Assembly: GCA_963840785.1 (NCBI GenBank)
Contig: CAWJAF010000003.1
Span: 430,125-494,124, forward strand
Source of the DNA: an uncultured Pseudomonadota bacterium
GTDB lineage: Bacteria; Pseudomonadota; Gammaproteobacteria; Burkholderiales; JALYOK01
Length of the DNA: 64,000 nucleotides
Direction of reading: 5' to 3'
Positions within the stretch are counted from its first letter, which is position 1. Every line of letters begins with the position of its first letter. Of the stretch, positions 1-64,000 are shown one piece after another. Position numbers and translations under genes: made by a program. The notes under the pieces were generated by a model. That model saw only the letters and a list, made by a program, of their open reading frames with translations, was not told where the DNA came from and made no database searches.

Positions 1-92
1 ATCGATCTTGACCTTTAACAATTTGCATAAGTCGCAGCAACAACATCTTTTGTAGCTTGATAACGCGCTCGTTGTCGCAAGATCCGACTATG

Positions 93-1734
93 TAGTCGAC
101 CCTGCAAAATTCAATTTCACGCATAACGCGTACGAATTGCCAAGGCTGATCGAGAAACATTAGCCGTACGCATTTTTGCCGAACCGGATCGTCGCATCTC
201 GGTAAACCAAGACACAAGAAACGCGAACGCAAAAAGGCCACGCAGGCCCAAACGCATAATTGCACGCATCAACCAGCGAATGTTGTAGCCGGTCGCGCAA
301 CTGATCGCATGTAGTGCATCACCGATGCTGCCTTTGAGATAGCAGCGAATCATTCGATTATCGTGCTTGACGTGCCCAATCGCAGGCTCAATGGCCTGAC
401 GACGCTTGAGTTGCTTCTTTTGACGTTCACTCATCGATTTGATACGTCCTCGGTGTACCACCTCAACACCAGGATTGTCGGCATCCACACCGCGGTAACC
501 CAAATCCACGAACGCCTGTTTGACTTCACTGCCCGTGCTCTTGATTAAGTCATTCGACTGGCTGATCTGCGCTGCCAGGGTGTGTCCATCATACGGATTG
601 CCGACAAAGCGTTTGGCACCCACCATCAGTCCTTGTTTATGCGTCACGGCCAGACTGACTTTAACCCCGAACTCGTAGCGGATTCTGGCTTTGCCTTTAC
701 TGATGCATTCCACCTCCGGTGCGTGCAATGCATAGAGTTTGTTTTTGTCCTTAGGTTGTTGGGTGCGGATTCGATCCGCGCGCTCTAGCAGTGTGTACAG
801 CGCAGCCAACGTACTAGGCGTTGCAGCCGAAGTGATGGCGCCCGCGCTCAATCGGCTACGCACTTCTCGGATCAATTTGCCGATGATCGTGCGCTGTCGC
901 TTCACGGTGCGGTGGAGGCGTTTAAACTGCTTGGCGTGGGCGTAGCCCCCGGCTTTGCGTTTAAGCGCCTTGCCTTCCTTAGCGAAGCTCTGGCGCAGCG
1001 CAATTCCACAACGTTTAGCGTGTGCCACGATCTTATGTCTGGCGATCTCCAACAGTCGTGAATCCACTGGGTAGGCAATGGCTTTCTCTTGCACGGTGCT
1101 GTCGACAATAATCCGTTCGAACTCAGTCGGTTTGATGGCTTTGCTGGCGACGGCCGTGTCGATGGTGGCTGCCAATATTCGTTCCATCCCCGCTTCGCCA
1201 ATGGCGCTTCGGAAGCGCCCAATCTGCGTAGCATCACACGGCACGCGTGGTTCGTAATAGTCCATACCACTGAAGTATTGCCACACGACGTTCTCGGCCC
1301 AGCGCTCACACGTTTCTTCGTCGCTTAAGTTGAAGGCGTGCTTGAGATAAAGCAACGAACACATGAGCCGGATCGGTAACCGCGAACGACCGGCATGGCT
1401 CACACCGACCGCAACCAGAACACCGCCCGAACCAAACCAATCTTCGCCTTCCGGTAACACGCCGTCGCGCGCTTGACGTCGCCAGATCGGGGCGAGTTCG
1501 GATTCAAGTCGCGACCACGGCAACCGGGTTGCCAACACCGCCAGCGGATGTCGTAAATCGATCATCGCATCTAGCCGCGAACGGAAAAAATCTACGGTCT
1601 GCGCCATCCACTCACCCCCCAAAAACTCACAGAAATAACATCAAAATTGTGATCTTCCTGTGAGTTTCACGCCAGCAATTTCAACCGCAAACCATTACGC
1701 CGTCTATGTTGTGGGGTTTTTGCAGGGACGACTA
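93..1734 (-). mobile_element. IS5-family insertion sequence, copy 1 (coordinates include the flanking TA at each end)
   Basis: Terminal IRs TAGTCGACCCTGCAAAA (93-109) and TTTTGCAGGGACGACTA (1718-1734), one mismatch; 1642 bp; near-identical copy at 17408-19049. Confidence 0.95.
117..1622 (-). CDS. IS5-family DDE transposase
   Basis: 501-aa ORF with VDSTVQEKAI, YEFGVK, DLGYRG and RRQAIEPAIGH motifs. Confidence 0.95.
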   Translation of the reverse strand: MGGEWMAQTVDFFRSRLDAMIDLRHPLAVLATRLPWSRLESELAPIWRRQARDGVLPEGEDWFGSGGVLVAVGVSHAGRSRLPIRLMCSLLYLKHAFNLSDEETCERWAENVVWQYFSGMDYYEPRVPCDATQIGRFRSAIGEAGMERILAATIDTAVASKAIKPTEFERIIVDSTVQEKAIAYPVDSRLLEIARHKIVAHAKRCGIALRQSFAKEGKALKRKAGGYAHAKQFKRLHRTVKRQRTIIGKLIREVRSRLSAGAITSAATPSTLAALYTLLERADRIRTQQPKDKNKLYALHAPEVECISKGKARIRYEFGVKVSLAVTHKQGLMVGAKRFVGNPYDGHTLAAQISQSNDLIKSTGSEVKQAFVDLGYRGVDADNPGVEVVHRGRIKSMSERQKKQLKRRQAIEPAIGHVKHDNRMIRCYLKGSIGDALHAISCATGYNIRWLMRAIMRLGLRGLFAFAFLVSWFTEMRRSGSAKMRTANVSRSALAIRTRYA

Positions 1735-1746
1735 AGGAGATTTGAA

Positions 1747-2937
1747 ATGAAAAGTGACTTTATCGGATGGCGGATCGCGCGAGTGATCGTCTGCCTATTA
1801 ATTTCTGCTTCTTTAACTGCATGTGGTGGCGGCGGTGGTGGCAGTAGTGGCGGCGGCTCGTCAACTTCAAGCTCCTTCACATCTGGCTCGATTACCGGGT
1901 TTGGCTCCGTCATTATTAATGGTATTCGTTTCGACGATTCCTCGTCGAGTGTTTCGGACGATGACGATTCCACCCGCAGCCGCGACGACTTACGCTTAGG
2001 CATGTCCGCGGAAGTCGAAGGCTCGCAAATTTCGACAGATGACAATGGCCGCCGCAGCGGTAGCGCGTCGACTATTCGCTTCGGCAGCGAAATTGTCGGA
2101 CCCGTTAGCAATATTGGCGCGTCGAGCCTTGTCGTGCTGGGTCAAACCATAGAAATTACGTCGACGACCGTGTTCGATAATCGCTTACCCAACGGGCTTG
2201 CCAGCATTCAACCCGGCAATGTCGTTGAAGTTCACGGCCTGCCCGGCGCGAGCGCTGGGCAATACACCGCGACCCGCATCGAGCCCAAAAACAATCCCCA
2301 GTTTTACAAATTGCGTGGTGTCGTGAGTGAGTTTGATTCCAACGCCAAGACTTTTAAAATCGGTTCGGAAAAGATTTCTTATGCAAGCGTTTCCGGAAAC
2401 GACCTGCCGAGCAATCTCGGTAATGACCTTCGAGTCCGCGTGAAATTGCAGATCGTTCAACAAAGCGGTGTATGGATCGCAGCAAAAGTGAAAAGTGGCG
2501 TGAACTCACCCGGTCGGCATAGCGAGGCGGAGATTCATGGCATCATCACCGACTTTACGTCGAAGTTTGCATTCAGCGTAAACAGCATTCCGGTTAATGC
2601 GACCAACGCGGCGTTCCCTAAAGGCGATTCAGGCATCGTTCTCGGTGCTCGCATCGAGGTGAAAGGCAGCGCCGTTGACGGAACAATTGTCGCTACGCGA
2701 GTCAAACCCGAAAGCAACGACGACATCAGCTCCGAAGGTTTTGAGTTGCACGGCACTATCAGTGAATTCAATGCCGTCGAAAAAACTTTCAAACTTCGAG
2801 GCGTAACGGTGAGCTTTGCATCTCGCACTGAGAGTGTGGTGGCCAGCCTAGCCGATGGTGTCAAAGTTGAAGTGAAGGGGATACCTTCATCCGACCGCAC
2901 GAAGTTGAATGCAACGAGAATTAAATTAGAAGATTGA
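1747..2937 (+). CDS. DUF5666-repeat lipoprotein
   Basis: RBS AAGGAGA then ATG 1747; lipobox LTAC, Gly/Ser linker, GSITGFGSVIING and repeated OB-like G..VEV.G...ATRI modules. Confidence 0.85.
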   Translation: MKSDFIGWRIARVIVCLLISASLTACGGGGGGSSGGGSSTSSSFTSGSITGFGSVIINGIRFDDSSSSVSDDDDSTRSRDDLRLGMSAEVEGSQISTDDNGRRSGSASTIRFGSEIVGPVSNIGASSLVVLGQTIEITSTTVFDNRLPNGLASIQPGNVVEVHGLPGASAGQYTATRIEPKNNPQFYKLRGVVSEFDSNAKTFKIGSEKISYASVSGNDLPSNLGNDLRVRVKLQIVQQSGVWIAAKVKSGVNSPGRHSEAEIHGIITDFTSKFAFSVNSIPVNATNAAFPKGDSGIVLGARIEVKGSAVDGTIVATRVKPESNDDISSEGFELHGTISEFNAVEKTFKLRGVTVSFASRTESVVASLADGVKVEVKGIPSSDRTKLNATRIKLED

Positions 2938-2952
2938 GAGCTGTCCATCAGT

Positions 2953-2984
2953 AAAAATCCCCCGGTGCGCCGGGGGATTTTTTT
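2953..2984. terminator. Bidirectional intrinsic terminator
   Basis: AAAAATCCCCCGG-TGCG-CCGGGGGATTTTTTT between convergent genes. Confidence 0.9.
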
Positions 2985-3003
2985 GCGCGTCGATCCCTAG
3001 CAG

Positions 3004-3480
3004 CTACGCGAATTGCGCTTGCTCGTGACGCGATAACACCTTGCCCCAACGCGCCTCCCAATCCAAACCGAGAAAATCATCGATCTTGCCATTCGCTTTA
3101 AAAAATCGATTGGGAATTTGAAACATGCCGAACAACAAAGCGCCTTGCGGACCACCCCAAGCTTCATGGCGGCTACCGGCAGGCCGCCAAACAAATTCGC
3201 CGGCTTCGCAAACGCCCTCACCGCAAACTAGCGCGCCCTCAAGAACGTAAGTCTGCTCGATTAACACATGCTCGTGATCAGGAATTTTCGCGCCCGGCTG
3301 CAAGCGCATCAGCATGCTAAGCAAGCCCGATGACGGATCAACCAACATCGTTTTAGTTTCGATACCGGGATAAATTTCGCTTTTCTCCCAAGACATTTCG
3401 CTCACCTTTACGAAACGCGACGCGAGTGGCGGCAAATCAGCGTGGTTAGTTGCTTTGGGGGTGATAGCGGTCATAGTCAT
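3004..3480 (-). CDS. ChrR-like cupin domain protein
   Basis: PDHEH..IEQTYVLEG and WRPAGSRH cupin motifs. Confidence 0.85.
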   Translation of the reverse strand: MTMTAITPKATNHADLPPLASRFVKVSEMSWEKSEIYPGIETKTMLVDPSSGLLSMLMRLQPGAKIPDHEHVLIEQTYVLEGALVCGEGVCEAGEFVWRPAGSRHEAWGGPQGALLFGMFQIPNRFFKANGKIDDFLGLDWEARWGKVLSRHEQAQFA

Positions 3481-3643
3481 CTCCAGCGATGACTCATTTT
3501 ACGGTAAGTCTTGGGCGCCAGTGACGAGAATTTTAGTTGCTCAAGGATCGTGTTGTCCGGGATTTAGAGCGCGTAGATCAGCGCCCAAGAAATAGGCCGG
3601 AGAACCGCACCAATAGGCGATCTCCGACCAATTACGAGCTTGA

Positions 3644-4915
3644 TTACTTGCTCAGATTCGCTTGCGCTGACACTTTTCCGGTAACTTTTACCGCGCAGGT
3701 TCGCGACACGCCGGCGCAAGCGCCGGTCCAACTTACAAACTTCAATCCCGCATCGGGCACCACCGTCAAAGTGATCATCGTGCCCGCAGCGACCGTCGCT
3801 TTGCAAACCGCGCCGCAATTGATCGTTGCGTCCGCGCTTGTGATCACACCTTTACCGCCCGCGATTTTGACTTCAATAGAATTGATCGCAGACGAAGGCG
3901 GTGGCAGGGGCGGCGCGACAACACCCGGCAAGCTACTGGCCAACCGAAAACCCATATTGATGAAAATATCTAAATCGCCCGGCGTACCGTAACGGAAGGT
4001 CGATAGCAGATCGCCGGTCGAACCCGCGAATGAACCACCGCGGCTTATCCGGCCTAGGGGATAAAAAATGGTCGCTTCGGCCACGGTTTCGCTCCACTGA
4101 TAGACGTTACCGCCCATGTCGTAGACGCCATAAGGGCTTCTCGTTCCGGAATAGGCGCCAACGTCGGTGGTGTTATCGGGAACATCTTGCGCACCGGATA
4201 TTCCGTCTACCGGCCAGGCGTTCACGCGGTTCGGCAGCGCGCCAGGCATATCGCCAACTGGTGTCTTGCTGCTGCTGGTTGGGTACTTAAAGTAACCCGA
4301 GCTGCTCGAATCCGTGTTGCCGTGATGGGCCGCCTTGTACCATTCGTTTTCGGTCGGAATCCAAACCGTTGCGCCGGGATTGTGGGTAATGCGGGGATTG
4401 ACGGGCGAGCTGTCGGCATTTAATGCGTCCAAGGTGTACGCGCCGTTCTCAGTATCAGCCGGGCCTTGGCCATTGTTTACCCAATTAGCAAACCGCATCG
4501 CGCTGTTGAAGGAGATAAAGGTCGCTGGCCGTTTAGCGTGCCCCGGTTTGACGCTGTATTTGCTGCCGACGGCGTTGCCGGGCGTGAAATCGATTCCGCC
4601 GTAGACATAACTCCGGAAACCGGCGACGAAGCCGCTCATTCGAGGTGAGTAAAGTTTCAGGGTATTGGTGCCTAAGGGATCTTTGGCATTCAAAAATTCC
4701 ACATACTGGCTTACCGTAACGTCGTAAGTGCCGATGCTGAAAGTGTACGGCACTGCGCCGTAGCCAGTTAATGGGTCTGGTGCATTGCCCGGGTTGCCCA
4801 CGGATGACCATTCGAAGGTGGCGGCGGATGCCGCTGCGGCAAAAGTGAACGCTGCAATTGTCGAAATCCAGCCTCGCGAAAGCCTGGACAATGAAACGAT
4901 ATTACGAAAAGACAT
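3644..4915 (-). CDS. Secreted FGE-sulfatase (SUMF1-like) domain protein with C-terminal InlB B-repeat-like domain
   Basis: Signal peptide; PTENEWYKAA, YGVYDMGGNVYQW, RGGSF, GFRLAS; Pro linker; F.SWTGAC....C.V.V C-terminal domain. Confidence 0.8.
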   Translation of the reverse strand: MSFRNIVSLSRLSRGWISTIAAFTFAAAASAATFEWSSVGNPGNAPDPLTGYGAVPYTFSIGTYDVTVSQYVEFLNAKDPLGTNTLKLYSPRMSGFVAGFRSYVYGGIDFTPGNAVGSKYSVKPGHAKRPATFISFNSAMRFANWVNNGQGPADTENGAYTLDALNADSSPVNPRITHNPGATVWIPTENEWYKAAHHGNTDSSSSGYFKYPTSSSKTPVGDMPGALPNRVNAWPVDGISGAQDVPDNTTDVGAYSGTRSPYGVYDMGGNVYQWSETVAEATIFYPLGRISRGGSFAGSTGDLLSTFRYGTPGDLDIFINMGFRLASSLPGVVAPPLPPPSSAINSIEVKIAGGKGVITSADATINCGAVCKATVAAGTMITLTVVPDAGLKFVSWTGACAGVSRTCAVKVTGKVSAQANLSK

Positions 4916-5085
4916 GATGTAATACTCCTTTTTTAACTACTTCATTTATCTAACTACAGGGAACAATAAAAGCGCTGATTGAAAATTCATAACTCTTGCA
5001 AACATTTAGCAAGGTGATGCTCGAAGAGCCGCATGGATATTGGCGCTCAGAGCATTCTTCCGAGAATGACTCAGCGTATCGCCCG

Positions 5086-6495
5086 CTACATTTCCCGACC
5101 AGCCTTGCGTATCGTTGCTGAAAAGGGTTCGGCCAAATATTGCAGCGCCGTTTGCGAATTACCTTCGATGTACACTTCCGCCGGCATGCCGGCTTGCAAT
5201 GCGATGTCGCCGGCCTCGTGCAACGACTTTTCGTCGGCGGCGATCATCACGCTGTAGTAAGCCGTGTCGCGTTCGACCAAGCGGTCGCCAGAAACATAAA
5301 TCACCTGCCCGCTGACCATGGAGGCTTTACGATATTTCACCGAGGTTAGTCGAACGCGCGCATGCTGATCGCGCTGTACGTTGTTGATGTCCTCGGGCCG
5401 TATGCGCGCTTCGACCAACAGCTTGGCATTGCTCGGCACGATGTCAGCAATCGGTTCGCCCGGCCGGACAACGGCCCCCGCCGACGTAAATTTAAGGTCG
5501 ATCACCTCACCGTTCGCCGGGGCCACGACCACTTGGCGCGCCACGGTATCGTCCGATTTGCGCAGCTCTTGCTCCATTTCGGCGAGGCGTGATGCGGTTT
5601 CTTTCAGTTGATCGCTGGCGGCGCGCACGTAATTGTTTTCGATCGACTTGATTTTTAAATCTGCATCGGCTCGGCGCTGTTTAGCGCGGGCCAATTCGCT
5701 TCGCTGCTGTTCTCGCTTCGCTGCATAATCTGCGACGCTTGCTTCGATTTGCGCCACGCGCGTCGGCGAGATGTAGCCATCTTTTTCCAGGCGACGATTA
5801 GTTTCGTACACACTCCTTTGCGCCGACAGGGAAGTTTGCGATTGCTCGAGCTGCGCCATTAACGCTTGAATTTCTTGCTCTACGCCATTGCGTTGCGAGC
5901 GCATCATGCCCGTCTCACTGGCGAGCGAGTTGCGTCCCGCTTCGAACAGAGAAATTTCTTTCGCGAGCGCTTGCTTGATACGCTCGTCGTTGGCGGCAGC
6001 CAGTTTAAGGTCCGCAGGAATAGCCATTTTCTCGACGCGCGAACGTTCGGCTTCCAATCGTGCTACTGCAGCACGCTCGGCGTTGACGCGATACGATGCT
6101 CGATTGCGATCGGCGTCCACGCCAACGTTGCCAAGAACGAGAATCGGATCGCCGGCCTTCACGCGTTGCCCGTTGCGCACCAACACTTCGCGCACGATGC
6201 CGCCTTCTAAGTGCTGCACCGGACGGCGATTCAGATCGACCTTCACCAACCCCGGTGCGATGACCGCCATCGACAACGGCGCGAAGGTCATCCATGCGCC
6301 GATCGGTGCAATGGCAAACGAGATCACACCTAAGCCGATGCGCGCCAAGCGCTTCGCCAGTTGGCGATTCGCGCTTGTCGTTGCGATCGGTTTTATTTCC
6401 TTAACTGTGGCCACCCGGATCGTCGGCGTTTCGTCTGCAGTTGCTAATGCTGTGTTCATTTTCGGTTCGATTGCGTTCATAGTTTGAGTGTTCAT
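5086..6495 (-). CDS. HlyD/PrtE-family type I secretion membrane fusion protein
   Basis: VQHLEGGIV, long coiled coil, APANGEV, LQAGMPAEV. Confidence 0.93.
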   Translation of the reverse strand: MNTQTMNAIEPKMNTALATADETPTIRVATVKEIKPIATTSANRQLAKRLARIGLGVISFAIAPIGAWMTFAPLSMAVIAPGLVKVDLNRRPVQHLEGGIVREVLVRNGQRVKAGDPILVLGNVGVDADRNRASYRVNAERAAVARLEAERSRVEKMAIPADLKLAAANDERIKQALAKEISLFEAGRNSLASETGMMRSQRNGVEQEIQALMAQLEQSQTSLSAQRSVYETNRRLEKDGYISPTRVAQIEASVADYAAKREQQRSELARAKQRRADADLKIKSIENNYVRAASDQLKETASRLAEMEQELRKSDDTVARQVVVAPANGEVIDLKFTSAGAVVRPGEPIADIVPSNAKLLVEARIRPEDINNVQRDQHARVRLTSVKYRKASMVSGQVIYVSGDRLVERDTAYYSVMIAADEKSLHEAGDIALQAGMPAEVYIEGNSQTALQYLAEPFSATIRKAGREM

Positions 6496-8220
6496 GCTGT
6501 TGCCGCCATTTTGGGTTCGTCTGTGATTTTGTTTTCGTCGACCATCGCTTGCGATTTGCGCTGCAATGCTTTCATCACTTGCGCGACCGGGCCGAACTGC
6601 GCCACGCGCCCACCTTCCAGCAGCAGAATTTTGTCCACATGGGCGATCAGAGATGGACGGTGGGTGATGACGATGGTGGTTACGCCATCCTTGCGTAAGC
6701 CGCGAATGGCGTGCGCCAGTGCGAGTTCGCCGGCGCCGTCGAGGTTAGCGTTGGGTTCGTCGAGCAATACCAGGCGCGGGTTTCGATACAGCGCGCGTGC
6801 TAAGGCGATGCGCTGGCGTTGCCCGGGAGATAGACACCCGCCTCCTTCGCCGACGGGTGTGTCGTAGCCTTGCGGCAAATTCAGAATCAATCTCGTGCGC
6901 GAAGGCGCGCTTTGCTGCTGCGACGACGACTTCTGAATCGACCGTCGCCAAGCCGCGCAATATTTTCGGCGACCGTGCCTTCGAAGAGTTCCACGTCCTG
7001 CGGCACATAGCCGATCCATCGGACCCAGATGCTTCGCGTGGCCAATAGGCGACGTCGGCACCATCCAGGCGCATCGCGCCGGCCGAAGCGTGCGCCAGAC
7101 GCCGGTGAGCAGACGCGCTAAGCTTGATTTGCCCGCTGCGCTGGGGCCGATCACTGGCCAGTGCTTCGCCTGCCTACAGGGCAAACGAAACGTGAGAGCA
7201 CGATGCGCTTCCGGAACCCGGCGCGCGTAACGAGACGCCATCGACCATGAGTTATCCTTCGGGACATGGCAGGGTGACCGGCGGTTGCATTGTCGTCGGG
7301 AAGTTCTTTTGAGAGATCCTCAGGCGCCGATACGCTGCGCGGGCCTCGGTCAAGCATGCGCCAACTCGACGACCAATTGTTCCACGGGTTGCACCGCGCG
7401 GCCGAGCAAGACCGTCGTGGCGATCATGATGCCCGCGGAGGCATTCTGCGTGAGCACCAAGATACGCGCCCAAGGCCAGCATGCCGATCTGAATGGCCTG
7501 GCGCAGGAAATCGCGTGATGGCGGTGAAGGTGACGCTGCGAGTCGGCTGGCGCTGGTTTGAATGCCGGCGATTTCGTTTTGCAGCTTGCGCCAGCGGGCC
7601 AGCAGATTGTCGGTCATGCCGAGCACCTGCAACACTTCGGCGTTGCGCATGGAGCTTTCGACATAATGCGGTGGCGCGGCGACCTTCTTTCTGCAATTCA
7701 TCCAGAACGCCACGGCTGACCCGGTCGTTCAACCAGGCTATCGCCAGCATCAGGAGCGCTGCGGCGGCGGCGCCAGATGCCCAGGATCGGATGGAACAAC
7801 CGATGACCGCTACATATATGACTACCCAGGGCGCATCGAACAAGGCAAGCAGGCCATTGGCCGAAAACAGGGTGCGCAAGGTGGAGATATCGCGGATGCC
7901 TTCGCTGCGCGCACTGTGCGGCGAGCGCGCCGCGCGCGTCACGATGGCGTTGACCACGCGCGGGGAAAGATGTTCGTCGATGATGTTGCCCAGCAGGTTT
8001 TGCAGCGGGTGCGTACATATTCGAGCAACAGCAGGATGCCAAGGGCCAGAGCGGTCCCGACCAATAACACCGTCAGCGTTTCCTGGCTGCTGGTGGGAAG
8101 CACGCGATCGAATACCTGCAACATGAAGATCGCAGGCGCCAAGAACAGCAAATTCATAAAGAACGAAAACACGGCCAGGTAACGCAGTAGTGGCCGCAAT
8201 TCAGCTTGTAAAGATTTCAT
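6492..8220 (-). CDS. PrtD-type type I secretion ABC transporter (several frameshifts)
   Basis: Fragments: FMLQVFDRVL N-terminus, LALFDAPW, GPSAAGKS Walker A, LSPGQRQRIALARAL, LLDEPNANLD. Confidence 0.85.
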
Positions 8221-8317
8221 CGGATTCCCCCTGATGTAACACTACGATTGCTTAATCATTTGTGATTAGAAAGTTGAAAAAAGGCCGGACAGGTTTGGAG
8301 GCTGCCCGGCCCGGGGG

Positions 8318-9686
8318 TTACACCAAAATAAAGTCCGACGCCGCTAACGGTGCGGTGCCGTTAATTCGAATAGCGAAGTCTGATACACGATCGCCGCTAA
8401 GGTCCGCTTCGATCGTTTGATACGTGCCGTGATTGACGAACTTGATTTGGCTTAAGCCAACAAACGATGTGTAGTTCGCATAGCCGATGACGTTGGTCGT
8501 ACCCAGCCCATAGTTGTGCAAATCGATCTTGTCACCCTGTGCGCGGCTGTAGTCGGTGATGACGTCCATTTGATCGGGCGCGGTGTAGCTGTTGTATCCG
8601 GCAGTGGTGACGTCAAACAAGAACGTGTCGGCGCCTGCGCCACCGGTCATGTTCTGCACGCCATAGCCAGAGATCATGGTGTCATTGCCGTTGCCACCAA
8701 AGCCAAAGGTCGCTTCCCATATCTGGTCGTTACCATCGCCACCATCAGCGGTTCCGCCCACACCCACTTGAATAAGGTCGTTGCCACCCATGCCTTTGAT
8801 TACGTCAGCGCCGGAACCGCCGATAAGGACATTGGCCGCGGCATTTCCGGTGATCACGTCGGCGAATTGAGAGCTATAAATGTTTTCAACGTTCGTAATG
8901 GTTTCAATGCCGCCGCCGCCGGTGCTCTGGGCAGTCAGGATATTGAGATCGAGCCTAAGGCTGCTTGCAGCGTCTTCGTAGTACAACGAATCAATGCCTA
9001 AGCCCCCGTCGATCACATCGTTGCCGACGATGGTGGTGAGGTCGCGAAAATCAGCCCAAATAAAGTCGCCACCGTCACCGCCACGAATCGTATCGTTACC
9101 AGCGTTGCCATGGAGAAAGTCCGTGCCGCCGCCACCGTCGATAGTGTCATTACCATTTCCGCCCCACAGGTCGTCGCTAGCGGAACCCCCGGTAACGCGG
9201 TCATTCCCACCAAACGCGAATATGGTGCTCGATTGATTCGCAAGGCCGGTTAGTACGTCGTTGAATTCCGTGCCGGCGACATTCTCGAAACCGATGATGG
9301 TGTCGATGCCCGCACCGCCTGTATTCTGTGCGGTGGTGATGTTGAGGTTGACCGTGACGCCACTGGTTGCACCTGCACCAACAGCTATACCATTCGCCAG
9401 GCCAAAATCGTTGCCGTAGTTCAGCCAATCGTTGCCCGCACCGCCGTCGATGAAATCGTCGCCTAAGCCACCGTGGACGTAGTCATTGCCTGCGCCGGTG
9501 CGGATCGTGTCATTGCCGTCGCCGCCATGCACAGAGTCTTGCCCCGCGCCACCGGTGATTGTGTCATTTCCCGCGAAGCCGAACGTGGTGCCTCTGTCTC
9601 GAGTTTCCAAGTACGTCATTTCCTGCCGTGCCATAGGTGTTGCGGTCTTGAACACCGCCACCACCACCGCCTGATCCTTTTGCCAT
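8318..9686 (-). CDS. RTX Ca-binding repeat protein, likely T1SS substrate (frameshift near 9595)
   Basis: Many GGxGxD nonapeptides; serralysin-like C-terminus ending DFILV; RBS AAGGAG and ATG at 9686 (MAKGSGGGGGG) in a different frame from the listed ORF. Confidence 0.85.
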
Positions 9687-9819
9687 GATTAAATCTCCTT
9701 GAAGACTAAAGTTAAAAGTTAAGTACTACATTCGTATTGCTATTACCCATGCTTCACTGCATTGCCTACTTGCCTGGAGAGCCGCACGGATACTGGCTCT
9801 ACAGGCATATCACTCATGC

Positions 9820-11126
9820 TTATTGCAACGTCAATTTGTAAAACAAACGCCGAGTCGTAGAAGTTGTATCTGGCCGCCGATCGCAAGGCGTGTTATCCGC
9901 ACCGATGGAGATGGCGCCTTTGTTGAAGTCAATTGCGTTTAGACCGCCGCTGCTAAAGCGCATAGGCGCGCTCCAGGTGCCGGCCACGAGGCGGAACACA
10001 TTGACGTTGCCGAAGCGCTCGCCGCCACCGTCACCATTGACCACGACGATGTCGCCGTTGACTGCGACGGCAGTACCTTTGTGGTCATATTTGCTGGCAT
10101 CGCCTTGCAGCTTGGCTTTTTGCGTCCAGGTGGTGCCGACGCGATCGAAGACATAGGCTGCGCCGGAGAGCGGCATCATTAGATTTTTCTCACGTTGAAC
10201 GTGTCCGTTGCGGGTGCGCCGATGACGATGCGGTTGGCGCTAATCGCGACGCTGTGACCGAACGCGCCTGCGCCAACGACTTCGCCACTCGGATTAAGGT
10301 TCGCTTCCTGCTGCCACGAACCACCGATGCGGCGGAACACATAGGCGGTGCTATTGGAACCGGGGTAGTAGTAATAGCAACAGGTAACCGAGGGTTGAGC
10401 CAGCAACAATGGTGTCGCCGGAAATCGCGAGACTGCCGGCGAAGCTGGCATTCGTTACCCCCGAGCTTGGTACGAGCTTGGCTTGTTGCGCCCAGGTTGC
10501 ACCCGTCGCGGTGATGGTGCGCTTGAAAACGTAAACCGCCGTCGGCGAAACACCGCCTTGCGCGATGACCGTATCGCCTTCGATTGCGACGGAGCGTCCC
10601 AACTGTTGGCCGTCGAGTGGTTTAGCTGGCTGCAGCTTCCAAACGCCGGCGCTGCGTTGGTAAATGTAAATCGCCGAGTTCGCGGAATACCGGCGGCGTC
10701 AAAGGCTTGAACGTTCGCGGCAACGGTATCGCCGCCAATGGCGACGCTGGCATTGTTGGTAACGTCGGTAACGGGCGCGAGCTTGGCTTGAAGCCCCCAA
10801 GCCGCGCCGACGCGCTGATACACATAAGCCGAAGTGGTATTGCTCGTGCCGAAATAATACGAACTGCCGCTGGCGACCATGGTGTTGCCACTAATGGAAA
10901 CGCTGCCGGCATAGGACGGCGATAGCCCGCTAACCTGGCCTTGCAGTGCCGCGATAACATTGGCCGGCGGCAATACTGGGCCGGGCGGCGGTGGTGGCGT
11001 TGTGGTTCCGCCACCACCACTACTTCCGCCGCCGCCACTACTGGAACCTTTGGCGGCATATAGGTTTACAGACAGACCGAGAACAAGACTTGCAAAAATT
11101 GCAGCAGCTAATTTATTTCGTAACAT
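9820..11126 (-). CDS. Secreted FG-GAP (integrin-like beta-propeller) repeat protein (frameshifted)
   Basis: Signal peptide; repeats of FG.SVAI.G....VGA..AYVF.R.G..W.Q.AKL spread over four ORF fragments. Confidence 0.8.
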
Positions 11127-11350
11127 GTTAAAGCTCCTTGAGCGACAAAATTAGAAGTAAACATTAAGTACTACATTCGTTTTGCTATTACCCATGCTTC
11201 ACTGCGAGCTTTTCGCTTCTTATATGCCTGTAGAGCCACTATTCATGCGGCTCTACAGGCACTTACTTTGCGCCGGTTAGGCTGCTTCGATCGTCTTGAA
11301 TAAGACATGCGACAGCGTTTTGCTCTGCGCTATGCCGATGTGCTCGCGTG

Positions 11351-11795
11351 TCAATCGTTGGTCGGCAGCTCGGTGTGCGAATGCGCTACCTTCACTTTCA
11401 TGCAATCCGAGTAGAGCCGTTCTTGCCACTCCTTCAAATCGGGCTTAGCATCAGGGTGAGCGCGCTTCCATGTGACCATGCGGTCGAATCCTTCGAGCGC
11501 GGACACTTCGAGAGAATCGTCTTTCGTTTGGCGTAGTCTCATCTTCGAGGACGTACAACATCTTGGCGTCGAGCTGATGCTCCAACAGTGCAACGAACTC
11601 TTCGAGGCGGACGTGCTCGACCAGGCGCGATGCACCGCGCAGATGTTGTTGCGCGCCGTAAACTGCGTTGAAACGCCATTGCTCACAATATTGTTCAGCC
11701 GTGGCCTGCTCGGTCCAATCTGCAGCGTTAGCGTGTGTGGTGCCAAGTAAAAGTCCAGAAGAGATGAAAAATGCTTTTGCGGTTCGAATGTTCAT
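11351..11795 (-). CDS. Exported hypothetical protein (frameshifted)
   Basis: RBS AGGAG, signal peptide ending ANA-A; continues in a second frame; 3' end uncertain. Confidence 0.5.
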
Positions 11796-11939
11796 GGTTG
11801 ACTCCTAGTAAATTGAGGGTTCGCCCAGTCAATGGATCTCATGCTGTTTTTATGGAGCGCAACCGCGAAGCTGCGCCCGCTGTTAGTCTTAATTGCGAAA
11901 TCCCCGGCAATGTGTCGACAGACGTGGCACCGGGCGCGA

Positions 11940-12170
11940 AAAACTCGCCCAATGGTGCAATGCCTTCGCCGAGCGCGCCGGAGATCAATGTGTTCATGTC
12001 AAGCGCAACACTCGATCCGAAGCGAACGCCGAGGCCGTCAGGATTCAGGCCAATGACATTGCCGTTCGGATTCCACATGTCGTTGACGCATTGAAATAGA
12101 GTGGTGTAATCGGCGCAACGGAAGCGCTCGTCGATGCCGACGGCGACGGGAGCTGCATTTCGTTTCATCA
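11940..12170 (-). pseudogene. FG-GAP gene remnant
   Basis: RFGSSVALDMNTLISGALGE inside ORF 11839-12258, with no coherent start. Confidence 0.35.
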
Positions 12171-12363
12171 TCTTTTCTTTTAGGTCAATTAGGTCAGCGT
12201 TTTGAAATAATAGTGGAATTATTTCCCACTCATAAAATATAAGCAAATTACGTACCAATCTAATGTTTTATCGGATATAAATTTGTATATTGTTATTATT
12301 AATAACTAAATTTTTAATAAATGGCTGACATAGAAATTTTCATCGCCTATTTTTTGCGTGAAA

Positions 12364-12435
12364 TACCCAAATATTTGGGTAAGAAACCCCAAAATTGGGG
12401 GTAATACCCAAATTCTGGTTTGGGCAAATATTTGA
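12364..12435. promoter_or_regulatory. Tandem palindromic operator-like array
   Basis: Perfect palindrome TACCCAAATATTTGGGTA (12364-12381) plus degenerate copies at ~12386 and ~12405 in an AT-rich divergent intergenic region. Confidence 0.5.
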
Positions 12436-12599
12436 GGAACCGGCTTTCGAGGACCTGGAAAGCGCGTTGATTCCGGAATATCGCGACTCGTAGCAAAGGA
12501 TTGAGCGCGCTCAAATTCGCCTGCGCATTCAAATCGGAATCGAATTCACCATAGAATCCACACTCTGATAATCTCGTCACATTTCAAAAGGCGAAAGCT

Positions 12600-13047
12600 A
12601 TGAAGCGACTACTCGTATTTGTGTTAGTTCTGGGCTGGGCCACGGTGATTCATGCCGGCCCAAAAAGAAGACGCGCTCGCCACTTACAGAAAAATTCTTT
12701 GCCTATTTCACGACGGACAATCACGATCAGTCAGTGACGGTGTTTTCGCCCGATGTTATTTTCTATGGGACGATCTCGCCGGAGCTTTTGACTACGCCGG
12801 AAGATGTTCGCGAATATTTTGTAAAGGCGCTGTCTAGTCGCGCGGGCAAGTTAAGGCGAATTGTTTGGCACGACGGCGACGTTGTTGACAGGACGAGTGG
12901 TTTTAGTGACCGCAACCTGGCAATCGGAGCGAACTCTCGACGGCAAAATGACGACCAACGGGCCATCGCGCAATACCGCGGTGATGCACAAGCGCGGTGA
13001 GGGTTGGGTGATTGTTCAGTTTCGATAACTCCTGGAAACCGAAGTAG
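12600..13047 (+). CDS. Exported SnoaL/NTF2-like protein (frameshifted)
   Basis: Signal peptide at 12600; FSPDVIFYGT...REYF; C-terminal GW.IVQF strand. Confidence 0.6.
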
Positions 13048-13229
13048 ATATGTTCCGCGCTCACGTGTGAGCGCGTTTCATTGCTTCGGAAGATGGCTGG
13101 AAAGCCGCACCCGTGCTGGCTCCCAGGCCATTCGCGTTACAATGAACCAAGCAACCTGATGCGTTAGCAACGTTAACGCCAGGGGTGTTAAATCCACTTC
13201 TAATTTCAGAGATTTCGGAGACAACAACT

Positions 13230-14534
13230 ATGACAAGTCGATTCTTTTATTTGCTATGCGGCATCGCTTTGATTTCTGCGACCGCGTTCGCCGACGAGTG
13301 CAATTTTTATGCGAAGACCGGCGCCAAGGTTAGCCCACGCAGCGGCGAATGCAGCATCGACGGCAAACCCGGAGATGGTGACGAAAAGAAAGACCGGCCT
13401 GGAGCGTTGCGTTCACCGCGAAGACAAACGCGTGCTTTCGGAAATAAATTGGAAAGACGGTAAGCGCAACGGTGCGGCGTTTTATCACGATTACAACGAT
13501 CGGCGCATCGTCGCGACCTTTAAAGACGATCGCGCCGAGGGCCCGGCGCAGGTGTTTTCTAAGGAAAATAAATTGCTCTGCGATATGAAATTCGCCACCG
13601 GCAGCGTCGTCGGCGCCGTGCGCGAACTCTATCCCAGTGGAAAATTGAAAGCCGGACGCGAAATCGTCGGCGAGCGCGAAGGCGATGGGCATATCGAATT
13701 ACTGGAAAACGGCAAACTCACGACGTTGCGTTGCGCCAAGCAATCGATGGTGCCGGAAGATATCGCGCCGTGCGGATTCGATGGCAAGGTTTCGCGCGTG
13801 CAGCTGCCAGCCAAGACGGCAAGCCGATTCGCAATGTTGGCTATTGGCAAAGCGGCAAGCTGACAAAAGTGGAAACCGTCGATCGCAAAGGCTCAGCGAT
13901 GACACGCAGCTACCCGCAGCCTGGCGAAGACGACACCTACGATACGGAAATTTTGCATCAGAACGGCAAAGTGTTTCGCGCCTACGCCACGAAGAAAAAC
14001 CGGCTTGAAGGACCGTTTCGCGAAGATTCCGAAGAAGGCACGTTGCTACTGGAAACCATTTATGAAAAAGAGCGCCAGATCAGCCAGCAACAGTTTTACA
14101 TGAATGGAAAATTGAAGCGCGAAGTGAAGAAATCACAACAGGCCAAACTGCTCGACGTACAGGAGTTTTGGGATAACGGCAAATTAAAAACCGCAGGGAC
14201 ATTCGTGGAGAGCCAATACCAGCGAGGCTCTTGGGATGATCTGGCTGAAGAAGGCCTGGTGAAGCGCTTCTCCAAAGACGGCCAATTGTCTGAAGAAACC
14301 GGTTACCGAGACGGCCGCTTGGACGGCGAGCAAAAATACTATTTTGCCAACGGCAAACTTGCCGTCGAACGGCGTTACGCGAAAGACCAAATTCGCATGC
14401 TGAAATGCTACGACCCGTCCGGCAAGCTGGAACTAAGCGAAGAATATTTCGAAGACGGCTCGCTTAAATCGGGAGGTAACGAAATGAGCGAGAAGGAGCT
14501 AGAGGCGAAAGGCATTTGTCGAGTCGATCGATAA
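13230..14534 (+). CDS. Exported MORN-variant repeat (YwqK-like) protein (two frameshifts)
   Basis: Signal peptide; repeated Y..NGKL..E..Y.DG..DG motifs. Confidence 0.75.
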
Positions 14535-14683
14535 GCGGGGAGTTTCATTTTCCTGCTAACAGGTTGTATAAATATTCGATCGCACACGAAGGTAACAACA
14601 AGAATGATGGCCTGCTCTCGATTGACTCGCTACGCGGTAAGGCATAATTTTCGTCGGTTAACTAATCAACAGATTGTTCACGT

Positions 14684-15574
14684 ATGACAACAATGCGCCT
14701 TCCCGAATTACGACGCTCGACCTTGTTCGTCGCCGGTGCCGATGCGAATCTGCACGCGCAATCTTTGCGCGCACGGCCGGACATGCTGATTCAAGATTTA
14801 GAGGATGGAACACCTGCGCAGTTGCGGCAAGCCGCGCGGCAGTGTTCCGCCGCGCTTTTCGCCGAGGCGAAGCGCCACGGCATAGTCGCCGCGGTACGCA
14901 TCAATATGCTGGAGAACATCGGCCGCGAAGATCTTGCCGCAGTGATGGCGGCGCAACCGCAAGTAGTGTTTTTGCCGAAATGTGCGAGCGGCGCGCAGGT
15001 AGCGGTGCTGGCGCGGGAACTCGATCGCTTGGAGGCAGAGCATCGCTTGCCGCTTGGCGCGATCGAAATCGTCCCCAACGCCGAGACCGCGGCGGGTGTG
15101 ATGAATCTAAAGGAAATCGCACAGGCCAGCACGCGAGTGAAAAGCGCGCTGCTCGGCACGGAAGATTTAGCGGCGGACTTAATGGCAGAGCGCAGCGTCG
15201 AAGCCGAAGAACTTGCCTACGCACGCGGACGTTTTTTGTTGGAATGTCGCGCGCTCGGCATCGAGCCAATCGACGCGCCCTTCACGTTTGCCGACGCTCA
15301 AGCTTGTGAGCGCGAAGCGCGCCGCTCCAGAAAATTGGGCTACCGCAGCAAGAGCGTGGTGTTGCCCGATCATGTTGCGGTGATTCACGGGGTGTTCACG
15401 CCAAGCGAAGCGGAATTAGCGCATGCGCGTGAGACAGTGCAAGCGTTCGAGCAAGCGCGCGCAGAAGGAAAAGATCGCTCGCTTGTAGCCGGATTATGGA
15501 TCGAGCCGCCGACCTATATGAATGCGAAACGATTGCTGGAGCGTGCGAATCAACTTGCTGAGGCTTCGCGGTAG
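14684..15574 (+). CDS. CitE-like citrate lyase beta subunit / HpcH-HpaI family CoA ester lyase
   Basis: RRSTLFVAG, DLEDG, VRIN, LPK, ETAAG, GTEDL motifs. Confidence 0.88.
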   Translation: MTTMRLPELRRSTLFVAGADANLHAQSLRARPDMLIQDLEDGTPAQLRQAARQCSAALFAEAKRHGIVAAVRINMLENIGREDLAAVMAAQPQVVFLPKCASGAQVAVLARELDRLEAEHRLPLGAIEIVPNAETAAGVMNLKEIAQASTRVKSALLGTEDLAADLMAERSVEAEELAYARGRFLLECRALGIEPIDAPFTFADAQACEREARRSRKLGYRSKSVVLPDHVAVIHGVFTPSEAELAHARETVQAFEQARAEGKDRSLVAGLWIEPPTYMNAKRLLERANQLAEASR

Positions 15575-15581
15575 AGGGAAT

Positions 15582-15621
15582 CCCCTCGCCCCGCTTGCGG
15601 GGAAAGGGTTAGGGTGAGGGG
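15582..15621. repeat. REP-like palindromic repeat
   Basis: CCCCTCGCCCCGCTTGCGGGGAAAGGGTTAGGGTGAGGGG between convergent genes; related copy at 47472-47504. Confidence 0.75.
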
Positions 15622-15646
15622 CGAGCCGTCACTTATTTTACGATCC

Positions 15647-16492
15647 TCAATAGATGCGCTTTCGCGCAACGATGCGCGCCCCGCCAAGCTTTCCGGTGAC
15701 AAAACAATCCGACAAAAAACTATACATGCTGTCCCATTCCTGAAATCGCGCTTCACCGAATTTCGCAATCGTAGTGTCACGCAGACCGCGATACATTTCC
15801 AAGCGCTTTACCAAAACGTCCGTCCAAAACGTCGATAGGTCCTCGTTGCTTTCGACACTAAAACCGCTACGCGCAAGGAGTTCCAAATAATTGGAAACCG
15901 GCGCGATGCCCGGCGCTTGCATCTCGCTCGCCATGCGCGACTCTTCAGCGTTGGTCAACGCAACGCGCAATACAACGTCGGTAAAGGCAAGCACGCCATT
16001 CGGTTTGACCACCCGTGCGCATTGCGCGATCAAGGCTGCTTTATCGGGGATATGTAGCCAAGCTTCTTGGCTGATGACTCGATCGTAGCTACAGTCCGGC
16101 AAGGGCATCTTAGTGGCGTCGCCATGCACGAAATCAACTAGCGAATCCAAGCCCACGCGCTGAGTTAAACGGCGCGCGGCGTCGACACGGCTTCGCGTGA
16201 AATCCAAGCCGGTGACACGGCAGCCGATTCGATGCGCGAGCCAACGCGCCGGGCCGCCCATGCCACTGCACACATCGAGCACGTGATGTTCGCGAACGAT
16301 ACCGGCGCGCGCCGCGAGGGCGTCGACGACGTCCACGCCGCCGTAGTGATCTTGATCGAAATCCTTTAGTTCGTCTTGCGTCAACGCGGCAAGGTTCGCG
16401 CCACGGGCGGCGAGCTTGGCGAGGATTTCGTCTTCGTTAATGGGGTGAGTGTCGTAGTAACGAATCACGTCGTCACGTTGGGTTGCGGTCAT
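15647..16492 (-). CDS. Class I SAM-dependent methyltransferase (sarcosine/dimethylglycine N-methyltransferase-like)
   Basis: DQDHYGG, VLDVCSGMGGPAR, GDATKMP motifs. Confidence 0.85.
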   Translation of the reverse strand: MTATQRDDVIRYYDTHPINEDEILAKLAARGANLAALTQDELKDFDQDHYGGVDVVDALAARAGIVREHHVLDVCSGMGGPARWLAHRIGCRVTGLDFTRSRVDAARRLTQRVGLDSLVDFVHGDATKMPLPDCSYDRVISQEAWLHIPDKAALIAQCARVVKPNGVLAFTDVVLRVALTNAEESRMASEMQAPGIAPVSNYLELLARSGFSVESNEDLSTFWTDVLVKRLEMYRGLRDTTIAKFGEARFQEWDSMYSFLSDCFVTGKLGGARIVARKRIY

Positions 16493-16638
16493 GGCAAATT
16501 AATACGAAATGTCGAATCGCGAATTGTAACGACAACCTGGCAATCGGCGCGAACAATCGACGGTAGGCGACGTAATCTAAGAACATCGCGCGGATTCGCG
16601 ATCAGTGTGGTTCGTTCGGTTTACTTCGGCGGGATCAG

Positions 16639-16656
16639 CTGTAAACAGATTGTCAC
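16639..16656 (+). promoter_or_regulatory. Pho box (PhoB site) upstream of phoX
   Basis: CTGTAAA-CAGA-TTGTCAC, 11-bp-spaced direct repeat resembling CTGTCAT-N4-CTGTCAY. Confidence 0.6.
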
Positions 16657-16780
16657 ACTCGGCTGATTAAATTCCGGTGCACTCGTTGCTGTCGTTGATA
16701 CGCAGCGGTCGTTTGTTGCTGTCTGAATTATTTTTGGCAGCAGGCAGATTTATCCGAACTAACTTTTGAAAAGGTGAACT

Positions 16781-17409
16781 ATGAACCATTCATTTCGTCG
16801 TACAAAAATCGCCGCCGCCATCGGCCTATTGCTCGCCGGCTCTTCCGTGTTTGCCGATGACGACATTCGCTTCTCAGACTTCACACCACTCGCCGCGTCA
16901 GCCGGCCCGACAGCAGACGAAAGCAAGCCGATCAATTTTGGCAATTCCAAATTTGTGCAAAAGTCGATCATCGATCGCCAGTCTCAGTTGGCGGCCAACA
17001 AGCCGAACACCGGTAATTTTGATATGAACACAGTGAATGAATCCGGTCGCAATAAAGGCCGTTACTTGTTTACCGTATTCGAAACGGGTTCCGCTGGCGT
17101 GCAGCGTCACGACCGTAAAACCGGCGTGACTGAAACCATTTGGCAAAGCCCCGGTGTGGCGCCCGCGCTGAACTCACACGTGGCTTTCGATGCCTCCTAT
17201 TGGACACCTTGGGGCACATTCATCACCGCCGAGGAATCCTGGACGGCCGGCGGTAGCATTTACGGTCGCTTGTACGAATTGAAGAACGCGATCTCCGCAC
17301 CCGGCATCTTGAACGGCGGCAACAACAGCGGCGCGCAGTTCGTTCACCAGAACGTCATACCGCGCACGTCGCATGAAGGTATTCAGTTCGATAAAGCCGG
17401 CAATATGTA
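16781..17409 (+). pseudogene. phoX: PhoX/DUF839 alkaline phosphatase, 5' part truncated by IS5 copy 2
   Basis: Signal peptide, TPWGTFITAEE, SHEGI motifs; ORF ends exactly at the IS boundary; Pho box upstream. Confidence 0.75.
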
Positions 17410-19049
17410 GTCGACCCTGCAAAATTCAATTTCACGCATAACGCGTACGAATTGCCAAGGCTGATCGAGAAACATTAGCCGTACGCATTTTTGCCGAACC
17501 GGATCGTCGCATCTCGGTAAACCAAGACACAAGAAACGCGAACGCAAAAAGGCCACGCAGGCCCAAACGCATAATTGCACGCATCAACCAGCGAATGTTG
17601 TAGCCGGTCGCGCAACTGATCGCATGTAGTGCATCACCGATGCTGCCTTTGAGATAGCAGCGAATCATTCGATTATCGTGCTTGACGTGCCCGATCGCAG
17701 GCTCAATGGCCTGACGACGCTTGAGTTGCTTCTTTTGACGTTCACTCATCGATTTGATACGTCCTCGGTGTACCACCTCAACACCAGGATTGTCGGCATC
17801 CACACCGCGGTAACCCAAATCCACGAACGCCTGTTTGACTTCACTGCCCGTGCTCTTGATTAAGTCATTCGACTGGCTGATCTGCGCTGCCAGGGTGTGT
17901 CCATCATACGGATTGCCGACAAAGCGTTTGGCACCCACCATCAGTCCTTGTTTATGCGTCACGGCCAGACTGACTTTAACCCCGAACTCGTAGCGGATTC
18001 TGGCTTTGCCTTTACTGATGCATTCCACCTCCGGTGCGTGCAATGCATAGAGTTTGTTTTTGTCCTTAGGTTGTTGGGTGCGGATTCGATCCGCGCGCTC
18101 CAGCAGTGTGTACAGCGCAGCCAACGTACTAGGCGTTGCAGCCGAAGTGATGGCGCCCGCGCTCAATCGGCTACGCACTTCTCGGATCAATTTGCCGATG
18201 ATGGTGCGCTGTCGCTTCACGGTACGGTGGAGGCGTTTAAACTGCTTGGCGTGGGCGTAGCCCCCGGCTTTGCGTTTAAGCGCCTTGCCTTCCTTAGCGA
18301 AGCTCTGGCGCAGCGCAATTCCACAACGTTTAGCGTGTGCCACGATCTTATGTCTGGCGATCTCCAACAGTCGTGAATCCACTGGGTAGGCAATGGCTTT
18401 CTCTTGCACGGTGCTGTCGACAATAATCCGTTCGAACTCAGTCGGTTTGATGGCTTTGCTGGCGACGGCCGTGTCGATGGTGGCTGCCAATATTGGTTCC
18501 ATCCCCGCTTCGCCAATGGCGCTTCGGAAGCGCCCAATCTGCGTAGCATCACACGGCACGCGTGGTTCGTAATAGTCCATACCACTGAAGTATTGCCACA
18601 CGACGTTCTCGGCCCAGCGCTCACACGTTTCTTCGTCGCTTAAGTTGAAGGCGTGCTTGAGATAAAGCAACGAACACATGAGCCGGATCGGTAACCGCGA
18701 ACGACCGGCATGGCTCACACCGACCGCAACCAGAACACCGCCCGAACCAAACCAATCTTCGCCTTCCGGTAACACGCCGTCGCGCGCTTGACGTCGCCAG
18801 ATCGGGGCGAGTTCGGATTCAAGTCGCGACCACGGCAACCGGGTTGCCAACACCGCCAGCGGATGTCGTAAATCGATCATCGCATCTAGCCGCGAACGGA
18901 AAAAATCTACGGTCTGCGCCATCCACTCACCCCCCAAAAACTCACAGAAATAACATCAAAATTGTGATCTTCCTGTGAGTTTCACGCCAGCAATTTCAAC
19001 CGCAAACCATTACGCCGTCTATGTTGTGGGGTTTTTGCAGGGACGACTA
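17408..19049 (-). mobile_element. IS5-family insertion sequence, copy 2
   Basis: Same IRs and length as copy 1, same orientation; about five substitutions seen by eye. Confidence 0.95.
17432..18937 (-). CDS. IS5-family DDE transposase
   Basis: 501 aa; differs from copy 1 at GMERI/GMEPI. Confidence 0.95.
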   Translation of the reverse strand: MGGEWMAQTVDFFRSRLDAMIDLRHPLAVLATRLPWSRLESELAPIWRRQARDGVLPEGEDWFGSGGVLVAVGVSHAGRSRLPIRLMCSLLYLKHAFNLSDEETCERWAENVVWQYFSGMDYYEPRVPCDATQIGRFRSAIGEAGMEPILAATIDTAVASKAIKPTEFERIIVDSTVQEKAIAYPVDSRLLEIARHKIVAHAKRCGIALRQSFAKEGKALKRKAGGYAHAKQFKRLHRTVKRQRTIIGKLIREVRSRLSAGAITSAATPSTLAALYTLLERADRIRTQQPKDKNKLYALHAPEVECISKGKARIRYEFGVKVSLAVTHKQGLMVGAKRFVGNPYDGHTLAAQISQSNDLIKSTGSEVKQAFVDLGYRGVDADNPGVEVVHRGRIKSMSERQKKQLKRRQAIEPAIGHVKHDNRMIRCYLKGSIGDALHAISCATGYNIRWLMRAIMRLGLRGLFAFAFLVSWFTEMRRSGSAKMRTANVSRSALAIRTRYA

Positions 19050-19890
19050 TCTATGGAGATAATACCAACGGATTTCCCCGTACCGGCAGGCAGCAAAACT
19101 TCACTGACGGAACCAGATACGTAGCTGAGAAACTGCAGCGGTCGCCATCCAATATCGTATGATTTTCGAATCGCTTGCGCGGCGGCTTTTGGATACGCGA
19201 AGTTAAGGAAAGTATCGGCACCCGCACCGCGTAGCGAAATAATCTGTGAATCTACTTTGGGGTCCTGAAGCTCGTAGCTTTGTGTAGCTACGAGCATTTC
19301 TTTTACCCGATTACCTAAACCGTCGCGCAGTCCTTTCACCAACTCCTTGCCGAAATCGTCATTAAGGAACAAAACTCCGATTTTCGCCTTAGGGTGGTGT
19401 TGTAAGATGTACTTCGCGTAAAGCTTGCCTTCGATGTAGTTTGTTTGATGAAACCCCATGGTCCACGGATAGTGCTTCCAATCGCCAAATTTAGCGTCCC
19501 CGGCCCCGACAAAAAGTTGAGGAACTTTTTGTTTGTTTAGATACTTCTGAATTGCCGCATTCGTCGGTGTTCCCTGAGGATTAAAGATTAGAAGTACGCG
19601 TTCATGTTCGACTAGGCGCCGAACCTGTTCGACGGTTTTCGCCGGATTGTATGCATCGTCGAAACTGATGAATCTAATCTTTCTGCCATTGACCCCACCT
19701 TCGGCGTTTATTTTGGCGAAGTAAGCGGTTGGGCGCGCGGGACCGTCGCGTAGCTAGAAGCTGGACCGCTGTAGGGCGAAGTGTTGCCGATCCGGATTTC
19801 GGTATCGCTCGCTCCAGCGTCGTAGCGCTTTTGCGCACTGGCACTATGACCAATTAACAGTATCAAGGCTAGAACAAGTGACTTTCGCAT
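19050..19890 (-). pseudogene. Branched-chain amino acid (LivJ-like) ABC substrate-binding protein, 3'-truncated by IS5 copy 2
   Basis: QKRYDAGASDTEIRIGNTSPYSGPAS, NDDFGK, DSQIISLRGAGAD; runs into the IS after GIISID; frameshift near 19735. Confidence 0.8.
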
Positions 19891-19892
19891 TT

Positions 19893-20855
19893 TTATCCAC
19901 CTGAATTGTGATTGAGGAAGTTCAAGACGATCTCATTAAAGCGATCCGGTGTTACGAAATGGGCTGCGTGTGGCGCACCTTCGGCCATCGCGCGAGTGAT
20001 GTTGGGGACGCACTCGGCGAACTTATCTCCAATGATTCGAAATGCCGGCAAACTGATACTACCTTCAAGAAGTAAGGTTGGCGCACTTATGTTGCGCGCA
20101 TCCTCGAAACTAAATGGGGAATAGAAAATGTCGGCGCACTTTAATTCTGCTTTCAACTCTGGCACATTGTCCAACATCACGATTCGCATCTCCGGCGACA
20201 GGCGCTCGTAGGTACCGGCGCCAAGTACACCATCCGTATATAAGCGAATTGCCTCCGCTGGATCTCCTGCAGCCAAGGCTTTCATTGCCGGTTGTTCAAT
20301 CTTTACCGATAATTCATCTAACGCTGCCTTGCCACCCTCCAAGGACAGCAGCCAATGTGCCCAATCTGGCTCATCGACGACGAGCGTTCGCGTAACCTCA
20401 GGATAGTGCCTTGCGCAATGCGCTGCAATTGACGCGCCGCTTGATTGGCCAATGATATGCGCCGGGCCAAAGTCCAGGGCACCGATAAATGCAGCAAGAT
20501 CGGCTGCGTGAAGTCCGGTTGAGTAGTCTGAGCCGTCACCGCTCCAAACGTTAGGATAATGGTAACGCCGGCTATATGAAATTACGCGATGGCGTTCAGA
20601 GAACGATTCAAACTGATAGCCCCACGTTCGGTAGTCGCCAATTGATCCGTGCACAAAGACGACCGGTTCGCCTTCACCAAACTCAAAATAGTGAAATTCT
20701 GCGCCATTGGCCTGAACTGTTTTGGTCGGCAAATCATAAGGTCTTTCCGGAAGTTGTTGGCCCGCGTTGGCGATCTGTTCCAAAAAGCTGCCGGTGACAA
20801 GTCCGGGCATGCTGATATAAAGCCCTCTTACTTTCTCCCTAATTCGTTCTCGCAT
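19893..20855 (-). CDS. Alpha/beta hydrolase
   Basis: VFVHGS, GQSSG nucleophile elbow, C-terminal His; true start may be further downstream. Confidence 0.85.
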   Translation of the reverse strand: MRERIREKVRGLYISMPGLVTGSFLEQIANAGQQLPERPYDLPTKTVQANGAEFHYFEFGEGEPVVFVHGSIGDYRTWGYQFESFSERHRVISYSRRYHYPNVWSGDGSDYSTGLHAADLAAFIGALDFGPAHIIGQSSGASIAAHCARHYPEVTRTLVVDEPDWAHWLLSLEGGKAALDELSVKIEQPAMKALAAGDPAEAIRLYTDGVLGAGTYERLSPEMRIVMLDNVPELKAELKCADIFYSPFSFEDARNISAPTLLLEGSISLPAFRIIGDKFAECVPNITRAMAEGAPHAAHFVTPDRFNEIVLNFLNHNSGG

Positions 20856-20864
20856 GTTTCCTCC

Positions 20865-23800
20865 CTAACGTGAAGCGCCAAGATCAGCGACGCGCTGGCG
20901 CAATGCTTCGGTTCTAGGCGATGGACGCACGCCGAGCGTGATTGACAGCACCTCTTTGCAAAGCCGATAAGTTGAATAGGCTTCCGCCGTCTTGCCTTGT
21001 TGTAAATAGCAATTCATCAGGTTGCAGTAGAGATCTTCGCTGAGTGGGTCGATTTCAATTCCGCGTCGATACAGCAACAGCGCGCGTTCCCATGCGCCGT
21101 GTCGTTCTTCGGCCGTTCCAATAGATCCAACAGCATGCAAGAACTTGGCGCGCCAACGCTCGCGCGCCAACAACATCCACGGTTCGTCCGACTCGCCGTC
21201 GAAGGCCGATCCCTTGTACAGTGCGAGGATCACATCGCCTTGCATGATCAGGTCATCGTCATTCATTGCGTCGATGTTTCCGCACAAAATATCTAACGAC
21301 CACGCGTCGACCCAGCAAACTCTTTCGTTCAATCGCAACTTACCTTCAGATATGGTCACGGCATCGTCACGGCGAAATAGTTTGCGTAACCGGTGCAGTG
21401 CCATTCGAAGTGCGCTTTCGCTCGCATCACCATCCGAATCGGGCCAAAGTGCTTCGATCAGTACTATCTGACTCACTTCACGTGGGCCTTTGGCTATGAG
21501 CGCTTTAAGCAACTCAATCGGTTTCTTTTGCGCCTTGTTACCAAATACGAGCGGCGTGCCTTCGACCTCAATTGCAACTTGGCCAAGCACCCGAATTCGG
21601 ACATGCCACGGCCATACGTCAGAAGTTTCGCCCGTTGGGGGCAACAATCGATGAATTTGAATCAGGCGTTGTACATAGTGAGGCTCGATGTTGTACTGCA
21701 ACGCTTGAGCGCAAAGGCGAGCGAGGATATGAGGTGTCAACTGAAATCCATTGGTATATCCATGCGCACGAGCAAGCGCTAGGGCTCGTCCAATCGCGTT
21801 CTGGGCGATTGGTAACATACCAAGCTTGAGTTGGATATTTGCCTCAATGAGTAAATGATGCAATTCGATCTTAGGTGCTACGACATCGCGAACCAGGTTT
21901 CTGGCCGCGGCGAGATGGTCAACGCCTCCGCGGCATTTCCAGATTCGCATAGTGCAGTGGCTACCCAGGCGTGCGCTTCGAATTCGCATGCGCGATGGCC
22001 CGTATCGCGTGCCGAGCGTAGCATTCCTTCCGCGAACGCGAGTGCCCGGGCGTTGTCACGACGGCTTAATGCCATGGGTATGGCAATACTCAGGATATTT
22101 TGCTCTTCTTGTCGTCGGGTTGGATCTAGCGCTTCGACAAATGCGTCGATTTGATCAAGGCTAAATCCATTGGCTTTCGCCTCCATTAGATCGAGCATCC
22201 GCAGCAGCGCATGATTGGGAAGAATCCCTTGTGTAGATGCGATAGTCCGGACTTTCGAGAACAGGTCCTGTGCGTGATCAAATGCGCCTTCGCAATAATA
22301 GTGGTTTGCTTCGGACAACAACCACCATAGCCGATTGAATGGTGTTAGTTCTTTTGCCTGCAAGAGTGGCCGAACATAGCCGATCAGTAAGCGTGATTTT
22401 TCAGGCGCAAACCAATCGTAGTAGGTTACTAACAAACCAGCGGCGGCGACGGATTGGTTAACGTCCAAACCACGGGTAATCAGAGCCTGCACACGGTCGG
22501 CACACGGCGCGAGGAATGGATCGTTTGGGCGCCGGTAAGTTATTGCAATCTGCAACATGGAACAAACATGCAGCTCGGTTTCTGCGGTTGGGAAAACCAC
22601 CTCGGCCTCGAGTAGTTCAATCAAAGCATCGATCCATGGATCGAGGTCATCGAACGCATCAAACTGGAAGTAATAGGTTTGTACAATGGCTGCTGCCGCC
22701 AACGCTTGTCCAAGCGCGTTGCGTTCTGCTAAGAAACGCTGGTAGGCTCGTTCCAATGTCGCGCGCGCCACTGCGGGATCGAGTACGCATTGTGACAGTC
22801 CCAGGCAATACAGCAACCGCGGCGTGACTTGAACGTACCAGGTCGGCAATGCTTGAACCCATCCTCGTAGTGTCTGTGATTGCCCACGGGCCAGCAGTGA
22901 GTTCGCCTCGAGCAAGATCAACCGCGCCGCAGCGACCCAATCGCCCGCGCTCGCGTAGAGCGGGATCGCGTGCGTCGCTTGACCGCGTGCCGCTAAATGC
23001 GCAGCCGCGCGTTGTTGTAATGATCGAAGTTCAATCGCGCCGATTTCCGTTCGCGCGTGGGCGTTGAGAAAACTCTTAAACAAGGCGTGATATCGGTAGG
23101 TTGGTTCGGTACTATTCGTAGCATCCACAAAAAGATGCCTTTGATTTAGCTCAGAAAGCACTTGCCAGGCCGACTTGTCGCCGGTTAGCGCCTCCGCGCT
23201 CTCGCGCGTGATGTGAGGCAGCAAGCTGGTACGTAGCAGGACATTTCTAGTCGCGGCGGGGAACTGCTGAAACACTTCGGTTGCAAGAAAATTAAACAAT
23301 CCGTCGCGGCCTCCAGCCGAAATGCCGGGCATGAGTTGCCCACCACCTCGATAATGCTCAATGAGCATGCGCAAACCAGCGACCCAGCCTGCCGATGTAT
23401 CGTGCAATGCTCGTAGTTGCGTTTCGTCTAGGCCGCTGATTTCGTCGGCGGCTTCTCGCGTCTCGGTAAGATCGAAGCGCAATTCGTTCCAGTCTAGTAT
23501 GCCCATGGTTTGGTGAATCAGTAGCGGCGCCAATTCTGGCGGTGGTTCGCTGCGACTTGTAATGATTAAGCGAACGCCGTCCGGTAGATCGGTAACTGCC
23601 TGATGCACGATAACGCCGATGGACTCGGCATCAAGTGCCAGTAACAATCCATCAATTACCAAAGTCGAACCAGCGCGGATTCGGGCGAAGAATAATGGCC
23701 AAAAGCGACGGCAGAATGCGCGCAAATCTGCGCGATATTCATCGCTTAAGACGGGTAAAGGGTTACGGCGCGACGGTATCGATTCCCCAAGGTTCTGAAA

Positions 23801-24028
23801 AAAAACCGCTGCGTCGGCGTCGCCGATTTCGGAGGTATACCAGATCGTTGGCAAATCGCGTGACTCAAGATAGCTTGCCACTAAGGTGGTCTTGCCGGCT
23901 CCCGGTGGACCGGCAACCCAGAGTAGCGGTCGTTCCCTCCATCGTTCTAACAGTGCGAACAACCGCTCACGGGCGACGATCCCCTTTCGACTCCGCTTGT
24001 TCAACTTCCCGAATGTGCGTCGCGCCAT
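20865..24028 (-). CDS. MalT-like ATP-dependent transcriptional regulator with C-terminal winged helix/BTAD domain (frameshift near 21915)
   Basis: GPPGAGKTT, FLATEVF, YRYHALF, TPR-like region; LWPD..., ALHRLRK, DPLSE BTAD motifs. Confidence 0.85.
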
Positions 24029-24110
24029 TATTGCACCCGCGAGTTTTTGAATGTTGTCTTAGGAGTGTATTGAAATCGTCGTGTTGAGTAAACGGATTAA
24101 TCGATTCGCG

Positions 24111-24679
24111 CTACTTCAGTTTTGCCAGGAACGTTTCCAGCGCTGCATTGAACTTGTCGGGAAACTCATGAAACATCCAGTGTCCGCCCATTTCGACCGT
24201 TTCCGAGTGAGGGGCATGCTTCGCAAGCCACGCCTTTCCGGAGCCGGCTTGGGTGTCGCTCAGCACGTTGAGCACCGGAATTTTGCCGTCGATCATTTTT
24301 GCTTCTGCGGTATAGTCTCCGAAGCAACCGTCCGCAGCCAATAACGTGGCGACATAATTGGGTGTTTTCTGCACTTGATCGAGCAACCAATCGAGTTCCT
24401 CCTTAGTGATTTTCCGTTGCAAAAGATAGGGGCCGAACTCGCTCATCACCGCACGACGATCATAGGCCACGCCATTAATGAAACTCCCCACTTCTGCGGT
24501 ATCGCTGTAGTCGCCCCAGTCACCCTTTTCTGTCCGAATCGATCGCGGCGACTGATCGATACAAACGAACGCCTTGACATTATCCGTGCCATATGACCGA
24601 AAATAGCCGTAGACGTCGTGACATCCCCACGACCAACCAACCACGATTGGATCTTTTAGCTTAAGCGCCTCCATGAAGG
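24111..24679 (-). pseudogene. Alpha/beta hydrolase (non-heme haloperoxidase-like), 3' half; split by IS21
   Basis: VGWSWG; removing the IS and one AAGG restores G-K-D-L-R-A-F-M-E-A in frame with 30592-30900. Confidence 0.88.
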
Positions 24680-24836
24680 TGCGTATTTCACGCCAACGTG
24701 ACCGGTGATTTCACCAAAGCGTGACCGGCTGTTTCACGGCATCGTGACCGCGATTTCACGCCGAGCGTGACCGATGTAGTGGGTGTTGCATGGATAGTTA
24801 AAGGTAGCCTTGCTGCTTTTTTGAAAGCGAGCAGGC

Positions 24837-25603
24837 ATGCCCCAGGACAAACTATCTATGCGCAAAATACGAGACGTACTGCGATACCGCCACAGCACCG
24901 ACCTGAGCCTGTCGGCCATTGCTCGGGCGTTGAACATTTCCAAAGGCGTCGTCGCCAAATACCTCAAGTTATCGGCCGAAGCCGGCTTAGGCTGGCCGTT
25001 GCCCGAGGATTTAGATGACGCCGCCCTTGAGAAGCGCCTATACCAACAACCGACGGCCCGCGTGCCCACGTTTGTCGAACCCGACTACGCCGACGTTCAT
25101 CAGGAACTCAAACGCAAAGGCGTGACCCTGATCCTGCTGTGGGAAGAGTATCGCCAAGGCGCCGGTGATCGCGCGTATCAATACACCGCGTTCTGCACTC
25201 ACTATCGAACCTGGGCTGGCCAGCTCAAACGGTCGATGCGCCAGATTCATCGCGCTGGCGAGAAGTTGTTTGCCGACTATGCCGGTCCGAGCGTCCCGAT
25301 CATCAATGCGGATACCGGGGAAATCCGCCCGGCCAGCATCTTCGTCGCCGTATTGGGCGCATCCAGCTATACCTTTGCTTGCGCCACGACTGGCCAGACG
25401 CAAGCCGATTGGCTAAGTGCACTGGAACGCGCACTGATCTACATCGGCGGCGTCACCGCGCTGATTGTGCCGGACAATCCCCGGGCCTTAGTCACGCACG
25501 CCAACCGTTATGAACCCGAGCTGAATCGAGCCACAGCGGAGTTTGCCGCCCATTACCGCACCGTGATCTTGCCTGCGCGCCCGAGAAAGCCGCAGGACAA
25601 AGC
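24837..25603 (+). pseudogene. istA: istA transposase, 5' part
   Basis: HTH, DYAG, VPDN, RPRKPQDKA, then interrupted. Confidence 0.93.
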
Positions 25604-25610
25604 GTACACT

Positions 25611-27689
25611 TCATAATGCACCTTGTGTAGTTAATGGAACGGCGATAAAAACGGGATACTTTGGTTGACGGCCTCCCTTGCCTTTGACCAACATAACGTT
25701 GCCCACCGGCTCATAGAGACAGCGGTGTTGGTTGCCGTACCGATGTTCGTGCAAGAAGCCGGCATGACCCCATTGATAAATGGTTGTTGGGCACACCGCC
25801 AGTTGATCGGCGAGTTCACGTGCAGACAGCATGCCACGTTCGCGCAAGCGTTCAAAACGGCTCTTCAAATGATACGCCAAGCGAATTACAACGACCTTCT
25901 TAACCGTAAATGACTGCCCGCGCCAATTCTTGTAGCCCTGCTCGTTGAGTTGCTGCGCAACTTGGCGATCGGTACACGTCTCAAGCAGTTCGTCGACCGT
26001 TTTGACCACCGCTGACGGCGTTTTGCGGATCAATGCGATCGGCCTGGGTTTATCGATTTCCAGCGATGCCGTACGTCCGCCGCGAAAGCGCACGTGAATG
26101 GCGATTCGTTCCGCTTTGACCAAGGTCACATCGTCGATCAACAACGCCAGCATACGCTTGCGTTCGACGGACGCGACGCGCTCGTCGTGCCACACACGCG
26201 GGAAATCCTCGGCAAGTTGGCGGATCCGCGCACGCGCATCCTCGCCCAACAACGTCTGATCGGCCTGTTGCAGGCGTTCATGTTCCTGTTGTAATGAATC
26301 AAGCTGGCGAAGGCGTTCGTTCCAGTCGGACTCCAAGGAATCGGCGACCAGCCGGTTGGCGGGGTCCACGCTCATGTAGCGGCGGCGCGCGAGCTCGGCG
26401 TCATAGCGTGCCCGGATCAACTGGGTCGCGCGTTGTGCGCTGGACTGCTCGATGCGACCGGCGATCTCGTCCTCGACCGCCAGCGCCACTTCAATCGCCG
26501 CCGGGGCAACATTCTCCAGCAGCAGTGCACTCACGGCCTGGTCAATGGCGTGGCCGCGCATTGACTGGCACGGCTTATCGGCGCGCCGCACCGCGTTCTC
26601 GGTGCACATGTAGTACGGTTCCAGTTTGTCCGCCACCGCTTGATAACGCACCCGCATGCGTGCGCCGCACAAACCGCATACGACGCGTCCTTGCAATAGG
26701 CCCACGCCTTCACGCGGCATGCTGCCGCGATGACCCAGACCAAATCCGTTGGCATTGTGCGTGAGCGTAGTCTGGTTGCGTTCAAACTCTTCCCATCCGA
26801 TATAACCGGGGTGGGCATCGCGGATCAGCACCAACCAATCTTCGCGAGCGACTTTGAGCGTCGTGTGTTTGTTGGCGCGATGGACACCGCGGGTCCGTCC
26901 GTAGGCGAAGGCGCCTGCATAGCGCGGGTTGTGCAAGATTTGCACGGTACGACAATGCTCCAATGGCCCCCAGAGCACATCACCCTTGCCAATGCCGCGT
27001 CGAATCCGGCGCGGAAACAGCCAGCCTTCGCGACGAAACCGTTTGACCGTGGCGGTGGCTGACGTGCACTGACGGAAGGTGTCGAACAGCAACTGCACGG
27101 CCGCGCGAATCGATTGATCCGGATCGAGCACGACCGATCTATCCAAATGGTAAGCCAGACCGATCGGCAGCGGCACCTCCAATTCGCCGCGGCGGGCCTT
27201 ATTGCGCATGCCCCCTTGCAAGCGCGCCTTGAGCACATGCAGTTCGGCTTCGCTCATCGCGCCTTTCAAGCCGAGCAACAGCCGGTCGTTGAAATACGCC
27301 GGATCGTAGACGCCGTCTTCATCCAGAATCAAGGTTTGCGTCAATGCCGACAGCTCCAGTAAGCGGTGCCAATCGGCATTGTTGCGGGCCAGGCGCGATA
27401 CCTCCAGGCCCAGCACGATACCGGCATGGCCGTTGGCCACTTCCGATACCAAACGCTGAAATCCGTCCCGATCCTGGGCGCTGGCACCCGACAACCCCAA
27501 ATCACTGTCGATGACGTGGATGCGCTCGATCGGCCATCCCATCGACACCGCACGATCGCGTAACGCGTATTGTCGCTTAGTGCTTTCAGTGTTCTCGAGT
27601 ACCTGGCGCAATGAGGACTGGCGGACGTAGAGAAATGCATCGCGTCGAAGATGATCGGCGGTTACCTTCTGGAATCGATCAGCAGACAT
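25611..27689 (-). CDS. Large serine recombinase (resolvase, recombinase and zinc-ribbon domains)
   Basis: YVRQSS catalytic Ser, DLGLSG, VSRLARN, NPRYAG, CGLCG zinc ribbon, coiled coil. Confidence 0.95.
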   Translation of the reverse strand: MSADRFQKVTADHLRRDAFLYVRQSSLRQVLENTESTKRQYALRDRAVSMGWPIERIHVIDSDLGLSGASAQDRDGFQRLVSEVANGHAGIVLGLEVSRLARNNADWHRLLELSALTQTLILDEDGVYDPAYFNDRLLLGLKGAMSEAELHVLKARLQGGMRNKARRGELEVPLPIGLAYHLDRSVVLDPDQSIRAAVQLLFDTFRQCTSATATVKRFRREGWLFPRRIRRGIGKGDVLWGPLEHCRTVQILHNPRYAGAFAYGRTRGVHRANKHTTLKVAREDWLVLIRDAHPGYIGWEEFERNQTTLTHNANGFGLGHRGSMPREGVGLLQGRVVCGLCGARMRVRYQAVADKLEPYYMCTENAVRRADKPCQSMRGHAIDQAVSALLLENVAPAAIEVALAVEDEIAGRIEQSSAQRATQLIRARYDAELARRRYMSVDPANRLVADSLESDWNERLRQLDSLQQEHERLQQADQTLLGEDARARIRQLAEDFPRVWHDERVASVERKRMLALLIDDVTLVKAERIAIHVRFRGGRTASLEIDKPRPIALIRKTPSAVVKTVDELLETCTDRQVAQQLNEQGYKNWRGQSFTVKKVVVIRLAYHLKSRFERLRERGMLSARELADQLAVCPTTIYQWGHAGFLHEHRYGNQHRCLYEPVGNVMLVKGKGGRQPKYPVFIAVPLTTQGAL

Positions 27690-27961
27690 GGGTGAGCTCC
27701 GAATGGGTATGCAACACGAGATTGGCGATCAGGCGGACGAACTCGCTATCGCGACCGGGCACTGGGTGGGCGGGAACCGGCGAGTTCGTGCGGCGGGGCG
27801 GCCGGCGGGTTGAGCAACATCGCCAGTCCTTGCCACATGCCGTGGAACCGAAGCGCCGTTAATTCTTCGCGGCCGCCTTGCCCGAGCAGGCATGCTGAGC
27901 GCAAGGCTTCGTAGCGCGCTACGGCGTCGGACGACCGGCACGCTGGAACCGTTTCTTCTAC
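27679..27961 (-). CDS. Small accessory protein of the LSR element (frameshift near 27770)
   Basis: ARYEALR...GMWQGL continuing in another frame as DSEFVRLIANLVL...THVC*, overlapping the LSR start. Confidence 0.5.
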
Positions 27962-28410
27962 GGTTTTTTTTTGCGCGCGATCGCGCGTTCGATACTGCGA
28001 GGGTGAACTGACAGACCCCATGTGGATTCGATCTCGTGCGCCAACGCGCGCGCAGGAATCGATCCATCGCTTGGTAGTCGCTGTTCGATAAAGTGCATGA
28101 GCGCGTCGGTGAGTTTGTGCGCCCCTTTGGGGCCGCGTTGCTTGGGCAATAGACCGGCGAGCCCCTCGCGGGCGAATGCCGCTTCGGCCTGATACAAGGT
28201 GGGACGCGATAGGCCAAATAGGAAGGCCGCATCGGCTTTGGAGGCGCCGTCGATACGCACGTGGCGCAGCATTTCGTACTTCGTCTGCAGCAAATCGTGG
28301 GCATCGAAGAACTCGCCCGATTGAAACCACGGTGCGCGAACCCGCTTGGGTTGCGCATTGAGTAATCCTTGGCGGCGTAAGCGTTCGAGCTTGGGATCCG
28401 GTTTCGTCAC
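27958..28410 (-). CDS. Helix-turn-helix protein of the LSR element
   Basis: FFDAHDLLQTKYEMLR, FGLSRPTLYQ, GLLPKQRGPKGAHKL, VHPRSIER. Confidence 0.85.
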   Translation of the reverse strand: MTKPDPKLERLRRQGLLNAQPKRVRAPWFQSGEFFDAHDLLQTKYEMLRHVRIDGASKADAAFLFGLSRPTLYQAEAAFAREGLAGLLPKQRGPKGAHKLTDALMHFIEQRLPSDGSIPARALAHEIESTWGLSVHPRSIERAIARKKKP

Positions 28411-28441
28411 GCTGACGATTCCTGCGGTAGCGATGTAATAC

Positions 28442-28470
28442 TAAATACGCCGCACAATAAGAAATGTCAA
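28442..28470 (-). promoter_or_regulatory. Sigma70-like promoter for the HTH-small ORF-LSR operon
   Basis: Minus strand TTGACA-17 nt-TATTTA upstream of the HTH gene. Confidence 0.6.
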
Positions 28471-28586
28471 GATAAATAATTGTTTCATTTATCGAGATCA
28501 ATCGTACAGTTACAGCGAAACGCAAGAGCAGAAGAGCAATGTGCGCAATACAAGCGGCAAAGTTATCTTTACAAATGCGGCATAAT

Positions 28587-28877
28587 TTATTTAACATCCC
28601 GGCCTCCGCTCAGCTCATCGATCAGCGCACACAATCGACGCAAATCATCGGTGCGAAAGCAAGACCGACCGGCCGACGCCTGCGCAAACAGATCCCACTC
28701 GGGAACATCGGTCCACGATGCCAATATCGAGCACAGGCGCTCATTTGCGTCGTAGTACATGACCCGATCCTCGCCCCAATTCTGGCGGCGCGTCATGAGT
28801 ACGAAACGCTGTCCTCGCTTGGGATGGAATGGATGGGTGATCTCAAACGTAGGGATTATCGATGTACTGCTGTCCAC
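28587..28877 (-). CDS. DUF5372 (Y4bD-like) protein; real start probably formed only in the circular form
   Basis: ITHPFHP..G..F, WGEDRV, SWTD, FR..DL..L motifs. Confidence 0.75.
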
Positions 28878-28908
28878 ATGACAGGCAGTTGATGACTTGC
28901 GAGAAAGC

Positions 28909-29686
28909 CAAAGTCGAGTCGGGCGTGCAAGTGGTGGAACGCTGGATTCTGGCGCGACTGCGTCATTGGCAATTCTTCTCGGTGGCCGAACTGGACGCCG
29001 CCGTGGCGCAACTCCTGCCGGCGCTGAACGAGCGCGCGTTCAAGAAACTGCCCGGTAGTCGATGCGACGCCTTTGCCCGGCTCGATGCACCGTACCTGCG
29101 CCCGTTACCTGCTACCCGGTTTGTTCTAGCCGATTGGAAACGTGCAACCGTCAACATCGACTACCACGTCGAATTCGATGACCACTATTACAGCGTGCCT
29201 CACGCACTGGTGCGCCAGGAAGTGGAATTGCGCATTACGCGCGGCACCATCGAGATCCTTGCCCGTGGCCGTCGCATCACCAGCCATGCGCGCAGCTACC
29301 ACAAAGGCACCTTCTCAACGATTCCCGAACATATGCCGGCCGCACACCGAGCACACGCTCAGTGGTCGCCCGGCAAATTGATGAATTGGGCGGCTACGGT
29401 GGGCCCGGCGACGGGTGAATTGGTAAAGCGATTGCTTATCGAGAAGCAACACCCCGAGCAAGGTTACCGATCGTGCCTCGGGTTGATGCGGCTGGCACGA
29501 ACCTACGGTCGCGAACGTATGGAAGCCGCCTGTACGCGCGCGCTGACCATTGGTACGCATCGCTATCGCTCGGTGGCCTCGATTTTAAAGAAAGGGCTGG
29601 ATCGCCAGCCCATCATTCCGCCGGCGCAAGCCGAACTGCCTTTACCGAGCCACGCCAATGTGCGCGGTCCGGATTATTACCACTAA
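28909..29686 (+). pseudogene. istA: istA transposase, 3' part
   Basis: [37 protein letters not shown]. Confidence 0.93.
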
Positions 29687-29704
29687 CCCAAGGAGAGACT
29701 CACG

Positions 29705-30439
29705 ATGTTGATCGAACAAACGTTACAAACCTTAAAAGCATTACGCTTGCCCGGCATGGCTACGGCATTCGAGGAGCAGCAGACCGTCGCAGCTTCAGCG
29801 AGCCTGTCGTTCGATGAACGCTTCGCGATGTTGGTCGACCGGGAATTAACCTGGCGCGATAATCGCCGCCTCGCCCGCTTGCTGCGTGAGGCGAAACTCA
29901 AATCATCGCAAGCGTGTGTGGAAGATATTCGTTATGGCGGCAAACGTAAATTGGATAAAGGGCTGATGGCGCAGTTGGCCAGTTGCCAATGGATTCGGGC
30001 GCATCAGAATGTGATCCTCACCGGCGCAACGGGCTGCGGTAAAACGTGGCTGGCGTGCGCACTGGGTAACGCGGCGTGTCGTCAGGGATTATCGGTTGCC
30101 TATGTGCGCACGCCGCGTTTGTTTGAGGAACTGCGGATCGCGCATGGCGATGGTAGCTTCGGCAAGCGTCTGGTGAGTTTGGCCAAGACGGATCTGTTGA
30201 TTCTCGACGATTGGGGCTTGGCGCCGCTCAACCAGGGCGAACGTAATGATTTGTTGGAGGTGCTCGATGATCGTGTCGGTACGCGTTCGACGCTGATTAC
30301 CAGCCAACTGGCGGTGAGCAACTGGCATGTGTACTTGAACGATCCGACGTTGGCCGATGCGATCCTGGATCGCGTGCTGCATGCAGCGCATAAAGTGCCG
30401 CTCTCGGGCGAATCGCAACGCAAGCCGGAAACGCTGTAA
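29705..30439 (+). CDS. istB: IstB AAA+ helper ATPase
   Basis: [23 protein letters not shown]. Confidence 0.95.
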
Positions 30440-30591
30440 TGCGCGCCGTCATGACTTGCGTTTCACGCCATCGTGACCGCGATTTCACCGACAGCGTGAC
30501 CGATTGAGGTAAACTAAAACCCTATCCATGCAGCCTCCTCGCATCGGTCACGCTCACGCGAAACGAGCGGTCACTTTCCGCGAAATACGCA

Positions 30592-30900
30592 AAGGCGCGC
30601 AAATCTTTGCCATGCTGAATGTATGTGTGTCCCTCTAGCGTCTTGCTCGAACGGCCTTGGCTTCTTGGGTCATAGGCAAGTACGCGGTATTTTTTGGAGA
30701 AGTGAGAAATTTGATCTGGGGCAAAAAAACTCCTGCGTTCCCGTCCAACCCGTCACGAAGATCAACGGCCTACCGCTGCCCGCCTCTTCGTAGAAGAGCT
30801 CTAAATCCGGACTCACGCGGACATACTCGCCAGCCAACGCGGTTGTCGAATACGAAACGCAGAACAATAGTGTCAAAAAGAGATTGCGTATGGTTTTCAT
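30592..30900 (-). pseudogene. Alpha/beta hydrolase, 5' half (exported); split by IS21
   Basis: Signal peptide, YEEAGSGRPLIFVTGW, DPRSQGRS; additional frameshift near 30710. Confidence 0.8.
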
Positions 30901-31413
30901 GATCGTCGCCTCCTGGGTTTGTGAAAATTGGCATTCAAATGAATGCGCTAGCCAGGATAGACGTCGTTGCGCAACGGATCTGTAACCGATTGCGAATTAT
31001 TGTGGAATTTCAAGCCAACGCGAATTGGCGCCGCGATAGTTCTGAAGAAATTCTAGCGGGACAGGAAAATTCGCAAGCATTAGGGGCGCATACACCGTTA
31101 CCGTTCATATCGATCCGAGGGGTGGTGCTACCACTGAAACTTCGGAGATAGATTATTAGAGATGACATTGCCCTCTACCAGTCGATGAGAGTCTGCTTAT
31201 CCTTTACCGATTAAACCGTTCGACTATCAGGTAACCGGATACTCGAACTTCCAACAGATTTTTGAGCGGCGGGTTCTCGACCGCAATCGGTCGCTCAGTT
31301 GGAAAACTCCTACTACCGCTTTGGGTCGTCGGTGCAATGTCGCAGTAATATTTTGAATGGCGGTTGCTCTATCCATTGCGGACTATTCTCGTCGAACAAC
31401 TCAGCATTTGGAT

Positions 31414-32055
31414 TTATTTCGGCGCTGGCGCCGAAATAAACTTATTCACCGATACCGGTGCGAAAAACGTCACGGCTTCGTCAGTTGTTGCGTTGAGCCA
31501 ATCGTCAAAGGAGTCCGGCTCAATCACGACAACCGAGCGCTTTTCATCGTTGGCCGGATGAAACTTTCCCATGATCGGATGGGAATTGGCGTTGACGGTC
31601 AATAGGCTAAACGATGGAATCCACTCTCCATTCGGGTTCTTCCAATACTCGTAAATCGCCGCGACGCCAAAGGGTTTTTGATCTTGCAGCTCAATGCGCC
31701 ACCGAATGGGTTTACCGGTTTCGTAGTTGGGTTCGTAAAACCGATCCATCGGGACGATGCAGTATTGGCGTTTACGCCAAGCATTTCGAAACGTCGGTTT
31801 CTCGAATACCGTTTCAGTCCGCGCGTTATACGTCGATCGATAATTCTTGCCGTCCTTCGACCAAGTCGGAATCAATCCGAATGTGGCGGCGATACATTCT
31901 TTACGCTTGCTTCCTTGATCGTCTTCTCTGGCCAGACGAATGATCGGCGCTTGGTAACCCGGGTAAGCTTCTTCGCGAAATTCGATGTCGGGGGCTGACG
32001 CACCAAAATAATCATCGATCAATTCCCGGCTGGTCGGGCGGTAATTTGTGCACAT
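31414..32055 (-). CDS. SOS response-associated peptidase (SRAP/YedK/HMCES family)
   Basis: N-terminal MC, YNARTET, FYEP, H...EKR motifs. Confidence 0.9.
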   Translation of the reverse strand: MCTNYRPTSRELIDDYFGASAPDIEFREEAYPGYQAPIIRLAREDDQGSKRKECIAATFGLIPTWSKDGKNYRSTYNARTETVFEKPTFRNAWRKRQYCIVPMDRFYEPNYETGKPIRWRIELQDQKPFGVAAIYEYWKNPNGEWIPSFSLLTVNANSHPIMGKFHPANDEKRSVVVIEPDSFDDWLNATTDEAVTFFAPVSVNKFISAPAPK

Positions 32056-32136
32056 GGTTTGAGTTTGTTTGAAACGATATGCCTATCTTAACGAATTGAT
32101 TTGGACCCGCCAACGCGTGCAATGGCAGGGACACGG

Positions 32137-32165
32137 TTGACTACGAACGATCGTTCGGATAGATT
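32137..32165 (+). promoter_or_regulatory. Promoter with GAAC-N4-GTTC LexA operator in the spacer
   Basis: TTGACT-17 nt-TAGATT; perfect palindrome CGAACGATCGTTCG at 32144-32157. Confidence 0.75.
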
Positions 32166-32199
32166 ATCCTTTATTTCCTAACCAACGCCCACCCCCGCC

Positions 32200-32769
32200 A
32201 TGCCGCCCGCCGATGACAATGCCTTAATCGCCCTGCGAGACTATTACGCCGAACATCAGGTGTTGCCGTCGTATACGACGATCGCGGATCTGTTGGGGCT
32301 TAAGTCCAAGGCCTGGATTTCGGCCTTGGTATCGCGTTTGATCTTGCAACGGTATTTAGCCTTTACCGCCGATAAGCGCTTGAAACCGGGGGCGCGGTTC
32401 TTTGAGCACTTTGTATTTGACAGCGTCCAAGCCGGATTGCCGAATCCGGCGAATGATAATCCGCCGGAAGCCATTACGCTGGAGAACTTTCTGATTCATC
32501 GCCCATCGCAGACGGTGTTGATTCGGGTCAAGGGCGATTCGATGAAAGATGCCGGGATTCATGACGGCGATCTGGCCGTGGTGGAACGGCGCTATACGGC
32601 CAATGTCGGTGAAATTGTGGTGGCGAATCTCGACAATGAATTCACGCTGAAGTATTTGGATAAGGATAAAGCCGGCCATTTCTTGCGGCCGGCTAACGAC
32701 GATTTTGCGCCGATTCGTAGCGGATTTGAAATCTTTGGCGTGATGGTGGGCTTGGTGCGTAAGTATTGA
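32200..32769 (+). CDS. lexA: LexA-like repressor (HTH plus S24 peptidase)
   Basis: PSY..IA.LLG HTH, VQAG cleavage site, VKGDSM catalytic Ser, TLK catalytic Lys. Confidence 0.8.
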   Translation: MPPADDNALIALRDYYAEHQVLPSYTTIADLLGLKSKAWISALVSRLILQRYLAFTADKRLKPGARFFEHFVFDSVQAGLPNPANDNPPEAITLENFLIHRPSQTVLIRVKGDSMKDAGIHDGDLAVVERRYTANVGEIVVANLDNEFTLKYLDKDKAGHFLRPANDDFAPIRSGFEIFGVMVGLVRKY

Positions 32770-32878
32770 ATTGGAAATTCCCACCTGGCGAAGTGACGAT
32801 ACCCGCCCAGTTCGGACGGCAACATTTGTTCACAATCCTGACACCCCCATTTAACATTTGATTCGGTATGATGGGTTC

Positions 32879-32955
32879 CATGTTGTGACGTTCCTCCTCC
32901 GCGTCATCGCAGGAAATCTCCTCCAATTAGAGCCCACGCGTTGTGGGCTTTTTTT
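32879..32955 (+). ncRNA. Candidate anti-Shine-Dalgarno sRNA with intrinsic terminator
   Basis: TATGAT at 32867; CCTCCTCC in a TGACG/CGTCA hairpin loop; second CTCCTCC; AGCCCAC-N5-GTGGGCT followed by a T run. Confidence 0.5.
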
Positions 32956-33196
32956 ATGGTCTGATCGCGGAACATTCGACGGGCTGGACTTGAAATCGAC
33001 ACGCCCCAAATCGCTGGGAGGCGCAACCTGAGGCGTGAACCCGACGTCGATCCGCAATTTCCGCAAATCCATCGAGTCGAACAATAATTTACGCCCGACA
33101 CGACATCAGCGCAATTAAATTTCGCCGATTGGTTGGCGCTCGACTGAGAAATTTGCACCGCTGCCAAAGCGTCTCGACCGGCGTTACCATACGCCC

Positions 33197-34376
33197 ATGA
33201 CACGCCGCATCGCTCATCTGGACATGGACGCCTTCTACGCTTCCGTAGAATTGCTGCGCTATCCGCAGTTACGCGGCTTGCCTGTCGTCGTTGGCGGTCG
33301 ACGCCGGCGTGAGGCGGATCAGTCAATGGATTCGTCAACCCCGATTGATGCGTTCGTTCGTCTTCGCGATTATGTCGGCCGTGGCGTGGCGACGACGTCG
33401 ACCTACGAAGCCCGAGCCTTGGGCGTTCATTCTGCGCTTGGGATTAATGAAAGCTGCGGTCTTGGCGCCGGACGCCATTTTGTTGCCCGCCGATTTCGAC
33501 GAATACATTCGTTATTCCCGGCTATTCAAAGCCGCCGTTGGCGAGATTGCCCCGCATATCGAAGATCGTGGAATCGATGAAATCTATATCGATTTAACCG
33601 AAGTGCCCGGCGAAACGATTCCGCTGGCGCAATCGATTAAGGACAACGTCAAACGCGCAACCGGCTTGTCCTGCTCCATCGGTATCACACCAAATAAGCT
33701 GCTCTCCAAGATCGCTTCGGATTTGGAGAAACCCAACGGCCTGACGGTGCTCGGTGAAACCGATATTTCAACTCGAATATGGCCATTACCTTGCCGCAAG
33801 ATTAACGGCATCGGCCCGCGATCCAGCGCCAAGCTGGAAGGCTTGGGGATTCGGACCATTGGTGAATTGGCGCAAGCGTCTGTTGAAATGCTGGTCGAAC
33901 AATTCGGCAATCATTACGGCCATTGGCTTATCGAAGTCGCCCACGGTCGTGATGATCGGCCGGTCGTTACCGAGCGCGAGCCGAAATCCATTAGCCGGGA
34001 AACGACCTTTGAGCGGGATTTAGATCCGAAGCGCGATCGCGAAACGTTGTCGCGAATCTTGCTGGATTTGTGCGTAAAACTGAGCGGTGATTTGAAGCGT
34101 AAAGGTTACAAGGGCAAAACCATCGGCGTAAAACTCCGGTACGCGAATTTCAAAATCGTGACACGGGATACGACGTTGAGATTCGCTGTCGACGATGCCG
34201 AATCGATTCGCGACGCGGTACGCAGTTGTTTGAAGCGCGTATCACTTGATGCGCGGCTTCGATTGCTTGGTGTGCGCATTGCCGCGCTGGTATCGACTGA
34301 ACAAGCGAACAATACCAATTCGGAATCGAGCGCGGAAACGTTTCCGCGCGGCCAAAGTTTGTCGTTATTCGATTAA
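33197..34376 (+). CDS. dinB: DNA polymerase IV (frameshift near 33440)
   Basis: HLDMDAFYASVE, IDEIYID, KIASDLEKPNG, LRLLGV, C-terminal QSLSLF. Confidence 0.9.
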
Positions 34377-34542
34377 AGGTTTTGTTTTTTCGTTTCGCAA
34401 TTCACTAAAGATAAAAAACAAGAATCAACACCGCCGCCACCTCGTCGAGGTCGCGGCATCAATGTTGAGGCGGACTGTCGGTGATGCTGACAGACCGCGG
34501 TTTGTTTTATTTTGAGTCGTTCTCTTGTTTTTCGTATTACCC

Positions 34543-34727
34543 CCGTTCCCCTAAGTTCGTCGCCTGATCCGCAAGACTAGCCGGTGCCGGCAACCTGCAA
34601 GGGCGTTTCGCGGCATAAACGGCTGCCACCCCGCTACGCGGGTCCCCGCCATTAATTCCACGGTCCCTTGCAGGTTGCCTATGCGCACCGGCTACTTTTC
34701 TTGCGGGCGACGAACTCAGGGGAACGG
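34543..34727. promoter_or_regulatory. Long imperfect inverted repeat, Frpo/ssi-like single-stranded promoter candidate
   Basis: Nested paired blocks CCGTTCCCC/GGGGAACGG, AGTTCGTCGCC/GGCGACGAACT, CGCAAGA/TCTTGCG, TAGCCGGTGC/GCACCGGCTA, GGCAACCTGCAAGGG/CCCTTGCAGGTTGCC. Confidence 0.65.
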
Positions 34728-34928
34728 TGGCAATGGAATCAAACTTTTTTATTCGAACAACAACATCAAGATCAACAACAAGGTCAACGGCGGGCTCGGA
34801 ATCTAGGGGCCCGGTGGTGGGAGGGACGAGCGATTGAATGGCGTTTTGCGTTCAATCCAAGACTGGGAAGAATTGAATTCTTTCTCAAGGATTGAAGTCT
34901 TGTTTATTATTTCTTAAGGAGATGAAAC

Positions 34929-35320
34929 ATGTCTAGTCTTGCATAAAGTAACGGGTTCGATGATCGGTTATGTGGTGTCGGTACCGCAAGTCTCATTGGT
35001 CGGCGAAAGCCGTACCCCTCGGGCGTTTTATCAGGTGATTCGGAATATTCGTTGGAATGATCCGGATAGCGGGGAACGTCAGGAACGCAAAGTGGCGATT
35101 CCGCTTCACGTCTTGGGGTAAGCAAGCGGAGCACGATGCGAAATATCTGCGTAAGGGTTCCCATGTGGCGGTGGAATTTCGGATCGAGAATTCCCAATAC
35201 GAGAAAGATGGGGAAACCTTTTACGGCTTTCAGTTCACCGTGGAGGCCATCGAGTATCTGGATTCCAAGGAAGAAACCGAGCGGCGGGAACAGCGGCAGC
35301 GGGAAGCGGCCAATAGTTAA
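34929..35320 (+). CDS. ssb: Single-stranded DNA-binding protein (frameshifted)
   Basis: RBS AAGGAG; WGKQAE..AKYLRKGSHVAVE.RI....YEKDGE..Y. Confidence 0.8.
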
Positions 35321-35539
35321 TTGATCTGGGGCCGGCCTACGCTTCGCGTGGGCTGGTCCGTTTTCTAATGGAGCGAATTTAATGGGTGCCCTTTCCAATT
35401 CGGTTGGCCGGGCTAACAATAATCTCAGCACTGACGCGAAATTGACTCAAGCCGTCGCCATGTAGCGACAGTCATTCAGACTCACCGCTGTTGTCAATTT
35501 ACGATCGAGACGAATTGATCGCGCGTCAAAGCTAATCTA

Positions 35540-35680
35540 ATGCAACTTGAGCAAGATCATCTTTTGGAAATTTCAGCGCGGGAACGCAAAGCCTATGCCG
35601 ATTCGTTGGTCGCTCAATTTGAATTGACCGGATCCAATTTGCCGGCAGATGCCAATCCCCGGCAATTGCATTTGTTCTAA
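35540..35680 (+). CDS. Small hypothetical protein ending QLHLF (may start at 35382 with frameshifts)
   Basis: Open frame MQLEQDHLLE...PRQLHLF*, followed by a hairpin. Confidence 0.35.
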   Translation: MQLEQDHLLEISARERKAYADSLVAQFELTGSNLPADANPRQLHLF

Positions 35681-35771
35681 TCAGCAATTCCCCCGGCCTC
35701 GTCGCATGACGATTCTGGCCGGGAAATTTTTACCCCGCAACTAAATATCTTGTCACAAATCCTGCAATCCC

Positions 35772-35804
35772 GCTAGGCAAATTCACCCCCTGAATTTGCC
35801 TAGC
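35772..35804. repeat. Perfect 14-bp inverted repeat near oriT
   Basis: GCTAGGCAAATTCA-CCCCC-TGAATTTGCCTAGC. Confidence 0.8.
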
Positions 35805-35959
35805 CGGTGTTTTGTTTCGCGCCTAAAGTGAGCCCTCGTAAATTAAACGCTGCTGAATGTTGGAGGGAACGAAATGACGACATCACATCCATTGAGCGTT
35901 GCTCGGGCGGCGCCCGAACCCGCAATAAAGGGTTGCGCCGGCAAGAACCCGCCGGCTGA

Positions 35960-36085
35960 AAATGCATCACACCCCTTGCAATCGTCGATTGCCCGCAATG
36001 CCACGCCTGGCCTTGCGAAAGCTGTATAACACTAAGAACTTGCGAGTGTAACAGACCCTGTTCAACAGTAAGTTGTTTAATTAAA
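35960..36085 (-). other. Putative MOBF oriT; nic predicted between 35969 and 35968 on the minus strand
   Basis: Minus strand ATTGCAAGGGGTGT^GATGC versus F TTTGCGTGGGGTGT^GGTGC; IR GCAATCG-T-CGATTGC (35978-35992) ending 9 nt 5' of nic; IHF-like TAAGTTGTTTAAT at 36069; directly upstream of the trwA-like gene. Confidence 0.7.
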
Positions 36086-36098
36086 AAGGAGTGAAACC

Positions 36099-36483
36099 AT
36101 GCGCACTGAACTGATTGGAGTTCGTCTTCCGCTGCATGAAGCGCGCCGTGATCCGCCGACGAGCCGCTGAAATCGGTTTAACCAAATCCCCGTTCGCCGC
36201 GAATCTCGTTTTGCGCGGAATGCAAAAGCGACCACGCCGATGACTACCGACCTATCTGGACCAACTCGACGACAAATTACAACGATTAGAAAAGACGCTT
36301 AACGAAGTCGTAACGGTTCCAAGCAAGCCGCCAACGATGTCGTCCAATTGCAATACAGGCCTTCATGATCGAACCCGTTACTGATCCTTCGTTACCTGGT
36401 TAAGAGACGATCTCAAACTCGGTGGCGAGATCGGCCGTAAGTTACAGAAGGCGGTCGGCGAAGTTCGGGTGGCCGGATTATGA
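36099..36483 (+). CDS. TrwA-like relaxosome accessory protein (frameshifted)
   Basis: RBS AAGGAG, MRTELIGVRL ribbon-helix-helix-like start; position between oriT and the coupling protein. Confidence 0.5.
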
Positions 36484-38057
36484 CGCGCCGCGCGTGGCAG
36501 CATGTCGGGGTCGCGGCGATCGTTGCACCGGTCGCAGTTATTTGCATTTGGTGCATCTGGGTCGTTCGTGCTTTTGAACTGACCAAGCCCTACGGTCACA
36601 ATCTATTGAAAGCGGCAGGGCTTGCCTTTACGCGCGCCCAATTTAGGTCAACATCACTTACGGTAGCGTTGCGTTCGGGTTTGCCCTGGCCGGCGGGCTG
36701 GCCGCTCTGGTCTACCAATTCGGCAACCCACGCCAGCAACGGCATAACTTCGTGCGCGGCAGCGAGTTCATCGAATCCGGGGAATTAGCGCGTTATACCG
36801 CAAGGAACGGGAATCGGGTTTCGGCAAAGGGTTGGGCACGCAAGTCGCGCTGGCCGGCGTGCCGATACCGCGCCCGATCGAGCGGCTGCATTTCTTGATC
36901 GGTGGCACCACCCAATCGGGCAAGACCGTTACGATTACCGAAATGCTGGCTGGCGCATTGCGTCGCGGCGATCGCGCCGTGGTCGCCGATCCGAATGGCG
37001 GTTACTACGCCCGTTTCGGTCAGCCAGGCGATGTCATCCTCAATCCCTTCGATAGCCGTTCCGTCGGTTGGTCGATCTTTAATGAAATCGCCAAGGACTA
37101 TGACGTCGAACGCTATGCGCGTTCGGTGATTCCGGATGCCCGCAGTGCCCAGGATTTTGAATGGCATGGCTATGCCCGATTGCTGTTTAGCGAAACGGCG
37201 CAACGGCTGGTCGATCTTACGGCAAAACACCACCAAACAATTGATCTATTGGCTGACGGTGGCCAAGATCGAGGAATTGGGCGAATTGCTGCAAGAAACG
37301 CCGGCGGTCGGTTTATTCGATCAGGGCGCGAATAAAGCGCTGTCGAGTACGCGATTCATCCTGACCAACTACATTAATCCGCACAAATATCTCACGCCCG
37401 GCGATTTCTCGTTGCGCCGCTGGTTGGAAGAAGGCAAAGGGAGCCTCTACATCACCTGGCGCGAAGATATGGCCGAAGCGCTACGACCGCTGATTTCGAC
37501 ATGGTTTGACGTGTTGGTTGGTTCGATGCTGAGCTTGCCGCCGAGCGATGCGCGGCTTGTGTGGTTCTTCTTGGACGAACTCGCCAGTATGGAGCGGCTC
37601 AGTTCCTTGGAAGACGGCTTGACCAAAGGCGCGAAGCATGGCGGACGATTCGTTTGCGGGCTCCAATCGACCGCGCAGCTTGACGATATTTACACGCGAG
37701 ATAAGGCCGTTGTGTTGCGAAGCTGTTTCCGAAATTTACTCGTGCTGAATATTCCCGAACACCGATCCGGTGACGGCAGAGGAATACAGCAAGGGCTTAG
37801 GCGAGCGGGAATTCATCCGCACCGAGAAATCGCGGGCTTACAACTGGCAGCGGGGAAATACGGTGACTCATACGAAACGTCATGTCCGTGAACGGGCGGT
37901 GATGCCGAGCGAGATTCACAAGCTGCCCGATCTAACCGGTTATCTGAAGTTGGCGGGCGATTATCCGATCGCCAAGGTGAAACTGACGCCGAAGGATTAT
38001 CCGATTCGGAATAAGGCGATTGTGGAGGGTGACAATGCTATCGATCGCAAACGTTAA
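36480..38057 (+). CDS. Type IV coupling protein TrwB/TraD-like (several frameshifts)
   Basis: HFLIGGTTQSGKT, DPNG, LNPFDSRS, FLDELAS, GLQS.AQL, VMPSEI..LPDL.GYL. Confidence 0.9.
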
Positions 38058-40675
38058 ATCCGGCGCGCAGCCGGAAAGCTATTACAGCGGCGGTGACGAC
38101 TATTACAACTCGAAGAAAGAGAAAGCCCCAAGCCAATGGCGCGGCGAGCTTGCGAAAGAACTTGGAGCTTGAGGGCGCGGTAAGGCCTGAAGACGTCAAC
38201 CCATTACTCAATGGCATCTTGCCGGACGGACAACACATTCATCACGGCGGTGGCAAGCGTCTGCGCGGCATTGATCTGACGTTGAACGCGCCGAAATCGG
38301 TATCGATCCAGGCGTTAGCGATCGGTGATGGTCGGCTGATTGAGGCCCACGAACGCGCCGTGACCGTCGCAATGCGCCACGCCGAAACAACTGGCCATAA
38401 CGCGTGACGGCGAAATGACCGGTAAGCTCTTGATTGCCAGTTACCAACACGGCACGAGCCGGGAACTCGATCCGCATTTGCATACGCACAACGTGGTGAT
38501 CAATGTCACCCGCAAGAACGACGGCAGTTGGCGCGCGCTAAACTATCGGGCGTACTTCGAGAACCAAAAACTCATCACGGCGATTTACCGCGCTGAACTG
38601 GCGCGCGAGGTCCGCGCATTGGGGTATGAAATTCGTCTGACGGGCAAAAATCACGGCTTTGAACTCGCTCACATTACGCCGGCGCAAATCCGGGCGTTTT
38701 CGAAACGCGCCACACAAATCGAAACCTCGCTCGAAAAGCGCGGGCTCGATCGGGAATCGGCCACGTCAAAGCAACTGGAGCGCGAAACCCTCGCTACGCG
38801 ACGACCGAAACGTAATGTCGATCGAACTTCTCTCGGCGAGCAATGGCGGGAAAAAGCCAACGAACTTGGCATCGAATCTAAGCTTGTTACCGCGATCCTC
38901 AGCCGAAATCCAGCAAAGCCAAGGAAACCACTGCGCTCGGCGCGGTCGACTACGCCATCGAGCACCTGACTGAACGCCAAGCCGCCGTCACGGAAAACCA
39001 AGTCGTTCAAACAGCATTAGGCGCCGGCATGGGCTATGTCAACGCGAATGAAATCTATGCGGATTTGCGCAACAGGCGAATCAGGCGGGCGAGATATTGC
39101 GGCAGAATGGTCAAGTTGACGACACGAGCGAAATGCTGCAGACGCGAGAAACGACATTCTACATATCGCACTAGTCCGGTCGTGGCCAAACGCCTAGAAT
39201 TGCCGACTCGCGAATACGTGGTCAAGCAATTGCAGTCCACAACACTTAATCCAAGGCCAACGCCAGGCGGTCGAACTCATCGCCACCTCGCCCGATCGCG
39301 TCGTCGGCGTTCAAGGCCGCGCCGGTACCGGTAAAACCTTTATGCTGGCGGAAGTCAAACGTATTGCCGAGACAAATGGATTCAAACTCATGGGCTTGGG
39401 TCCGTCCGGACGCGCGGTTCAAGAATTGACCGACGCCGGCGTCGAGTCTCGCACGATCGCGAGTTTCAATATCGCTCAAGATAAAGAGATCGACGGCAAA
39501 TCGGTGATCGTGATCGATGAAGCCGGCATGGTGCCGACTCAGGATATGCGGCAAATCCTTCAGACGCCGAGCAGCATAACGCCAAAGTGGTCGTGATCGG
39601 CGATGAGAAACAGCTCAAAGCGGTCGAAGCGGGTCGGCCGTTTGCGCAACTTTATGAGCACGGCATTCAGTTTGCGCTGATGGACGAGATTCAGCGCCAA
39701 CAGAACGAAACGCTGCGCGAGGCGGTTATTGAAGCAAGCCGCGGTCAGATCGCGCAATCTATTTCCCGCATGGAACCACACATCACGGAAATTAAAGCCG
39801 ACGAAAAACGCTATCGAACAATTGCTGAAGAATTTGCGAATCGATCCTCCGAGGAGCGGCGCAACACGTTGGTGATCACCGGTACGAATCAGGCGCGGGA
39901 TGCGATTAATCGGGAAATTCGAGCCGCGTTGGGCCGTGGGGACGACGGTCAGCCGGTGACGATCGTTCGACGCGTCGATATGACCAAAGCGCAGGCCAAG
40001 CTGATACGGCACTATGAGCCTGGAATGGTGGTCGAAGCCAGCCGCGCCTATTCTGGGATATTGGCCGAGAAAGGCGAGCGTTTCCATGTCGACACGGTTG
40101 GTCGGGAGTTCGTGCGACTGCGGCGAGAAAATGGCAAAGCTCGTTGGATTGGAATCCAACACGCAATCCTGGTTTCATTGCTTATGAAGAACGAACGATC
40201 AAACTGGAAGCCGGCGATCGGATTCAGTTCACGCAGGGCGATAAGACCATTGGCTATAAGAGCCGGGAATTAGCGGAAGTGACGGAGATCGACAAAGATT
40301 CGTTAAACGTTCGTCGTAACAATGGCACGGAAATATCGTTACGACTTTCGACGACCGCTGACGATTGATTATGGCTATGCGGCCACGGCGCATAGTTCCC
40401 AAGGCGCGACAGTGGATCGCGTGATGGTGGATATCGATACCAAAAGCCGCTCAACAAACGATGCGGCTTACTACGTTGAGATCAGTCGCGCACGCCATGA
40501 AGCGAAGATTTACACCAACGATCAAACCAAACTTCCGGCCGCTGTATTACGCCGAGATGAAAAAACTGCGGCGCTTGATGTGGCGTACGCCAAAGATAAA
40601 ACCATCACGCCTCAACAAAATATTGCTTCGATCGTGAAACCAGCTAGAGCCATCGAGACCGATCGGCAACTTTGA
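38035..40675 (+). CDS. MOBF relaxase-helicase TrwC/TraI-like (several frameshifts)
   Basis: N-terminal YY...DDYY, DLTLNAPKSVS, H.TSRELDPHLHTH, FSKR, G.AGTGKT, IDEAGM, GD.KQL, YAATAHSSQG. Confidence 0.92.
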
Positions 40676-40788
40676 ATGGAACGCGTTTCGGAGAATATTT
40701 CGACGGCATCTGGTAATCTAATATTTATGAATCCAAGCTGCTATTGTTCACGGCCGATGAAATTGCCCGCGCGGGAGGCGGATAAAAA

Positions 40789-41421
40789 ATGAAACTGTAT
40801 GGGCATCCTAATTCTCGCGCGACCCGCGCTCTCTGGGCGCTCGAAGAAGTTCAGGCCGACTACGAGTATGTCCATGTTGATCTGAAATCCGGCCAAGGGC
40901 GCATCGATTCGTATCTCGCAATTAACCCAGCGGGTAAAGTTCCGACGTTAATCGATGGCGAATTAGTGATTACCGAATCGGCCGCAATATGCCTTTACCT
41001 CGGTGATAAGTTTCCCGAATCTGGTTTGCTACCACCAATCGGATCAACTGAACGTGCGGAATGCTATCGCTGGATAAGCTTCGCCATCAGTGAATTAGAG
41101 CAACCGCTTTGGACGATTGCGAAACATCGCTTTGTGTTGCCGGAAGAAAAGCGCGTTTCGGCGATATTGCAAACGGCGTTCTGGGAATTCTCGATTGCCG
41201 CCGGCATATTGACGAAAGGAATCGCTGATCGTCCGTATGCTGCTGGCGAAAAGTTTACGGCTGCCGATATATTACTGGGCCATACGTTGGCTTGGGCGCG
41301 AAGTACACGTATTGAGCTTGGTCACGACTCACTGAATGTTTACACCGATCGCGCCTTAGATCGCCCGGCGCTAACTCGCGCAAGAACACGCGCTCAGACA
41401 GGTATGGAAACCAAGAGCTAG
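40789..41421 (+). CDS. Glutathione S-transferase
   Basis: SRATR, INPAGKVPTL, ESAAI, FTAADI. Confidence 0.92.
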   Translation: MKLYGHPNSRATRALWALEEVQADYEYVHVDLKSGQGRIDSYLAINPAGKVPTLIDGELVITESAAICLYLGDKFPESGLLPPIGSTERAECYRWISFAISELEQPLWTIAKHRFVLPEEKRVSAILQTAFWEFSIAAGILTKGIADRPYAAGEKFTAADILLGHTLAWARSTRIELGHDSLNVYTDRALDRPALTRARTRAQTGMETKS

Positions 41422-41468
41422 GCGCAGAAGGTTTTCATCCGCGATCACCGCGCGATGCGCTACCTTTG

Positions 41469-42386
41469 CTACCTTTCCTCAAAATAATCGCTATCAATTT
41501 GCTTCACGGTGTAGGTCGCTTCGGCGCTAACGCCGACGTTGTGGTCGATCATCATTTCTGCCAATCGTATTCCATCAATGAGCACAATTCGCGTCGAAAG
41601 ATTTGCAGCGTAAGCTTTCGCTTCCGCCGAAAAATCTGAAGTTGTAATCATCACGCCTTTGTGTGCGCGATGTCCTTGCAAGGCCCCAGCGAAAGCTTGT
41701 ACGTGAGGCCGACCGACATTTGCTTCCCAACGCTTTGCTTGGACGTATATCGAATCTAGACCTAATCGATCTTCCTCAATAACGCCGTCAATGCCACCGT
41801 CGCCGGACCGCCCAACGGCTCGCGCAGCACCCTCGCGGCCGCCGCCATAGCCCATCGCGGCCAAAACGTCGATGACAATATTTTCAAATCGTTCTGGACT
41901 TACCCCTCGCAGCGTTTCGACAAGCTGCGACACCAGGCTGGCGCGGAGGGTTTGATACGACCGCTCCAAAGATTCCTCCGGTGATTCTTCGTGTAGTAAT
42001 TCGTCGCGCTTCGGATCGATTGCATTCACGGTCTGGACACCGCTTCCCGCCAGAAATGCCCGAAATTCCGCGAACTCGCGGAGCAATTCATTGTTGATGG
42101 CAGATGGATCACGTGCGAGGACTTCCCGCCCACGTTCTGTAATCTCATACATGCCACGCTGAGGCGTTCTCGCGAGCCCCGCTTGCTTGAGATAAGTTAA
42201 TGCCCATCCAGCACGGCTTCGGTACACAGGCGCTTTGCCGCTCGGTAGCATAAGCGCTCGATCTTCTGGCGACAATCTTAAAGTGTTCGCAACTGCGTCC
42301 ATAAGGCGTACTCTCCGTGCCTCCGAGCCGTCGGCCAAGCAGCGCAAAGTGGGGAGCATAAAAGCTTCGTAGGTAGGCATTGACAT
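41469..42386 (-). CDS. mrr: Mrr type IV restriction endonuclease
   Basis: Mrr_N winged helix (RAGWALTYLKQAG); GDGGIDG...YVQAKRW; ITTSDFS. Confidence 0.93.
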   Translation of the reverse strand: MSMPTYEAFMLPTLRCLADGSEARRVRLMDAVANTLRLSPEDRALMLPSGKAPVYRSRAGWALTYLKQAGLARTPQRGMYEITERGREVLARDPSAINNELLREFAEFRAFLAGSGVQTVNAIDPKRDELLHEESPEESLERSYQTLRASLVSQLVETLRGVSPERFENIVIDVLAAMGYGGGREGAARAVGRSGDGGIDGVIEEDRLGLDSIYVQAKRWEANVGRPHVQAFAGALQGHRAHKGVMITTSDFSAEAKAYAANLSTRIVLIDGIRLAEMMIDHNVGVSAEATYTVKQIDSDYFEER

Positions 42387-42402
42387 AGTTTTTGACTCCC
42401 GG

Positions 42403-43218
42403 CTAATTTGCCACCAATCCGATTTCATGTTTTCGCCGCTGCCGATCCACCTCACCAGCCCGTAAGAAACGCGACAGATGAAAACTCGCTAGGTTAATGT
42501 CCTCTTCGCGCAGCATGGCGTTTTCTTGATTTAAAAACGCCGGTAACGCCTTTGGCTCTAACACCCAAATATCATTTCGAGCGAACGACGTAGATTCAAC
42601 GAACCAACCCGGAAATACGATCACCGGTCGAACATGATATTCACGTCCGGTGCTTTCCTTTAGCAAGGCTCGCAGCCAAGTTGCTTGCGCTTTCGCCTGA
42701 ATGACCGGATCACGATCTGGCTCTCGATCAAAAACAGTAACTTTTTCGCCGTCAAATTGGACTCGTGCGTCGCCACGCGCAGGTTTTGACCAAGTTTTCG
42801 TTTCGATCGTAAAAACGCCAGCGGCCCCAATCAACACGTGATCGATGTTGAAATTATCACCGACGATATCGTGAAAAACTTTATATTTCCTTTCTCGCAG
42901 CGACTCCAAAAATTGACCCACGGCGCGTTCACCAACTATGCCTTGCTTCAAGTGTCGCATTCGCTGGCGTACACCCCATATCCGCCAAGCGAAGAAGATA
43001 ATACCGATCAATGCTAAAAGCGTGACGACCAATGGACTAGGCTTACTTGAAAAATAATAACGCCACCATTCGACGCCGGCCATAACAATCAATACCGCAA
43101 TATAAAGCAACGGCAACACGACTTTGTCTTCGAGTAACAACTCACGTTCCTCCGCGAGCGATTGACCTGGCAAGCGCAGTGGCGGAGCTTTAATGGGTGA
43201 TCGATTTGGCTCAGTCAT
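42403..43218 (-). CDS. Membrane-anchored NERD-domain nuclease
   Basis: Two TM helices; G..GE..V, NIDHVLIG..GVF.IETK. Confidence 0.85.
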   Translation of the reverse strand: MTEPNRSPIKAPPLRLPGQSLAEERELLLEDKVVLPLLYIAVLIVMAGVEWWRYYFSSKPSPLVVTLLALIGIIFFAWRIWGVRQRMRHLKQGIVGERAVGQFLESLRERKYKVFHDIVGDNFNIDHVLIGAAGVFTIETKTWSKPARGDARVQFDGEKVTVFDREPDRDPVIQAKAQATWLRALLKESTGREYHVRPVIVFPGWFVESTSFARNDIWVLEPKALPAFLNQENAMLREEDINLASFHLSRFLRAGEVDRQRRKHEIGLVAN

Positions 43219-43406
43219 TTCGTCTCGTCTAGATCTAGCGCTCGATACAAATCCTCGGCGAGCGCCGATTCCAATTCGGTGGTGATGTCGGCTGCAATAA
43301 TCTCCGCTGTAGGTCGCCTATCAAATTCCAACATGTTCCGGTATACCTTTCCGGTTGAAGATGCGAGCAGCCTGTGGTGGCGGTTTGCCGTGCAAAGGCT
43401 CGCGTC

Positions 43407-46140
43407 TCAGATTTTCACTTCAAATCGGAGAAAGTCAGCTAACCGCTTCGATTCCGCAACTTCGTCATGCGGCAATAGCAGGTACTTCCAAGGTTTCGAT
43501 CCGACTTCGACAGCGTGCGCAGAAGCATGTTTACACCAACGCACTGCCGCACCAGCCTTTGCTTGAACTTCTTGAGCGTCAATGTCGGCGCGGGACTTGG
43601 TTTCCACCATAAAAATGACCGAGTCCGTTTCGGCAACAAAGTCAGGAACGTACTCCGGTTGCTCAGTCCCTAGCTTGTAGTAAATTTGGAACTGCCCCTT
43701 CGCGGGTTTAAACCACTTCAGCGCATCGCGCTCGAGGATGATGCAAAAACGGCGTTCAGTATCTGAATCAAATTTCTGCTCATTGTGCAGGCAGCGTTGA
43801 AATCCCCCAAACAGCATCTGCTTGATGCGGCCTGTATCCACCACGGTTTCGCGGAAGTGTTGAAGCGACTGTCCTTCGGTGACGGTATAAGTCGGGCGTT
43901 TAATCGCGGTAAATCCACGGATCACATTCACTGTATACGCGGTCGCCTTTTCCCAGAAATGCGCCATCATTTGTGCGTGAATCTCCTTAGCGATCAGACG
44001 GCGCTCGCGATCCAGCACGTTGCGGGCATCCTCTTCGGAGAGGTAGCCGAGCAAGTGCCGCACCATTTGGCCCGCAAGGTCGTAGAGCAAATCGGCATGC
44101 GTGAAGTAGTCGACGTCATCGAAATCCACCAAAGCATGGACAATGTAGTCTTCCAGACGAGCTTCTTTCAAACCGGCTTGCGACGACAAAGAAAATTGCT
44201 CATTGGTGCGCAGCATTTGCCCGACAATCTCGCGTTCGCCGGGCTGCAAGTGCAGTTGAGCAACATCCAATTTGAACGGATGAAAGCCCGTTGTGACCTC
44301 GCCCGTCGGAACAACCGTAATTTGAGGGATACCGATGGTCTGCTGAACGGCGATCTCCGTGGTCTTGGCGACCACAGCGGCCAGATCAAACTTTATCGCG
44401 CCATCATCAACACCGGCGAGCAAGTTGCCTTGCAGCGGTTTCAGCCGTTCGGTAACCTCGGCCAAGATCTGACGTTGAACCTCGGGGCTGAGCAGCGCGC
44501 TGCTGGTTGGCGCCAAATCGCGCTTGACCTCATACTGTCCAATAACCTCCATCACGACGCGTGCCGCATTCCGTTCTGAATCAGTAGTGAAAATGGGCGC
44601 GTGTTAGCGCCGCTCGACCAATTGCGGGAGTTGCGCTGGGGCTGAGGTCTGGCGCATCCGTCAATCCCAGGCGAGCCATTGCGACGAGCCAACCTGCACG
44701 CTGATCTTCCTGTCGTCAGCGCTCGGTGCATCGAGGATGACTTGCTTCAAGCGAATCGGCGAATCCGCGCGATTGGCTTCATCAATGATCTCCTGAAACT
44801 TGTCGTGGGCGACGATATTCAGGCGATCGACCGCTGCGACACCCGTTCGCTTGCCATAGGGCAGACGCAGGCCGCGACCAATCGACTGCTCGATCAACGT
44901 GCGCGCATTGGCCGCGCGCAGCGGCACGATGGTGTAAAGATTGGTGACGTCCCAGCCTTCCTTGAGCATGTTGACGTGAATCACAATCTCGGTCGGCTCG
45001 TCCACACTTTCCACGGCCAGCAAGCGGCTGATCATTTCCTCCTCTTCCGCGCCGGTGCGGCTGGAGTCCACCTGAATTACCTTGCCCTGGTAACGTCCCT
45101 CGAAAAACGCTTTCGACTCCAGCAGTGCCAACAGTTGCCCCGCGTGTGTCGTGTCGCGTGCAATAATCAGCATGAATGGTTTCACGATAGGCACACCATT
45201 CTCGCGGGCATAAGTTAGCAGTTCCACCTTAGTGGTCTCATGCAGGCGAACACCGTCCTCCAGTTTGGTCTTTTCGATCTCTTCCTGCGGGTGGGCTTTA
45301 GCATCGAAGTTGCGCTGGGTGACGACCGCAGGCTCTTTCACGAAACCATCGTCCATCGCCAGCGCCAGCGGGTAGTCCATGACCACGTTCTTGAATGGCA
45401 CGGTCTTTCCGCTGCCAGCTTCTACAAATGGCGTGGCAGTAAGTTCCAGACCAAACAGCGGCTTCAAATCATTGATCGAGCGCACACCAGCGCTGGCGCG
45501 GTAGCGGTGCGATTCATCCATTAGCAGAACGAGGTCCGACAGGTTGGCAAGGTAGTTAAAATAACTATCTCCCAACACCTCGCGCATGCGTTTGATTCGT
45601 GGCTCCTTACCGCCACGCACTTCGGAGTTGATCTTCGAGATATTAAAAATATTGATCGTGACGGGACTCAACAGTCCCAGCGCGCTGCCGCGCTGTTCAT
45701 AAGTTATCTCCGGTAATTATCTCGGGTGATTGCTGTGCAAACTCTCCGATTCCTTTGAAGACATACTTAGGCGTATTCGGCGTAAAATCGGCGATGAGTT
45801 TGTTGTAGATCGTCAGATTTGGTGCGAGCACGAAGAAGTTGTTGACGCCGTATGCAAGATGCAAATAAGAGATAAACGCGCCCATTAGGCGGGTCTTGCC
45901 CACGCCGGTAGCCAGCGCAAAGCATAGCGATGGAAACTCCCGCTCAAAGTCTGACAGTGCGGGAAATTTCGTGGCCAATGAAGTAGTCATCTCCGCCAGT
46001 TCTTCTGCCGATCGGGCATTAGGGTCGCGCAATGCGGGGACGGATTCAAGGGCGCTATGCAGGCACTCCAGACTCGCCGCTTGCGGTGCACGCAGGCTTA
46101 ACCGCCCAACAATAGAGCGCACAACATTTTCTCGGCTCAT
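43407..46140 (-). CDS. res: Type III restriction endonuclease Res subunit (frameshifted)
   Basis: LATGVGKT, MDESH, LTAT, LKEGWD, EQSIGRGLR, C-terminal YVPDF...VETK. Confidence 0.9.
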
Positions 46141-47396
46141 GCCTTTTCTTCCTTCTTTTTTCGCCTTGCTGCCTTGGCTTTCTGGGGATCTATTAATCTC
46201 CTTTTAGCTGTTGGTTCTGGCATCAATTGCCGCAACTCGCGCTGAATTTCTCGTTCCAGCTCTTCTTCCGTTGGTAGGTAGAGTTGATAGCGGCTGGTGA
46301 AGATGTTGCGCTTAAGTTGCTCGCCCAACGTGTACTTCACCACCGCATCGTTCTTGCTTGGACACAAGATCAATCCGATAGATGGGTTGTCGCCCTTGGT
46401 ACGCCGCTCCCGGTCAAAATAATTCACGTAGAACTGAATCTGTCCCAAGTCGGCGTGTGTCAACTTACCAACTTTCAAATCAATCAGTACAAAGCATTTC
46501 AATATCGTGTGGTAGAACACCAGGTCAATATAAAAATGATCGCCATCGAGCGTAATGCGTTCCTGCCGCGATACAAAGGCAAAGCCCTTACCCAGCTCCT
46601 GCAGGAAGGTTTGCAGGTTACCGATAAGCGCTTGTTCCAGTTTTGATTCCACCAGACGCGGTGAGGTGGGCAGGCCAAGAAACTCGAGCACCACTGGGTC
46701 TTTCAAAATATCGATAGGTCGCGAAACTTCGTGCCCGTGAACAGCCAAGCGCATCATTCCTTTCTTGTCGCGGCTTTTTGCCAGTCGATCAAATAATAGG
46801 CTGTTGATCTGGCGCTCCAGTTCGCGTGCAGACCAGGCATTGTTCACAGCCTCAACTTCATAAAATCCTCGCGCCTCGATGCGGCCAACGCGCAACAGTG
46901 TGCGATAGTGCGTCCAAGATAGATTGGGGTTTAATTCACCTGGGCACCAAGCTTTTCCGCTAGTGGCAAAATTCATTTGCGGCAGAATCATGAGGGCATC
47001 TGAATTCCGACGCACTGCGTCGGAATTTCCTACTGCTATGAGCTTGCTGCCGGATTCCCGACGCACCGTGTCGGAAATTGCGTCCGGTAACAGGCTGGGG
47101 TACTCCAGATACAAACGGCGACACAGCTCAAGATTGTCCACCCCATAGCCGGAACCAAAGTCAGACTTCAATCGTGCGGCCAATTCGGCCAGCAACTCAG
47201 CGCCATAGCCCGCACGTTTGCGTCCTGCCTGTTCTTCTTCAACAATCTCCCGCCCTATAAGCCAATTGGCAATCACCTGGGTTGTGTTCACCGTGCGAGC
47301 GACATTCACGCGCGCGGATTCGAGAATCACTCGAATCCGATCAAAAAGTGGCGCAGGTTTGGTAGCCGGCTTTTTTACCTTGGTTACCATGCTCAA
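46137..47396 (-). CDS. DUF1016/YhcG PD-(D/E)xK nuclease family protein
   Basis: LSWTHY, WSARELERQI, KDP..LEFL, ELGKGF, IDL.FYH, IDLK, GQIQFY. Confidence 0.92.
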   Translation of the reverse strand: MSMVTKVKKPATKPAPLFDRIRVILESARVNVARTVNTTQVIANWLIGREIVEEEQAGRKRAGYGAELLAELAARLKSDFGSGYGVDNLELCRRLYLEYPSLLPDAISDTVRRESGSKLIAVGNSDAVRRNSDALMILPQMNFATSGKAWCPGELNPNLSWTHYRTLLRVGRIEARGFYEVEAVNNAWSARELERQINSLLFDRLAKSRDKKGMMRLAVHGHEVSRPIDILKDPVVLEFLGLPTSPRLVESKLEQALIGNLQTFLQELGKGFAFVSRQERITLDGDHFYIDLVFYHTILKCFVLIDLKVGKLTHADLGQIQFYVNYFDRERRTKGDNPSIGLILCPSKNDAVVKYTLGEQLKRNIFTSRYQLYLPTEEELEREIQRELRQLMPEPTAKRRLIDPQKAKAARRKKKEEKA

Positions 47397-49109
47397 TCCT
47401 TATCCTCAAACAAGCCGCGCTGCGCAGTATTAACTCCGCGCGCTTTTTTCCTAACGCCCGCCACCATAGTACCCTCTCCCTCTGGGAGAGGGTTAGGGTG
47501 AGGGTCGGGGCGAGGAGCCGCCATCGGCAAATTCGCCACGTTCAGACTATAGTCGTCGTGGCCCCATTCGCAGCGAGCCAATACCATCTTGGGAATTTTC
47601 TTCAGCGTCAGATTTGGCCACCGCTCGGCCGCCTTGCCAACCGTTACGCCGTGGAATGCCGCGCAGCAAACCATCAGACTCTGCATGCTTCCAACCTCAT
47701 CCGACAACGCCTGCAACTGCTCCGCCGAAAGGTTCTGCGTGGTGACGTAAGATGAAATCGCGCTCGCTGGAATGCCCGTGCTGCCACCACTGCGTTTCGG
47801 AAGGCGCGTAGGTAAAGCCTTCCAGCTTGCACAGCGCCTCGGCGAGATGCGAGGCGTTGTACTCGGGATTGATGACCGGGTTGCCCCAGCGGTCATTGAC
47901 GATCAGGCTGGGCGCAAGCTTGTAGTAGCGGAAACCGCCGCCGCCTTGCCAATTCACTGCCTTGCTGATGCCGCCTTGGTCTTCACCGTCGATGACCTTT
48001 TGCAGGCGCGGAATGATATGAGTGTGGCAGTGGTCTCCCAGTTCGACCATGATCCAGCGGCGGCCCATTTTGTGCGCGACTGCGCCGGTGGTGCCGGAAC
48101 CGGCGAAGGAGTCAAGGACGAGGTCGTTGGGGTTGGTGGCGATGTTCAAGTACACGCCTTAGCAGACGTTCGGGCTTTGGCGTATCAAATGCATTTGCCT
48201 TGCCAAATAGCGCATGGATTTCTTTCTTTGACTCATCTGTATGTCCAACCTCCTCGTGTGGCCACCACGTTCACGGCACCAACCCTTCAATTTCTGAAAA
48301 TAGCGATTTAGACGCGGGCACCGATTCTCCATTCTTGCCAAACCAATACTTTGCCCTCAGCAACCAGCCCCAGACACTTGGTTCTAGAGCCGACCAGTGC
48401 CGTCCTTCTGGCGGGTAAATTGTCTTGCCACTTGGAGTTTTAACTGGATACATGCTGGTTCGGACGTAGCTCCGCGCCTAGACACTGGATCGACACGCCA
48501 CGGGCCTCTGGGATCATTGTCTGGGATTTCTTATACGCTGAGCTGTCTTTGCGTCTGGCTCAACCGGTTTCGTACCGCTTTGAACCATTCCGCATTTATG
48601 GCATACAAATAATATAGTCGTGGACGTCCCCGATTGCCGAGTTGTTATCACGCGAGTATCGCTTTTGCCAAACAATGTTGCGCGACGAAATGACTTTCGC
48701 CCAAAAACCTCGTCCGCAAGACTTTCAGATATGCGCTTTCGTTATCATCAATCGTGATCCACAGCGAGCCGTCATCGGACAACAGCCGCCGGATGATCTC
48801 CAGCCGGTCTCGCATCAGCCCCAACCAAATCGAATGCTCCAGCCCATCATCGTAGTGGGTGAAGGCGCTGCCGGTGTTGTAAGGCGGGTCGATAAAAACG
48901 CATTTCACCTTGCCAGCAAACTCCGCCTCCAGCGCCTTGAGCGCCAGCAGGTTGTCGCCGAAGATCAGGCGGTTGTCAAAGATGTCGCCGTCCGAAACCC
49001 GGTGCTTCGCGTGGTAGGACTTCTCCGGGTCTTCCAGCAGGATGCGCGGCTCCAGCCTCGGCCGCTTTTCCTTGCCGATCCAGGTGAGTTCGAGTTTTTG
49101 TCGCGTCAT
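47393..49109 (-). CDS. mod: Type III adenine methyltransferase Mod subunit (frameshifted)
   Basis: KLELTWIGK, GDNLLALK, IDPPYNTG, TPKPE, LDSFAGSGTT. Confidence 0.9.
47472..47504. repeat. REP-like repeat inside the mod coding sequence
   Basis: CCCTCTCCCTCTGGGAGAGGGTTAGGGTGAGGG, read as PHPNPLPEGEG. Confidence 0.75.
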
Positions 49110-50872
49110 TTCTTTTCTGCGACTTTACTTTGACGCCTTAAACTTTCAACGGCAGCCTTGATTGCATCCGAATCAGAAGACTTTTCCCCCCATTCACGCC
49201 AGAAGTTTTTGGTAAGGCTCAGTGGCGTCGCCTTTGGTTTGTCTAGCTTGATCCGTGACGGAAGTAGGATTGAATCGCCTAGCACGATTGCCTCTCCAAT
49301 ATCAAGAAGAGGCAATACATCCGCAATACCCGCCATGCTATCCGGCATTACCGACTTCACTGCAGATTGATCTTGTTCATTAGTGAGCCTTAACGCGATG
49401 AAATTATTGCACTGGCTTAAGATTGTTTTACTGACATCTGACGGACGCTGACTTACTACGAGGAGTGCAAATCCGTACTTTCTACCTTCCTTTGCGATTC
49501 GTTCAAAGGTATCAAGTGCCCGTTTGGCTGCTGCATCAGCATCAGACCTAACGGGTAAGTAAAGATGCGCCTCATCGCAAACAAGGCAGACAGGCGTACG
49601 CGAGTCAGCATGCATCCAGAATTGAACGTCATATAGGACTCGAGCCAAGACGCTAACCACTGTAGGCAGAACATCAGAAGGAACCTCTGAAAAATCGACC
49701 ACCTTTATTCCGGAACGTGAAGTTGACCTTGTAGATAGGAACGTCTCGGCCAAACTCTGCAGCCAATCATATGACCCGGTATTTGACGGCGGCTGAAATA
49801 GAAAACCATATCGTCGATCTTTAGTCTTCGCCTCTAATCTGCTTATGAATCTCGTAAGTTTGCCGTGCCACGGTCCCTGCTTGTCTCGGCCTGTGCTACC
49901 TGTGACCATTTCCTGATCATCTTCCGACAAACTATCCCTTACCGCCTTAAGATCATAGGGAATCGGCGAATCCACGGTAAAGGAGGCAAGAACCTCTGTC
50001 AGTTTCAGGTCTTCAAGCGACTTTCTTTTTTGGTCCGCGACCGCACTCGTAAACCGCATCGCTTGATTCGGTGCATTGTCATCGCTACGATCAAGCAGCA
50101 TCGAAAGCATTTCTTCTCGATTAAGAAGCCAATGAGGCAAAAATAGACTGTTAGGTTTTGGGATTGCAAGATCGCCCGGCCCGGCAATCTTTAAGTATTC
50201 CGCATATCCATTAGTCAGGTCTTTCGCCAGTGATGCGTACTCTCCATGCATGTCGAGAAGGACAATATTTGGATAACTTAGCGTATTCGCCCTCTCAAGA
50301 AGCGCAGCAACTGTATAACTTTTTCCGCTGCCCGTGCTCCCGAGAATGGCAGCGTGTCGCTGAAAAAATCTATCGCCGTCCGCGACCGCCTCAGCGCTCG
50401 GATCAATAGCAAAATGTCCTAAACGCAGCGCTTTGTCCGCAGGAACGTCTTGTGACAATACTCCCATAAATGCCGTTAGATTGGCCCCTTGAATAAGATG
50501 ACATGCTTGATCAATCTGAGGACACGAATCGGCCCCTCGTTTGAATGACGGGCCGGAGTCTCCATCTTTCACGCGGTAAGTTCCTACTAATACCGCACGT
50601 ATGGTGTCGAGCATCTCTTCTGGTTTGGGTGATGTTTCATCATCCAACACTTCGCTGGTGAGAATTGCGTCGGACGGTAACCTGGTGATTCGTTCGACAA
50701 TAGAAATCAGGTATTGATGGCCGGTGGCACCTTGGATCGCGATTAGATTACCTACCATCACTTTTTTGAGCAATTCGTGATCATCGATATGAATGAAGAC
50801 GCGCATCGTGTCCACAGACATAACACGCCCCATTGGGCTTTCTGCTTCAAAAGACATTACGGCTGAAGTCAT
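49106..50872 (-). CDS. herA: HerA-family ATPase (Sir2-HerA defence system)
   Basis: HAAILGSTGSGKS, D.HGEY, DEAH, AKEGRKYG, SQRP. Confidence 0.92.
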   Translation of the reverse strand: MTSAVMSFEAESPMGRVMSVDTMRVFIHIDDHELLKKVMVGNLIAIQGATGHQYLISIVERITRLPSDAILTSEVLDDETSPKPEEMLDTIRAVLVGTYRVKDGDSGPSFKRGADSCPQIDQACHLIQGANLTAFMGVLSQDVPADKALRLGHFAIDPSAEAVADGDRFFQRHAAILGSTGSGKSYTVAALLERANTLSYPNIVLLDMHGEYASLAKDLTNGYAEYLKIAGPGDLAIPKPNSLFLPHWLLNREEMLSMLLDRSDDNAPNQAMRFTSAVADQKRKSLEDLKLTEVLASFTVDSPIPYDLKAVRDSLSEDDQEMVTGSTGRDKQGPWHGKLTRFISRLEAKTKDRRYGFLFQPPSNTGSYDWLQSLAETFLSTRSTSRSGIKVVDFSEVPSDVLPTVVSVLARVLYDVQFWMHADSRTPVCLVCDEAHLYLPVRSDADAAAKRALDTFERIAKEGRKYGFALLVVSQRPSDVSKTILSQCNNFIALRLTNEQDQSAVKSVMPDSMAGIADVLPLLDIGEAIVLGDSILLPSRIKLDKPKATPLSLTKNFWREWGEKSSDSDAIKAAVESLRRQSKVAEKK

Positions 50873-51912
50873 GAAATAACTCCTTTATTAAATCCTTCGA
50901 GATGCCAAAGTTGTTCATCAACTATCAGCTCTTCTCCACTTGAAGTGGTTATACGCGTTTTAAGATCGGATTCCGAAACAGCGCATAGGGCAATGACCTG
51001 AACTCCGCTGCTACTTGCGATGGCCTTTCGGGCATTATCTGAAAGTTGCTTCGCTATGATTACCGTAGGTTTCGTGAGTTTGAGGTCGGGACAAAGATGT
51101 TGCTCCAAATGATCATCATGAAAACCGTAACCGATGAACATCAAACGAGTGGCATTAGCGACAATTCGATTTCCAGATGTCCGCTGATCATCGAACGCCC
51201 AGCGAAAGCTCTCTCTGTACTTACTTGCTCCGGGCGTAATAATGATTGGAGTCTTCCCTGTATTTATTGGGCATCTGACCACTTGTCCTCCTACATCGAA
51301 CCAATCCAGGCTGCCGTGCGGTTTGTACACACACAGGTTAGCGACTGTTCGAAACATCGCATTTCTTCCTGCCATGTACGATTCCCGATGAGAGTCCGAG
51401 GATCTTTTTGGGTCAGAATGACCAATAAGTTGTCCCACGAAACGGGTATCCACTCCAATGCCAGCCGCTTCTGTTGCAAGTTCAATTAGTCGGTCGTAGT
51501 TTGGGGTAATGAGGTGAAACTTTTTTCCTGCCTTAAAGAGGTGTTTAGCAAAGGTTGTGAAGGGTAGAGTTCTCGTTCCCGAAATCACGCGGGAAAGCAC
51601 CTCCAATTCCTTTTCAAGTATGAAACGCGCTGTAGCTTCGACAATTGCATCGACAGTTGTCGCTTTCAGGTTCACCTTACCCATTGCCCCTTCGAGATGA
51701 TCACCGGCATTTAGTGCTGCCACCATTTCATTCCACGCCGTATCGGGCGCAGTGGCCAAACGAGGAGGAATGACGACCAAAAGATGCTTGGCAAGTGGCA
51801 ACATGCCCGGTATTCCCTCAGCGATTGACAAGCCTGTTCCGACAACAAGAAGTAGACCTTCTTGAAGGTGATCCTGCAACAGCCGCTTAACTTCTGTTAG
51901 TTCTAGAGCCAC
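50869..51912 (-). CDS. SIR2-like protein (putative NADase)
   Basis: VGTGLS..GIP, ITPNYD, KPHGS, IGYGF.D.H. Confidence 0.88.
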   Translation of the reverse strand: MALELTEVKRLLQDHLQEGLLLVVGTGLSIAEGIPGMLPLAKHLLVVIPPRLATAPDTAWNEMVAALNAGDHLEGAMGKVNLKATTVDAIVEATARFILEKELEVLSRVISGTRTLPFTTFAKHLFKAGKKFHLITPNYDRLIELATEAAGIGVDTRFVGQLIGHSDPKRSSDSHRESYMAGRNAMFRTVANLCVYKPHGSLDWFDVGGQVVRCPINTGKTPIIITPGASKYRESFRWAFDDQRTSGNRIVANATRLMFIGYGFHDDHLEQHLCPDLKLTKPTVIIAKQLSDNARKAIASSSGVQVIALCAVSESDLKTRITTSSGEELIVDEQLWHLEGFNKGVIS

Positions 51913-51915
51913 GGA

Positions 51916-53206
51916 TCATCCTTCAACTGCGGTAGGTCCACTTAGCGCCCGTAGTTCTAGCCCCTCAATCTCCTGCAACGACTTCCCCGCAATCCCCTGC
52001 AAGTCCCCATACATCCCGACCGTCGCGCCCATCACCCGCTCAATCTGTTCTTCGCGCTTGGCCCATTGCTTCATGATGGCTTTTCTTTCCTTGTCGAGGT
52101 CTTCCTGCATGGTGGAAAACGCTTCGACGATGGCTTCCACGCGCTGGCGGAAGCGCGGGCCGGTGAGGTACTGGTAAACCATTTCCGTCTTGGTTTGCTG
52201 GCCTTCGGTAGACCTGCCGCGCAAGGGCAAGCTCCAGCAACGACTGGCGCAAAATCATCGCCACCGGCAATGCAGCGCGCGGATGCGTTACCCAGACGCC
52301 CTCTACCATTTCAAAGGTTTCAACGCCTTTCGGCAATACTCTGGCTCACGATCACAGCGATTTCTGCTTTCGCAGTGCGCTGATCATCGCGAAGTTTTGT
52401 CAGCCAGCCATCGCTCCAGTTCTTGGTGCGTTTGAACTCCCACAAAATGGTGCCGCTGGCCTGGCCGCCCGTGCCGACAACACGGTGCAGCACATCCCCG
52501 CCGAATTCGCCCTTGGGTACGGGCTCGATCGCATCGAAAGGAAATTTGGCTGCGCAACAGGTTTTCAAGCTCCAGTTCCTGCACTTCGCCCTGCAATTGT
52601 TGCGAGCCCTGTTCGGCCCGGCGCTTGAGGTCTTCGATCTGTTTCTGCATCGCGGCAATGGTCTGCTCCTTCTCCATCACTTTGAGTTTCTGTTCGTCCT
52701 CGGCTTCTTTTTTGGCTTGCTGGCGGGTAGCGTCGAGCCCTTCCTGCACCCGCTTTTCAACGGTGAGTTCCAGTTCACGCTTGGCATCATCCAGTTCGCG
52801 CTGTTTTTGATCAGTTCCGCTTGCGCCTTTTGCGCTTCGGCCAGTTTTTCTTCGCGCTGTTTCAGCACTTCCTGCAAGTCGGCGAGCTTCACGGGTTTTC
52901 TGTTCCAGATCGGTTGCAGCCGCCTGCTTGGCTTTTTTGGCTTCCTCCGCCGCGATTCTGGCGCGATCCTTTTTCAGTTGCTCCTCAACCTGATCGGCCA
53001 CTTGTTCATCGAGCTTGTTCTTGGCGTCGGCGAGTTGCTTTTCCTTTTCGCGCATGGCCTGTTCGCGCTGTGGCAATGTCGCTGTCTTTCTGCGCCAGTT
53101 GTTGCTCAAATTGCCTGCGGGTGGATTCGATCAGTGGCGCGGCCAGCGATTCGGTGAGCTTGATTTCCGTTTTGCAGTTCGGGCAGGTGATGGTGGGTTC
53201 GGTCAT
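51916..53206 (-). CDS. DUF2130 coiled-coil/nuclease-like protein (frameshifted)
   Basis: ITCPNC, coiled coil, SQQLQGEVQE, ILWEFKRTKNW, MYGDLQGIAG. Confidence 0.85.
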
Positions 53207-53342
53207 AGCTCGATTTCCTTGGTATTTTGTATGCCTGGCCGCTTGACTGCGCTAATGCCGATCAACGATCGCATTTTCGAAATGGGGATGGCATTCAACT
53301 GTGCGAGGTAATCCAGGGTTGATAGATCAGTATTGAATTTTT

Positions 53343-56219
53343 TCATGTCAGTTCCCATTCGATGGTGAACAGCAATTGCTCGTGAACCTGCTGCTGCAAC
53401 TGCACCTCAAGCTGACCGATGAGATCGTTGCGCTGCACCTCGACCTCATCCTGCCGGGCGAAAAATTCGCGCCGCAATTTGCTGCGCTTGCTTTCAAGCT
53501 CACGCTGATGCTTTTGGTGAGCAAGTTTTTCTTCCAGCGTCGGTGAAGTCGCTGCCGTTCGGCGGACCTGCTTGATTTCGGCGTCAATTACCTTGATCTC
53601 TTGCTCAATTCCGAGCTTTAAATCGTCCGCCCAGGCATCCAGTTTCTCAACTTCCTGCTCGAAGTAGCCAAGGTTTCTCTGGTTAATCTCGCCCAGGAGG
53701 CGCTGCTTACGGGCTTCTGCGTCTGAAGCTAGTGCCTCGTTGCCAGCACTGAACAGGCTAGCTTGCTGCATGTGTGCCGGAAGCCGCAGCAATTTTTCTG
53801 GATCATCTTCGGCGAGTACCAAGACCTTCGGCCGTGGTTGCTGCCACGACCATCTGCTGCTCTTGCTGGCCCAGTGCATCGACGGTGATCAACTTGACCG
53901 TGAGCCATCCGCTTTGGCCGCGATAGGCCTTGAGGGTACTGACTGGCGTGCCGTAGCTTTCGTAATCGAAGACGACACGAGCGCCTGAGAGCTGATCGGG
54001 TTTTAGCTTGATCGATGATCCATGCGGCAAGCGGATGACCAATACGATAGAGATGACTTTCGCCGCTGCGCCGAGGTAGTTCGTACCGCCCCAGATCGAT
54101 GCCTTCAAGGTCGTTTCCTGGCGCGCGATTGAGATCGAAACCATCGCTATCAAAAACTGCACAGTCACCCAGTTCAGCCTCGGTGAGCTCCATCAGCATG
54201 CGTTCGTAGCGATTCCGTGTCACGCGACTGTCTTCAGCGCGGACCCGGAGTTTGTCCTGAACTTCCTCATCGAAGTTCTCCAGCAGCAGTTGTCGGGTCT
54301 TGACCATTGCTTCTGATATTTCGCCCGACAAGTCGAGCTGCAACTGCTCGAAGCTGGCTTTAATCGCTTCTGGTTCGCGACAGTTCTGGTAGATGTCGGC
54401 GATGCGGCGCTCGAAGTCAACGCCGGAACCGATTGCGCCAAGCACTTCATCGCTGGCGCCAAAAACACCCTCAAACAGTTGAAACTTTTGTGCCAGCAAT
54501 TCGTAGACGCGCGCATCGGCTTCATTGCTGCGGTCGACAAAATTGACCACCACTACGTCGAACTTCTGTCCGTATCGATGGCAGCGACCAATACGCTGCT
54601 CGATGCGCTGCGGATTCCACGGCAGATCGTAGTTAATGACCAAGCGAGCAAAACTGTAGATTGATGCCTTCCGCGCCCGCCTCGGTCGCGATCATGACGG
54701 TGCCGCGTTCCTGGAAATGCTCGACCAACGCCGCGCGCGTATCGGCTGTTTTGGAGCCAGAGATTTTGTCGGTACCTTTGTGCCGCACCAGCCAATCCTT
54801 GTAGACCGTTTGTGCGCGAGCGTCACTGTTTGTGCCGTTGAAGAGGACGATGCCCTCGCCGTAATGCGTGTCAGCCAGCAGCGACAACAGGTACTCTTGC
54901 GTGCGCCGGGACTCAGTGAAAATGATCGCTTTCTTGGGCGCGCCCAACCGCTCCAGTTCAGCGAATGCACGCTCCAGGGCTGTCAGAAGTGCTTTGCCCT
55001 TGGCGTTGTCGCGGATGTTGGTCGCCAGGGATTTGAAGTGCCGAAGCTCCTCAATTTCCTTAGCCACGGCATCGCGCTCATTTCTCGCTGAAGGTTCGTC
55101 GCCGGATTCCTCGTCATTCCACTCGTCGGCGGTTTCATCAAGCGACTCATAGTCTTCGTCCAACGCTTCGGCGAGGTCGGGAATATTCGCGGATGTCGTC
55201 GAGTACCCCTTGCAGGCGCTTGGCCATCGTTTCCAATGCACCAGCGATTGCGTGTGTTGACGACGCGAGCAACTTCCACAACACCAACGAGATCAGTTGC
55301 CGCTGCCCATCCGGCAACGCTTTTAGATTCGGGCGACGCAGATAATCGGCGACGAGGGTGGAGAGCTCGCGCTCCTCGGTTGACGGTGTAAATTCTTCAA
55401 CGATTGCGCGACGGGCCGTGTAGGGAACGTACTGCTGCACTTGCCGACGCAAGGTGCGCTTGCAGATTGGCGCAATACGGGAGCGCAGCGCGGCAAAGGA
55501 CTGCTCTCTGTTTTGCTGAGTGAATTGCGCACGAAAGCTGTCAAGATCACCGAACACACGGTCGTCGATCATGCTCACCAAACCGTAGAGTTCCAGCAAG
55601 CGAATTCTGCAGCGGAGTTGCCGTCAGGAGGACTTTCGAATGAACATGCGCGAGCGCTTCCTTGATCGTTTTGGCGATGACGTTGCTTGTCTTGTAAACG
55701 TTGCGCAGCCGGTGCGCCTCGTCGAGCACAACCAAATCCCAGTTGATGTCCTTAATGTCGGCAGCCTTGGCCTTTGCAAATTGGTACGAGCAGATTACAG
55801 GCCCGGTCGGCATCAAGAATGGGTTCCGGCTTTCCTGCTTACGGATTAGTGTTGTAGTTTTTGGCTTCAAGAATCAGGCTCTGCAGATTAAATTTGTCCT
55901 GCAATTCTTGATGCCATTGCTTGCGCAAATTGGCGGGAACGATGATCAATATGCGACGCCGACGTTCGGCCCAGCGCTGGGAGATCACAAGTCCAGCCTC
56001 GATGGTTTTCCCGAGGCCAACTTCGTCGGCCAGGATCACCCCGCGCGACAGCGGGTTCATGCATGCAAACAGCGCAGCCTCAACCTGATGCGGATTGAGG
56101 TCAACCTGCGAGTCCACTAAGGTGGACGCGAGCGATTCCACCGAATCACTCGCCGCGCGACGGGTGAGCAGCCACGCGTAGTATTGGCTTTGATAGGGCG
56201 TGAGTAGCTGTTGGGTCAT
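53343..56219 (-). CDS. SNF2-family helicase (frameshifted)
   Basis: LADEVGLGKTIEAG, DEAH, LTATPLQN, AGAEGINLQ, NYDLPWNP...EQRIGR. Confidence 0.92.
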
Positions 56220-56482
56220 GAGATCGCTTTGCGTTTTTTCTTGTTACGGTATCGCCGGCGTCAAATATCCGTCCCACGCGGGCATCCGCGAGAAACGCAG
56301 TAAATCCGCAGGTTATGGCAGCTTTTTCCCGCGCCGACTGAACTTTATCAGTTTACGACTTCCACGGGAATGGGGAACGTTTTGGACGGAAATTACCGCA
56401 CATCTGTAATGTGCGAAATCAATGGCCTTCGATAGCGGTTCAAGCCTGAATGGGTCTGGGCGATCAATTATGAAAATAATTA

Positions 56483-56875
56483 TTAATTTGAGAAAAGGAA
56501 CATCGAGTCGCGCGGACTTCCTGAATGTACCTTAGCTTTGCCCGACTTTACTTCTGACTGATGGTCTGAATAGCGATAAACCAACAGCGGCGCGCGATAA
56601 TCGTTACGCCAAGCCATTCCACGGTTGTGCGCAAGCAAGTGCGCGAGAACCGCGGATGAACTTCGTAGAGCGTTTTTTTTGAAGTGCCGTCCATATTCCG
56701 CTAACGATTTTGGAACATCAATGACAAAGCGCATTTTGGCTTCGGTCACAGTTGCGACGCGGTCAGTTTCCTGGAGCGTTTCAGCACAGCGTGAAAAAAC
56801 TTGCTGCGTCGTCGATTCAAGCCACGCTACCGCATATTTTGAGCAACCTGATTGCTCGGCGATCAAACCGAACAA
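56483..56875 (-). CDS. Hypothetical protein downstream of virB11 (start uncertain)
   Basis: ORF only. Confidence 0.3.
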   Translation of the reverse strand: MFGLIAEQSGCSKYAVAWLESTTQQVFSRCAETLQETDRVATVTEAKMRFVIDVPKSLAEYGRHFKKNALRSSSAVLAHLLAHNRGMAWRNDYRAPLLVYRYSDHQSEVKSGKAKVHSGSPRDSMFLFSN

Positions 56876-56946
56876 TTCAACTGCAAGCTCGCCTTCGTTG
56901 GGTTTCGGCGCGCGCGACTCCGCTTGTGCGCTAACAATTGCCAGCG

Positions 56947-57985
56947 CTAGCGATATCGCGACAAGCGCTTGGCGTATCGGAAGTGACGATTGGTTTTCGC
57001 GGCTTTTTCATAATAAATCTGCGATATGAATCGGTTCCCCGTTTCATCTTTGGTAAATTGCACGATGATCGGTACCGTGAGTTTGAGGTAAGCCATGATT
57101 TCCGGTTTGGTCATGGGCGTTCCGGCGCGCATGATCATCAGCGCCATTCGTTCCAACGCGAATTCGGGACTATCCGCGTGAACAGTCGTGAGCGAGCCAG
57201 GATGGCCAGAATTGATCGCTTCAAGGTACGTGAACGCTTCGACGCCACGAAGCTCGCCCATGATGATGCGGTTTGGTCGCAATCGTAGACACGCTTCCAG
57301 CAAATCTTGAGGCGTTACTTTCGCTTGACCCTGAGCGCCGCGTGATGCCAATAGATGCAAGTGCATTGGGCTGCTTCAATCGCACTTCGCGCGTGTCTTC
57401 GATGGTGATAATTCGTTCGCGCGGGTCAATCGCTTTGAGTGCCGCGTTCAAAAATGTCGTCTTGCCCGTATCGGTGCCGGCGGAAATGAGGATATTTTTT
57501 CGAGCGCGGATCGCTTCTTCAATGAAATCACGAAATCGCTGCTGTTGATAGGCTTCCAACATTCGCGTTTCCATGAGTTCTTCGTCTGCGGGGCGCGTAT
57601 TCACGTAAGCAAACGCGTTTCGTCCCTCGTACCAATCAAGATCGACGTCAAGCATGGACGGCTTGCGAATGGACATGCCAATCAACCCAGGTTCGACGGC
57701 GGGTGTGCGAATCACTTGAATGCGAAACCCTTCCGGCGTCTTCGCCGAAAGCAAAGGATGTTCGGCGGTTACTTCTTGATCGCTGTATTGGGCAATAAGT
57801 TGCGCCAGCGTATCCAGCCGATTGAGATCAAGCTCGGGAACCGAGTGCGATTCCATGTAAGGATGGCCTTGCCGGGCAAGCCATACTTCTTGCGGCCGGT
57901 TAATGGAAATTTCGGTTACATCGTCCTGAGCAAAGAATGGCTCAAGCGGGCGAAGGTGGGTCCGAACCGCGACATCGCTTCTCAT
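56947..57985 (-). CDS. virB11: VirB11 traffic ATPase (frameshifted)
   Basis: EISINRP, GTDTGKTT, IEDTRE, LRLRP.RII.GELRG, SGHPG..TT.HA. Confidence 0.92.
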
Positions 57986-59411
57986 CGAATCACAGTGGCT
58001 GACGGTTGCGTTGACGCCGGCTGATTCGCATAGACATGGGAGAAATCCAAGTCCCGGTTCACGAAAATCTTAATCGCCTCGCCCTGGTTCACATGAATGG
58101 TCGGTGCAATTTGCGCGTAGGGCGAGAGCACCTGTTGCGACGTTTGCGCAAAACTCTGTTGGATCGCCTGCCGATAGGCGGTAGCAGAATTCGGTTGGTC
58201 GCCGGCATTCACGCCATAACTTGACGCGCCAGCGCCGATGATCGACAACATGGCGGAAACGCCGAAAATTTCGAGATAGTGGTTATCAACTTCACCGCCT
58301 ATCCCGGCGCGGCCAAGCGAATCAGTGCCGGGCGAATCGAGCTGAATGTCGATGCCGTTCGGCGCGATTGCGCGCTGCCAAATCACAAAAACGCGCACTT
58401 GTCCTTTTCGAACCGCGGAATTGTATTGGCCGATAAGCCGTGTTTTTACCGGCAGCATCACTGCACGCCCGGATTCAGCGTAGACATCGTTACTGGTCGA
58501 GCAACGCAGCTGACCCGGCAAGTCCGATTGAATCGCGGTTTCAAGCACACAGTCGATTATCTTGCCTTGCAATACCGTGTAGGCAAGGTGGCGCAATCGA
58601 TTCGCGCTGGCGACATTGCGACTTCGTTCCGATTTTTCCATGAAAAATCGCTCGTTCGGATCATTCGTGGAAGCACTCCCACGATCTGCGAATTTGGACA
58701 AATCTCCGGTTGGTAGAAAGCTTCCCGGCGGGTTTGATTCGGGAAATGTTTCTTGGCTCTTCGCCGTGGCTTCAACAACGCCTTCTCCAAAATTCGTATC
58801 GCGCAGAACCGGAAATGCGCCATCGCTCGAATTCGTTTGAATCCCGTTCGGTTCGACGAGATTTGCGGACGCGGCGTGAAACGAGCCTTGTCCACCCGCA
58901 ATGATGATCGCGGACTTGATTCGGGCAAGACGTAATGCTTCTTCACGTTTACGCCTTTCTTCAATTTCCTTATGACGTTCTAAATCTTCCCGGGTTGGCG
59001 TTGGCGGTTCGGCATCAAAATTTTGAGAATCCGCAATGGGTTCCTTGGGCGGTTCGTCCTCCTTACCGGGTACGACTTTCGCGTGCGGCTTTGTGGACTC
59101 GAATACTGCTGGCTTTTCAGTATCGCGCGAATTTTTCTTGGAACCGTCGGAAGTGATTGCGAAATACATGCCGACGCCACAGAGAATCAAGAAACTCAGT
59201 AGCAGCCATGGATTTCGCCCGCCTTCGCGCGAGCCCGGGGACTTGGCGGCAAACTGGCGATCGAGGCCAGTCGGCGAATCCGAATTACTTTCTTCGCGAT
59301 GCTGGGTTACCGATTTTCGTCATGTTCTGCCGGATTCTGTTCGGATTGCTGTTCATCTTCCGGTGGCTCAGTTGAGACGGTTTGATCTAGCGCTAAGGAT
59401 GATGTTGCCAT
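57982..59411 (-). CDS. virB10: VirB10/TrbI (frameshift near the 5' end)
   Basis: G.IIDCVLETAI.SDLPG, D.LGRAG..G.VDNH, PTI.V.QG..I.IFV.RDLDF. Confidence 0.92.
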
Positions 59412-59424
59412 GACGTCACCGATC

Positions 59425-60228
59425 TCAGTTTTGATTGAGATCGCGCTTCTTTGCGACGAAATCGGTATCGGGAAACGGCTTGTTGCGATTGAACAGACAG
59501 GCGACGACGGAACCATTGCGCAAAGTGAATTGACTTGCTACCCGCTCAATGACGACGTATTGGCCTTCGACGCGGCTGTTTACTAAACTCTCTTTGCCTT
59601 CGCGATCGACTGCGAACACTGCCGGAACATCAACGCTGCCGGCAAATTGCAAGTAGGTAAATTGCCCGTCATCAAATGCCCGTACCAGCGAGATTTCTTT
59701 GCTTCCCGAGATTTGATAGTTGAAATTGAAGTCCGTGGGGGCTTTTGACGACGGTCCCGCCGGTTTGCTTTCAACGTCGTTGTTGCGCGACGTCGTTGGT
59801 GTCGGTGTGGTAATCCCGGTGTCGCCGTATACGAAGCGTACGGTGTACGTCAGCGCTTCCTTCGCCTTGTTTTTCGACGCTACGAGATTGAAATAGTAGA
59901 AGCGTTTGTTGGTCGTGACCGTCAAATTCGTCGCAGTGTCAGGCTCGACGGGTTTCAGAAACAGCCGTGAACCCATTGGCACCGCTTGCCAAGCGATCGA
60001 ATCGCCGATCGCGACCAATTTGATTTCTTCGCTTTCAGAAAACTCGATGACGGTTTGGTAGCCGTACGTTCCGACGATCTCGTAGACTTCGTTGGCACTG
60101 TAAGCCACTTGTCGAATGCGAACGTCGGTTGCAATGGGGCGCGGCGTCTTGTCCGCGAAGGCGACTGTCGAAAAGATTCCACTGCAAATGGCGATGACTG
60201 ATAGCGCAAATGAGAATGGGCATCTCAT
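59425..60228 (-). CDS. virB9: VirB9/TrbG
   Basis: Signal peptide, DVRIR, GDS.AW, LFLKP, TNL.V.T, FDDG.FTY. Confidence 0.92.
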   Translation of the reverse strand: MRCPFSFALSVIAICSGIFSTVAFADKTPRPIATDVRIRQVAYSANEVYEIVGTYGYQTVIEFSESEEIKLVAIGDSIAWQAVPMGSRLFLKPVEPDTATNLTVTTNKRFYYFNLVASKNKAKEALTYTVRFVYGDTGITTPTPTTSRNNDVESKPAGPSSKAPTDFNFNYQISGSKEISLVRAFDDGQFTYLQFAGSVDVPAVFAVDREGKESLVNSRVEGQYVVIERVASQFTLRNGSVVACLFNRNKPFPDTDFVAKKRDLNQN

Positions 60229-60242
60229 TTCACCCTCCGAAC

Positions 60243-60942
60243 TTAAGACTTAGCCGATTCTTGATCCAACCGGAAATTGATCACCTGGAATCCAAGCGGG
60301 TTTTCGAATCGTTGTTGGATTTCCAAGGGCACATTGGTAAAGCGATAGCGAATAACTGCCACCCAGAATTTCTCGGCTTCTGTTTCAGTGCCATTACGTT
60401 TGAGCGTCGTCGATAGGCGTACTTGCGCGGTGTCTTTACTCAATGGCGATACTGACAAGACATGGACGTTGCGAATGGTTGAAGTCTTGTAAATATTCGC
60501 TGGGCTGGTCGGGTTGTTGTTGGAAATTTCGTTCTCGAACTCATTTCCCGGCTTGTGGCGCCGTCATGACGCGAACGATGTCGTAGTTGCGGTTTAGGTC
60601 GACGGTTGGATCGTAGGTAAGACGGGCGATTGCGTAGCGGTACAAATAGCTCTGAACAATCGCTTCGTTTTGCGTGAGCTGGGCGCCGTCGTCATACTGC
60701 TGCACCGAGGTTACTAAACCCATTCTTGAATCGACCGTCACGACAACCGGCTTTAATGTACGTAACGGCAGCAAATACCAGACCGCCCCGACGGCTGCGG
60801 CGGCGATTACGCCAAACACGATCGCCAACACAAAATACCGGCTGGCGCGAACGACTGCCATTCGATACTGGTCATGGAACCAGGCGGCCGCTTCAGGATC
60901 GCCCGAGTAGGTTTTAGCGCCTTTCATCGCCAGACTACTCAT
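60243..60942 (-). CDS. virB8: VirB8 (frameshifted)
   Basis: TM segment, LPL...P....VD, R..YD, NPLGFQV. Confidence 0.88.
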
Positions 60943-61893
60943 TTCTTGCCCCCCGGATTGCCGCCTGGTTTTCCTCGCCGGGCGCGGTACCACGCGCGCG
61001 CCTTGCCGCCCAATTTGAATGCGCGCTTGGCGGCCCATCGGCTACTGAGAAATCCGCCGGCCGTCATTGCCATCGGTGCGCCGCCGGTTGTGAGACCAAG
61101 GCCGCCGGAAAGACCCGCCGCCATATTCGGTACTTGCATCAAGACGACGAGCGTGATTACGCCAAATAAGAAAAATCCCGGCACATCGGCGAATGTCATT
61201 TTTCCGCTCGCCGCCGCTACGGCTAGTTGGTCAGTATAGGATTTCATGATTCTCAACACGAGATGCAGTAGCGAAAACGTGAGTATCGGCACAAGTGCAT
61301 AGTTGACCAGCGAATTGACCCAGCTAGAAAACAAAGTCCGCGTGGTATTGAACAGATAGAGGACGAGAAATATCGCGCCAATCGCCAAAATAATTGCGAT
61401 CGCGAATTTGGAAAGGATCAGCAGGAAAAGCGCGTAACCGACGGTCACAACCGTCAGCAGGATAACCAAGAGGCCGATAGAATATTTGTGCAAGGTCGAA
61501 CCAATTGCGAGGCTTCGAAAATTTTATTCGCCGCTTTGAATCCAGTATCAAACACATTATCCAAGCCAGTTCTTGACGTATCGCCGCCCGTGAGCGAGGC
61601 GATAAACGAATCAGGGCCGTTTACAAACACGTCGTAGAAAAACATATGAAACCACCCCCAACTAGTTGCCACTGCGAACACAATCGCCATTTTCAGGACG
61701 TGTTTCCAAGCATCGGATAAAGTCGTCTCGATCCAGTTGTTGAGCACGCACCAGCCGTAGATCGCGATGTACAGAATCAAGCGCCGCGCGAATCGCGCCC
61801 ATGTGAGAGCCGAACAATGGCACTCCAAGCCCCGGACGTGTAGCCGACGATCACGGTATCCGTCTTCGTCAAGATGTCGGTGGCAAAGCCCAT
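60939..61893 (-). CDS. virB6: VirB6 (frameshifted)
   Basis: Polytopic membrane protein, F..TR.LF.SW, QVP.MA.GL.GG; position in operon. Confidence 0.85.
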
Positions 61894-61899
61894 TTCTCA

Positions 61900-62242
61900 C
61901 TACTTGGTCGGCTCGGATTTCAACGCCAGGTACCGATCTTTGACGCGTAGATCTTGGATATGTTCGAACGTGACGTTCTCCGCGATACCCGCGCCGACAG
62001 CAAGCTTTTGCGCTTTCTCCAAACAGATGCGCCGCTCGCTTTCCTCTTCGCCTTTGACTTTTGTTGCAGTGGAGAAGGTCTTCGCCGCTTTTTCATAGTC
62101 TGGCCAAACAATCGAAATACGGCGGCGACGCTGAGTTTAAATTGCCCCTCCGTCGCATCGAGCAAAGGGTTGTCGGATTTCTGCGTACACGCGGCGAGAA
62201 CAAACGCGGCGCAATGACAGTGATCAGTCGAATCATGTCCAT
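61900..62242 (-). CDS. Small lipoprotein, possible entry exclusion (frameshifted)
   Basis: RBS GGAGG, LAAC lipobox, located between virB5 and virB6. Confidence 0.45.
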
Positions 62243-62387
62243 AGCCGATTTACCTCCCTAGTTTCACATGGGCTTCCTGTACCGGCGACGCATGGTGATT
62301 TCAGTTCATGTGCCGTAGTACAACTTACAACTGTGGCGACACAAAACAGTGCCAGAAATATTTTGACCATCGCAGCTCCTCGCAGGT

Positions 62388-63074
62388 TCATCGACCGAAA
62401 TTGAAGAATTCGGTACGCGCTGCCGTCGCTTGATTGCCCATGTTTTGCGCATTCGCCGATAGATTGGTTTGGATCGTATTGAGGCGTGCCATCTCGACGT
62501 TGAGATAAGCATTTTCTGCCAGCAACCGATTGCCAAGGTCTTGCGCCGCTTTGACGTTACCTGTGCTTTCAATCTGCGCTTGCAGCCCCTCGATATTCTT
62601 CAGTCGTTCGGCAATGCTGTCGTATAGCGCCTCCACCGCCGCGAACGCGCCGCGTGTCGCGTCCGTACTCAATTTGTAGCTGTGGTAAGCGCGAGAGTCC
62701 GTGTCTTTGCCAAGCACTTTGTAAACAATCGGATCAAGCGTCTTCAGCAATTTTTCATAGAAATCCTGCTTGGATGCGAATTTGCCGGAACGCTGCATGG
62801 ATACGACTTCCTGCCAACTTCCGGGCACCCAGCGCCGGTTTGCATTGTTATTGAATTGATTGCCGAACCCATAGTTGCCGGTGATCGCTTCGTATTGTTG
62901 CTTAAGCTGATCGTATTGCTGTTTCAGCATTTGGTACTCTTTGATCATTTGCAGAAACTGCTGCATCTGTTGAGCGAGATTGGCGCCATCGGTTACCGGA
63001 ATTTGCGCGTTGGCCGCGTTTGCGGAAAATAGAATTCCAACGACAACGATAATTCGAACAAGTAAGTTTTTCAT
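62388..63074 (-). CDS. virB5: VirB5 minor pilin
   Basis: Signal peptide, QIPVTD, QYEAITG..G, K.AQDL..R. Confidence 0.88.
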   Translation of the reverse strand: MKNLLVRIIVVVGILFSANAANAQIPVTDGANLAQQMQQFLQMIKEYQMLKQQYDQLKQQYEAITGNYGFGNQFNNNANRRWVPGSWQEVVSMQRSGKFASKQDFYEKLLKTLDPIVYKVLGKDTDSRAYHSYKLSTDATRGAFAAVEALYDSIAERLKNIEGLQAQIESTGNVKAAQDLGNRLLAENAYLNVEMARLNTIQTNLSANAQNMGNQATAARTEFFNFGR

Positions 63075-64000
63075 GCCGAGGTCCTTTCTAAAAATGGCTG
63101 CAACCAAACATCGGGATCGTCCGACCCAAACTCTTCGATCAAGCTATGTAGGATTTGCACGTTGGTCGTTGTGCCAGACAAAATGGGAATGAAGTGCCGC
63201 AATTCGGACAAGTCGAGTTTGGCGAGCACAGAATCTTTTCCGTGCTTGATCAAAAATACGCGCTCGCTCGGATTAAGCGTTCGGATGATTTCAAACTCGC
63301 CATCGCTTAGACTGAATTGGTCAACATAGCTCGCGCGGTCGGCTTTCTCGTTCGCCATGAAAATCTTCGTCGCCGTCTGTTTCACCAAATTGTCCGAACC
63401 ATACTTGTAGGTCGCGGCGAGATCAGGTGTGACGAAGACGACCATGCCGTTTCGCTTACGCAATGTCGTGAGCCAGTCGTCGAGCATCGGCGGGAAATAG
63501 GGATTGCGGATTAACTTGGCGCCTTCTTCCAGAACGATGATTACCGGCTGGCCATCCAGCACCATCTGAATTCGATGAAACAAATACGCAACGACCGGCG
63601 CGCAGGCGTTGTCGTCATTGATGATTTGCCCCATTTCAAAACCATACAGCCGGTTCGAGAATCCCAAAACGTCTTCATCGTTGTCGAAAAGCGCTGCATA
63701 ACGTCCCGCGCCGTACCAGTTCGTTAGCCGCCCGCCGAGACGGCCCGGGCTTTTTAGGCCGAAGAACTCGGAAACGTGCTCAAGCTTGCGGTCGGAAATG
63801 TCGAGCGAATAGTTGCCTTCAACGGCTTGCTTGATGACTTCGATATCTTCCGCAGTTAGGCTTTCGCCGAATGCCGTTAGCAACAATCCGAACCACTTGT
63901 TCAGAAAATCCCGATTGGTCGGCGTGTCCGGCAATTGCAAGGGATTGAATCCAGTTTTCTTGCCAAGCGAGATCATCGAATGCACGCCGCGCATCGCGCG
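63071..64000 (-). CDS. virB4: VirB4 ATPase, 3' part (runs off the window)
   Basis: GFNPLQLPDT, YLFHRI, EEG, TLRKRNG, Q..TKIF.AN, LDLS....LSG. Confidence 0.9.
   Translation of the reverse strand, partial: RAMRGVHSMISLGKKTGFNPLQLPDTPTNRDFLNKWFGLLLTAFGESLTAEDIEVIKQAVEGNYSLDISDRKLEHVSEFFGLKSPGRLGGRLTNWYGAGRYAALFDNDEDVLGFSNRLYGFEMGQIINDDNACAPVVAYLFHRIQMVLDGQPVIIVLEEGAKLIRNPYFPPMLDDWLTTLRKRNGMVVFVTPDLAATYKYGSDNLVKQTATKIFMANEKADRASYVDQFSLSDGEFEIIRTLNPSERVFLIKHGKDSVLAKLDLSELRHFIPILSGTTTNVQILHSLIEEFGSDDPDVWLQPFLERTSA

Follow-up and report, generated by a model that had tools for sequence, protein, structure and literature searches.

The question raised by this locus is how the DUF5372 gene of an integrated mobile element, which appears to lack a translation start, could be expressed, and whether it is made whole only when the ends of the element are joined in a circle. 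The element was found in a 64,000 nt window (the whole stretch of DNA analysed; positions 430,125-494,124 of contig CAWJAF010000003.1, assembly GCA_963840785.1, from an uncultured Pseudomonadota), where it occupies positions 25599-28903 (3305 bp) and interrupts the istA gene of an IS21 element (Table 1). The first-pass annotation had placed AAAGC at both junctions, a promoter at 28442-28470, a DUF5372 open reading frame (ORF) at 28587-28877 that opens with a GTG without an evident ribosome-binding site, and, at the opposite end, an ATG that overlaps the stop codon of the large serine recombinase (LSR) gene and follows an AAGGTG motif. Inspection of the sequence confirmed each of these. Copies of AAAGC stand at 25599-25603 and 28904-28908; the two hexamers of the promoter are read on the minus strand with a 17 nt spacing; the GTG called as the start of the DUF5372 ORF (minus strand) has no Shine-Dalgarno-like motif; and the LSR TGA (25611-25613) overlaps the ATG (25612-25614), which is preceded by AAGGTG (25619-25624, minus strand) and a 4-nt spacer.

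Table 1. Coordinates, in the window, of the element, its attachment site and the interrupted target.
Feature	Position	Strand	Basis
IS21-family istA, N-terminal part (interrupted target)	24837..25598	+	ORF; weak rve match, 30.7 bits, below the 32.6-bit cut-off; empty-site contigs join 25598 to 28904
Crossover dinucleotide, LSR-side junction (AA on plus strand, TT on gene strand)	25599..25600	.	
P arm of attP: last LSR codons, AAGGTG (25619-25624), ATG (25612-25614), junction-ORF codons 2-5	25601..25626	-	
Large serine recombinase, 692 aa	25611..27689	-	Pfam Resolvase, Recombinase, Zn_ribbon_recom
A9 run (27964-27972) at end of HTH gene, then startless ORF2 in -1 frame	27746..27972	-	
HTH protein, 150 aa, first operon gene	27958..28410	-	Pfam HTH_28, HTH_23
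Promoter-like TTGACA, 17 nt, TATTTA, upstream of HTH gene	28442..28470	-	Read from sequence; entirely within element
DUF5372 gene body, codon 6 to stop; residues 22-99 = PF17342 domain	28587..28904	-	
P' arm of attP, also coding DUF5372 codons 6-14	28878..28903	-	
Crossover dinucleotide, DUF5372-side junction	28904..28905	.	Sequence and empty-site contigs
istA C-terminal part (to 29686; starts with K-A-K-V-E codons) and istB (29705-30439)	28906..30439	+	ORFs; Mu-transpos_C_2

The ends of the element are fixed independently by contigs that carry the empty site. Contigs from four sequencing runs were searched, and in three of them (X1, X2 and X6) position 25598 is joined to 28904, with 3305 bases skipped and a 5-base overlap. 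These contigs are IS21 relatives whose flank is about 91% identical to that of the window. The empty site is exact and there is no target duplication beyond the shared central dinucleotide, which is indicative of conservative insertion. Runs X1 and X2 also contain a copy of the element that is 98.6% identical and occupies a different IS21-type site. The genome of the window holds one copy only. The first-pass statement that the element has no terminal inverted repeats holds only loosely, as the two attP arms share a partial dyad (positions 3-6, 8, 15 and 17-19 from the centre), which is what is expected of LSR half-sites. P-arm positions 20-25, which carry the AAGGTG motif, are 87-100% conserved, and their mirror positions in the P' arm 48-74%.

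By its domain content this is an LSR element: the recombinase scores above the cut-offs of PF00239, PF07508 and PF13408, and the alignment has an invariant Ser at position 25. The structure model of the recombinase places a coiled coil at residues 379-517, as a long helical hairpin within the zinc domain, and a C-terminal helical extension at 559-643. Against NCBIfam, the HTH protein gives weak matches to IS630 and IS481 transposase N-termini. ORF2 is frameshifted in the window copy, which may be inactive, and the X1 and X2 contigs carry a 1-base difference at position 27789. The promoter was missed by a consensus scanner because the scanner demands T at the last position of the -10 hexamer. 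Both hexamers of this promoter, the only good one, lie inside the element, so that it is not a circle-junction promoter; the junction carries a ribosome-binding site and a start codon in place of one.

The DUF5372 domain is complete in the window (97.4 bits, cut-off 25; the match spans positions 1-78 of the 78 in the profile), and its frame is open upstream through the junction without a start codon. The ATG at the LSR end lies 14 nt before the crossover dinucleotide and the DUF5372 body begins right after the opposite crossover. When the ends were joined by script, the 14-residue extension read by the first-pass annotation was reproduced in frame with DUF5372, giving a 110-aa ORF, and the other two frames stopped at codon 0 and codon 24. 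A frame match in one copy has a 1-in-3 chance of arising at random, and the first-pass annotation had accordingly named conservation of the frame among homologues as its key test, with random frames counting against it.

The frame proved to be conserved. An end-finding rule that is blind to frame was run on 168 loci, of which 74 lacked an end on their contig, nine had at least one end that the rule missed and 85 had both ends. Among the 85, 83 join in frame to give ORFs of 100-132 aa with a DUF5372 domain and with 65 distinct N-termini. The two out-of-frame loci were rejected as real exceptions, their ends having been mis-called; an earlier, hand-guided pass had given 53 of 53 in frame. Thus attP lies within an ORF in a fixed phase at 83 of 85 loci, the crossover always falling between codon position 3 and position 1, and the dinucleotide common to both ends is TT in 82 of the 83 in-frame loci and TG in one. 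The linker falls into at least four length classes (65, 59, 56 and 53 nt) that differ by multiples of 3, and varies at all three codon positions, yet no stop or frameshift interrupts it at these 83 loci, while the other frames stop early. On these comparative data the frame match in the window is not due to chance. The split layout is found in Alpha-, Beta- and Gammaproteobacteria and in Actinomycetota, and probably also in Chloroflexota; distant clades that share it include IS66-targeting rhizobial elements and elements of Bradyrhizobium, Cupriavidus pMTS2, Rhodococcus and Streptomyces. No description of this layout was found in the literature.

The junction ORF has an ATG or GTG at codon 1 or 2 in all 23 non-redundant lineages. 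The motif before the start varies (AAGGTG, GGAGA, AGGAGG and GAGGTG) and remains Shine-Dalgarno-like. Of the 83 in-frame loci, 73 have a start that overlaps the LSR stop; the other 10 have it 11 or 18 nt beyond that stop, or 8 nt ahead of an automatically called one. In Rhodococcus it lies 46 nt past the LSR stop. The distance from start to crossover is 14 nt throughout, even where the start is 4-46 nt beyond the LSR stop. In the integrated state no canonical start precedes the invariant THPFHP motif in 20 of the 23 lineages, in keeping with the first-pass view of a gene that is startless when integrated; the other three, the window included, have an in-frame GTG without a Shine-Dalgarno motif, which could serve in that state. 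The flanking DNA supplies a chance start in only four of the 23. Gene callers disagree on where the gene begins, with lengths of 56-128 aa, and DUF5372 coding sequences at NCBI start with GTG, TTG or non-canonical codons, some of which might work. Diversity within the DUF5372 domain is 0.27, 0.21 and 0.53 at codon positions 1, 2 and 3, which shows that the gene is under selection. No such periodicity is seen in the first ∼24 codons; therefore the extension is not conserved as a peptide, and att-site DNA can account for the conservation of codons 1-14.

Circular forms were sought in assembled data. The joined-ends pattern had no match in metagenome contigs or in viral contigs, and the LSR 3' end was directly upstream of DUF5372 at none of 80 metagenome loci and none of 80 genome loci, in assemblies that show rare circles poorly.

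The structure model of DUF5372 comprises five strands and two helices (pLDDT 77), arranged as a small SH3/KOW-like barrel with helices. Comparison of this fold with the PDB gave no significant match (best E 0.013), the sequence matched no solved protein, and DNA-binding families were absent from its profile matches. Models of the complex between the LSR and DUF5372 scored 0.72, 0.71 and 0.72, compared with 0.00 for the best of three controls; the mark applied to such scores is reached by 58 of 80 solved complexes and by two of 110 mismatched pairs. The runs share at least 74% of contacts, with a partner pLDDT of 70. The predicted LSR contacts (residues 337-342, 393-412, 481-522 and 532-540) fall, on the LSR model, in the zinc ribbon, a DBD2 strand and the part of the coiled coil proximal to DBD2. 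Those of DUF5372 include the invariant HPFHP motif, and its most conserved residues are at the predicted interface. The modelling suggests that DUF5372 docks on the LSR where the zinc domain (DBD2) meets the coiled coil (CC), the site of the recombination directionality factors (RDFs). Going by the available portion of PMC12286644, each verified RDF examined has a predicted binding site at the DBD2-CC junction, and known binders at this site promote excision and inhibit integration. The directionality-factor role that the first-pass annotation had suggested for DUF5372 gains in silico support from the predicted interface.

Taken together, the reading that we favour, with a fair degree of confidence, is that the gene is split by its own element and that DUF5372 is a partner of the LSR, forming an integration-competent complex in the circle. 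The element is a site-specific LSR unit of transposon-like kind, and its anatomy, its exact ends and the conserved arrangement are shown by the data above. Its attP is placed inside the 5' end of the DUF5372 gene and separates codon 5 from codon 6. In the integrated form the far end holds the Shine-Dalgarno motif, the start and codons 1-5, overlapping or just past the LSR stop, and the near end holds the startless body, with the internal promoter downstream of it. The two parts would be brought together by excision (attL x attR), and integration would separate them again. In the circle the operon would run promoter-HTH-(ORF2)-LSR-DUF5372, with DUF5372 last and, in most lineages, in an ATGA overlap with the LSR that would couple their translation; roughly one DUF5372 would then be made per LSR. 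As DUF5372 is predicted to sit at the RDF site, it would set the direction of the reaction by the physical state of the element. The LSR-DUF5372 complex would be the integration-competent form, overriding an excision-prone default that possibly stems from the LSR C-terminal extension or from the HTH and ORF2 products. This direction was chosen because no other reading yields a self-contained cycle in which integration comes after excision. It is opposite to that of the known binders at the same LSR site, as described in the available part of PMC12286644.

The split gene could also encode a canonical RDF made only from circles, which would block re-integration and excise other copies in trans, in a burst of positive feedback, with integration following upon dilution. 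The predicted binding site is indeed that of known RDFs (PMC12286644 and PMC5814800, in the sections seen), and many genomes and plasmids are multi-copy, with four places each on pBPHY02 and pNGR234a, which would permit action in trans. However, the factor would be missing at the first excision, a 3.3-kb circle that does not replicate is at risk of loss if it inhibits its own integration, and the genome of the window has a single copy. We regard this alternative as rather unlikely. The chances are slim that the product of the split gene instead serves the circle chiefly in transcriptional or copy-control feedback, for instance by switching off the operon, rather than as a cofactor of the LSR. 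Transcription from the internal promoter could run around the molecule, where a brake would be useful, and an SH3/KOW-like barrel with helices and no significant PDB match fits such a role; against this, the complex model passes where the controls score 0.00, the most conserved residues are at the interface and no DNA-binding family is matched.

Slightly less probable still is that integrated copies make DUF5372 from a start that is weak, internal or non-canonical, the continuity of the frame being a by-product of att-site DNA and of the C-terminal codons of the LSR. The lack of codon-level constraint in the extension would fit, as would the GTG found 13 codons before THPFHP in the window and in one other locus (L007), and the P arm extends as far as the Shine-Dalgarno-like motif, which in most lineages also falls in LSR codons. 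These points are outweighed by the 20 of 23 lineages without a canonical start before a motif that is invariant and at the modelled interface. Moreover, a start signal 4-46 nt outside the LSR ORF still keeps its 14 nt from the crossover, the conservation of AAGGTG is not mirrored in the P' arm, and the linker, variable at every codon position, stays open in 83 of 85 loci in a single frame.

The family also has a target preference. In 68 of 69 reconstructed sites the insertion is at the catalytic-Glu codons of a DDE transposase gene, and likewise in 68 of 69 the crossover dinucleotide supplies bases 1 and 2 of a codon for K or N; in IS21-, IS3- and IS481-like transposases the preference is for the conserved [K/N]-x-x-x-E codons. 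A broader proposal, which we advance tentatively and hold to be somewhat less than an even bet, is that element topology sets the direction of the LSR, with integration dismantling and excision rebuilding the gene of an integration-licensing cofactor so that the state is sensed without a regulator, and that the whole family is a dedicated hyperparasite of catalytic-glutamate codons in the DDE transposase genes of several IS families.

State-dependent expression created by the joining of ends has precedents in Tn4451/Tn4453 (TnpX), ICEclc (Pcirc) and ICEKp1 (P3'end); Tn4451 is also an LSR element, and its circle-junction promoter was reportedly described by Lyras and Rood in 2000. Those junctions assemble or reposition a promoter for the recombinase, whereas this element has an internal promoter that is intact in either state, assembles a coding sequence with its ribosome-binding site, and gates a product other than the recombinase. 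The junction promoters of ICEclc and ICEKp1 are discussed in the accessible part of PMC13023037. In the SSV-type integrases of archaeal viruses and plasmids (PMC7253208, excerpt) the attachment site likewise lies in an ORF of the element and the gene is whole only in the circle, but it is the gene of the tyrosine integrase that is split; in the present element the serine recombinase stays intact and an accessory partner is cut after codon 5, which essentially removes its translation start. With the RDFs of phage LSRs (phiC31 gp3 and the SPbeta RDF among others; PMC12286644 and PMC5814800, in part) DUF5372 shares being a small element-encoded protein that is predicted at the DBD2-coiled-coil junction, adding a strand to DBD2. 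It differs in having no sequence or fold match to any solved protein, and in that RDF genes are expressed from the integrated prophage and drive excision, whereas DUF5372 is startless there. The resemblance to y4bA-y4bD of Sinorhizobium fredii NGR234 suggested by the first-pass annotation is upheld: y4bA-y4bD and y4pH-y4pK belong to the same family, in the order DUF5372, HTH, small ORF, LSR, and NCBI names the relatives 'Y4bD/Y4pK family'. The family occupies four places on pNGR234a and shows the same split layout there, with no canonical start before the motif, but the start context is GTG then ATG, the linker is shorter by two codons and, in the copy examined, the LSR is frameshifted. A search for literature on these genes found no paper.

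These findings would give the Pfam family DUF5372 a concrete function and would explain the odd annotation of its members, with starts that yield 56-128 aa. Besides junction promoters and split integrases, the joining of a start to the body of a recombinase partner would be a third mode by which mobile elements read their own state. If the partner sets direction, LSR-DUF5372 pairs would be compact, self-resetting directionality modules, of interest to genome engineering with serine integrases, where control of direction is limiting. The target preference describes a mobile element that resides within other mobile elements and inactivates them, which is relevant to the dynamics of IS elements in soil and rhizosphere bacteria rich in plasmids.

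The element is a four-gene unit that interrupts an istA gene of the IS21 family; the N-terminal part of istA runs to 25598 and the C-terminal part starts at 28906, followed by istB. No further copy of either the element or IS21 was found in the window's genome, and because of this single-copy state the element ends were set from related loci and from contigs carrying empty sites. Contigs of four public sequencing runs were compared over 25450-29050. Runs X1, X2 and X6 include contigs, from IS21 relatives without the element, that join 25598 straight to 28904, with 3305 bases skipped and a 5-base overlap. Runs X1 and X2, which belong to one study, hold both this empty IS21 site and, elsewhere, a copy of the element that is 98.6% identical to that of the window (36 differences in 2527 bases). 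The flanks of this copy differ from the window's and also code for a transposase-type K-G-I-V-E stretch (an IS21-type site). The presence of a near-identical copy between different flanks indicates that the element has moved recently.

Coordinates of the element and its genes in the window
Feature	Position	Strand	Remarks
Four-gene unit	25599-28905	minus	order DUF5372, HTH, small ORF, LSR
DUF5372	28877-28587	minus	PF17342, 97 bits
HTH protein	28410-27958	minus	ORF and domain search
Small ORF (ORF2)	27746-27963	minus	startless; frame other than that of the HTH gene
Large serine recombinase (LSR), 692 aa	27689-25611	minus	resolvase, recombinase and zinc-ribbon domains

The first-pass annotation had proposed that the DUF5372 gene is completed only when the element is excised and circularized, and the sequence features on which this rests were all recovered. 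AAAGC is present at both junctions. The LSR stop codon TGA (25613-25611) overlaps an ATG (25614-25612), the gene strand reading AAGGTG, four bases and ATGA, and ten bases past the stop lies a TT (25600-25599) that recurs at 28905-28904. At the DUF5372 end the frame is open from this second TT, and the first start codon is a GTG at 28877 that has no Shine-Dalgarno sequence, as had been claimed. Scripted joining of the two ends produced a 110-aa ORF with the very N-terminal extension that had been predicted. The promoter named in the first-pass annotation was absent from the list returned by a promoter scan, which gave a weak site inside the 5' region of DUF5372 that is unable to express the whole domain.

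The key question was whether this frame is conserved. Loci were collected from genomes (80, one genome per species), metagenomes (80) and plasmids (10). The order DUF5372, HTH, LSR on one strand is kept wherever more than one of these genes is visible, the exceptions being two plasmid variants, one without an HTH gene and one with a DUF6788 gene in its place. When aligned, the left ends consist of variable flank, TT and a conserved arm with ACTG 15-18 bases in, and the right ends of a Shine-Dalgarno-like motif, a start codon, 11 bases, TT and variable flank. Ends were then located by a frame-blind rule. On the LSR side it looks close to the LSR stop for a start codon that follows a Shine-Dalgarno-like motif, and takes the dinucleotide 14 bases on; on the DUF5372 side it searches upstream of the domain for an AACTGC-like hexamer that has this dinucleotide 13 bases ahead of it. 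Of 168 loci examined in this way, 74 lacked one end on the contig, in nine both ends were not found and 85 yielded both ends. The ends of 83 of these 85 join in frame, which bears out the predicted conservation and gives an uninterrupted ORF of 100-132 aa with the DUF5372 domain. The 83 loci carry 65 distinct N-termini, start with ATG (57) or GTG (26), and have TT as crossover in 82 cases and TG in one. An earlier, hand-guided pass had found 53 of 53 in frame, and the two alternative frames ran into a stop within 0-43 codons.

The two failures, L132, where a distant GTG candidate was taken, and L170, where the out-of-frame TT of two was taken, are in frame when read by hand (L170 via the K-G-K-V-E codons of its target), and are still scored as failures. 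Among the nine loci in which both ends were not found, L017 and L117 have an ATG at codon 2 with a CTG ahead, L024 has an odd right end, the left end of L027, L029 and L075 is degenerate or replaced, and the contig of L048 stops too early. L113 (approximately 3600-3640) has changes in both the usual ATG and the LSR stop, so that its LSR reads into the flank; an ATG lies at codon 4 of the same junction frame. The ninth, L087, has a divergent P' arm, as the DUF5372-side half of the joined site is termed here.

This last locus and several others depart from the common layout. L087 (4453-6870; plasmid of Ca. Chlorohelix, Chloroflexota) has DUF5372 31 bases upstream of the LSR and no HTH gene, and a strong start signal (AGGAGGTG + ATG) lies 24 bases past the LSR stop, adjoining an ISL3 transposase gene. 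Hand reading gives an in-frame join at one candidate TT, which is insecure given how divergent the arm is. In L089 (4489-7370; Cupriavidus pMTS2) the DUF6788 gene replaces the HTH gene; having no THPFHP anchor under the rule, it was filed as having no LSR end or anchor, and when read by hand its ends appear to share GG and join in frame. L019 (2627-9321) holds two back-to-back copies in opposite orientation, each forming one flank of the other. Two rhizobial elements sit in IS66 tnpB with the layout of the main set. The distant clade of L086 (3831-7994) and L090 has this same split layout; in it DUF5372 is approximately 33% identical, NCBI annotates no DUF5372 gene, and the target is an IS66-family tnpB and not a DDE transposase. 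Homology of DUF5372 to IS66 TnpB, raised by two plasmid matches labelled 'tnpB', was rejected, as tnpB is the gene that the distant element interrupts.

Of the 83 in-frame loci, 73 have a start codon that overlaps the LSR stop. The other ten have it 11 or 18 bases past the stop, or 8 bases upstream of the stop as called automatically; in each it is 14 bases before the crossover and behind a purine-rich GAGGTG, AGGAGG or GGAGA. Plasmid elements of distant clades from Bradyrhizobium (start 4 bases past the LSR stop), Rhodococcus (46 bases past) and Streptomyces (an overlapping GTG, then ATG) behave like the main set. In the P arm, the LSR-side half, conservation of the AAGGTG block is 87-100%, as against 48-74% at the mirror positions of the P' arm. 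Recognition of the half-site by the recombinase is therefore insufficient on its own to explain this block.

The reverse side of this arrangement was examined in a non-redundant set of 23 lineages at <92% LSR identity. In twenty of these, the stretch from the crossover to the invariant THPFHP is free of ATG, GTG and TTG. The other three have a GTG without a Shine-Dalgarno sequence, 13 codons before THPFHP in the window and L007 and one codon before it in L008, and a chance start in the flank is present in four lineages only. The missing start explains why predicted lengths range from 56 to 128 aa, through read-in from the flank or internal Met starts, and why NCBI annotates a non-canonical start codon for the NGR234 copy. 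In that copy (L005, 4995-5258, pNGR234a) the annotated CDS begins at an ATA codon; its LSR is spread over three frames and is probably a pseudogene. Within the DUF5372 domain, diversity is 0.27 at first, 0.21 at second and 0.53 at third codon positions, which indicates purifying selection. A selected gene that assemblies show only in a form lacking a start requires some other configuration for its translation.

Codon-position periodicity is absent from the first ~24 codons of the junction ORF (0.26/0.20/0.31, 0.28/0.35/0.28 and 0.52/0.42/0.47 for three segments), and the N-terminal extension is thus unusable as coding evidence. Codons 1-14 are under constraint as part of the att-site DNA, and the linker changes freely. 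Across the junction, conservation extends to the start signal and its spacing from the crossover, to the phase, and to a frame free of stops and frameshifts. The extension looks like the donor of a translation start and not like a functional peptide.

Circles themselves were also sought. A degenerate joined-ends pattern gave no matches in metagenome contigs and none in viral contigs, and no circularly permuted contig was present among the 80 genome or 80 metagenome loci. Contigs of ~3.3 kb (L018, L026, L032, L048, L072 and L134) were considered as circles and rejected, being collapsed repeats that end at the crossover. That public assemblies yielded no circle junction does not speak against circles.

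The target is a conserved transposase motif. Reconstruction gave 69 distinct empty sites. In 68 of them the AA of the crossover opens a Lys or Asn codon, and four codons further on is a Glu codon, presumably that of the catalytic residue of the transposase. The element is always antisense to the target gene. The stretches concerned are 25590-25604 and 28900-28915 in the window, and the related loci are L004-L170. Most sites have the context L-P-A-R-P-x-x-P-x-D-K-[AG]-K-V-E of IS21 IstA; others have N-G-M-A-E-S-F, which we take to be an IS3-like transposase, or P-Q-A-K-G-R-V-E-R, which we take to be IS481-like. Within the element, 99 of 115 loci have nine consecutive A at the end of the HTH gene (window 27964-27972, minus strand), and 109 of the 115 have 7-9. 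Next comes a startless ORF that extends as far as the LSR start, using the -1 frame in 61 loci and the +1 frame in 20, a pattern that suggests an HTH-ORF2 fusion by programmed frameshifting or transcriptional slippage. The ORF2 of the window is broken, its conserved C-terminal part being out of frame with its beginning (~27780-27790). The near-identical X1 and X2 copies have one base fewer at 27789, and so the window copy seems to contain a frameshift or an assembly error.

PF17342 is sparse, occurring in seven of 401 genomes sampled across the phylum, the window's genome included. It is the sole Pfam family for DUF5372 at E <= 10, and no NCBIfam model matches DUF5372 or ORF2. In its model (pLDDT 77), DUF5372 forms a barrel of five strands and, at the C terminus, two helices, residues 1-12 being disordered. 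A fold search of the PDB with this model gave no match at E <= 0.001, the best being SH3/KOW-like barrels (E 0.013-0.1). Complex prediction with LSR, using 23-row alignments of each protein made for this analysis, scored 0.72, 0.71 and 0.72, and the best of three controls scored 0.00. Of 80 solved complexes 58 reach this mark, as do 2 of 110 mismatched pairs, counts that are a rough guide here because the alignments were our own. At least 74% of contacts are shared between runs (partner pLDDT 70). Predicted contacts on LSR are 337-342, 393-412, 481-522 and 532-540, which in the LSR model correspond to the zinc ribbon, the DBD2-proximal coiled-coil helices (379-440 and 483-517) and a DBD2 strand. 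Those on DUF5372 include HPFHP and a strand-like stretch, 79-85, paired with LSR 535-539.

This predicted surface bears on what DUF5372 may do. According to PMC12286644, the verified directionality factors (RDFs) examined there are all predicted to bind the DBD2-CC junction, most add a strand to DBD2, and C-terminal extensions of LSRs may block the RDF site. In the LSR of the window, residues 559-643 form an extension of this kind, which gives a weak match to an excisionase-type HTH. Literature searches found no paper on DUF5372 and nothing relevant on the NGR234 genes y4bA, y4bD, y4pK and y4pH. Nor was the arrangement met in searches that combined serine recombinases with circular forms, IS21/istA and directionality factors. 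These searches covered article text, and the predicted-RDF table of PMC12286644 might list a relative. The nearest known logics are the SSV-type integrases, which split their own integrase gene on integration (PMC7253208), circle-junction promoters, including that of the LSR TnpX, and ICEclc and ICEKp1. The window element differs from all of these in the thing that is assembled and in the gene that is gated.

The anatomy of the element, its ends and the conservation of its arrangement can be read directly from the loci. Excision would generate a circle with the operon order promoter, HTH, ORF2, LSR, DUF5372, in which translation of DUF5372 would be coupled to that of LSR; integration would remove the DUF5372 start and place its body upstream of the promoter. 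We further infer that DUF5372 is a directionality cofactor of LSR. A strong rival reading is that it is a canonical RDF, the class of protein predicted to bind at the DBD2-CC junction. However, a canonical RDF made only after excision would be unable to start the cycle and would hinder re-integration. For this reason the reverse logic is favoured, namely that DUF5372, made in the circle, licenses integration.
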